Part shown: positions 1 to 64,000 of the stretch, one piece after another
Position numbering within the stretch: the first letter of the stretch is position 1
Layout: each line of letters starts with the position of its first letter
Assembly: GCA_020137815.1 (NCBI GenBank)
Contig: CM035351.1
Location: 8,742,001 to 8,806,000, forward strand
Direction of reading: 5' to 3'
From: Hormiphora californensis
Taxonomy: Eukaryota; Animalia; Ctenophora
DNA length: 64,000 bases
Notes under the pieces: model-generated
Databases searched by the model: none
What the model was told of the DNA's origin: nothing
What the model saw: only the letters and a program-made list of their open reading frames with translations
Translations under genes and position numbers: made by a program

Positions 1-37
<37 letters not shown>

Positions 38-195
38 AAGAAACGACTTTAGAAGCAGGAAACGGTCCCATGTGATGAGCTTTCTCTGACATAGTTTGTA
101 CAAATAGGTTGCTCTATCTCTCTCTCTCACACTCTCTCTCTCACTCTCTCTCTCACTCCCTCTCTCTCTCCCCCTCTCTCTCTTCTCAATGTCCG

Positions 196-3658
<3,463 letters not shown>

Positions 3659-4110
3659 ATCTGCTGTTGCTAGGGAGAGAATAGGAAAGAATAGGTATGA
3701 GAATAGGTTTGAGTCAGGTTATATTTATTTCCTGTCCATCAAGTGATGTCAATACAAGATGTGCAAACAATTTTGCTTCTATATTTGTACTCGCTGACGA
3801 CTGAGCCCTCTCGGTACAAGATAAATTGGAATGTGTTTCATGCTAAAAGTAATAAAATGGAAACAATCATCTCTTTACAAATCAAGAATTGAAAAAGGAT
3901 TCATACTCAGCTTTATTCTGATTAATTTACTGCTAAGATATGATTTGGATAACATATGAAAAATACTGCATAACATTGTTAAAAAACTTAAACTCACGCG
4001 GGGTAAAAATAAAGTATATAATAAGTGTATAACTAATTAACTAGTTAACAACTAAAGATCAAACTAGTAATATTAGTAATATTAATAGTAGAAAATATCC
4101 TTGTAAAAAG

Positions 4111-7100
4111 TTATATTTCCGGCGTGGGTGAGAAATTAGGGCTGGAATCGTTATCCGCGATATAACTATCTCTCCGGTAGTTCTTGTTGTTGAAGTCACT
4201 GTCAACACGAAGTTTACCAATCAAATCGGGGCAAGTTTTACCCTCCGTGATCTTCCTACACTCCATCATCAAATCATAGGTCATCTGAGAGAGAGGATGA
4301 TTGAAAACGGGTACAATAAATGGTAATACCAAGTTACAACGAAGTAATACAACTGTAATTTCAAATTTGGATCCAAGTCCTACTGAAATTATGTAACATC
4401 TTACATCAGGTTATGATATTGAGCTAAAAAGACCTCTTACCTCTTCAGATACGACAGAATCGTTTTTGTAGAGAGGGTGATTCATCACAAAGTTCCTCAT
4501 CCATGTAGCGGTGGTTAACAGCTCACCACTTGCCCTCTTCTGTATCAGACTTAGGTAGGAGCAAATTCTGGTGGCTGTTACAAACTCCAGATCAGGCTAA
4601 AAATGGGGAGAGAGATCATATCAGAAACCGATTTCTTGCTGCTACTGTCGAGCACTTTCACAGATCGAGCTGTAAAGATCAAGATTTCAATACCATGTGT
4701 TTGATGTAGGCACGAAGGACATTGCTAATCCCAGGGAAGTCTCCAGTACCATTGATAATGTCATTGATCGTCATTTCAGCAATCTCAGGCTCGCAGCAAC
4801 ATTGGATGTTGGTACTAGGGGAGAAAAATGGGCGTTAGAGTGGGCTGTATCATTCGCCAATCTGGTTGTACTATGTACTGTGTATTTACCACATCATATA
4901 TTTGTCGACAGTTAGGATCAGACTACACATAATTGGTTATTGTAAATCTAACCATTACACTCACCGGAAGTAGAACTTCTGATCAAGAACAGCGTTTCTC
5001 TGTTGAGCCCGCTTCATATTTTCCTGCACGTATGAAAGGGGCAGGTAGAAGTTGCAGTTGAAGCTGACCAGGGCCCTGGATAACTAGGATGCAAAACGCG
5101 ACAAATGCAGCATTTTCAAAATCTGTCAGCTGGGCCTCAATCGTTCTGAACTCCACCCTCCATCCAATGTCAGAATCAGGGGGAGGCGGCTTGAAGCGCA
5201 TGTTTTGCCAGTTTGTCGACTGCAAACTCTCGAAATGATCCGTATCCTTCTCATCATCCAGCTCTATCCTGTTGCTAAATGCGGAGATAGGATCCCTGGA
5301 GAATATGTGGGCAATGTGTTTAGCCAGAAGGTGGTCCATGTTAGGCAACTCCTCAGCCATTAGAGTCGCATAGATCTCCTTATCATAGATGAGGTCTACA
5401 TCGCTGAACTTTTCGGAGTTCAGGTAGGAGTTGATGCAGGAGTATCGGGAGGATTTGTGGGGGTATTGACCCTGTCCCTTCATTTCCTGGTGAAGGTATT
5501 TAGTGTTACACACTCACAATGGTTTACAGACAGACAGACAAACAGTTTCGTTACATACAGACAGACAAACAGTTTTTAATGCGAGTATGATTGTACCACA
5601 AAGCAATTACATAGGAAGATACAATTACAGTTACCTTTAGATACAACTACACAACATTTTGACCTGGTCAGTTCGGTCGTCTACTGCAGCAGAGATCACA
5701 TTCCATCTGCAGTCAACATCACACAGGTAGCCCCGGTATATTGGTGAGGCAGCAGAGAGGGCCATTACAATGGGAGACATGACAGCCAGCTGGTCGTACA
5801 ATACCCTCGCTTCTTTAATGTTGCACGCCTGAGAGGAAAACATGTTATTTCTGGAACCGACAATGCTGAGATGATTCAACTCAACAGTTGCGTATTTCTG
5901 ACTAGATGACCTGGTCTTGCCACACAACTGTTGAGGTGAATTATCTTAACAACAAATTTCTTTTAATGATGGAGGTATTACCTGGAATGTAACCTGGATA
6001 CAGCAACAGCCCATCCCAAAACCCATGGCATCCATGTAGACGTGATCCTCCTTAGCCGCCTCCAGGTCAGGGAACTCGTTAAAAGGGGAGGGCGTGTTGA
6101 TGTCCTTGTAGATTGGCACATTTATCTCAACCTGAAAAAAGAGTTAAAACATCTTGAAGCATGCTACTACTACTCCTCCTCTCCCGCAAGTATGATGTAA
6201 CGAAAAGAGCGTGTAAGAACTACAGAAAACAATACAGTTCTGCAGAACTGTTTTGTTTTTCAGTTTCATAACCAAGCAAGGTTCATTGTGATGGGGGAGG
6301 GGTGACATTTGTGGGGTACCTTGTAAATATAGTACACACCTTTTTCCCTCGCCTCTCTCGGATGCTCTTGACGAGGTTCCCAAACCGGGGGTGAGGATTT
6401 ATGCACTCATCCGGGAAAAAGAGACTATTTGAGATGTCCCCGTGTGGGTTTGGGGTAGCGGGTGGCCAGCAGAAATCAGGGCACCCCAACCTCGGGAAGC
6501 TGGTTATTGTCATCACTGTCTCAGTATCATCGTTAATAACCTGAAATAAAACAATGAACTGTGTTTACAGCTGTGTTTCCCGCTGCGGAGAAGCTAAGAG
6601 AAAGCAATGCATACATTTGCCTAAATTCTCTACCCTCTCTCACCGTACCCCGCGAGGAAGTATTGTAAAGGAGGGTGTATCTAGGGTTTATTTAGTTAGA
6701 GAATACACATTCGTTAGAGTGTTAAACAAACACAGCTAGTGAGAATGTCTGACTGTCGAAAAGATAGAAATACATATGTAAACCCGACACAATGACACAT
6801 AATATATAACATAATCATATGATAATGTATACCTGGTTGAGCTCTTTCCTCCGATGTCTCATGTCCCGGATCACATGGTTCAGCTCCTCAAAGTCATCCA
6901 AAAAGGGTTTGTTGGGTGTTGACTCTATCTGGAAGGACCCGAACTCCTCTACAAAGGTAACGGGCATCTCAAAATCACAGTTGTGCTCTTTGACCTTTTC
7001 CAAGAGTTCGGCAGTTCGGCGTAGCAGGTACACACGCTTCTTTTCGTGGTCAAATTTGAACAACAAATATTCAATCTCGTCTCCCCATTTTAGTTGGTCG

Positions 7101-7334
7101 TAACATCTGAAAGTATACATCTGGTTACTAATGGTTACTAGTGGTTACCGGATACCGGTGGTTACCAATGGTTACGAAGTGTTACTAAGGGTTACCAGTG
7201 GTTACCAGTGGTTACCTGTTAGAGAGCGTCTTCATTAGGTTCATGAACTGCTGAATGCCATGTTTTCTAATATAATCAGCTAGCTCTTTAGTTTCACTCC
7301 ACGGTAGTGGCTCCCCTCGAACCAAGATACCCAT
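4111..7334 (-). CDS. GCLC: Glutamate-cysteine ligase catalytic subunit, 9 exons; one 1-nt insertion near 5084
   Basis: Peptides [114 protein letters not shown]. The frame shifts at ATC CTA G TTA TCC AGG and continues [31 protein letters not shown]. Confidence 0.96.
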
Positions 7335-7608
7335 TCTACAAAGCGGGAAGATAAAGAATTGAAAGGGGGGATTGAAAGTGGGGGGGGGGGGGGGTATTAG
7401 ACGGTTATGAGTTAGAATGTGGGAAGGTGGGGACGGTTACGGATTATAAGTTAACCGAATTTGAAAGAGGATAGGGCAGGTGGAAATATTATCCAGAGAG
7501 TAATGTAGAAGTGAAACAATAAGATAATTAAAAGCGGTCAGACACTGTTGTCCCATAAAGTATTTAATAAGTTAAATAAAAAGACGTAAAACCCAAAACT
7601 GTCTGTCT

Positions 7609-10600
7609 TCACCCAAACTTGCTAAACTTCTTCTCCTTGGGCACCTTCTTCTTCTTCTTTTTCACCGAACTACCATCTTGATCTATCGATTCTTGTAGTT
7701 TCGAGAAGAAGTTAGAGTTCACCTTCTCAGATGACTTCTTGGCCAGTTTTATACCCTGTTTCACCTCATCAGCCACTGCTGAAATGGCATCCTTCTTGTT
7801 CTTCACCTTGGCACCACCCTCGGCTCGCTCCTTCTTCAACTTCTTAATATCCCGCTCCTCGGCCTTGTGGGACTGACTCTTCTTAATCTTCCTTCTCTTC
7901 CTCTTTTTGTCTGTTTTGGTTTCCTCAATATCAGCACGGAGTTCTTCCCTTTGTTTTGCCTTCACCTCGGCCGGTGCTAACAGTTGTGTCTCCGCTACTG
8001 ATGTAGGCATGGCCTCCTCCATTGATACCGCTGGAGCATTAACAACAATCTTTAACTCCTCCTTGACACCCTTGGGCGTGAAGTTGAAGTTGGAGAGGGC
8101 GTCCAGTTTCCGGAATAAGTTAGCCAGGTCCACTTTGATTTTCTCCTCATCCTCATTGACATCCTCCTTCTCCGCGGCCTCTGTCGCCTCCTGGGCCTCC
8201 AGATAATCCTTCTCATAAACCTGTGCTAAACTCAACTGACTCTTCTCCTGATTGAGTGGCATTTCCTTTAACTTCATCGTATCCCTACCCACTGGTTTCT
8301 CCTTTCTCTCCACATCATCGAACAGTTTGATCTTGATCCTCTCCAGGATGATCTTCTCAATCCGAGTTGTGGTCTCCATGGTGATCTCAGGGGCAGGTTT
8401 CTGTCCGTGATCGAACTGAAGGTCCTCCTCCAACAATGTGTTCACCTCCCTATCCCCCTGACCTGCCTCTCCCTTCATTCTCCACGATTTGGCAGACATG
8501 GCCTCTTTCTCGTTAGCCTCAATCTTCGCTTGTACCTGTGTGGGATGAGTGTTACTGAATGTTGTAACTACCGTGTGGGGCAATAAAAATGCCCCCCCAA
8601 GTCTACCATAGTTCCAAATATCGTGGAGCGCTAAAATTTGGTACAGTAACTCTGTAAGACAAATAAATAACTTGACCAAAATTTCAGACCTCTAGCTCAA
8701 AATTCATTTTTTTGATCGGAATGAACATTGTCATTCATTCCAGGGAAAAATATTTTCCGGTTCAAAATTTGACCAATTATGTTTGGCTATCGATTAGCTT
8801 TCCAATGTGACCAAGATCAGCTAAATTGGACAACCACAAGAGACACAGTGTCATGTTTCTTAAAGTTAGTCAGGTCATGTGATCTTCACTGAATCGTTGA
8901 TCGTGTTCAGTATTACGAATTGGTCTAAGTGGTAGAGAATCACGTATCACATCTGCTAATGAGGGATGACGATGCTGATTGGTCATGAGATCTGTAGCTC
9001 TTTGATAAATGTCCTCTTTCCTCGAATCACATCACCCTGTATTGGTACACATACCCAATTAGCGGCCATGATACGAGATTCCTTTGCCCATTGGCCCGAT
9101 TAGAAATCCCGGAAACTCAACGATTCGGTGAAGATCACATGACCTGACTAACTTAAAGCAACATGACACTGTGTCTCTTGTGTTTGTCCAATTTAGCTGA
9201 TCTTGGTCCCATTGGAAAGCAAATCGATAGCCAAACATAATTAGTTAAATTTTGGATCGGAAAATATTTTTTCCTGGAATGAATGACAATGTTCATTCCG
9301 ATCAAAAAAATGAATTTTGAGCTAGAGGTCTGAAATTTTGGCCAAGTTATTTATTTGTCTCATAGAGTTACTGTACCAAATTTTAGCGCTCCACGATATC
9401 TGGAACTATGGTAGACTTGGGGGGGCATTTTTATTGCCCCACACGGTAAATACTAAACTAAAATGTCAATGAATGAATGATTGTATTGATTAAAGCGTGA
9501 ATACAGTCGGACCCCGATTTAACGGCCCCCGATTTAGCGGCACCCCGATTTAACGGCAGGATAAATTTCCCCCAACAATTTTTTGTAATTTTTTTTGAAA
9601 ATTTTTTGAAAATTTTTCAAAGGTGTTTCAACCACGTCCGAATCGTGTTTCGAATCGGTGCATCTTATTGTATGTCTTACCCGTAATTAGACGGTTCGAA
9701 ACGAACAGATATGTGATCCCCATGAGGCCCATCGAGTCGCAATTTTGACGCTTGTTAAACTGGCCCCATGGGGATCACGTATCGGTTTGTTTCGAACCGT
9801 CTAATTAGCGACAGGACGTGCGATAAGATGCACTGATTCGAAACACGATTCGGACGTGGTTGATATATCTTTGAAAAATTTTCATAACTTTTTTTGGAAA
9901 ATTTTACAGAATGATTTTCAATGCTTTGATCGGTGCTCCCCATGAATTTTCAGAGAAAAAGATATTTTGAAATTTGAATTCTTCCTCACCCCGCTTAAAG
10001 TGCCCCGATTCGGCATGGTATCACGTATCGGTTCGTTTCGAACCGTCTAATTAGCAGCAAGACATGCGATAAGATGCACTGATTCGATATACGATTCGGA
10101 CGTGGTTGATATACCAGTACACGTACCTTAGAAAAATTTTATAACTTTTTTTAAAATTTTTAAAATTATTTTCTTTTTCTAATCAGAAATGATCATGTAA
10201 TCAATACATGGACATTGCATTTACTCAGAGGTGTTTTAGTATAGTATTTTGGACAAAAATAAGGTTTTATGGGCCAAATATGCTCTACCCCGATTTAACG
10301 GACACCCCGATTTAACGGACAAAACCCTTTCCCCCGAGGGTGCCGTTAAATCGGGGTCCGACTGTACTAAAATTGACCCCTCGTCATTGACAATAAACTA
10401 CCTTTCCAACACCTACCTTTTTCAGTTCCTTCTCTAATTTAGATTCCTCCTCGCTAAGATCTCCTTCATCCTCGCCAGCATTGTCCAGGAAGATGTTAGC
10501 ACCCTCCATCTCCTCCTCATCATCTTCATCTCCACTGTCATCTTCTTTGTCATCATTGAAGGCATCCTTCTCCATAGCCTCACAAAACTTATCCATGTCT

Positions 10601-11058
10601 CCAAGATTCATCGGTCTCTCCTCATCTCCTTCCTCCTCTCCCTCCTCTCCTTCCTCTATATCATCATCTTCTCCTTCAATAGCATCATCATCATCTTCAT
10701 TGTCTGACTCCTCCTCCTCCTCTGGTACATCTGCAGGAGGGGCAGGTGTAGCCTCCTCAGCCATCACTAACCGTTTCTCAATTTCACCCTCGATGTTCTT
10801 CACCAGGACCCCGTTGATCAGCTCGATCTGCTGCCAAATCTGTTCATCGTCAAAACTCCCCACCAGCAGCTTCGGTAGGAGAATCTGTTTTCGTAGAGTG
10901 GCGTCACTTGAGCTCACACTGACAATATGGTCATAAAGCTGGGACAGTTGGTCCTTCCACCGAGAGGCTTGAGAGGTGGGCGCGGAGAGATACTGGGAGG
11001 GATCCAGGAGACCGTCACACAGTTTCTCATCGTCAACTGGCAACATGTCTGATGCCAT
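7609..11058 (-). CDS. MPHOSPH10: U3 snoRNP protein MPP10, 2 exons (11058-10417, 8535-7609)
   Basis: N-terminal FDDEQIWQQIEL, an acidic tract, then WRMKGE..REVNTLLEEDLQFDH, FDDVERK, KSQLSLAQVYEKDY and LDALSNFNFTPK. The intron 8536-10416 is GT-AG, phase 0. Confidence 0.95.
8571..9446. mobile_element. Non-autonomous Tc1/mariner-pogo (Tc2-like) foldback MITE
   Basis: TA|CCGTGTGGGGCAATAAAAATGCCCC...GGGGCATTTTTATTGCCCCACACGG|TA. Inverted arms of over 300 bp cover most of the element. Confidence 0.88.
9504..10364. mobile_element. pogo/Tigger-like MITE, copy 1
   Basis: TA|CAGTCGGACCCCGATTTAACGG...CCGTTAAATCGGGGTCCGACTG|TA with internal inverted sub-repeats. A closely similar copy lies in opposite orientation at 61675-62541. 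Confidence 0.92.
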
Positions 11059-11261
11059 GATCTGCCTAAATCAGGGGTTAGATAAAGGTTAGACGTGGTT
11101 ATTTTATGAATCAAAAAAGGATTAGCCATTTTATGAAGTTGACAATAACAAAATAAAAACACAATAAAATCATTTTACAATGCTATGATAACATTTCAGT
11201 GGTATCATCAGGTATCACAGTATCTTCTTTTACTACTGGCTCAACAACATCTGCCTCCCTT

Positions 11262-11605
11262 TTATAAACCCGTGGTTTGGTTTTTCTCCTGAATTTCACC
11301 GATCCTATTGATCATCAACACACACTGCTCATACGCCATGTGAAGTCTTTCTCGCAATTGTACACGTTGCCTGTGTGAGGTAGGGTAGTTGACGCATCAC
11401 CCAGATAGTTGATAGCTTGTATCAGTTTATCGTTTATCTGCTGCACCTGTTTTACAAAATACTGAGCGTCCATTTTAACTTTCGGCACGTCAATATGCCC
11501 ATCCCGTTCGTGAGATATTTCCTGAAGGGAGGCACGTGCGTATTCAATCATCTGCATCACTGTTTTCTCCATGTTCAGGAGGCCCTGGAACTCCTTGCTG
11601 TTCAT
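11262..11605 (-). CDS. MED11: Mediator subunit 11, single exon; apparent 1-nt deletion near 11343
   Basis: INYLGDASTTLPHTGNVYNCEKD matches the MED11 IRYLxxVxTxQPHEGSSY..KD motif. The expected helical C-terminus (HMAYEQCVLMINRIGEIQEKNQTTGL*) lies in the -1 frame and ends at 11262. Confidence 0.85.
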
Positions 11606-11789
11606 TGCACTACTGTTATAGTCAGTGGAGAGGATCGTTAGTTATATAGGGATGAGAATCAGTTTATAGACAAATGTAGATCTTACAAAACAATTAACAT
11701 TAAAAACACACACAAAATCATAAATTAAACCAATACACACAGTACACACATTTGCCTTGCTCGACCCTCGAACAAAACAAACACGTATA

Positions 11790-12967
11790 TCATCCTGTCA
11801 ACAAACTGCGGATTAGCTTACTACGGTGCTCTCCGCTGATATCCGGATTATCACACACAGCCCCAAAGTCAAACGGGTAATCATTAAGTGTCTGAACGCC
11901 CAGGCTGGTCAACTGAACATTAAAATAAACCACCACGTGACCATTGGTAATGTAAACCAGAGAAGGCTTATTTCCCTCAGGACCAATGGCATATTGACCA
12001 GCACAAAAACCTCTAATGGCCACATTTTCCTCAAACCGATACTTGCAGATATTTTTCTTGTGGTCCACGAAGAATGTTTGTCCATCCCAGGAACAAGCCA
12101 CAACCTCATCATTGTCGTCATTGTCAATATCCATTTTCAGAAGTGCAAATATGGGCATGTCCAATTGGAGTGACCACAGTTCCTGCTCACCACGGTTCAT
12201 TGTCAATAGTCCTTCAAGAGTAACAAACGATACCATGCCATCCTCCCCAACTTCCTCGTTGGATCTGATGTTACCTAATCACATCCCGAACTGGGGAGGT
12301 GAACTTGGCGACTTGTGTGACGGGTTCCCAGCCCTCGAAGCCCGTCTCAGACCGGATAGCCTTCAATACTCGGATACCATCGTAAGGTATACAGACAATA
12401 AGAATGGTTTGGCCATCAGAAAGCGTGTTAACAGAGATAGCAGCGAACCTCCCGACGAAAGTTATACGATTGTTTATCTTGGGGAACGAGCCTGTCTTCT
12501 GAATCTGGATCCCACGTGTACATGCGAACAACTGTATCCAGGACCACTACAAGATCATTTGCACCACGGTTGGATACATCCGTGATAACCAACTGGGCTA
12601 TGTTGAGGGGAAATTTCTGTTTGTACGTATGGGGTATCTCGATACTCTCTTTCTTGTCTGAAGATTTTGACTCGAGAATCTTCTCATGATCGAATATGTA
12701 GCAGAGGCCCTCACCAGTGATCACAACGAGGGAGTTGTCTCCTTTGTTTTTGATATCTCCAATCCCCAGGCAAGTTATCATACCCAAATTTCTTTTCATC
12801 CACCGCTCTTCCTTCATTTTATAGATATACAAATCCCCGTCGACATTTCCGATACATAACTCGTTGCAACCATCGTTGTCGAAGTCCCCCAGGGTGACCG
12901 CCTCCGGCAGCAACGTACCGTCAAACTCAAATGTGTAACGCTGTACAAATGAAACTGTACGCACCAT
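11790..12967 (-). CDS. ITFG2: KICSTOR subunit ITFG2 (FG-GAP repeat protein), intronless, with two 1-nt insertions (~12457, ~12276)
   Basis: MVRTVSFVQR..GDFDNDGCNELCIG..LGMITCLGIGDIKNKGDNSLVVITGEG and LWSLQLD..DEVVACSWDGQTFFVDH..FCAGQY. Three consecutive ORF pieces join into one protein by two +1 shifts. Confidence 0.9.
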
Positions 12968-13574
12968 AATTGTTCTTTAATTTGAATAAATCATTCACTG
13001 GATGGTGTAAAACAGCAAAACACGGTTGTTAGAGAGGAAGTGGAATGTGGATGGAAAAAATAAAACTCCGACACTTTTTAAAAAATGTGACCGGGCGAAT
13101 TTTTTTAACTTTAAAAAACAAACGCGCGCGCTGTCATTAAGAACGCGCAAAACAATTACGCGCACTAAGTTACTTGAAATCGTTTATGACTGTCTTATCT
13201 CACATACTCGACATTTGAATGGAGCTTTGACAAATATCAGGACAAAATAATTACCGTGAATAACTTTGAAAATTGACAAAAGTAAAGCTAAAATTTATCC
13301 GATTATTGAACTTGAAAGTGAAAACCCTAATTACTAATCATAAGCTTTAGATTATAATAAATCAGAAGTTAGGACTAAATTAGTCATACAATAGAACTGC
13401 AGTATATCTATTAAACTTGTATAACACAGTCAAAAACATGAAACAAACACACTCAGAACGGTTCCCTGTCGTTATCTGTACAATATGACCATTCTAATCC
13501 CTTTCTCGCTATCTCTCTCGGCCAGTCCAGTTTTAAACTTTCCCGTTTTTCTCTAAACCAGTTAATCCATTGTT

Positions 13575-16500
13575 TCATCTATAGTTATCCAACTTTTCTT
13601 GGGCCGTATAATAGAGATCCGTTAACTGAAAAGGGAGGGGAGTGAGAGAGGATTGGGGATAAAACAGGTGACAGAAGCAGCACAAACAGTCAAGAATCAT
13701 GCAGTGTAGCCGATCTATAACCTCTCGAAGATATTAATTCTTGGCCCGTACAGCTGGGCTTAGTTTCTGATATACTGACAGACCGTACTGTGAAACCTGT
13801 ATCAAATATCAAAGATATATTGGTGCCTCCTGGCAGCTCTGGATTTACCATCCCTCGGCCCAGAAAGTGAAAACACGATTATAAAAGGTGTATTATCATG
13901 TAACATACCTTGCCCCCGAGTTTGGCGGCCCCATCGGAGAGGCTCTGCTTCATAGCGGTCATATCAGGGGCATTCAGCTGGATGTTACTGGTATCGTAAC
14001 CATAGGCACTGTACCCTCCTGGTAAGGGGGGAACAGAGAGGTAGTACATAGAAGGGTAGAAAGGGGGTGTCATTGGAGGGGCTGGATCCATTATGCAATT
14101 TAACAAGTGCTTATTGATTATTGATTGGGTTATGTCGAGAAATAAAATTCTGTTTAGATCTAATGGGGAAGGGGGTAACCATTTGAGGGGGAGAGGGTTC
14201 GCTGCTTACCTCCACCAGCTGGTTTGGTGTCCCTATTAAAGTACTGATCAGATGATATAGAGCTAGCACCCCTGTAGCTTTCTATATTCGGATCGTACGC
14301 TGGCTCTGCCTGTGTAAATAGGTAGGTATTAGGTCGGTCTTTTTATCTAGTAACTCACTCACATTTAGTAGTATTGTTACATAGTAGTACTAGCAATATG
14401 TCACTCACATGGTAGTACTAGCAATAGAGACAGTGAAAAGGAGGATGGTTCTTACCGCAGTTCCCCGGTTAAAGTACTGATCAGAGGAGATTGCCTTGGA
14501 AGAACTATATTTCTCCTGAAGTCTGACGTCACTAACAGAGCTCCCACCACCAGCAGCTCTCTGTTTCTCATGTCTAGGGATAGGGGGTGTTAGAAATGGT
14601 ACCAGTAACTGTAACAAATTTAAACGAGTTTTGTTAAAGCCTCAGATAACTCTGTTGAGCACTGTCACCAGCATCCAAACTAACCGTTACCACTAGTTAT
14701 CTCAAGAGGAAACTTTACCTTCTCATGGCAGCTGTCTTGGGATCCAATATTTCCTCCACCGTATTGCTATCATCCCTCGTCCCCCTCCCATTATACCCTC
14801 CACCACTGTTCTCAGAGAGCACCACAGAGAAATCAGTGAGGGTGTCATAGTACTCATCAATGGTGGAGTTGTAGTGTTGCTGTTCCCTTGTGGGCATCAT
14901 CATGGGTGCTGCTGAGGTCGGCGTGTCTTGTTCCACTGAGACAGCGTTAGAGGAGACGTTGTGGTATACTCCTGATCGGACACCCAGCCGTCCCATTCCC
15001 ATACCTGTGTGGAGGGGGGAGTAGGGAAATAAGCTGAGGAGGGGGTAGTAAAATAATTTGTGGAGGAGGAGGAAAGTAAAATAAGGTGAGGAGGGAGTAG
15101 GAAAATAAGTTGTATTTTTGTAAGCTCGTCATCTGTAAGAGTATGTGACTGAATTCTGAAAGATAAGAAGAGGTAGATTTCTAAGAAAACAAGTTGCTGA
15201 CTCTCTGTTTGGTTGGTAGACCTACCTAATCTATCAGATGCCACTTGAGATGGTTTGTTGGAGCTAGTACTGCTACTGCCGAAAGAGTTATTGTTACTAA
15301 TGGTAACCCGTTCCTCTACATCTCTAGATAGCATATCCCTGCAAAGAAGAGGATAATGAATGATATTGAATAGGGGAAGTTAGAAGATTGAGTAAGGAAC
15401 ATCGATTTACCAGTCATAATGGGAGGTCGGGAGGGGGTGTTAGTAACTCACATTGCAGTTTGACGGTCCATTGCTTCCCTTTCCTTAGTTTCCTTCCTTT
15501 GTTCCATGCTATTCTCAATATCTGCCAGACTCTTGTTGCTCTTCTTAGCTCCTCCCATTCCACTTAACTAAGAAGATAGAGGAGAATAGGCAATTGTTAT
15601 GTGATATAATATATAGGGACCTTCATAGTGCAGCCTTCGGCCCGGAAAGGGCAGTCTTTAGACAAGATATAGGGATTAGGGAGCCTGGGACAGAAGTCAC
15701 TGTTTACTTACCCCTCCCTTTTTCTTGGGGGCGCCACGTTTAGAGGAGAACCCCAGACTCCCTGCTGATGGTGCAGTTAATGATGGCACGTAGGTGGGTG
15801 GAGTTGTAGCCATTGGTTTTGAGGTAGCTTGGAATGTGGGCTGGAAAGAGGGTGGTGGTGCTGGAGCTGCTGCTGCTGCTGCTGTGAACGCGGGGGCTGC
15901 TGGTTTCTTCTCTACATCTGAAATGTTGTTGATTTAAATCTAACGGGTATAGTTCCAAATGGAGTAGTTCCGAAGATGTAAACTGAGTAAGTTACCAGCA
16001 ACTGGTGGATTTAGCATGTCATCGAAGAAGTCCTTCTCCACAATTTCAGGGGACTTTGGGGCAGAATCTAAATGGAGCTGGGAGGGACATGGGAGGTTAG
16101 GATATTTAACTGGGATAATTAATCGAGGAAAAGAAGAATGGAACAGCACGTCACCATATCACGGCTGACGCCCTGCAGTTCGTCGCGCGGGATGTTCTAC
16201 TGAGATAGTGTTCGCGCGTTACGTCAAGTCATCACTCACATATAAAGCTATGTGTTGTGCAACACATACACAATCACACTAAAAATGTGCGGATATTGAA
16301 TAATAACGCAATGAAGATTACCTGATGCCCAAACTTGCTCTGAGTCTCCTGGGCCATATTCTCCAGCTTCTTCCTGTACATTCGAGCAGCACGGCTGAGG
16401 GAGGGGGTTAGTTGTTGTATTGTATGTTTAGTTGGTTAGAAATAGAATTATAGTAGTATAATAAGCGCCGTTGTGCCGGTATAGTTGAATGTAAGGCTGT

Positions 16501-17256
16501 TGTAAAAGGAGCAGCAGATCTTGTTTTTACACTCATATCAGTTGAAGACGTCGTAATAAATAGCAGTCCCAATCTCAAACAGTATAGTATGCAAGAAGAA
16601 CATGCTACAAAGTTACCTATTGTATTTCTGTACAGAATCAGTAGTAGGAGCGCAACCATTAGCAGCGAAGAAGGATTTCTGAAAAAGTTATTAACTGGTT
16701 AGAAACATCTCTCTCACAGAGCCTCATGTAATACCAGCTGTTTGTCATATATTGACTGAATGGGGTACAGTGTACACAACTACTGTAATATAGTAACAGT
16801 CTACAACATGAAATGATGAGAAATGAGACCTTTTAGAAATTAGAAGGGATTGTATGAGTTAGGGTCGTCGAACTACATATAAAACATATCGTCATATCAA
16901 CCTACAGCGTTTGCATTTCCCCCAACTTGCATGGCCCTGAGTTGAACCCAGCTCCACTTGTCCAGCTCAGTGCTCCTCACAAAGGTCAGATGGACACCCA
17001 GGTTGCGGTGCTTGCTGGAGCAGTCCAGACAGATGAACACCCCGAACGTGACACTTGACCATGATGGGTTTATCTTACCGCAATCGAAACACGCCTGAAG
17101 AGGGTGGGGGAGGGATAAACTATCAATTTACCGTACCCCAACTTGAAGAAACATGTTTTCATTCAGAATAGTTTATTATGAGTGTACCTTGTTCGCTGGT
17201 AGACACCTCAATTTCTTGAAGACCTGGTCTATCTGATCCTTTGTGGGACTTTCCAT
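13575..17256 (-). CDS. ARFGAP2/3: ADP-ribosylation factor GTPase-activating protein, ArfGAP2/3 (Glo3) type, multi-exon
   Basis: Exons 17256-17188 and 17094-16906 encode [86 protein letters not shown] (C4 zinc finger). Two Glo3 motifs follow ([19 protein letters not shown]). Last exon [16 protein letters not shown]. Some internal boundaries were not checked. Confidence 0.93.
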
Positions 17257-17529
17257 TACACTACTATAAACATGGGGGATGGGAATACTTAGTATGGCAG
17301 GGGTGGGGGTCGTGAGAGTATGAGGGGCATAAATTCGACAAAAGTGTTGGTTGGCAACTTTAAAAAACTAGAATATAACAAATATATCAGTACAAAATGA
17401 TCACAAGATCATGACCTACATTTGTTTAACTCTTGTTTGGGTCTTTGTACTTGTTTGGGTTAAGACATGTGTTTAACTCTTATCATTGTTGAATTCGTGT
17501 TTGGGTCACGGGAGATTGGATTGGTGAGA

Positions 17530-18054
17530 TCATGTTTGAGACGACTCCATTCGTGCTAGAACAGCAGTATTCCGTGATTTATTCCACAATGATAGCGCCG
17601 CAAGTGCAACGTACAACCCAAAGAATATCTTGAAGGCTATTTTTATCTGATCCTTCCTGTAGTCCATAAAGTCCTGAGCACCAATAGCTCGAGTTGCCTT
17701 CTTCGCCTCAGCAGACCCCGGATCAATCAATATCTTCCTAATTTTCTGGTGGGTTGACCCCGACAAGCTATGTCCAACAGGAATGTTCTGGTATCTGCTG
17801 AAGAAATCAGATCGAGCGAGGTTCTGTGCTGCCTCTAGTTCAGCCACTGCAGCCTCATAACTAACACCATTTGAAGCAACACTCTTATCAGCATACTCCC
17901 AGAGATAAGTCCCTACGTCCGGGGTATGGGGCACCTTATCTAATCGCTCCTGGTCAACAGGCCACTTTGCAAGTAGTTCCTGGAATTGTGGAAGTAGGGC
18001 AGAGGCAGTCCGAGGGAGAACGGTCTTTGTTAGATCGGGTACTTTACTTGACAT
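17530..18054 (-). CDS. UQCC2: Complex III assembly factor UQCC2/Cbp6-like protein with an extra C-terminal hydrophobic segment
   Basis: FQELLAKWPVD..DVGTYLWE..AAQNLARSDFFSRY..SLSGSTHQKIRKIL parallels UQCC2 (WPVD..DLGAYLR..LARLHSNYY..SFSG). Start placed at M9 (18054), just after the acceptor ttcttaacag. Confidence 0.72.
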   Translation of the reverse strand: MSSKVPDLTKTVLPRTASALLPQFQELLAKWPVDQERLDKVPHTPDVGTYLWEYADKSVASNGVSYEAAVAELEAAQNLARSDFFSRYQNIPVGHSLSGSTHQKIRKILIDPGSAEAKKATRAIGAQDFMDYRKDQIKIAFKIFFGLYVALAALSLWNKSRNTAVLARMESSQT

Positions 18055-18379
18055 ATCTTCCTTCCTGTTAAGAATCATACAAAGTTGAGTGCTTGGTCTC
18101 CAGCAGTTAACAACTCACCGCACAATATGCGGTGCTAATTACCCAAATTTCTACACTAAAGGAAAGTACAAAAAACCTGACTGCGTACCCAGAGGCTAGA
18201 ATACAGATTATAACACCAATTGGCATCACTTTTAAACAGCTGATGAGAATCATGGTAGGCCGGGATTTTTTAGTTTTTAAATAATAAATATTTTGAAAAG
18301 TCAGGAGACCTGAAGATTACAATAAATTACAATAACTTACCCACACACGCCCATACTCTCACACACATCATACTCTCTC

Positions 18380-21300
18380 CCCTAGTAAAGGTCACGCGCC
18401 CATTTCTGGTGAAAATGGGCCCATTTACGTCCATTAATGGGCCCATTAACAACAAAATGGGCCCATTTTTGCTGAATGCGCCCATAAATGGGCCCATTTT
18501 CGCCGACATTTAGAACGCGCAAATGTAAAGCCGCGCATTTTGGCCAACTTGTCGTCCAAAGCTGAGCCTGAAAGTCGCGTTGGATGCACGGCAACGGTTA
18601 CCACAATGCGAGGAACCTTCTGTGAAACATCTCACCTTCCCTTTCTAGCCTTTTCGCCAATTGCTACCCCCTTTCCCGTGCTGTAATCCTTCTGTGAAAC
18701 ATCTCAGTGAGATGTCATCTCACCTTCCTTTTCTAGCCCTATCGCCAATTGCTACCCTCTTTCCCGTGCTGTAAACCTTTTATAAAACATCTAACTTTCC
18801 CTTTCTAGCCCTCTCGCCAATTGCTACCCCCTTTCCCGTGCTGTAAACCTTCTATAAAACATCTCACCTTCCCTTTCTAGCAATATCGCCAATTGCTACT
18901 CCCTTTCCCGTGCTGTAAACCTTCTATAAAACATCTCACCTTCCCTTTCTAACCCTATCGCCAATTGCTACCCCCTATCCCGTGCTGTAAACCTTCTATA
19001 AAACATCTCACCTTCCCTTTCTAGCCCTATCGCCAATTGCTACCCCCTTTCCCGTGCTGTAAACCTTCTATAAAACATCTCACCTTCCCTTTCTAGCAAT
19101 ATCGCCAATTGCTACTCCCTTTCCCGTGCTGTAAACCTTCTATAAAACATCTAACTTTCCCTTTCTAGCCCTATCGCCAATTGCTACCCCCTTTCCCGTG
19201 CTGTAAACCTTCTATAAAACATCTCACCTTCCCTTTCTAGCCCTATCGCCAATTGTTACCCCCTTTCCCGTGCTGTAAACCTTTTGTGAAACATCTCACC
19301 TTCCCTTTCTAGCCCTATCGCCAATTGCTACCCCCTTTCCCGTGCTGTAGACCTTTTATAAAACATCTCACCTTCCCTTTCTAGCCCTATCGCCAATTGC
19401 TACCCCCTTTCCCGTGCTGTAAACCTTCTATAAAACATCTCACCTTCCCTTTCTAGCAATATCGCCAATTGCTACCCCCTTTCATCTCTCCTTCCGGGTA
19501 GCAATTGGCGATAGGGCTAGAAAGGGAAGGTGAGATGTTTTATAGAAGGTTTACAGCACGGGAAAGGGGGTAGCAATTGGCGATAGGGCTAGAAAGGGAA
19601 GGTGAGATGTTTTATAGAAGGTTTACAGCACGGGAAAGGGGGTAGCAATTGGCGATAGGGCTAGAAAGGGAAGGCCAACTTGTCGTCCAAAGCTGAGCCT
19701 GAAAGTCGCGTTGGATGCACGGCAACGGTTACCACAATGCGAGGAACCTTCTGTGAAACATCTCACCTTCCCTTTCTAGCCTTTTCGCCAATTGCTACCC
19801 CCTTTCCCGTGCTGTAATCCTTCTGTGAAACATCTCAGTGAGATGTCATCTCACCTTCCTTTTCTAGCCCTATCGCCAATTGCTACCCTCTTTCCCGTGC
19901 TGTAAACCTTTTATAAAACATCTAACTTTCCCTTTCTAGCCCTCTCGCCAATTGCTACCCCCTTTCCCGTGCTGTAAACCTTCTATAAAACATCTCACCT
20001 TCCCTTTCTAGCAATATCGCCAATTGCTACTCCCTTTCCCGTGCTGTAAACCTTCTATAAAACATCTCACCTTCCCTTTCTAACCCTATCGCCAATTGCT
20101 ACCCCCTTTCCCGTGCTGTAAACCTTCTATAAAACATCTCACCTTCCCTTTCTAACCCTATCGCCAATTGCTACCCCCTATCCCGTGCTGTAAACCTTCT
20201 ATAAAACATCTCACCTTCCCTTTCTAGCCCTATCGCCAATTGCTACCCCCTTTCCCGTGCTGTAAACCTTCTATAAAACATCTCACCTTCCCTTTCTAGC
20301 CTTTTCGCCAATTGCTACCCCCTTTCCCGTGCTGTAATCCTTCTGTGAAACATCTCAGTGAGATGTCATCTCACCTTCCTTTTCTAGCCCTATCGCCAAT
20401 TGCTACCCTCTTTCCCGTGCTGTAAACCTTTTATAAAACATCTAACTTTCCCTTTCTAGCCCTCTCGCCAATTGCTACCCCCTTTCCCGTGCTGTAAACC
20501 TTCTATAAAACATCTCACCTTCCCTTTCTAGCAATATCGCCAATTGCTACTCCCTTTCCCGTGCTGTAAACCTTCTATAAAACATCTCACCTTCCCTTTC
20601 TAACCCTATCGCCAATTGCTACCCCCTATCCCGTGCTGTAAACCTTCTATAAAACATCTCACCTTCCCTTTCTAGCCCTATCGCCAATTGCTACCCCCTT
20701 TCCCGTGCTGTAAACCTTCTATAAAACATCTCACCTTCCCTTTCTAGCAATATCGCCAATTGCTACTCCCTTTCCCGTGCTGTAAACCTTCTATAAAACA
20801 TCTAACTTTCCCTTTCTAGCCCTATCGCCAATTGCTACCCCCTTTCCCGTGCTGTAAACCTTCTATAAAACATCTCACCTTCCCTTTCTAGCCCTATCGC
20901 CAATTGTTACCCCCTTTCCCGTGCTGTAAACCTTTTGTGAAACATCTCACCTTCCCTTTCTAGCCCTATCGCCAATTGCTACCCCCTTTCCCGTGCTGTA
21001 GACCTTTTATAAAACATCTCACCTTCCCTTTCTAGCCCTATCGCCAATTGCTACCCCCTTTCCCGTGCTGTAAACCTTCTATAAAACATCTCACCTTCCC
21101 TTTCTAGCAATATCGCCAATTGCTACCCCCTTTCATCTCTCCTTCCGGGTAGCAATTGGCGATAGGGCTAGAAAGGGAAGGTGAGATGTTTTATAGAAGG
21201 TTTACAGCACGGGAAAGGGGGTAGCAATTGGCGATAGGGCTAGAAAGGGAAGGTGAGATGTTTTATAGAAGGTTTACAGCACGGGAAAGGGGGTAGCAAT

Positions 21301-23176
21301 TGGCGATAGGGCTAGAAAGGGAAGGTGAGATGTTTTATAGAAGGTTTACAGCACGGGAAAGGGAGTAGCAATTGGCGATAGGGCTAGAAAGGGAAGGTGA
21401 GATGTTTCACAGAAGGTTTACAGCACGGGAAAGGGGGTAGCAATTGGCGATAGGGCTAGAAAGGGAAGGTGAGATGTTTTATAGAAGGTTTACAGCACGG
21501 GAAAGGGAGTAGCAATTGGCGATAGGGCTAGAAAGGGAAGGTGAGATGTTTTATAGAAGGTTTACAGCACGGGAAATGGGGTAGCAATTGGCGATAGGGC
21601 TAGAAAGGGAAGGTGAGATGTTTTATAGAAGGTTTACAGCACGGGAAAGGGGGTAGCAATTGGCGATAGGGCTAGAAAGGGAAGGTGAGATGTTTCACAG
21701 AAGGTTTACAGCACGGGAAAGGGGGTAGCAATTGGCGATAGGGCTAGAAAGGGAAGGTGAGATGTTTTACAGAAGGTTTACAGCACGGGAAAGGGGGTAG
21801 CAATTGGCGATAGGGCTAGAAAGGGAAGGTGAGATGTTTTATAGAAGGTTTACAGCACGGGAAAGGGAGTAGCAATTGGCGATAGGGCTAGAAAGGGAAG
21901 GTGAGATGTTTTATAGAAGGTTTACAGCACGGGAAAGGGGGTAGCAATTGGCGATAGGGCTAGAAAGGGAAGGTGAGATGTTTTATAGAAGGTTTACAGC
22001 ACGGGAAAGGGAGTAGCAATTGGCGAGAGGGCTAGAAAGGGAAGGTGAGATGTTTTATAGAAGGTTTACAGCACGGGAAAGGGGGTAGCAATTGGCGATA
22101 GGGCTAGAAAGGGAAGGTGAGATGTTTTATAGAAGGTTTACAGCACGGGAAAGGGGGTAGCAATTTTTTACACACTGATGTCAATATTTTCACGGGCTAT
22201 TTTGTTTATATAATGCTATTGCCCACGTTAGAAATTCCCTGCTCATTTATTCTTTCTGTTCCTGATTGGGATGGAACGGTTTGAGTTTGGAAATATTCTT
22301 CACTTTCTCCCCGTCCCCCTCCCCCTGTTCTCACCCCCCGGCCCCTCTCACATCATACCGCAACACCCCAACTCACCAGTCACCACCCTATCACATCTCC
22401 ACCCTGACACCCAATCACACCATGCCACTCACTCCATCACTCACTCCGCTGATGAAGATTACCCCAGTGTAATTGAAAGCTACGGTCAATTTGTTGTCCA
22501 AGTACCAAAATATTTCGTGTTTACCTTGTCTAACATAGAGGTGGGGCTTATAATCACCTTATATTTTATAATGACCTTCCTGATTTTGAAAGGACCTGAC
22601 CATCTAGCAGAGAATTTGTGTTTGGGGTTTCACTGCATCTTGCATGACTGTACCTCATGATCTATACCTTATGATCCGCCGGAGATCCCCGAGTTCACTG
22701 TAAACTGTGTCTACTGTACTGTAACAGTGTACAATGTACAAATCCCCTATTCAATGTACAGTGTACACTGTACATTGAATAGGGGATTTGTACAGTAGAC
22801 TCAGAGCCTTTATAAACGAGACAAAATCTCGTATGAGGCAGTTATAACTGGCAGTTATAACTGCCTCCTATAATTATAGTAGGTGGATACTCGTCTAGAT
22901 GCGTCTAGATGCAATGCTGGGAATGTAGAGAAAGATGGAATCGATTCTCATGAATATGATCGATCATTTACATAGCGCAGGGCATCGTCGTATACGTGGG
23001 GCGCGGAAACAGCTGTCTTGACTCTTGTGCGCGCGAAATACAGCCATGGCCAGCGAAAATAGGCCCATTAATGGGCCTATCCAGTAAAAATGGGCCCATT
23101 TTGTTGTTAATGGGCCCATTAATGGACGTAAATGGGCCCATTTTCACCAGAAATGGACGCGCGACCTTTACTAGGG
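18380..23176. mobile_element. Non-autonomous CMC (CACTA/EnSpm-like) DNA transposon, ~4.8 kb
   Basis: Terminal inverted repeats CCCTAGTAAAGGTC(A/G)CGCG...CGCGCGACCTTTACTAGGG of about 90-120 bp. Repeated palindromic AATGGGCCCATT subterminal motifs and a 2-bp TC duplication on both sides. Confidence 0.8.
18616..22163. repeat. 72-bp satellite arrays in alternating orientation
   Basis: Unit CCAATTGCTACCCCCTTTCCCGTGCTGTAAACCTTCTATAAAACATCTCACCTTCCCTTTCTAGCCCTATCG. Forward ~18616-19483, reverse ~19496-19673, forward ~19746-21134, reverse ~21147-22163. Confidence 0.97.
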
Positions 23177-23630
23177 TCGCTTTGAACTCAAAGCTTTGAA
23201 CTCAAAGCTGAACCGCTATACCGCTTTATAGCATACATTGGTAACATAACACTAATAAAAGAAAAAACTTTACGGCTATCTTCCTGCTTTCGAAAGGGGT
23301 TTACTCTACTAGATCAATAGATTAGAGTTCAGAACTAGTTTCTATGAAAGTTCAAGCGTCCCTTGGTGCTTCTAAAGTCCGTTTCAAGCGACTTTTTCCC
23401 GTTCGGAGTGTCAGCACCGTGACGTGCGCGTGGTCACGTGATGCAGAGTTACACACGGTCGCGAACACAGCTTTCCCAGCGAGCGAGAGAGAATTTGAGA
23501 AAAGGTAAAACTCCTCCGATTTTCAAAATTCCGGTTGCGTTAGATTCGGGAGACAATTCTGAACAAGGTAAAGAATTCGTGGGAATTAATGTTTAAAGAA
23601 TTGTTGATTTAACCACTCTCTTTCCACGGA

Positions 23631-23984
23631 TTATACATTTTTTCCAGGGGACCGCTTTATTTTCTCCCTCAGTTCAACTACCAGCTGCTTCCGCTCTTTC
23701 CGTTCTTCCTCAGTTCTATCGGGAGAAATAAAAACTTTGTCGAACGTATCAGTCCCTTTAAGCAGGGATTTCTTTGACAGGATCGACATTTGAGTGTCTC
23801 TGCTCCTCAGCACAACTTTCACAGGTCTTGCAAATGAGGCCTGCTTTCTCAAGCGCTCGACAGATTTCATTCTCGGAGCCTCTTCAAGCTCAGTAAAAAG
23901 AGACTTTAGTTGAGTTTCAAACTCAGCACTGTCTTCCAGGCCATGGATGATGATGTTACACCCACGGTCCTCAGATGCAGCCAC
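23631..23984 (-). pseudogene. Fragment of non-LTR retrotransposon ORF1 (CR1/L2-type)
   Basis: NIIIHGLED..RPVKVVL..VFISPDRTEEERKERKQLVVELREK is the typical C-terminal pattern of invertebrate LINE ORF1 proteins. No adjacent ORF2. Confidence 0.7.
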
Positions 23985-24570
23985 AATAGTAAATGTAAAT
24001 TATGCACTTAATATCCCACTCAATAGTGAATATATACCCAGAAAAATGGTGCCAACGCACTCTCTAAAGTATCACTCTCTAAAGTATCACTTTCTCAAGC
24101 CGACTGTATCTTCTTTGGAGCCAGGGCAGTAGCACATTTTTCTCCAAAACAGAAGGAAAACTCTTCAATTCTTGCTGCGCCGTTGACATTCCTTGTGACT
24201 TATTACTTCATAAATAACTTCAATGAAAATGGCCGCCCGCTCCAAAATCTAAAATCTTCCCCCTTATGGCCTATTCCCTACTTGATACTTCTCCAGCAAA
24301 ACCTCCCGATGTGAAGACTGGAGAACACCAGAGGCGTGAAGGGACCCTGCTCCACTTCTTACACACTTTTTTGGCAAACGCTGACGGCTGATGGCGCGGG
24401 ATAAGGCAGGCAGCGCTTTTCAACACACTTTTTTTCAGTTTTTTAATTTTCAAAAAGTGAAATGACTTGATCTTTTGTCTGATCTTTTTGCGCGGCTCAC
24501 CATTGCAGCGGTAAAATGAGATTTATCGCGTGTTACGTTAAATTTTGCGCACCAGTCAAAGCAAGACACT

Positions 24571-24954
24571 AAGGAACCATAATAAAGTTCAAGAGCGCAC
24601 CCCATCCAAGAGCGTACCACCTCCAAAAGACACCACTCCAAGAGCGCACCACATCAAAGAGAGCTCCCCATCCAGAAGATACCGCGCGCAGGGGACACCA
24701 CGCGCAGAAGAGACCGCACGCGCAAATACAACGCCGCGCTGGTCTCTTCTGCGCGTGGTGTCCCCTGCGCGTGGTATCTTCTGGATGGGGAGCTCTCTTT
24801 GATGTGGTGCGCTCTTGAAGTGGTGTCTTCTGGAGGTGGTGCGCTCTTGGATGTGGTCTCTTTTGGGTATGGTGCGCTCTCAGGTGTGGTCTCTCTTCGA
24901 TAGGGTGCGCTCTTGGGTGCTCTTGGAGGCTCTTGAACTTTATTATGGTTCCTT
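24571..24954. mobile_element. Small foldback/MITE-like element
   Basis: AAGGAACCATAATAAAGTTCAAGAGC...GCTCTTGAACTTTATTATGGTTCCTT termini with mirrored AAGAGCGCACC sub-repeats. No clear TSD. Confidence 0.7.
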
Positions 24955-25340
24955 CTTTAAAAAAGACAAATAAAAAGTTCAAAAAATCTCTCTTTTCTTT
25001 TTTGAAAAAAGACCCTTTTTTCAGAAATCTTGTCTCTTGGAAGTTGGAATGTGCTGGACAGTAAACTCAAAAGCCTCCTCATCCTCGTAAGAGGGGCCTG
25101 TAGCATATGCCAATCAAACGCACATAAAAATTTAAAAAAGAAGATTGAAGAATTGACCCGTAAAAAGTTCAGAGGACTCAAGTTCAAGTTCAAGTTCAAG
25201 TTCAATTATATTTTTACACAATACATAAAACGTGATGAAATTCCCATCGCGTGGGTCCTCCTTGTCAAATTGTTTATTTACAGTCCCTTACTTAACATAA
25301 AAACATAAACAGCATGAGCAGCAAAACAAAATTTACAGCC

Positions 25341-28325
25341 TCACACAACGTTCTTTCTTCCTGCATCTCTGAAATCATTTGGGACCGTCGTGTAGCCACG
25401 CACCGGTGGTCTGTCATGGAATTGCTTCATGAATGCACCCAAGTTAGCCTTTAACCCAGGAAGGGTGCCTGAAAGAGTAACCTCTCGAGGGAGTCTGTTC
25501 CATAGTTGAGGTGCCCTGAAGCTGAACGAGTTGTACAACTGACCTGCCCATTTGGAATCTGCCCAGTAAGGGTATTTCTGTGTCTTTGCCTGGACTCCTA
25601 ACCGGCCAATCTGGAACTCCATTTGCACACAGTTGGGTACTAGCCCGTGATAGATTTTCCAAACGTGTATCATCTCATATCGTTGACGTCTTCTCTGGAG
25701 GGACATGAGATCCAGCGCCTCTAGACGCTGCCAATAGTCCAGCTCCTTCATCCCTTGGATCTTCCGGGTAAATGCCCGTTGGACGTTCTCTACTGCCTGG
25801 ATGTCAGCGATTCTCGTTGGACACCACACCAAACAGCAGTATTCCAAAATCGGTCGAACCAACGCCTTATATAGGGTTAGAAGTACCTCACGGGATCTAC
25901 TCCTGAATGCACAGAATATCCATCCTGCCATCATGTTAGCTCTCCTCACAATATCACCAATGTGATGAGTCCACGTACCATCCGCCGATAGCCAAACGCC
26001 CAAGTCTTTCACATGCTGCTCTGGCTCCACCACAGTTCCTCCCGAAGTAACATAGGATAAGGTTTCTGCAGCGAAAGGCAGCTCTCTCAGGAGTTTAGAT
26101 CTGCCTAGCGAGTAGTTTACCAGTTGAAATTTTTCCTCATGAAGTCTCATATTATTAGTCAGAGACCACTGACTCACATTTCCCAAGTCCTTCTGGAGTT
26201 CTGCCTGGTCTAGCAATGTCCGTATTACCTGTATGAGCTTCGTGTCGTCTGCAAACGACAAAGCGTCAGCACTTGACAAAGACTCCTTCAAGTCGATTAC
26301 GTAAAAGATGAACAAAATAGGGCCCAGCACGCTTCCCTGGATCACACTACTTAGGACCCACTCCCACCGCGACTGCTCCCCATCCACTAGCACTGCCTGC
26401 TTCCTATTTGTTAGGAATTCCTTGATCCAGGCAAGTAGCTTTCCTCGTACACCATATTTTTGTAGTTTTCTCAGTAGGACCCCAGTATCAACACGGTCAA
26501 ACGCTTTCTGGAAGTCCAGATATAGCACATCAACTTCGTTGTTATCCGTTAGATGTTTGAGAACCCTGTCAATGTGTGCAAGCAGATGAGTCATTGTACT
26601 TCTCCCTTTTCTGAACCCATGTTGACGGTTACAATGTAGTTCTGCCCTCTCAAGGAACTCAGTCAGATGATTCCTGATAATTCTCTCAAAGGTTTTCGAA
26701 AGATGAGACGTCAGTGATACTGGTCTATAGTTCCCTGGTGCTGAACGATCACCTTTCTTGAAAATGGGGCAGATGAACTGCTCCTTCATAACGGGTGGTA
26801 TTTTACCAGATTCAAACGAGGACTGCCATATAATCCAGATGGGATAGGACAAGGTTCGACGGCAGTTCTTCAAGACTATGGACGGTATGTCACCAGGAGG
26901 GGCCGCTGAATTCGGTTTCAGTTCCTTTAGTGCCTGTTCAATGTCCGCCTTCGTGAAACTGATGTCGCTTATTTCCGCTTCATTTTCCTCAATGTTCTCC
27001 ACTGCCTTTTCAGGGTCCACGTCCAGTGGGTTGCTAAACACCCTAACATACTGACTCTGTAGGAGTTCTGCTTTCTCCTTCGAGTTCGTAGTGAGCGAAC
27101 CATCCTGCCTCTGGAGTGGAGCCACCGCTGATTTGACCTTGGATAGAGATTTAGCATGACTGTAGAAGAATTTAGGGTTCACTTTGATTGCGGAAGCAGC
27201 TCGTACTTCATCCCCCTGCTCCTTTTCTTTTACATGAGCTTTGACGGCGAGCGTTATTTTCCCGGCCATCTCCTCAATTTTGAGCTTCGTCGTGCCTTTT
27301 GCGTCTACCATTCTCTTGTTCAACTTTCTTCTCCTGCTACGAAGGTGCCGGAGTGTTTTGTCCTTCCGTTTACTTTTCCAGCGTTTCAGCTCAGTGAAGA
27401 TCTTACAGACCTGGAGGACCGTAAGTCTCACTACCTCTAAAAAGCTACCATCGGGGTCTTCCATTTCTGTACACAGTAGTTGAAGCTGATCCCAGTCCAC
27501 CTCGTCAAAGGCAGAGTTTAGCCTATCAAAGTCAGCTTTTAAGAGATTAAGTTCCGCAAAGTCTGACATAACACGATCGTCCCTGGGGGGCTTCGCCGTG
27601 CAATTGTAGGTCAGGGTACATGTAACCATCTCATGATCAGAAATCCCGAGGTCCTCACCCCTAGTTGAAAGGACATAATCGGGACGGTTGGTTAGCACCA
27701 GATCTAAGACGTTCTCTCCTCTAGTAGGAAAATTGACCATTTGGCTGAGAGAATTATCGTCTACCAAGTTACCCATAATATTGTACAAGGGATGGTCAAT
27801 AGTTTCATACAACCCTCCTCTCCATTTCAGGAGTGGGAGATTAAAATCACCCATCAACCACAGGTCCGGAACTGTTTTTTCCCGGCTATGAGTATCAATA
27901 AACGTCTGCAGTTTTTTCACCAGTCTCTGAAAAGCTGTTGCATCTGTACCAGCTCGATATATAACTGCCACTATTGAGTGGGTGTTGCCCATGTAGACGG
28001 CTGCCAGGTTGTTACTTGTGTCCGAATACTCCACTTGATCTGATATAGCGAGGCTAGAGTGGACATACAGGGCACATCCTCCTCCTATCCTGCCCTGCCT
28101 ATCGCATCTCACCAGGTTATATCCGGAAATCTTCAGCTGGGCCTCCGCCATATACCCTCTCCACCAGGTTTCCGTTATGCCCAGGAAAGCCACAGGAGTG
28201 GTCTCGTCGTCCACCATGTCTCGTACCACCTCAAGTTTCCAGGTAGTCTCCGCGGATGGACAAAAACTCCTGGCATTTAGGAGGTGAAACTTTGAAGTAT
28301 GGGGTGTATTCCTGCTGTTCCCCAA
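25341..28325 (-). CDS. LINE ORF2: APE endonuclease + reverse transcriptase
   Basis: LNARS, GITETW, GDFNLP, LDLVLTN, SDH (endonuclease); NYRPVSLTS, QHGFRKGRS, LDFQKAFD, QGSVLGP, FADD, KDLGV (RT). The ORF-track start at 28325 is TTG, not ATG. Confidence 0.96.
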   Translation of the reverse strand: MGNSRNTPHTSKFHLLNARSFCPSAETTWKLEVVRDMVDDETTPVAFLGITETWWRGYMAEAQLKISGYNLVRCDRQGRIGGGCALYVHSSLAISDQVEYSDTSNNLAAVYMGNTHSIVAVIYRAGTDATAFQRLVKKLQTFIDTHSREKTVPDLWLMGDFNLPLLKWRGGLYETIDHPLYNIMGNLVDDNSLSQMVNFPTRGENVLDLVLTNRPDYVLSTRGEDLGISDHEMVTCTLTYNCTAKPPRDDRVMSDFAELNLLKADFDRLNSAFDEVDWDQLQLLCTEMEDPDGSFLEVVRLTVLQVCKIFTELKRWKSKRKDKTLRHLRSRRRKLNKRMVDAKGTTKLKIEEMAGKITLAVKAHVKEKEQGDEVRAASAIKVNPKFFYSHAKSLSKVKSAVAPLQRQDGSLTTNSKEKAELLQSQYVRVFSNPLDVDPEKAVENIEENEAEISDISFTKADIEQALKELKPNSAAPPGDIPSIVLKNCRRTLSYPIWIIWQSSFESGKIPPVMKEQFICPIFKKGDRSAPGNYRPVSLTSHLSKTFERIIRNHLTEFLERAELHCNRQHGFRKGRSTMTHLLAHIDRVLKHLTDNNEVDVLYLDFQKAFDRVDTGVLLRKLQKYGVRGKLLAWIKEFLTNRKQAVLVDGEQSRWEWVLSSVIQGSVLGPILFIFYVIDLKESLSSADALSFADDTKLIQVIRTLLDQAELQKDLGNVSQWSLTNNMRLHEEKFQLVNYSLGRSKLLRELPFAAETLSYVTSGGTVVEPEQHVKDLGVWLSADGTWTHHIGDIVRRANMMAGWIFCAFRSRSREVLLTLYKALVRPILEYCCLVWCPTRIADIQAVENVQRAFTRKIQGMKELDYWQRLEALDLMSLQRRRQRYEMIHVWKIYHGLVPNCVQMEFQIGRLGVQAKTQKYPYWADSKWAGQLYNSFSFRAPQLWNRLPREVTLSGTLPGLKANLGAFMKQFHDRPPVRGYTTVPNDFRDAGRKNVV

Positions 28326-29569
28326 GTTGTTTTCATATTTCCTCCCCCTAGCGGATCCACCACCTGAGTCTTGAACTCCAGTAACTGTAGGACCACCGAT
28401 TGCTGTATTTCTGCCTTCATGACCTCCAGTGCTTTCAGTAAAAAATCCTTTGTTAGGGGCTCTTCCCTCTTCACTTCTGGTTTCTCTTTACGAGGTTCGG
28501 CATTTATCTTTTCCAGTGTCTCCAGGAGAAACTCCTTAGTTACTGGTCCTCCAACTTTTTCTGTCTCCGGCATTTTCCTCTGCCGCTTAGCTCTAAACGC
28601 CGTGTCTGCTGTGTCTCCTACCTGAGCAGAGGGTTTCCATGCCGTTGTCCGCTTTGACCCTTCTGGTTTCCAGGGGTTCTGGGGTTCCTCTCTCGTCCTA
28701 CTAGTGTGCAATAGGTGTGTCATTCTACACTGGTTGTCGTAGCACGCTCTTCTTGCATCGGAACCCTTACACAGGGGTGGATGATGAAACTTGCACTGCG
28801 CTCCCTTGATGCAGCCATAACGTTTGGAACCTCCATAGTTGCAGAATCTCTTGCAAAGTACCGGGTGAAGTTTTGGGCATGATTTTCCGTTCACCAACTG
28901 ATCTCCTTTTCTGCCGTGTCTGCAATTTTTGTTCAGAAAGTAACTACATACATTTCCGGAGTTAATTTCCAATGTTTTGTCCCCATCCTCTGTACCTTTC
29001 TTCCTCGTATCTTCTTTTTTCTCTGCCGCCTTGTTGTCGTCAGCGTCGACCTTCTCGTCACCATCCTTCTCGGTGCCGACTGTCTTCTCATCCTCCGTCT
29101 CATTCGGGTCTTGGTTCTGCTCCTCCCTGTCAGTATTTTCCTCATTTTTCTTCCAGCAGCAAAAGCATAACCATACAGACCCAAGCCTGCTTCCCTCTAC
29201 TGAGAACTTACATGCGTGTGCCCCTTGCCCACACAGAAAGCACCTCAATATGGGTTTTTTCCCAAGTTCGATCCTGTATTTTTCACCGCAGTCTTGACAG
29301 TCAATGGGAAACAACGTTTCTATCTGGAGAACTATCTTGTCCGCCAGCTCTCGCTTGTCTCGAGATTTCCCGTCCCGTCCCACTAGCGGTACTCCCAGAA
29401 CCTTACATACCGGTTTCAGTTCATCGTTAGTTTTAACTTTCATCCGGCTAACATTTTCCTCGTGGCTATCCTCAAACTCGTAAACTTCGACAGCTTTCGC
29501 ACCCTTGGCACCAGCCGCTGTCCTCAAGTTCGCCAACACTGTCTCCACTATTCCTGCATCATCGGACAT
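28277..29569 (-). CDS. LINE ORF1 with a PHD-like finger and CCCH zinc-finger cluster
   Basis: CQDC..CFLCGQGAHAC..WLCFCC (PHD-like); CSYFLNKNCRHG..CPKLHP..CIKGAQCKFHHP..CRMTH (CCCH). First ATG at 29569. Confidence 0.88.
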   Translation of the reverse strand: MSDDAGIVETVLANLRTAAGAKGAKAVEVYEFEDSHEENVSRMKVKTNDELKPVCKVLGVPLVGRDGKSRDKRELADKIVLQIETLFPIDCQDCGEKYRIELGKKPILRCFLCGQGAHACKFSVEGSRLGSVWLCFCCWKKNEENTDREEQNQDPNETEDEKTVGTEKDGDEKVDADDNKAAEKKEDTRKKGTEDGDKTLEINSGNVCSYFLNKNCRHGRKGDQLVNGKSCPKLHPVLCKRFCNYGGSKRYGCIKGAQCKFHHPPLCKGSDARRACYDNQCRMTHLLHTSRTREEPQNPWKPEGSKRTTAWKPSAQVGDTADTAFRAKRQRKMPETEKVGGPVTKEFLLETLEKINAEPRKEKPEVKREEPLTKDFLLKALEVMKAEIQQSVVLQLLEFKTQVVDPLGGGNMKTTWGTAGIHPILQSFTS

Positions 29570-29754
29570 AGCTGCAAATGATTTGAGGGGGGGGGGGGGG
29601 TGCCGCCTCAAATTAATTTGTTTAAAGTAGTGTTGAAAAGTTTGATACGGAATGTTTCCACTTTCCAGGGAGGCCGGAGGGAAGGCTTTGTAAGGAACTG
29701 ACACCGGTGTAGGATCTACAGGGCGCCGTTACGATCTGGGTATTTGGTGGCCTG

Positions 29755-32700
29755 TTTAAACATTCATAAACATTCATAAATAAATTAAGCATTGTACACA
29801 AAGTTTCAGCTCAAAAAGAGCTAACACTCAGACACCAAAAGGAATCGGGTTTTAATGGGCAGCCAAACAACATAGAAAAGCAAAACACCCCTGAATGATT
29901 TACTCTCTGAAAACACTCGGATCGTTTCTCCAATCCAACAGGGAGTTACTGTGCTGAACACTATACCCACGAACCGGTGGCTGGTCAGGGATGGTGGACA
30001 GATATTTACCGAGCGACTGCTTTAGCTCGAGTAGGGAAGCTGAAGATCTCACTACCCGAGGCACTGCATTCCATAACTGAGCTCCTTTTACGCCGAATGA
30101 TGAGTCATAGGGGCCAGAGATGGATTTTTGGGCCAAGTAGTTATACCGAGGGATTACCGCTCTGGTGCCAAGGCGTGGGTGCTCTGTAAACAAGAGACTC
30201 GTACTGTTTGGTACTACCTTATGCAAGACCTTCCAGACGTGGATAATTATATATCGTTCTCGGCGCCGTTGAAGGGACAGGATTTTGAGGTGATGGATTC
30301 TGTCCCAGTAATTCATGCCCGAACAACTCGCGATCCTGCGGGTGAATTGTCTCTGTGCCTCCTCAACCAGTGCAATATCTGACTTTTTGACAGGGTTCCA
30401 TAGGGGACAACAGTATTCAACCTGGGGTCTGACGATGGATTTGAGTAGGGTTAGCATGGTGTCATCCGATCTATCCCGAAACACACTAAGTGCCCAGCCA
30501 CTCATCCGACGAGCCTTAGTCGTGATGCTGCCGATATGCTCCGACCATGCACAGTTTGTTGAAACAAGGACTCCTAGGTCTTTGACAGATTCGCTAGGGG
30601 ATATCGTTTCGCCTCCAGGCCCACTGTAGGAGTAGTTTTCATTGGAGAATGGCAGCTCTCTTAACAGTTGGGTGGAGCGAAGAGTATAGTTCATAACTTC
30701 AAATTTGTCCTGGTGTAGGGACATGTTGTTATCTGTCGCCCAACGTGCAAACACAGCTAGACTTTTCTGGAGATCCTCTCTATCATCCAATGACTTGATT
30801 GCCTTCCACAGCTTGGAATCGTCTGCGAAGGTGAGGACTGTGCCAGAAAGAAGTGTCTCTATGTCTATCATATAGACTAAAAACAACAAGGGACCAATAA
30901 CTGTACCCTGTGGGACACCACTGATGACCAATTCCTCCCGAGACTGAGCACCATCTACCATCACTGTTTGTACTCTTTCTGAAAGGAAGTTGTTGATCCA
31001 ACGGTGTAGCTGTCCCCGAATACCGTATTTTTCCAATTTTGCCATCAAGACCTTGACATCGACTTTGTCAAAAGCCTTCTCCATGTCTAAATACACAACA
31101 TCCACTTCGTGTCCGTTATTCAGTTCTCTCATGACATTATCGTAGTGGTTTAAGAGTTGAGTCAAGCAGCTTCTGTTCCTCCGGAAACCATGCTGGCCAT
31201 CGTTGAAGAGCCCATTTCCCTCCAGATGATCGACAACTTTGTTTCTTACAACTCTCTCAAATGTTTTAATCATGTGGGAGGTGAGTGCGACAGGCCGATA
31301 ATTTTTTGCCTCCATTTTGGATCCTTTCTTAAACACGGGTGTTATATATTGGCGTTTAAGGGTACGCTAACCAAAATTTTTTTTCGAGTGCAGGGAAATC
31401 TCTCACCGTAGGGTTGTAGGCCATACCAAGGAGACCTCAAATATGCAATTTTAGCTCTTAAGTCGAATTCATATTTTTGCTACAGCTATTTAAAAAATGT
31501 CCTGTAAATACGTTTTTGGCATCTCAAAAATTTTTTTAAAAAGATAGGAGCATGAAAATTTGGGGATTTGAAGAGGACATGAAGGTGAATAACCACAAAA
31601 AAAAATTTTTGCAATCCGAGCTGATTTCCGGTCCTGAGATGGATTTCTTTTTTTCCACTTTAACGCCCTATTTGGCAAAGTTCCGAAAACATGTGAAAGC
31701 TGTAAATTGGTGAAAAGTTGCGTCTAACGATTGTCTAAGTGGCCATAAATTTTGGGCGTGTCCTTATTTGAAATAAGATGTACAGAGTTTTTTTTGTGAA
31801 AGCCGTCATTTTAGAAATAAATAAATTCCCTGTATCTCAAAAACGGCTGATCGTAGAGACCTGCGACTATGCTTAAACGATTCAGAAGGTCCGATTTTGG
31901 GGGGGTCTTCTGAGAGACATTTTGCTCCTACTTCAACCGTTTTTGCTGTAATTGCGAAAAACAAAAACCCATCTTCGCCATCGTGGATTTTTTGTGATTT
32001 TGTTTTTGGTGATTATAGGGACCCATATGGACCAAATAGTGAAGGAATTAGCTTGTTACACATTTTTCCATAGTTTCGGTCCTTTCTTAGCCAAAATTCC
32101 CTAATTACAGGATATTGGAGTTTAGCTTTTGCCCTTTCCATAGAATTTGTTTTTCGCAATTACAGCAAAAACGGTTGAAGTAGGAGCAAAATGTCTCTCA
32201 GAAGACCCCCCCAAAATCGGACCTTCTGAATCGTTTAAGCATAGTCTCAGGTCTCTACGATCAGCCGTTTTTGAGATACAGGGAATTTATTTATTTCTAA
32301 AATGACGGCTTTCACAAAAAAAACTCTGTACATCTTATTTCAAATAAGGACACGCCCAAAATTTATGGCCACTTAGATAATCGTTAGACGCAACTTTTCA
32401 CCAATTTACAGCTTTCACATGTTTTCGGAACTTTGCCAAATAGGGCGTTAAAGTGGAAAAAAAGAAATCCATCTCAGGACCGGAAATCAGCTCGGATTGC
32501 AAAAAAAAATTTTTTGGTTATTCCCCTTCATGTCCTCTTCAAATCCCCAAATTTTCATGCTCCTATCTTTTAAAAAAAATTTTTGAGATGCCAAAAACGT
32601 ATTTACAGGACATTTTTTAAATAGCTGTAGCAAAAATATGAATTCGACTTGAGAGCTCAAATTGCATATTTGAGGTCTCCTTGGCATGGCCTACAACCCT

Positions 32701-33625
32701 ACGGTGAGAGATTTCCCTGCACTCGAAAAAAATTTTTGGTTAGCGTACCCTTAAGGCATGTTGGTACGACACCCTCATGGAAAGAACAATCCCAAAGTAA
32801 CCATAAGGGGTATGCCAACTGTTTCCGGCACTTGGACAGTATAACCGCTGGTATGTCCCCTGGTGGTGCTCCAGCGTAAGGATCTAACTCAGCCAATGCA
32901 TCCTCAATACAGCCGGGAGTAAAATCAAGATTGTCCAGTGTGATGGTCGTAGAAGGAATATCCTTAGTAGCCTCCTCGGCCGAACACTTAGCAGGATCGC
33001 TAAATACCCCCACATACTGTGACTGAAGAATGTTTGATTTCTCCAGGGGATCATCGGTAACTGTGCCATCAGGTCTTAGGAGTGGGGCCACACTAGACTT
33101 GATTTTCCGATGCTTGTTTACAAATGACCAGAAAAACCGTGGATTACATTTGATAGTGCCAATAGCCTTTCTCTCTCTTCCTTCCAGAAGCCCAAGGAGG
33201 TGAACCTTTATCCTATCACCAGTCTTCTCAATTTTACGGTTAAGCTTATCAATCAGGGACTGGTAGGAACATCTCTCCCTAGCAAGTTTTAACCGGGAGT
33301 TCAACTTTTTCTGCCTTCTTTTCAATCGTTTCAGATAGGGATCCCTCTTCTTTAAATTGCTAAAAACCTTCCGTTTAGAATGCTTTTCGAACACGCCTAG
33401 AACAATCTCTGTAATACATTGGACATAGGCGTGGCCGCCATCTTCCATGTCATATGGAGCTAAGTGTTCGTCCCAGTTGATAGCGTCTAGCTCCTCACGT
33501 GCCCCGGTGAAGTCAGCATTGTGGTAATCAAGTGCCTTGAACCCTCTAGCAGCTCGTTTGCAGTCTGACTTAGCCTGTTTCAGCCCAACTCCCAGAATGC
33601 AAGAAACGAGAGCGTGGTCAGACAT
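29755..33625 (-). mobile_element. 5'-truncated CR1-clade LINE (second family), ORF2 split by a MITE
   Basis: ORF pieces 33625-32751 and 31355-29900 rejoin in frame (PTCLK-RQYITPVFKKGSK) once the insert and one TTAA are removed. RT motifs QHGFR, PQGTVIGP, FADD. 3' tail (TTTATGAATG)2 near 29755-29785. Confidence 0.92.
31360..32750. mobile_element. Kolobok-like non-autonomous element (1391 bp) with ~600-bp inverted arms
   Basis: TTAA|GGGTACGCTAACCAAAA...TTTTGGTTAGCGTACCC|TTAA. A TTAA TSD with purine (RR) termini fits Kolobok rather than piggyBac (CCY). Confidence 0.85.
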
Positions 33626-33627
33626 TT

Positions 33628-33845
33628 GGGTCGCCGTTACATCCAGGTGCCCGCTTCCAAAAAAGTTGATTCAAGGCCTAACCCCAACCCTAACGGCTAA
33701 CCCTAACCCTACTTTAGCCCTAACTCTAAAAACCCGTTTGTCAGCACTCACCAAACTCCCATATTTTAACGCTGCCCGGATCTTCACAAAGACAATACCA
33801 AGATACCAAGGCCTCCAGCAGACAGTCTGCTGGAGGCCTTTGAAT
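33628..33845 (+). mobile_element. Putative Helentron-associated short element (HINE/DINE-like)
   Basis: T-rich flanks, degenerate (CCTAAC)n core, imperfect subterminal inverted repeat, and a perfect 16-bp-arm 3' hairpin at 33808-33840. Confidence 0.5.
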
Positions 33846-34261
33846 TTTTTACGGGTCGCATGAATCTGCTGCAGACTCACAGAAGACGCTAGGCGGTCAG
33901 GTGACACAATGGAGGCATGTCACATTTAAGTCAGAGTCTGCTGTATGCAGTAGGGATCTAGCAGAAGTTAGTTACAAACGAATCCAGGGAATCTAAACTA
34001 CTGGGAGCGTTTGAAAAAGCTGAAAATTGCTACAGTCTACACTACGGCATAATTATGATGTGGAAAATGGCCATTGGCCAATGGCAAAGCACCCAACAAC
34101 ATGATAACAACAACAACCGTCTCGGTCGGACCAATCTATATAACCAAATTTGAAATTATATATTTGCTTCTATCATCAATTCTAGCTGGAAGTATACAGC
34201 TAGCAAATATCATCCTCATACCCATCTCACCTTTCTCTGATCACCATTTTAGTTAGACGAT

Positions 34262-35028
34262 ATGGCTGAAGCAATTGGTAAGGTTGGCAAGCGGGGTAAG
34301 AAGAAGAGGGAGCTAACAGCAGAACAAAAGGACGAGCTGAGGGAGGCATTTGATCTTTTTGATTCTGATAAAGATGGGGTCATTGATTATCATGAGCTCA
34401 AGGTGAGTTTTGAGTACTTGATGTGTGTCGCTCCCTGTAAAATATATATAATCCTTTTTTCTGTTTAGAATGCAATGGTTGCCTGTGGCGGCCGGTATAA
34501 TAAACTGATCATCATTTGTATTGAGAACTATTGTGTTTGAGAACTATGGTGTTTGTATTGATAACTATGTGTTTTAGTAATGTTGTCTACTTGCTATCAG
34601 GTTGCCATGAAGGCTCTGGGATTTGATGCTAAAAAGGCGGAGGTGCTGAAACTTATGAAAGACTACGACCGAGATGGCAGTGGAAATATGTTCTGGGAGG
34701 ACTTCTTTGACATCAGTAAGTTATTTTATACAGTCTGTTTAAAAAGTTAACATAGCATTTTTTGGCGTCCCAACCTTGTCAGCAATGTCCCCTCTTCCAA
34801 ACACAATCCACTCTCCCTTCCTAAATCCTAACTAAATCATCTCTCCTTGCTCAGTGAAGTCTAAAATGCTGGAGCGAAACCCGGAGGAAGAGATAAAGAA
34901 GGCATTTACACTATTTGATGATGAAGGGTAGGTGATAGTTCGTAATTCTGTATCAAACCCATAGTGTCAGTTTTGCTTCAGCTGACTAGGACTACAATGT
35001 CAAGTTGAACTTTGTTTCCCACTCCTGC

Positions 35029-35059
<31 letters not shown>

Positions 35060-35619
35060 AACTGTTCGTCCCGTTTATATTTCCTCTATTATTCCCTATC
35101 CCTCAATACTCCATATTGACAGGACTGGAAAGATAACACTACGCAACCTCCGACGAGTTGCCAGGGAATTGGGTGAGAATATGACTGAGGAGGAGCTCAG
35201 GGCAATGATTGATGAATTTGATACCAGTGGAACTGGAGAAAGTGGGTTTGTTTTGTTTGATAATTTGATATGTTTGTGTGATTCCTGTGTGTCTTCCCTG
35301 TCATCTGTCTCTGTTAAATCGTGTTTGTTACCACGAATAGATATACGATTTGATTAGAATTGGATTCGATTGATTGAGATTGATTTGTCGACCAACTGCA
35401 CAACACTGCATTTGTTATTGTGGCGCGCGCGGTCGTGTCAGAATACAAAGTGCAGCTGTCAGCACTACGTGGCGGGACCGTGGGAATATTTAGTGGGATT
35501 GGGACCAAATTAACGGCCAGTCACCCCATCTTTTATTCTAAGTACTGTGAAATGTTAACTCCTAATTAATTTCAGTTGACTTGAACAGATTCACGAGCAT
35601 CATGATAGGGGATCATTGA
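34262..35619 (+). CDS. CETN3: Centrin-3
   Basis: Exons 34262-34402, 34601-34715, 34855-34927, 35123-35241 and 35576-35619 join in phase. Peptides [77 protein letters not shown], and end IMIGDH*. Confidence 0.95.
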
Positions 35620-35830
35620 AGAAACCAATTTCCCGCTGCAGAGACCTGAAAAATATGTACAATATGGAATGTGATATGTTTTTACATTTGTATAAATTCA
35701 GACTAATAATATACAATCTATCTTTATTATATCCAACACATTTAACAATTGTTTTGATTCTCCAAACACCTTTCCCATCGGGTTGCCCATAATGTCCCAA
35801 TTATTCGAACATCTTCTTTATAGCAAGATA

Positions 35831-45978
<10,148 letters not shown>

Positions 45979-46752
45979 AGCTGGAGCCTGTCACCATGAC
46001 AACAGGGGCATCCTTCCTCTTTGTAATCTCTATATCGGCCACCGGGAATAATCTATCAGGTTTAAATTTCAGGGATGTTGAAACACTTTTAGAAAACCAT
46101 TTTTATTTGTAAATAGAACTTTGTTAATGTGATGTTGAAAGTTATAAATTCCCAAATTGAATAGAAGTTTACTAGTAGGCCCGTTCGCCCTACGGGCGAA
46201 TTTCGGGGAAATGGTAGCTTGATTAGGGAACGCTGACATCACCTGCACCATCCGTTCCTAGCCTATCTCTCACTTTCTCCCAACCCATGTTGTTGTACGC
46301 TCTGGGCTTCCTGACAATGTCAAGGTGCGAATTTAAGAGATCAATGTCAGGGAGGTGCAGTGCTGTTCCCAGTTCCAGAAACTCATCACGTGAAAACTTG
46401 CCGATTCGGAGATTTCACCCTTGGGTAAAGTTATCAGTAGTCGTTGATTGGCTCGCTTGAACACGTTGGCGTAATCTGTCATATTCTCTAGCCTGCTCCC
46501 TGACAGCAGCAGTTCTCCTGGACCTAGCTTAGATAAACGTTGCCTAATAAGCAATAGCGCTTGGGATGGATGAGCTAGACATCAGGACAGAAGTAAAAGA
46601 ATGTACGTGCAGAATTGAATTTCCCCTTGGTACCCAACTTCAACCGGGAGAGAGGTGTCCAGGTCACTCTAATAATTGCACGTGCAAGTGTAGTTGCTAG
46701 GTGATCTCTGTCACACAATTTGCTTAGTAAGTAGTATGATTATTACATCTGT

Positions 46753-46796
<44 letters not shown>

Positions 46797-46808
46797 ATCT
46801 CTATCTCT

Positions 46809-46852
<44 letters not shown>

Positions 46853-47176
46853 CTTGTCACACTCACGTGTAGCTTGTAGCCGAAGTGCGTGCACTAGGCA
46901 CATGGTTTAGTATTACTTAGACGTTCGGCTGGTAAATATAGATCTTGTCACATGAGCGGTCATCATTATCATCGAGAGGGAGAGAAAGATTCTCTTTTGT
47001 AACTTCTCCATTTAGCACTTGTTATTCTTTTCCTATCTTTCTTTCTTTCCCTGTGTATCTCTTTCTTTAGTCGTGAGCTTTCTAGATAGATCCCTGACGA
47101 GGTGGGAGATCGTTTATCCAGTCCAAAATATCTAATAGCTTGTTGGAAACATGTTTCCGAGAGACATAGTCACATG

Positions 47177-47261
<85 letters not shown>

Positions 47262-47539
47262 TTCTCTCTCTCTCTCCCTCCCCTCTTTCTTTCCCCTCTC
47301 TCTCCCTATCTTTAAACCGAGCGATCGTGATGGCCGATTAGCTTGACGTGGGTCTTGTTAACTCTCCTCCCTCCTCTAATAGACGATGATGGATCACGTG
47401 ATGATGGTGGATTCTGATTGGTCACACCCACCACCACCAGGGTATACCTACGCCGACCGGTCAGATCCGCACCACATTTCTCTTCTGAACCGTCTACCAT
47501 CAGCTAGTTGAATTGTGATATCAGCCCCCAGACATTACC

Positions 47540-48005
47540 ATGAAGCTGTTTGTCATCCTCGTCCTTGGACTTGCCTTTTGTGCAACTACCAGCGAAGCCG
47601 CTAGCATGTGAGTGCAACCCCTTACCCACCCCCCCCCCCCCCGGGCCAGGGGTCCCCCCTCCTATATTGGTTGTTGTGTGCTTAAATATTGGTGACGCGG
47701 TCACCCCTCCACAAGGGCCGCGCGAAGCGCGGCAACGAAGCTCGCGAAGCGAGCTGAGTAACATAATAGGGGATGTCATCACCAAGCTTAAATATGGGGC
47801 TAAAGTGTTCCTAAAACCCCATTATTTCTGGAGATCAGTTGTATAATGAAGAGTTTTTACTTTTACAATAAACCCCCTTCTTTTCAGCGAGTTCGTGGAC
47901 ACCGAGCTGAGTGAAGGTCTTGCAATGGATGAAGCCGAGGCGGTGGCTGCAGAGGACTTTGCCTACCGAAAGGAGGAGGAGTCAGCGTTTCTGTTTGCTG
48001 ACTAA
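47540..48005 (+). CDS. Small secreted prepropeptide (neuropeptide precursor), 61 aa, 2 exons (47540-47607, 47888-48005)
   Basis: MKLFVILVLGLAFCATTSEAASI/EFVDTELSEGLAMDEAEAVAAEDFAYRKEEESAFLFAD*. Signal peptide, acidic propeptide, RK dibasic site, C-terminal decapeptide. Phase-2 intron gtgagt...ttttcag. Confidence 0.88.
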
Positions 48006-49956
48006 GAAACATCCCCCACACCCCTGATCCCCTGCCAGACTAATCCAATGTAAGTTGATTTGTGGTAGCATTATACTTAAAGTGTGTTGTTTTTAACGCT
48101 GTAAATCAATTGGTCGCCATGGTAACGCTGTGTAAATCAATTGGTTGTCAAGGCAACTCAATGGCAGTTTTCTCGATCCACACACACACTCACCACCATC
48201 CGTGAAAAAAGGGGGGACTTTGGGGGTTGGAATGTGAGTAATATGAAACCTGGTGCTAACTGGGGAGATGTAACTCATTTAGGGAGATCACGTACTCATT
48301 TTAACTCGATCCTTTCCATGTTACTATGCTTCAGCTGCACTTACCATATACACCATGTACTTTGGTTACGAAGTCACCCCTATTATTGCTAGCGCAGAGG
48401 GGGAATTTCATTACCAGGCATGTACTGTATGAACTAGTTGTATTAGAATTAGTTGTGTGTAGCCTTTTTCCCGGATGTTTACGTGCTATAATACCTACTA
48501 CCATGCTTTTAGTTTTCTGCTGAAGATTCTTTGTACCTATATATGTTTGATGTTTTACCAACATTCTATACCTTCAAACTTCTTCTACACATGTGTTAGC
48601 TCTACTACCAGTATTATATACCAGCAGCTGAGTAGTGTGTTTCCTCTATCACTTGTAGTGTTCCCTTTTCGGCTGGTGTTCCCCCTTGCAGCATTGCTCA
48701 GTCAGATGTGTAAATATGTTAATCCTGCTTCAATCACATGTGCTGCAGCAGCTGCTTCATCAACAGTATATATTAGCTCCATCTCCCTCCCTCTCAGGGA
48801 CTTCTAAGGAGGCACACCTGGAACAGTTTCCCGCCCCCCTCCCATGGACACCCACCTCCTGGCCTGAGCACATCTCACCACCTGCGCCACCTATAACACT
48901 ATCTGGACCTGAGTGTCCACGAGGCTGGCCCGTGATTGTGTGTGTGTGTGTGTAGCGGACACAATTTGTTTTTTAGTCGCTCTCTCTCTATTTTTATGTG
49001 CAGTTGCAAGTTAATATGCATTCCATAAATACCAAATATCGCGTTTTAAATCATTTTATAACATTTATTATTGCCCCTTGGGCCGGGTTGGAGGCATGAA
49101 ACCTCGGGAATAATATAGCTACAACATATAGATACATGGTTAGGGAATAGAGAGGAATATCCATGTAGAGCTTCAGGGGACATCGTCAATGAGCATTATA
49201 ATGCTCTATTACTAAAGACATGATGTTATAGGGCACACGTGTGTCTTTACAGAGCACACGTGTGTATTATCAGAGCTGGATCAGCTCAAATTATGGTCTC
49301 ACTTTTTGGCTGGGTGGTATATAGTTGCGTTGTGCCGTAGAGAAACTATCATTCTTGGAACTATGGTATGTCCGCGACTTCTTATACTTCTCGTTCTAGG
49401 CTAAAACTAGTGATCTAGAACTTCTTACTATAGATCGATTCAGCTTGTATTATACTTATGGATATATCTACCTGATCATGACCCAGATTGCCTAATATCC
49501 AATAACTATACGGGATAGTATTCCTATACTCCCCATATATAAGTTCAATTTAAAAAGCACATTTAGTAAACTGATTTGAAGGATTGTAATATAAATTGTA
49601 CAAAGTCAAATAATATTAGATTTTCTAATCACTCTCTTAAACGGGCCGTAATTTCCAATATGGATCACTTGTGGTAAAAATTTCAAAAAATCTGTAAGGT
49701 ATGTCAAATGGTGGTCACCGTCACTTTCTCTCTGTATTTATCTCTCTCTCGCTCTATCTCTATCTCTCGCCCTCTTCCTTTCTCTCTTTCTTTATCCCTC
49801 TCTCTCACTCTTTCTCTCACTCTCGTTCCCTCGTTATGTCTCACTCTCTCTTTCTTTCTTTCTCTCTCTGTCTGTCTCTCTCTCTCTCTCTGTCTCTCTC
49901 TGCCTCGCTCTGCCTCTCTCTCTGTCTCCCTCTGTCTCTCTCTGTCTCTCTCTCCT

Positions 49957-50013
<57 letters not shown>

Positions 50014-50128
50014 AGCTCTCTCTCTTTCTACCTCTCTCTCTATAAATCATGCCACGTGCACTGCAAAAAGTTCTCACTGAAATCCTGCTTCAATCATTGC
50101 GACACCCGGTATAAGCAGGGGACTCGCA

Positions 50129-50202
<74 letters not shown>

Positions 50203-50391
50203 TACACAGACCTAGCTGTCCGTATCAGGGGTGCCGATATGAGAACTCATTTTCCATGCATCGCACACCCCCGAACTGCAATCATGATACTGTCCGTTAT
50301 CTGACTGGTCATCGTACAATAGCTGGTCCGTGATGGATCTCTTTTCTGAATGTTCTCTCTCCTAGTTCTCTACACTTGTTCGGCATGGTAT

Positions 50392-50714
50392 TCACGGTGC
50401 CAGACTCCCATCAATAGTGGAGGGAGCGTTCCTCAGGAAGAGAAAGGGAGAGGTAGGGGTGCTGTACCTTCCACACTGCTTCACCCACTCTATGTGTCCA
50501 GCGAACCATCGTCTGTGTGACTGGAGAATGGATTGGGCAACTGCATCTTCCGGGTCGATCATTGCACTGAGCTTGTTGTGGGTCCTTACTATCTCATTCG
50601 CCCTGTAGAGAAGGGTGGGATTAGTCGCGAATTCATATAAACGTTATGCCGAATTGATCATCCCATAGACGGGGTGAAGTAAGGGAAAAAAGATACGGAG
50701 CGGTATGGAGACAT

Positions 50715-50773
<59 letters not shown>

Positions 50774-53276
50774 GGGCTATGCGCTATATGCTTGCGCAAG
50801 TCCACCCCCATCCAGGATAAAGAAGATCACTATACCCGGCCCAGCTGTAGACGAAGGCACGTCAAGATCTTTAGTGTGATCGCACGGGGTGTCACAAACC
50901 TATTGACTGTTTGTATCACAGAATCGTTGAATGAGAGACTCTGATCGTGATGAGACACCCCACAGACATAGTTGAACTTGTCCATCTCTATATTCACCTG
51001 ATGGGGGGAATGCAGTGTGGTTAGAATGTGTGGTTTCCTTGGTAACCATACTGTGACAAGAACACAACAATAGATCCTTCCGGCTCTATTGTCCGAAAGA
51101 ATAATATATCATTAGATCACGTAAGCACAGAACGATTCATGTGACGGGAAAGAATCTTTTTGAATTGACAAGGCTACTAAGTAAATCTGTTACATGCCGA
51201 AAGGCTTTCAGTGGGAATCGGCTGTGTTTAAAGTTCGGTAAGGCGTCTGTTAATCATGCCGAAAAAGTAAAGTAGCTTTGATAGCTGCGCTTGAATCTGT
51301 CACAACCCCTCCCTTAGTCAGTGGGATGGATCCCTCCCACTGACTAAGGATCTGCACGAACCTGTTTTTCGTATGAGAAGATGTCATTTAGAATAGCCGC
51401 GTGGAGGGCTGTCTGGTATAGGCACTGCGACAAAATGTCATTATCTCGACTCTGACCATATGCCAATCCTCCTGAAATACATTTGTCATGATAAATTTGA
51501 GATCACGGAACTTCCGGTCTCTTAAACGCAGTCTCGCCTTCCCATTCACTAGGGTTTATTGTAGCGAAATTCTACTTGGTCGACATTCGACCGGTCATAA
51601 TTATGCATCCCATGGCCACTCCCTTGGTTACCTGCAAGATGAACACACATAGCGCCAGCAGAATCATTTGTCCTCAGCTTCTCGAAGTCGTTCATGCTCA
51701 AAGGAAATGGTTTTCCTTGTTTCATGATGTTGATGTAGGGTGCACAAAGGGTCGCTCCGTGCTTCAGATGGTCCCTTAGATGTCCGATGAACTCCTTGTA
51801 AAACATTCTACTAAAGTGGATCAGAGATTCCGCTCTGAGAAAACGGGCCAGTTTCACCTGAACAAAATGTGACATTCAGAAAGGGAGAGAGTGACATTCA
51901 GAAAGGGAGAGAGTTACTCAGAATCGATAGATGGATTTTTATTCAGATCTAGGGAGGGACTGGGGAAAGGAGGATTGAAACAAAGAATTTAGCTATTTTA
52001 TATCCGCCCACAGTTGCTATAATAAATGAGATGGGTGGATGACAATTCATCAGTATGTGTGCGGTGTGAGGAGCTAGGCGCAGGTCGTTAGTATTTATAC
52101 TGTATTCTTGGTCCCCGCCCACGCACATTCCTCCTAACCCCTCAACCAACCACCATGTATGGGCAATGGGCATTGGGCAAATTGCAATGCCCATAATTGA
52201 ACATGTTCTTCACCCTGTACCATACTTCATAAAGCACCCCCCTCATCCATATTTGGGCATGTCACCCATAAAGCTTCCGCCACTTCCACCATATTTAGGA
52301 ATATTTCACCAAGCAGCCTCTAATTCCTCCCCCTCCCTCAAGTCTCAACTTACCACAGGGCTTGACACCTCAAAGTGGAGCAAGTCTGGCATATCCACGG
52401 CCTCCTCATCCACCAGGTTGAGGATGTCCTCATTGGTCCTTGCCACTTCATCCTCCCATCCTTGGAACTGCTCCTCGCTGTGGATCTCAGGGTCGTAGTC
52501 AGTGAGAAACTTGTCCCGGATATCGTCTATAGTGTAGACCAATGACATCCATGTGATGTAGCAACGGAGTTGGTCAAAGTTGAGCTGGGGTCCGGTCAGG
52601 CTTGCCAGGGTTGTGATCTGAATAGAGAAGGTGTTAGCTGATATCTTGTCGGTTGGAAGTTGAGTTAGAACAAATTCATAAGGCAGTCTTTTCAATTCTT
52701 TCTTCCATACAACTCGATAAACTGCAGCTTATATTGCATACTCACATTTAGACTGGTCCAGAAGTGCCGTTTTCGGTCCCCTCGCTCACCAGGACCGATA
52801 AGGCCGACAAACTGGAGTGTCTCCAGGAACCTTTCCAGAAGGCGGGGTGTGTTGTGCACGTTCTGTCCCGCAGAAACGCTCTCAGGGGAGAGGGGCAACT
52901 CGAAGTCAGTCTCCTGCAGACTTGACACTAGGTCCGTGGTGCGGTCGATCTCTACAAAAAACAGAGAATATACAGTGGTTAGATATTATAGAAAGATCTT
53001 TTGGGTCAATATTTTGACATATGTGTGCAGTGTGCAGTGTGTGGTCGTGTGGCTGGTAGTCAAGGTGTTAGCCATTTAGATTTAGAACCACTAGAGAAGG
53101 TCAACAGTGTGCCTATACAGTGCAAACTTGAGGCAGACAGAAAACCACAAAGTCGATTCAAAACTATTGGTATACAGCACGGTTCAAAGTGACGAAAGAT
53201 TGATTGAATGGCTACTGCTACTACTGCATTAATCTAAGCAAATCATTCGGCTATGCTATCACTATTCCCTATCCTT

Positions 53277-53307
<31 letters not shown>

Positions 53308-53718
53308 TCCCCCAAAGTGATAGCCCTCATTTCTAGAAACCTCAGCTATGTGAGAGAGAGTTATGGAAAGTGCTTCAATTTGAGGTCAGGCCACTCTCCT
53401 CGAAGTTGTGGGTGGGCAGGAGTAACGACACGACGCAGTGAGAGACCCACATGTAGAAAGGACCCTGGTACGGGGAAAATTTACGGAGAGGGTGATTGAA
53501 GAATATAATATGCTGATCTATACGCCCAGGCTGTGTCGCGACCAAACATCAGTACTAGGTGGAAATGGCTGCCTTTTTGAAGTATGGAACTGTTTGAGAT
53601 GTTAAAGGTTATTACCAGGGGTGGTGCATAAAGACTGACTCCGGGTCATTTTCCGTTTCCTGGTGGTGTTGGTGGGTTCGTTGATACTCGTCATGATGCT
53701 TGGAACTGGAACTGGCAT
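50392..53718 (-). CDS. Class I terpene synthase (microbial-type, alpha-only), 6 exons, ~447 aa; one frameshift near 52705
   Basis: Exons 53718-53616, 52951-52354, 51857-51632, 51471-51362, 50997-50900, 50602-50392. Motifs in canonical order: DDIRD (52527-52513), RTNDSAG, NDIFSYEKQ (51388-51362), WVKQCGRY (50487-50464). Exon 1 is the least certain. Confidence 0.88.
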
Positions 53719-54378
53719 AACGATGGAGTTGATGATAGCAGTCGATTAACACAGTTGTAGAAGGGATTGTAGAACTGAAATTCACAAGCTGAACTGATTG
53801 GACACGATACAAGAAAAGTTGTGAGACTAACTCGTCCGCTTCGTTTAAGTAGGGTCACTGGATTTGTCTCTCTCTCTCTCTCTGCCGACACTCCCCGCTC
53901 TTCCGCCTATTCTATTGCGTCACGTTACCTGCCGTACCCGGGTATAATTGATATTCAATTGCAGACAGTTGTTGGTGATCCGATATAGACAGTGCCAGAT
54001 GGATGGAGATCTATTCTGAGAAATCCCTCTCTCTCTTAGTACTGCTGCAGATGATCGTCTTTAGTCGCAATGACGTTATATGAGGGGCGGCATACAGATC
54101 ACTCCGACTCAGCTATAGGATAACGCGAGGGAGATCAGACAACACAGGAGCTATGGATACTGCGACCATGAATTGCGTTTTGACCACACGATCAGTTCTT
54201 CTTCGTGATTTCATTCTACCACGCAACTTCCCACATGTGATCTATCTATTTGATGGTGATTAACTTGCCAAGCCCTGCTAAAGAACACATACCATCGGTA
54301 TTTTCACAATCTCACCAAAGTGAATCGGCAGATCATTAGCCTTGGAATTATATAGCTCTCAATCCCTTCTCTCTTTCC

Positions 54379-54447
<69 letters not shown>

Positions 54448-55090
54448 CCTCCCTCTCCTTATTTTTCAGTTTCTTCTTGTGAGAACTGTGCCGTGAGCCA
54501 CGCCTCCTAGCTTCTTAGTTCCTTCCCTCTTTTAGTATATAAGTCATACCAGAACCTGAGTTTACTTTCTCCTACCTCTAACTCTCTCTCTCTCCATCTC
54601 TCTCCCTCCCACGATTCTCCTCTACTCAGGGGGTTTAGCCGTTACGGATAATCTGATCTCTCTTCCTCTCTATCTCCCTCTCTATCTGTCTCTTCTATGA
54701 TCACTATAGCAGCAGCAGAGACCGAGGCTAAAGACCTCAGAAACAAGTAAGAGAATGAAAGAAAGAGCTTGAGAGATTCAGGTTGGGAAGCCGTACTAGG
54801 TTTAACGGAGTATCTGAGGATGGATCCATACCCCAACTATCACGACAATCGTCGGCAAATGAAAGAGACAGTGAGGCAGAGACAGTGAGGCAGAGACACG
54901 AAGTGAGGGAGAGACACGAAGTGAGGGAAAGAGAGAGAGACAGGTAATGTCATGGACTAGAAGTAGAAATTCCACTGGAATGAGAAAAGGAGGCACAGAG
55001 ATTTGGAGAGAGTTCTGCTGGGGATCCGAAGGCCTCGCCCACGTCAAAAAATGTGCATATGTGCACCACTAAGGATCGGGAGAGTGCAAA

Positions 55091-55133
<43 letters not shown>

Positions 55134-55258
55134 TGTGTGTGTGTCAGCATACCTAAACCAGTAGATGAGTCGCCATATGGTGACGAGTGAAGCTGTGAAG
55201 GTCCAGCTCCGCTTCCATCGTCTCCTCCCAACATAGTGAGAGTCCGGCTCTCAATCAC

Positions 55259-55328
55259 AAGTAAACAACCAATCAGAACTCGTTATTTAGGGCACGTGAC
55301 TTGTTATCAGCCAATCAGGGTCCAGTAT
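55259..55328 (+). repeat. Short dispersed repeat fragment (AAACAACCAATCAGAACTCGTTATTTAGG..CACGTGAC..CCAATCAGGG)
   Basis: Flanked by a ~26-bp direct duplication (TGAGAGTCCGGCTCTC.ATCACAAGT). Resembles a high-copy repeat I recall from Pleurobrachia bachei; not verified. Confidence 0.5.
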
Positions 55329-58300
55329 AATGAGAGTCCGGCTCTCGATCACAAGTGTCCCACCAGGAGACACACACAAAGTAAAAACACAATGCCACAG
55401 TGGGGTTGAAAAGTGTGTAGTTTTTGGCACACAGTCATATACTGATGTGTGGTTGTGATCTCAACTGCTGTAACCGCCATCAACCAAGGGCATGTTGTTC
55501 AGCGTCACGAGATATTGACGATTTACGTGACAATTGGAAAAGTTACTCCTCCCCGTGGGCTGCCCTTCTGTCCCAGGGCCAGGGAGTTGATAATTTTAGA
55601 AACTGCTGCAGTGCAATCTGCCAGTTATTCGGTGACGTGTCTTCTAACCGCACATTGCAACCATGTTCTCTCTCTCTCCTTCTTTCTATTTCTCTCTTGT
55701 TCTACCATTGTCCGTTTTTTCTCATTGTTCTCTCCATTTCGACAAACCAGGTTATTTGGTTGTGTGTGTGTGTCCTAGGTCATTCTAAAATACCAGACAA
55801 TGACCCAATTTGGAACCTCCTTCTGTCGGCCCCAAAAAGAAAACAAAAGTGTCATACCACCGCAACACTGTGAGTCACAGTCTGTGACATGCAGTCGATG
55901 CCTGGTAGTGATCATCTAGCAACTTTATTTCTACTTTAGAGTTTTGGTATCCATGGTGAATTAGTGACGTCACGATTTGACACTTCATAATCTCATGTGA
56001 TGTCTTCAGTCAGGCACGCGATATTACTGTTTCATCTAACTCATGTGTCAGGTGATCCCCCTCTGAGCTATTTCGCCAGGAAGCTGTAGGGAGTTCGTCC
56101 AGTATAGGCGTATCTCAGGGCGTGAAGAATTATATGTTCGCCTGGTTAAACACGCAGGAAGTAACTCCCTAGAATTCTATCATTCTCCCTTTCATCGAGA
56201 CATTCTCCCACCCTCCCAATTATGATCAATGCTATAGCACCCAAGCCCCTAATTAACACTCGGCTCTTGGAATCAACGGAGGGAGACTGTCGAGAGAGGG
56301 AGAGTGAGAGAGTGAGTGAGTGAGAGTTATGGAGAGAGGAAGAGAGAATTGGGAGAGAAAGAGAGAAAGAAAGTTATTGAGAGAGAGAGAGGGAGAGAGA
56401 AAGAGATAGAGAGACGTTCGAATGAAGAGGGGGATAGTCTGAGAGGAAAGTTGCCTTGTAAATTGGCTCTCCTCTCCTTGCTTCCTTATGTCGAATGTTC
56501 GAATAAAGAGCTAGGATTAATTGGAGCGAGCAATAGCCCAAATCAGGGAGTTTTCAAAACCAATCATTTCGAATGAATTCGTTAAAGGAAAATAAAAACA
56601 AGTACGGACTACGGAGAAATACTAATAATAATAATAATACACGTACTTATATTCCGCCCATACCGTCCAGGGGTAGCAGATCAAAATATAACTACACTGA
56701 CTACTACCACTGACGGCAATTAGAGCGGGATACACAGTTAGAAAAAAAAACACTCTATTAGAAGACCAACTTGGAATAAACTGAATTAAAACGGCTCACA
56801 TAATGCGGAGAAAAAAAACTGATGACAATCACTGACTTAAATGGATGAAAGTTCCAAAATAATCCTATATAAATCAATTTCACACTGCTTCACACAATAT
56901 CCACTCGTGCTTCAAACCCTCAGAAAAAAATGCTGATGTGTTAAAGAAAGTGCAAAGAATTTCAATCGTTATAGGTCATCAGAAGAACAGCAATAAATTG
57001 CGGCATCGAAACACGAACATAACAAGCTTAGGATTTGAATGATCGCCAGCAAATAAAATTCAAAATCAAACCCATGACATGCACTTAGCGAAGCTTCGAA
57101 ATCCAACAATATTTTATAGAGTCTCAGACTCGAAGACATTCAGAGCTAGTTGACTCAATTAGATAATCATACTTCGTAGGTCTACCAGGTTCTTGATGGT
57201 ACAACATCACTTGACAAAGGGTCGAGCTCATCAATACTAAAGGGATTTCCTAATTCTTGAGCTAGTAGGGAAATAGTTTCCAGGAACTTCGGGGCTGCCG
57301 GCCATAATTCATACGAGAATAATACTTTTAATTTCAATAGCCTGAAGCACAACCTACTTATGCATGAACGCTGGTTGAACGCTGGTTGGCCATTGCTTGA
57401 GGCACCGCCGGGATGGGCTTCTTTGTGAAGCCTCCTGATCTGAATTTCAGAAATCGTAATCAGAAAACATGTTGGTGCGGAAAGAATCTGAACAAAAAAC
57501 AATATATCATAAGCCGATACTGGGTGCCGCTGCCCCGCCGAACCTGTCTGACCAACTGGTCTTCCCATTGATCGGAGGTGGTGCTTCTAGACATCTAAAG
57601 TGGCAAGGGGGACATGGTCTTCTCGCACCGACAACATTGCGGGAGAAGAGAGTTCCGTGTGGGCACAAGTACAGACACTATCAGATAAGAAGAATAACGT
57701 CAGCTACCGATTAGAGTTTATGTTTAAAACCAACCCAGTTTCAAGTCTGAAATTTTATCTTTGAAAGCCGGAAGCCTAAGTCACATCACGATAACAGGTC
57801 TAGATTGGAAGCATGCAGGCAGATGAAGCATCAAAAATAAATTTTTTTAAATGGTGATTTGCTAATTGATTTTAACTAATTGATTATTTTACTTACTCAT
57901 TATCGCAGCTGATGGTCGTTCTTGTAGGTTGCTTGTTAACGCCAATAGAAACAAAACTTAGACACGGTATATAGTTGGGCAACATAGTTGTTGCATGATA
58001 CCTGGGGTAAGCGTTGCCCCTATTGGCTCCCATCCTCGACCAATGGGATCGCTCCGAATTTTCTCCACAGGACTATACGGTTTCAGAGCGCTGAGAGGAA
58101 ATCTAATTTTACCAGTGGCTGATCAACCCCTCCCCTCTTTACTCTCTCTTTCTCTCTCTCTCGTTAAACGTGTTTAGACTCACTGCCGGTCTCCGATCAT
58201 CTGAGGGGTATAATAGTGACACACGGGATAGCTCTCAGATAGTTTACGGCCAATGTCGCTACAACAAACACACTCTCTCCGAGCCAAGTCATTGACCAAT

Positions 58301-58452
58301 CGTGGGGACAGTTCCATGGCTTCCATCAGCGATCTCAGAGATCCACCTTCTAGATGGGAGAGAGAGAGAGATGGGACGCTATGAAGGCACCCAGAATACG
58401 CAGCATTTCCGGGCTGGTTTTAGACAGAGAGAAAGGGAGAGAGAGAGAGAGG

Positions 58453-58536
<84 letters not shown>

Positions 58537-59069
58537 GTGCGAGTGATGATTGACCAGGTTTTAGAGAGAGAGAATGAAGCGAGAGAAAAAGGTCAGTCGA
58601 CTGTGTGCTTGATTTACCGCCAAATTACTCCATAAATTCAGGGAATGTATGCTAAATGCACCTCCTGAGTTGCCCACGTACTAATCCAGTACTACAGTTA
58701 ATACTGTACTATGGGAGTCAAGCCAATACCGTATAGGTATCACTACCAGGTATACATTTGGTTACAATTTAAGCGAAATGGAAATTTGTGCCGTAGTAGT
58801 GAAATTTTGTTATCGGTCCGGGCTCGTATTTAAAACAGAGGTAACCTTGCTACCAAAACTTGGGAGTGGGACGCAAATCCTAAAATTCTTTCCCAGAAGT
58901 TCGATTACAGCTGGTCACCGGTTCCGGTTGTTATTACTCAACAAGATTCCGTACTAATACTCAGAGCCAAATAATGTCGAAGTCATTGCTTGTCAGATTA
59001 CGCGACCCTTCGGCCCGGTGCGAAGCGAGGGTTACGGAAGTAACAAGTCATTGCAGATGCTCATTGCTC

Positions 59070-59290
59070 AACCTTTTTCCCTTTCCTTCACGGTTCACCC
59101 TTGGTCCCTTCATCATCAGTCTGTAACATAAATGTGGCATGAGGAGTCCTCGCATATCATTGAGGAGGCCGTAATCATCAGTCTCTCTCAAGAGCTTGGT
59201 GGACTAGACGACATACACTAGACCAGAATCGAAACCCGAGACCTAGTCACTAGTGCGTGAGAGGCGAGTGTACTAGCCACTACACCACCC
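59070..59290 (-). mobile_element. tRNA-derived SINE-like sequence
   Basis: Minus strand begins GGGTGGTGTAGTGGCTAG (A box), then CGCCTCTCACGC (Glu-like anticodon arm) and GGGTTTCGATTC (B box). It does not close a proper acceptor stem. The 3' end is approximate. Confidence 0.6.
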
Positions 59291-59365
59291 TGTCGATTAA
59301 TGTACTCTGATAGTATGGTATCCAGAGAATGATCATTGATCTTCTTGGCCTCATATTTTAGTACG

Positions 59366-60185
59366 GTGTAATCCACTACTTCCCCCCCCTCCCAGTGTAA
59401 CCACTACTTCCCCCCCCCCAGTGTAACCACTACTTCCCCCGGTGGGCGGACTCTAGTGCTAACGGACTCTTTATCTAAATTCAAGGCGGACTCTATATCT
59501 AAAAGCGGACTCTTTATCTACAGTTAGACTTTGAAAAAAATTTAGATAAAGAGTCCGCCCAGTGTAGACTTTTTAGATATAGAGTCCGCACTGTGTAGAC
59601 TTTTTAGACATAGAGTCCCCTGGTACATTTTGGCGCCAAATCCCCCAACCCGGACTCTATGTCTAAAATCCTAAACCAACCCAAAACCTAACCCTAACCC
59701 TAACCCCAACCCTAACCTCGAACCCAAATAATGGCCCTAACACTTCTCAATTAGTATAGAGGTACAGCAAACTCTCGTTTCCGGCCTAACGGCCGAAATC
59801 TCGAGTTCGCTGAGAATGGCGGACTCCATGTCTAATTTAGATTTATGTAGATATAGAGTCCGCTCTTTGTAGACTTTTTAGATAAAGAGTCCGCCCTGTT
59901 TAGACTTTTTAGAGATAGAGTCCTCCTAGAGTTTAGACTTATTTGGACTCTTTATCTAAGTCTAAATTTAGATATAGAGTCCACTGTAGACTTAGAGTGT
60001 AGCACTAGAGTCCGCACACCACTTCCCCCCCCCCCCCCCCCAGTGTAACCACTACTTCCCACCCCCCCCCCCAACCCAGTGTAACCACTACCTCCTCCCC
60101 TCCCCCCCCCCCCCCCCCCCCCCCCCGGTGTAACCACTACTTCCCACCCCCCCCCCCCAGTGTAACCACTACCTCCTCCCCCCCA
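59366..60185. repeat. C-rich minisatellite GTGTAACCACTAC(T/C)TCCn
   Basis: About 3 units left and 5 units right of the inserted MITE. Confidence 0.88.
59441..60020. mobile_element. Mutator- or Merlin-like MITE
   Basis: TIR GGTG(G/T)GCGGACTCTAGTGCTA (20/21 match), 9-bp TSD ACTTCCCCC on both sides, internal GGACTCT(A/T)TATCTA repeats. Confidence 0.82.
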
Positions 60186-60281
60186 CCCCCTCAATAAGTG
60201 TGTAACCCGCACGAGATTGAAGGTGTGCTAGAACAAGTAGGAAAGAGCTGTATGGCGGCGTCATACCCCCATTTGATTCTC

Positions 60282-60725
60282 GACAGTGCGCTCAGATGGG
60301 GTCGGCGGCGCCAGACAGGGAAAGATCAGGGGACCTCCGTGCCCGAGTCGCAATGAATATTTCAACGGCAGTGGTAGTACCACTTCGGACATAAATTATG
60401 CCCCTGGACATGTCGTATTGCAGGGTCAGTTACTGTTTCAATATTTTCAGCCCGCTCATTTCCAGGAACTATAACTTCCAGGATGAATTACTTACTGTTA
60501 TCAAAACAAATACATGCATTAATATCACACACATCCCTGTATGATATATGTCAAATATGTTTACAGCCGTACTTGCCTAATGCCTGCCATACTGTATATC
60601 GTTGATTTACGGGAAGTGGTATGGGGGACTCATTTATGCATTGTTTTTCTAGTCCATACCACCGACAGAGTCGCCTTGCTATATCCTCTTGTCTGGCGCC
60701 GCAGACCCCATCTGAGTGCACTGTC
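60282..60725. repeat. 36-bp inverted repeat pair, possible MITE
   Basis: 60282-60317 vs 60690-60725, 34/36 complementary. No TSD seen. Confidence 0.6.
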
Positions 60726-61525
60726 AAATCGTGGTCTGGCGCCGCCAGGCATATATCCTCTGACCTCTCTCATATCACCGCGTCATGTTGTAAAGAAGGG
60801 TTGGAACAGTGGCAGAGACGGTCTGCTGCAGAGGCCTCACTCAGTGTACTTTTCCGATGTGTACTTGCAGTCAACTATTGAAACTTTCAATATGAAAGTT
60901 CATCTAGCATCTGATCCCATTCTATGTAGGGTGTTTCAGTTTAGTACGGAGATTTAGTGTCCATTTCATGTTCTTAATAAAGAGCGCCCAGCGACCAATA
61001 AATTTGTCAGGATTTGAGTCCTAAAAGTCCTTAATTTTTATTGCTTGAGTTCCTTAATTTTGTATACTTGGATAGAAATGAAGCCTGGGAGGGAGGGTGC
61101 AATTGTCTTCTTAGTTCTTCCTTCCTCGACTGTGTGGTCTTGAATTGTCTTTTTATCAGCGCTTCAAACTACAGTCCATATGTTTGATTTTTGTTTTATC
61201 AGTGAAATAATAATAAACTCGAATTTTCCACGCTGTGTCCCTTGTACTTCCTCCTCACATCCGAATCGAATTAGCTGGGTGTATTTAACCCTGATAATAT
61301 TACTTGACCTATCTTCTCGGGTGTTTTTGAAATACAAATATATTTTCTCCCTCTCAACTGTATTAGCATATCTCTCTCTCTCTCTCTCTCTTTCTCGTTG
61401 GCCCTATCTCGCGTGACACAGTCACACGTTTCTTGATGCACCACAAAACTCTCTTATCTCACCTCATTCTTTCTAACCATCTCTTTCTTGCAACTTGTGA
61501 TTCTATAGCCCCTTCCCTTCTGAAC

Positions 61526-63690
61526 ATGGAGCTAGCAAAGAATGGGGAACAGACACCACTCCTCGAGGGGTCGGGGCCAAGGGATTCTGGTGAAGTTGAG
61601 GGCTCTAAGAAAATTAATCTCCTCAGCTGGTACTGATTTGTTTGTTTTTTTTTGTTTGTCAACCTTTTTTTGTACAGTCGGACCCCGATTTAACGGCACC
61701 CTCGGGGGAAAGGGTTTTGTCCGTTAAATCGGGGTGTCCGTTAAATCGGGGTAGAGCATATTTGGTCCATAAAACCCTATTTTTGTCCAAAATGCTATAC
61801 TAAAACACCTCTAAGTGTTAAATGCAATGTCCATGTATTGATTACATAATCATTTCTGATTAGAAAAAGAAAATAATTTTTTTTTAAATCAAAAAAAGTT
61901 ATAACATTTTCTAAGGTACAACCATGTGGCATGTCCGAATCGCTTATTGAACCAGTGCATCTTATCGCATGTCTTGCTGCTAATTAGACGGTTCGAAACG
62001 AACCGATACGTGATACCATGCCGAATCGGGGCACTTTAAGCGGGGTGAGGAAGAATTCGAATTTCAAAATATCTTTTTCTCTGAAAATTCATGGGGAGCA
62101 CCGATCAAAGCAATGACAATCATTCTGTAAAATTTTGCAAAAAAAGTTATGAAAATTGTTCAAAGGTACCTATTTCAACCACGTCCGAATCGTGTTTCTA
62201 ATCAGTGCATCCTATCGCACGTCCTGTCGCTAATTAGACGGTTCGAAACGAACTGATACGTGATCCCCATGGGATCAGTTAAGTTTACCAAGCGTCAAAA
62301 TTGCGATTCGATGGGCCTCATGGGGATCACATATCTGTTCGTTTCGAACCGTCTAATTACCGGCAAGACATGCAATAAGATTCACCGATTCGAAACACGA
62401 TTCGGACGTGGTTAATACACCTTTGAAAAATTTTCAAAAAATTTTCAAAAAAAAATTTTCACAAAATTTTTGGGGGAAATTTATCCTGCCGTTAAATCGG
62501 GGTGCCGCTAAATCGGGGGCCGTTAAATCGGGGTCCGACTGTATCTCCTCAATCTCTCTGATCTCTTTGAGCCTCCCACTCCCTCCCTCTCTTTCTATCC
62601 CTCTCTTCCTCCTATCTTCCTCCTCTCTATAATCCCTCTCTCTCCATTCTCTCTCTCACTCTCACTAGCCACTATAATCTATAATCACCCTCTCCTAACC
62701 CCCTCCCTCTCTCCTCAGTATCTCTGTTGCCCTCTCCATGATGACGGGTGTGGGGATCTTCATCTTCCCCAACCTAGTTCTGCAGGGTGTCAACAGTGGT
62801 GGTGCATCTCTCCTTGTCTGGACTGGAGCAGGGGGTGTAGCTCTACTGGGTGGTTTAGCTTACGCAGAACTAGCTCTCACCCTCCCGGTAAGATTTAGGT
62901 AGATAGGTTCCCACCTAAACCTGGGTCATGTCCCCCTCAGCCTTCATATATATGTGACCATCTTTTGACTTCACAATTAGAATTGACACCACAATGGAGG
63001 GTCGGGAACACTTGACATTTCAAATGTCGTGTGGTAAATTGGTGAAGTCATGCGAATACCTCAGAGATAAGAAATACATGTTCCCCTTGCTAGAAATGTG
63101 ATAAATAACTTAACCATGGCATAGTATAGAGTGCATATATGTATTGGCATCTTGTCAGGAATATTTATTCCACGTGGTGAGAGACTCTATATGGTCCGCG
63201 CCCAGGTTGGAGTCCATCACTTCCCCCAACGTACCCCTCTCCTACACCGCCCTCCAATCCCTCTCCTACCCCCACCACCCCTTTCCTACACCACCCTCTA
63301 ACACTCTCCTCTCCTACTACAGGGTTCAGGGGGAGAACTAGTTTATGTATTGGAGGTATTTGGGGCTGTTCCTGCTAACCTATTTGTCCTTACCAGCGCC
63401 TTTATCAAATATCCTGCCATCACTATTATCATGACAAGGTACTACCCCCAGGCCCCAATCTTAAACAATGAAACCTCTGTATACCGGAACTTTTGATAAC
63501 CTAGAGCCTCTAGATACCGGTGGAGTATCAAACATATTGTTCAAAACATCCCTTCGCACGTCATTCTAAATATTAAAACATTTGTACAGGTCAGTGTTCA
63601 CGTATAGTGCCCAATTTATAGACAGTGGAATCTCCGTATCATCCTACCCCTACCCTCAGCTCACAAGTGTTACCGGTATCGTCATTATAG
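61526..63690 (+). CDS. SLC7 L-type amino acid transporter (LAT-like); 5' exons only, gene runs off the window
   Basis: Exons ~61526-61629, 62719-62887, 63323-63438, 63590-63690. Peptides MMTGVGIFIFPNLVL, GASLLVW, GGLAYAELALTLPGSGGELVYVLEVFG. Confidence 0.92.
61675..62541. mobile_element. pogo/Tigger-like MITE, copy 2, in SLC7 intron 1
   Basis: TA|CAGTCGGACCCCGATTTAACGG...CCGTTAAATCGGGGTCCGACTG|TA. Reverse-orientation homologue of 9504-10364. Confidence 0.92.
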
Positions 63691-64000
63691 GTTTGTGATA
63701 TTATATGACATATCATTTGTGTCTGTGATGGACCTTTATGCGACGAGATTTTGTTCATTGGTCTGTATTTTGTTCTTTATTTCTTTTCTCTGAATATTTC
63801 CCCTGGCCGTCATTGGTCAAAAGATTTCTCCTTGACGTGTGCAACTGAAAGCCTAGTCTAGACAGCTATCAGGGGATAGCATATACTACCACATATTTTA
63901 TTACGCTACAATATTATGTCAATATTAAAAAGTGCAGACTACAGCCGTCTTTCAAAGGGAATCTCATATCATTGGCCTCTGTCTTGTCTCCCTAAATATT

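Follow-up and report, generated by a model that had tools for sequence, protein, structure and literature searches.

A spliced, expressed ctenophore gene for a predicted class I terpene synthase with glutamine in its metal-binding triad

Introduction

Host-encoded type I terpene synthases have been described in animals, namely in octocorals (PMC12685057), sponges (PMC9992776, PMC13483135) and springtails (PMC13638087). Many of the genes for these enzymes contain introns, the enzymes form clades of their own, and their origin by ancient transfer is debated. Host-encoded terpene cyclases of animals have been recognised only recently, and each case has opened new natural-product chemistry. Terpenoids are known from octocorals, sponges and springtails, whereas none is known from ctenophores. 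These animals belong to different phyla from the ctenophores, and it is by description that we liken their enzymes to the proteins considered here. Insects, too, convert prenyl diphosphates into terpenes, with enzymes derived from isoprenyl diphosphate synthases (PF00348).

A further point of comparison is offered by the class I sesquiterpene cyclases of bacteria and fungi, among them Roseiflexus T-muurolol synthase, 6q4s, BcBOT2, Cop4 and epi-isozizaene synthase. They have an alpha-only fold and carry a DDxxD motif, a pyrophosphate-sensor arginine, the asparagine and serine of the NSE triad and a W...RY motif.

Here we analyse a terpene synthase-like gene of Hormiphora californensis that lies in a 64,000-nucleotide stretch of DNA (the window; contig CM035351.1, positions 8,742,001 to 8,806,000). 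A sequence-only reading of the window had described the gene as a spliced class I terpene cyclase of a probable ctenophore, and had proposed profile comparison, structure prediction, phylogeny and a search for spliced RNA as checks. It knew of no described ctenophore terpene cyclase, and we likewise found no description of one in the literature searched. To our knowledge no activity or product has been reported for such a protein, nor has any ctenophore terpenoid.

Results

Gene structure and expression

The gene runs along the minus strand from 53718 to 50392, with an ATG at 53718, an in-frame TAA 10 codons upstream of it, and a TGA stop codon at 50394-50392. Seven GT-AG exons (Table 1) amount to 1218 nt, or 405 codons plus stop. 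They are separated by six introns, all GT..AG, of 664, 128, 496, 160, 364 and 297 nt, and the exon phases are consistent. The GT-AG splicing proposed in the sequence-only reading therefore stands, and its counts of six exons and about 447 amino acids give way to seven and 405. All the motifs it had quoted are found in the exon translations: YTIDDIRD, LRTNDSAG, ILNDIFSYEKQ, FNYV and, in exon 7, WFAGHIEWVKQCGRY followed by STPTSPFLFLR. On recounting, the sensor arginine again falls 42 residues before the NSE-like asparagine.

Table 1. Features of the terpene synthase-like gene and its surroundings, in window positions
Feature	Position	Strand	Description
Exon 1	53718-53616	-	103 nt, 34 codons + 1 nt; donor G/GTAATA (slash marks the exon end)
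Exon 2	52951-52746	-	206 nt; cyclase-domain N-terminal helices; GT-AG borders
Exon 3	52617-52354	-	264 nt; helix D, DDxxD motif (DDIRD in YTIDDIRD)
Exon 4	51857-51632	-	226 nt; middle helices and pyrophosphate-sensor Arg segment LRTNDSAG
Exon 5	51471-51362	-	110 nt; helix H, NSE-like motif NDIFSYEKQ (ILNDIFSYEKQ at exon end)
Exon 6	50997-50900	-	98 nt; includes FNYV segment, Asn in invariant column (N281)
Exon 7	50602-50392	-	211 nt, stop TGA; W...GRY motif and C-terminal tail S-x-TSPF-x-x-LR
Candidate 5' untranslated region / upstream transcribed stretch	53727..53856	-	one run X2 contig, 1 mismatch
Perfect 22-nt tandem duplication	51869..51912	.	intron 3, ends 11 nt before exon 4 acceptor
38-nt palindrome, 19-nt arms, no spacer	51312..51349	.	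intron 5, starts 12 nt past exon 5 donor

For two of the six introns, at 51472-51631 and 50603-50899, spliced contigs in environmental RNA runs of two marine metatranscriptome studies fix both ends to the exact base. One of these sources is an oligo-dT metatranscriptome, and run X2 is presumed to be RNA. Spliced contigs join the exon 4 donor to the exon 5 acceptor in both X1 and X2, and one spliced contig in X1 joins the exon 6 donor to the exon 7 acceptor. The search for spliced RNA thus bears out two junctions, and the remaining four rest on collinearity with orthologous proteins. Only two coding differences were seen between the environmental transcripts and the gene; as we count them, both are third-position and synonymous. 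The candidate 5' untranslated region is put forward tentatively, because the identification of run X2 as RNA is a guess.

Orthologues in other ctenophores

Uncharacterised proteins of two lobate ctenophores, Mnemiopsis leidyi (P0002) and Bolinopsis microptera (P0009/P0013), align collinearly with all seven exons at 39-61% identity. The exons match a garbled gene model of Pleurobrachia bachei (P0010) at 97-100% identity (98.5% for exon 2, 100% for exon 6). These three species provide the best relatives, in keeping with the earlier assignment of the window to a ctenophore. Identity to P0002 is 41% for exon 2 (residues 14-71), 52% for exon 3 (residues 73-155), 59% for exon 4 (residues 161-235), 61% for exon 5 (residues 237-272) and 50% for exon 6 (residues 276-302), and exon 7 is 59% identical to both P0002 and P0013. 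Exon 1 encodes a stretch outside the cyclase core that extends the N-terminus and includes a basic cluster; over 33 aa it is 39% identical to the N-terminal part of Bolinopsis isoform X1 (P0013 residues 30-54).

Gene structure is shared as well. The intron position between exons 2 and 3 is common to the lobate genomic ORFs P0003-P0006, and it recurs in lobate genomic ORF fragments together with the positions between exons 3 and 4 and between exons 4 and 5, both borders of exon 4 being found in P0014 and P0016. The gene, with at least three of its introns, predates the split between the cydippid (Hormiphora/Pleurobrachia) and lobate (Mnemiopsis/Bolinopsis) lineages. It is a single-copy gene: a paralogue search of the genome returned only the gene itself. 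Protein homologue searches with P0002, a two-row profile and the C-terminal region returned two lobate proteins and nothing else.

Family membership and fold

For tests that need a whole protein we used the Mnemiopsis orthologue P0002 as a proxy, and the window gene was scanned exon by exon. In the comparison of terpene synthase and polyprenyl synthase profiles, P0002 passes PF19086 (Terpene_syn_C_2) with 41.4 bits (E 1.8e-10; cut-off 23.7), and neither P0002 nor the window exons match PF00348 (polyprenyl_synt) at E<=10. PF19086 is also the precomputed annotation of P0002 and P0009. P0002 has no match at E<=10 to the plant-type families PF03936 and PF01397, its matches being PF19086 and the trichodiene synthase family PF06330 (TRI5). 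The latter was rejected, with 15.2 bits (E 0.01) against a cut-off of 25.2. The top protein-language-model clusters for P0002 are all PF19086 terpene synthases (0.93-0.96).

All PDB sequence matches of P0002 at E<=10 are named terpene synthases or cyclases of class I, in a list that gives no source organism and so leaves coral and sponge entries unrecognisable. The best chain is 6q4s_A (31.5 bits), with BcBOT2 next. For 6q4s_A the two result tables differ in the name: the sequence table gives pentalenene synthase, the Foldseek table a-eudesmol synthase.

Evidence for family and fold comes from the lobate orthologue (50-60% identical), because single window exons fall below the Pfam threshold. 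Scanned singly against Pfam, only exon 5 matches PF19086, at 13.2 bits (E 0.074, profile positions 134-160). Single-exon Pfam and NCBIfam scans were otherwise almost blank and single-exon PDB searches gave no match; the pieces are too short for these blanks to count against the family. Against a profile that combines 12 terpene synthases of bacteria, exons 3 to 7 align collinearly with 17.1, 7.7, 17.2, 4.9 and 22.9 bits, and every one of these scores exceeds those of all 200 shuffles. Exon 3 covers positions 68-103 of this bacteria-only profile (best shuffle 4.5 bits) and exon 7 positions 301-340; the exon 5 score is in part built in, the bacteria having been selected with the exon 5 motif. 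A PF19086 search of the genome returned no match and is uninformative, because none of the control genomes matched either.

An AlphaFold2 model of P0002 built on an 18-row alignment reached a pLDDT of 86.7 and a pTM of 0.88, a confidence that depended on the bacterial terpene synthases in the alignment (pLDDT 50 with ctenophore rows only). Foldseek returned 215 PDB matches to this model at E<=1e-3. Class I terpene synthases make up the whole of the best 50 of the 215; their target TM values run from 0.65 to 0.81, most of them 0.7-0.8. Structure prediction for P0002 thus agrees with the class I terpene cyclase of the sequence-only reading. An earlier, poor model of P0002, now superseded, had given weak fold matches that included the prenyltransferases LvqB4, CqsB4 and DsKabA.

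The bacterial and fungal cyclases named above have the alpha-only fold in common with the ctenophore protein, at target TM of 0.7-0.8 and an rmsd of 3-4 A over ~320 columns, whereas in sequence the ctenophore proteins are only 14-22% identical to them. The spacing from sensor arginine to NSE asparagine is 42 residues in ctenophores and ~46 in the bacterial and fungal enzymes. Three features are extra on the ctenophore side: an acidic insertion after helix D, the optional N-terminal extension of exon 1 and the spliceosomal introns. The acidic stretch, ~30-40 residues long, follows DDxxD in exon 3 and is absent from the aligned bacterial enzymes.

The metal-binding site

The DDIRD of exon 3 aligns with the bacterial DDxxD column, in which D103 never varies and D104 and D107 hardly do. 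Among the columns where ctenophores and bacteria never differ are the first aspartate of DDxxD, the sensor arginine R222, the asparagine and serine of NSE, the R349/Y350 pair and the SP..R tail. At the third NSE metal ligand, in contrast to the bacterial and fungal cyclases, the ctenophores have glutamine (NDIFSYEKQ). It is found in the window, Mnemiopsis and Bolinopsis, that is, in all three ctenophores where the position is readable. This glutamine aligns with the glutamate of 6q4s_A and of 12/12 bacterial sequences; BcBOT2, a characterised member, has aspartate there. The sequence-only reading had written "NSE-like" and passed over the glutamine without remark.

Glutamine in place of glutamate could weaken Mg2+ binding or alter the chemistry. 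Glu-to-Gln mutants of fungal aristolochene synthase reportedly retain partial cyclase activity. A natural Glu-to-Gln change in the NSE triad offers a ready-made probe of how strict the requirement for this one metal ligand is.

Relatives beyond ctenophores

The closest non-ctenophore sequences found are bacterial, the best bacterial protein being ~22% identical. The best non-ctenophore score belongs to L023 (56 bits, against 31.5 for the best PDB chain). In a search of 301 genomes from the same class as the best bacterial match, the family turned up in that one genome only. A scan of a metagenome collection recovered distant relatives only (23-32% identity), and one of a viral collection recovered no relatives. 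A first bacterial-genome scan, run with uninformative N-terminal patterns, found nothing. The phylogeny suggested in the sequence-only reading was run with 17 bacterial and metagenomic sequences, and without fungal, coral, sponge or amoebal ones. The ctenophores lie outside all of these, on a separate long branch of 3.5 changes per site, and the tree names no donor.

The C-terminal tail had earlier been likened to dictyostelid and arthropod enzymes. The RY..SPF..LR pattern is indeed present, and we find the tail to be common to a set of bacterial terpene synthases. Members of this subset (Chloroflexota, Gammaproteobacteria and Myxococcota MAGs: L023, L055, L086, L095, L082, L032, L076) combine an NDIFSYEK core with a tail of the form RYxS-x-TSPF-x-x-LR, as ctenophores do, in a sample that is biased because it was fished with the motif itself. 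They all have glutamate where ctenophores have glutamine, and the ctenophore pair does not branch from within this subset.

Discussion

We consider it likely that the locus is a gene of the ctenophore host, present in one copy, spliced and expressed, and that it encodes a microbial-type, alpha-domain-only class I terpene synthase (PF19086) with predicted activity. By homology, the substrate would be a linear prenyl diphosphate, with farnesyl diphosphate the likeliest, bound via a Mg2+ cluster that DDIRD (helix D) and the N/S/Q triad (helix H) hold in place. The sensor arginine (LRTND) and the C-terminal RY pair would then close over the diphosphate, and its ionisation would yield a carbocation to be cyclised by the hydrophobic pocket. 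Catalytic activity, substrate, product and biological role are all things that we infer from family, fold and motifs.

Alternatively, the terpene-synthase fold may here do another job, that of a prenyltransferase or of a weakly catalytic or non-catalytic protein that binds prenyl diphosphates. Algal N-prenyltransferases and bacterial carbazole prenyltransferases reuse this fold, and the weakly catalytic or non-catalytic version is raised by the replacement of the NSE glutamate with glutamine. Consistent with such a change of function are the presence of this glutamine in three ctenophore species, the great divergence of the clade, seen in its long branch, the acidic insertion after helix D and the prenyltransferases among the weak matches of the first model. 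Counter to this, DDxxD, the asparagine and serine, the sensor arginine and the RY pair are all conserved, the 50 best PDB matches of the confident model are all cyclases, and the aristolochene synthase mutants are said to remain partly active. On this evidence we regard a different job as unlikely. Decay would be another way to account for a non-canonical triad in a protein with no known product, the gene then being a relic that is transcribed but non-functional. This is very improbable, given that the 405-codon frame is intact over seven exons, that the lobate orthologues are intact with invariant catalytic columns, and that the environmental transcripts differ from the coding sequence only by the two synonymous changes.

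The family is mainly microbial and its nearest members outside ctenophores are bacterial, as would be expected if the locus were contamination from a bacterium or fungus, a chimera of the assembly or the product of a very recent horizontal transfer. Several observations argue against all of these. Six spliceosomal introns interrupt the gene, and poly-A RNA confirms two of them; the contig around it is 9.98 Mb long, and the gene matches its surroundings in base composition; the lobate orthologues, from two further ctenophore genomes, are found on contigs of 20-23 Mb; and three intron positions are common to the window and the lobates. The low identity to the best bacterial protein, the lack of relatives in the viral collection and the distance of the metagenome relatives point the same way. 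We therefore think contamination, a chimera or very recent transfer so improbable that it can hardly be entertained, and agree with the sequence-only reading that this is a host gene.

For a host-encoded terpene synthase, the origin may lie in a transfer to stem ctenophores or in descent from a pre-metazoan gene. As the deepest animal branch, ctenophores supply a data point on whether animal terpene synthases are old gene transfers. A conserved, expressed ctenophore gene of this kind points to unstudied terpenoid chemistry in an early-branching animal phylum. That a lineage with a naturally remodelled metal site (Asn/Ser/Gln) makes a not-yet-known terpenoid or prenylated metabolite, as a signal or a defence, is a tentative proposal that falls just short of our favouring it. 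If this reading of the metal site is true, the origin of the gene bears on the repeated gain of terpene chemistry by animals.

The route differs from that of insects: P0002 lacks a PF00348 match, and the polyprenyl synthase (PF00348) genes of Hormiphora lie elsewhere in the genome, where they are present to supply substrate. Among the matches listed there was no P450 within several Mb of the window on the same chromosome, and hence no sign of a clustered pathway. The one neighbouring gene that was checked encodes an MFS transporter, and (GA)n/(CT)n tracts occur in and around the terpene synthase-like gene.

Gene model and transcription

The window contains a real, expressed, host-encoded gene of the class I terpene synthase family, conserved across Ctenophora, whose catalysis is predicted. 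Reading the minus strand directly from 50300 to 53900, with frames and borders checked by script, we resolved seven exons (E1 to E7) totalling 1218 nt, or 405 codons plus a TGA. The sequence-only reading had proposed six exons and about 447 amino acids, and both figures are corrected here; its start and stop recur unchanged, and all the motifs that it quoted are found in the exon translations. The introns (six of six) are GT..AG; each has a pyrimidine-rich tract before its AG. Their lengths are, in order, 664, 128, 496, 160, 364 and 297 nt, the exon phases (0,1,0,0,1,0,2) are compatible, and an upstream in-frame TAA lies ten codons before the ATG. The contig is 9.98 Mb long, with the window at 8.74-8.81 Mb, and G+C over the gene is 46%, the same as in the remainder of the window.

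Exons read from the sequence with the frame and border script, their matches to a bacteria-only profile, and bacterial open reading frames (ORFs) with the same C-terminal tail
Feature	Position	Strand	Profile positions	Bits	Best of 200 shuffles
E1	53718-53616	-			
E2	52951-52746	-			
E3	52617-52354	-	68-103	17.1	4.5
E4	51857-51632	-	152-205	7.7	4.7
E5	51471-51362	-	220-246	17.2 (partly circular)	2.2
E6	50997-50900	-	251-277	4.9	1.4
E7	50602-50392	-	301-340	22.9	7.3
Tail-bearing ORF, locus L023	5041-6066				
Tail-bearing ORF, locus L086	3612-4700				
Tail-bearing ORF, locus L095	224-1279				
Tail-bearing ORF, locus L082	3485-4570				
Tail-bearing ORF, locus L032	1304-2881				
Tail-bearing ORF, locus L076	3-1316				

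Support from RNA was drawn from two marine environmental RNA runs of different studies, in contigs 99-100% identical to the gene; among runs of the organism itself, none contained it. One oligo-dT metatranscriptome contig joins E6 to E7 (50601/50602 to 50899/50900), and contigs of both runs join E4 to E5 (51470/51471 to 51631/51632). The skipped ends are CT..AC on the plus strand, equivalent to GT..AG for a minus-strand gene, and both joints match the modelled introns to the base. The junction support proposed as a check by the sequence-only reading is partial, with two of the six introns base-exact in environmental contigs and four junctions without an RNA match. Within the coding sequence these contigs differ from the window at two sites only, 50452 and 50488; each is a third codon position, and by manual count neither changes the amino acid. 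Another contig, from a run that we guess to be RNA, spans 53727-53856, directly upstream of the ATG.

Long (CT)n/(GA)n tracts (49700-50200, 50707-50777, 53272-53317 and 53857-53900) flank the gene and lie inside introns 1 and 6, and give rise to spurious long Leu/Ser-rich ORFs in the window's ORF list. Intron 3 holds a perfect 22-nt tandem duplication (51869-51912) ending 11 nt upstream of the E4 acceptor. In intron 5, 12 nt downstream of the E5 donor, is a 38-nt palindrome (51312-51349) with 19-nt arms, 95% complementary and without a spacer.

Orthologues in other ctenophores

A full HMMER pass with E3 over 1.84 billion representative proteins returned eight matches, all in the ..TIDDIRD.. 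context, the only full-length protein being a 375-aa Mnemiopsis leidyi hypothetical protein (P0002). Isoforms X2 and X1 of an uncharacterised Bolinopsis microptera protein (P0009 and P0013, as named at source) and a 637-aa Pleurobrachia bachei gene model from EukProt (P0010) are further orthologues. All seven exons are collinear with P0013, at residues 30-54, 67-124, 126-208, 214-288, 290-325, 329-355 and 358-426 (39-61% identity), and therefore none is missing from our model. Pleurobrachia belongs to the same family as Hormiphora. P0010 shares 97-100% identity with the window exons, and its E2/E3 and E3/E4 joints are exactly those of our model; its exon order is garbled (exons 2-4, then exons 2-3 again, without exon 5 and with intron 6 translated through), probably owing to duplicated haplotigs in the older P. 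bachei assembly.

The short proteins in the database stem from bacterial-style ORF calling on genomic contigs of ctenophores, and because those of lobates (Mnemiopsis and Bolinopsis) run on into introns, they mark exon borders. By these borders, the intron positions E2/E3, E3/E4 and E4/E5 are common to the window gene and the lobates. Four lobate fragments (P0003-P0006) stop matching after ...DSINNHA and then run into an intron; as this break lies inside the E3 equivalent, lobates have one extra intron there, E3 being a single exon in Hormiphora californensis. By these shared positions, the gene, with its introns, predates the split between lobates and cydippids (Hormiphora and Pleurobrachia). 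A paralogue search found a single copy in the genome. Spliced RNA, the intron positions shared with lobates and a base composition equal to that of the window bear out the earlier view of a host gene and not contamination.

Family, fold and active site

Family searches on the window used exons one at a time, with P0002 as proxy for the full protein. Pfam yields little from the single exons because they are too short: only E5 matches PF19086 (Terpene_syn_C_2), at the right profile positions and below threshold, and PDB and NCBIfam searches with these short pieces gave no matches. Both the HMMER comparison and the structure prediction that the sequence-only reading had suggested favour its assignment when made with the orthologue. 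P0002 scores 41.4 bits against PF19086 (cut-off 23.7), and its sequence search of PDB returned class I terpene cyclases only, among them BcBOT2, TvTS, aristolochene synthases and, at 31.5 bits, 6q4s_A, which is filed as pentalenene synthase and bears the title a-eudesmol synthase in the Foldseek table; the alignments cover both the aspartate-rich part and the stretch from NSE to RY. A protein-language-model atlas placed P0002 in terpene synthase clusters only (scores 0.93-0.96).

For a profile built from bacteria only, genomes were fished for NDIFSYEK words and 12 ORFs related to P0002 by phmmer were kept; each window exon was shuffled 200 times as a control. E3 to E7 (five of five) scored above every shuffle and matched the profile in collinear order; part of the E5 score is circular, since its motif had served to fish out the bacteria. 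From ctenophore rows only, the AlphaFold2 model was poor (pLDDT 50); once the 12 bacterial rows were added, P0002 was modelled confidently (pLDDT 86.7, pTM 0.88). With the confident model as query, Foldseek matched 215 PDB entries at E<=1e-3. Each of the best 50 is a class I sesqui- or diterpene synthase; their target-normalised TM is 0.65-0.81, for most of them 0.7-0.8, and the closest superpose at an rmsd of 3-4 A.

In the ctenophore-bacterial alignment the first Asp of DDxxD is kept and the other two are nearly invariant. Also kept are the sensor Arg with an Asp at +3, the first two residues of the NSE triad (Asn and Ser), one Asn of FNYV, the Trp, the RY pair and, immediately after RY, an S-x-(T/N)-SPF-x-x-LR tail. 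The third NSE ligand, in contrast, is Gln in the window gene, Mnemiopsis and Bolinopsis, where the bacterial sequences (12 of 12) and 6q4s_A have Glu. Ctenophores also carry an acidic stretch of ~30-40 residues after helix D that the aligned bacterial enzymes lack, and E1 encodes an optional basic N-terminal extension in common with Bolinopsis isoform X1. We place the gene among the animal microbial-type terpene synthases, as a putative enzyme with an unusual Asn/Ser/Gln metal site.

The tail, as RYxS-x-TSPF-x-x-LR, is also found in scattered bacterial terpene synthases of Chloroflexota, Methylococcaceae and other Gammaproteobacteria, and Myxococcota. We know of no described role for it.

Because PF19086 is already attached automatically to the lobate proteins in public databases, the family call was already retrievable. 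We found no study of the gene, which has no name. A full-text literature search found nothing relevant on a ctenophore terpene synthase or cyclase, as the sequence-only reading had supposed, and none is mentioned in papers on sponges (PMC9992776, PMC13483135), octocorals (PMC12685057) or springtails (PMC13638087), a Mnemiopsis horizontal-transfer survey (PMC6005172), a metazoan transfer compendium (PMC13342648) or the Hormiphora genome paper (PMC8527503).

Isolation and origin

Word-indexed searches covering 5.8 billion proteins retrieved only the proteins of the two lobates, with matches up to E 10 admitted; a viral scan found no relatives, and a metagenome scan only relatives at 23-32% identity. 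The best bacterial ORF (56 bits, 22% identity) comes from an Aggregatilineales MAG, in whose class the family occurs in one of 301 sampled genomes. A maximum-likelihood tree that combines both lobate proteins with 17 sequences of bacterial or metagenomic origin, without fungal, coral, sponge, springtail or amoebal ones, places the ctenophores outside all bacteria on a branch of 3.5 changes per site. Given this long outside branch and no close relative, no donor can be named. These data exclude a recent transfer; they are compatible both with an ancient one into the ctenophore stem and with old vertical inheritance followed by strong divergence.

Genomic context

Polyprenyl synthase genes are present elsewhere in the genome, so substrates are available. 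Among the matches listed, no P450 lies near the window on the same chromosome, the nearest on the contig being at 1.7 and 2.0 Mb. Gene clusters are reported for octocoral terpene synthases; no sign of a cluster of this kind was found around the gene. At 7 kb from it, an uninterrupted ORF of the MFS/sugar-transporter family (41646-43184, plus strand, 512 aa) matches PF00083 at 99.8 bits and PF07690 at 71.5 bits.
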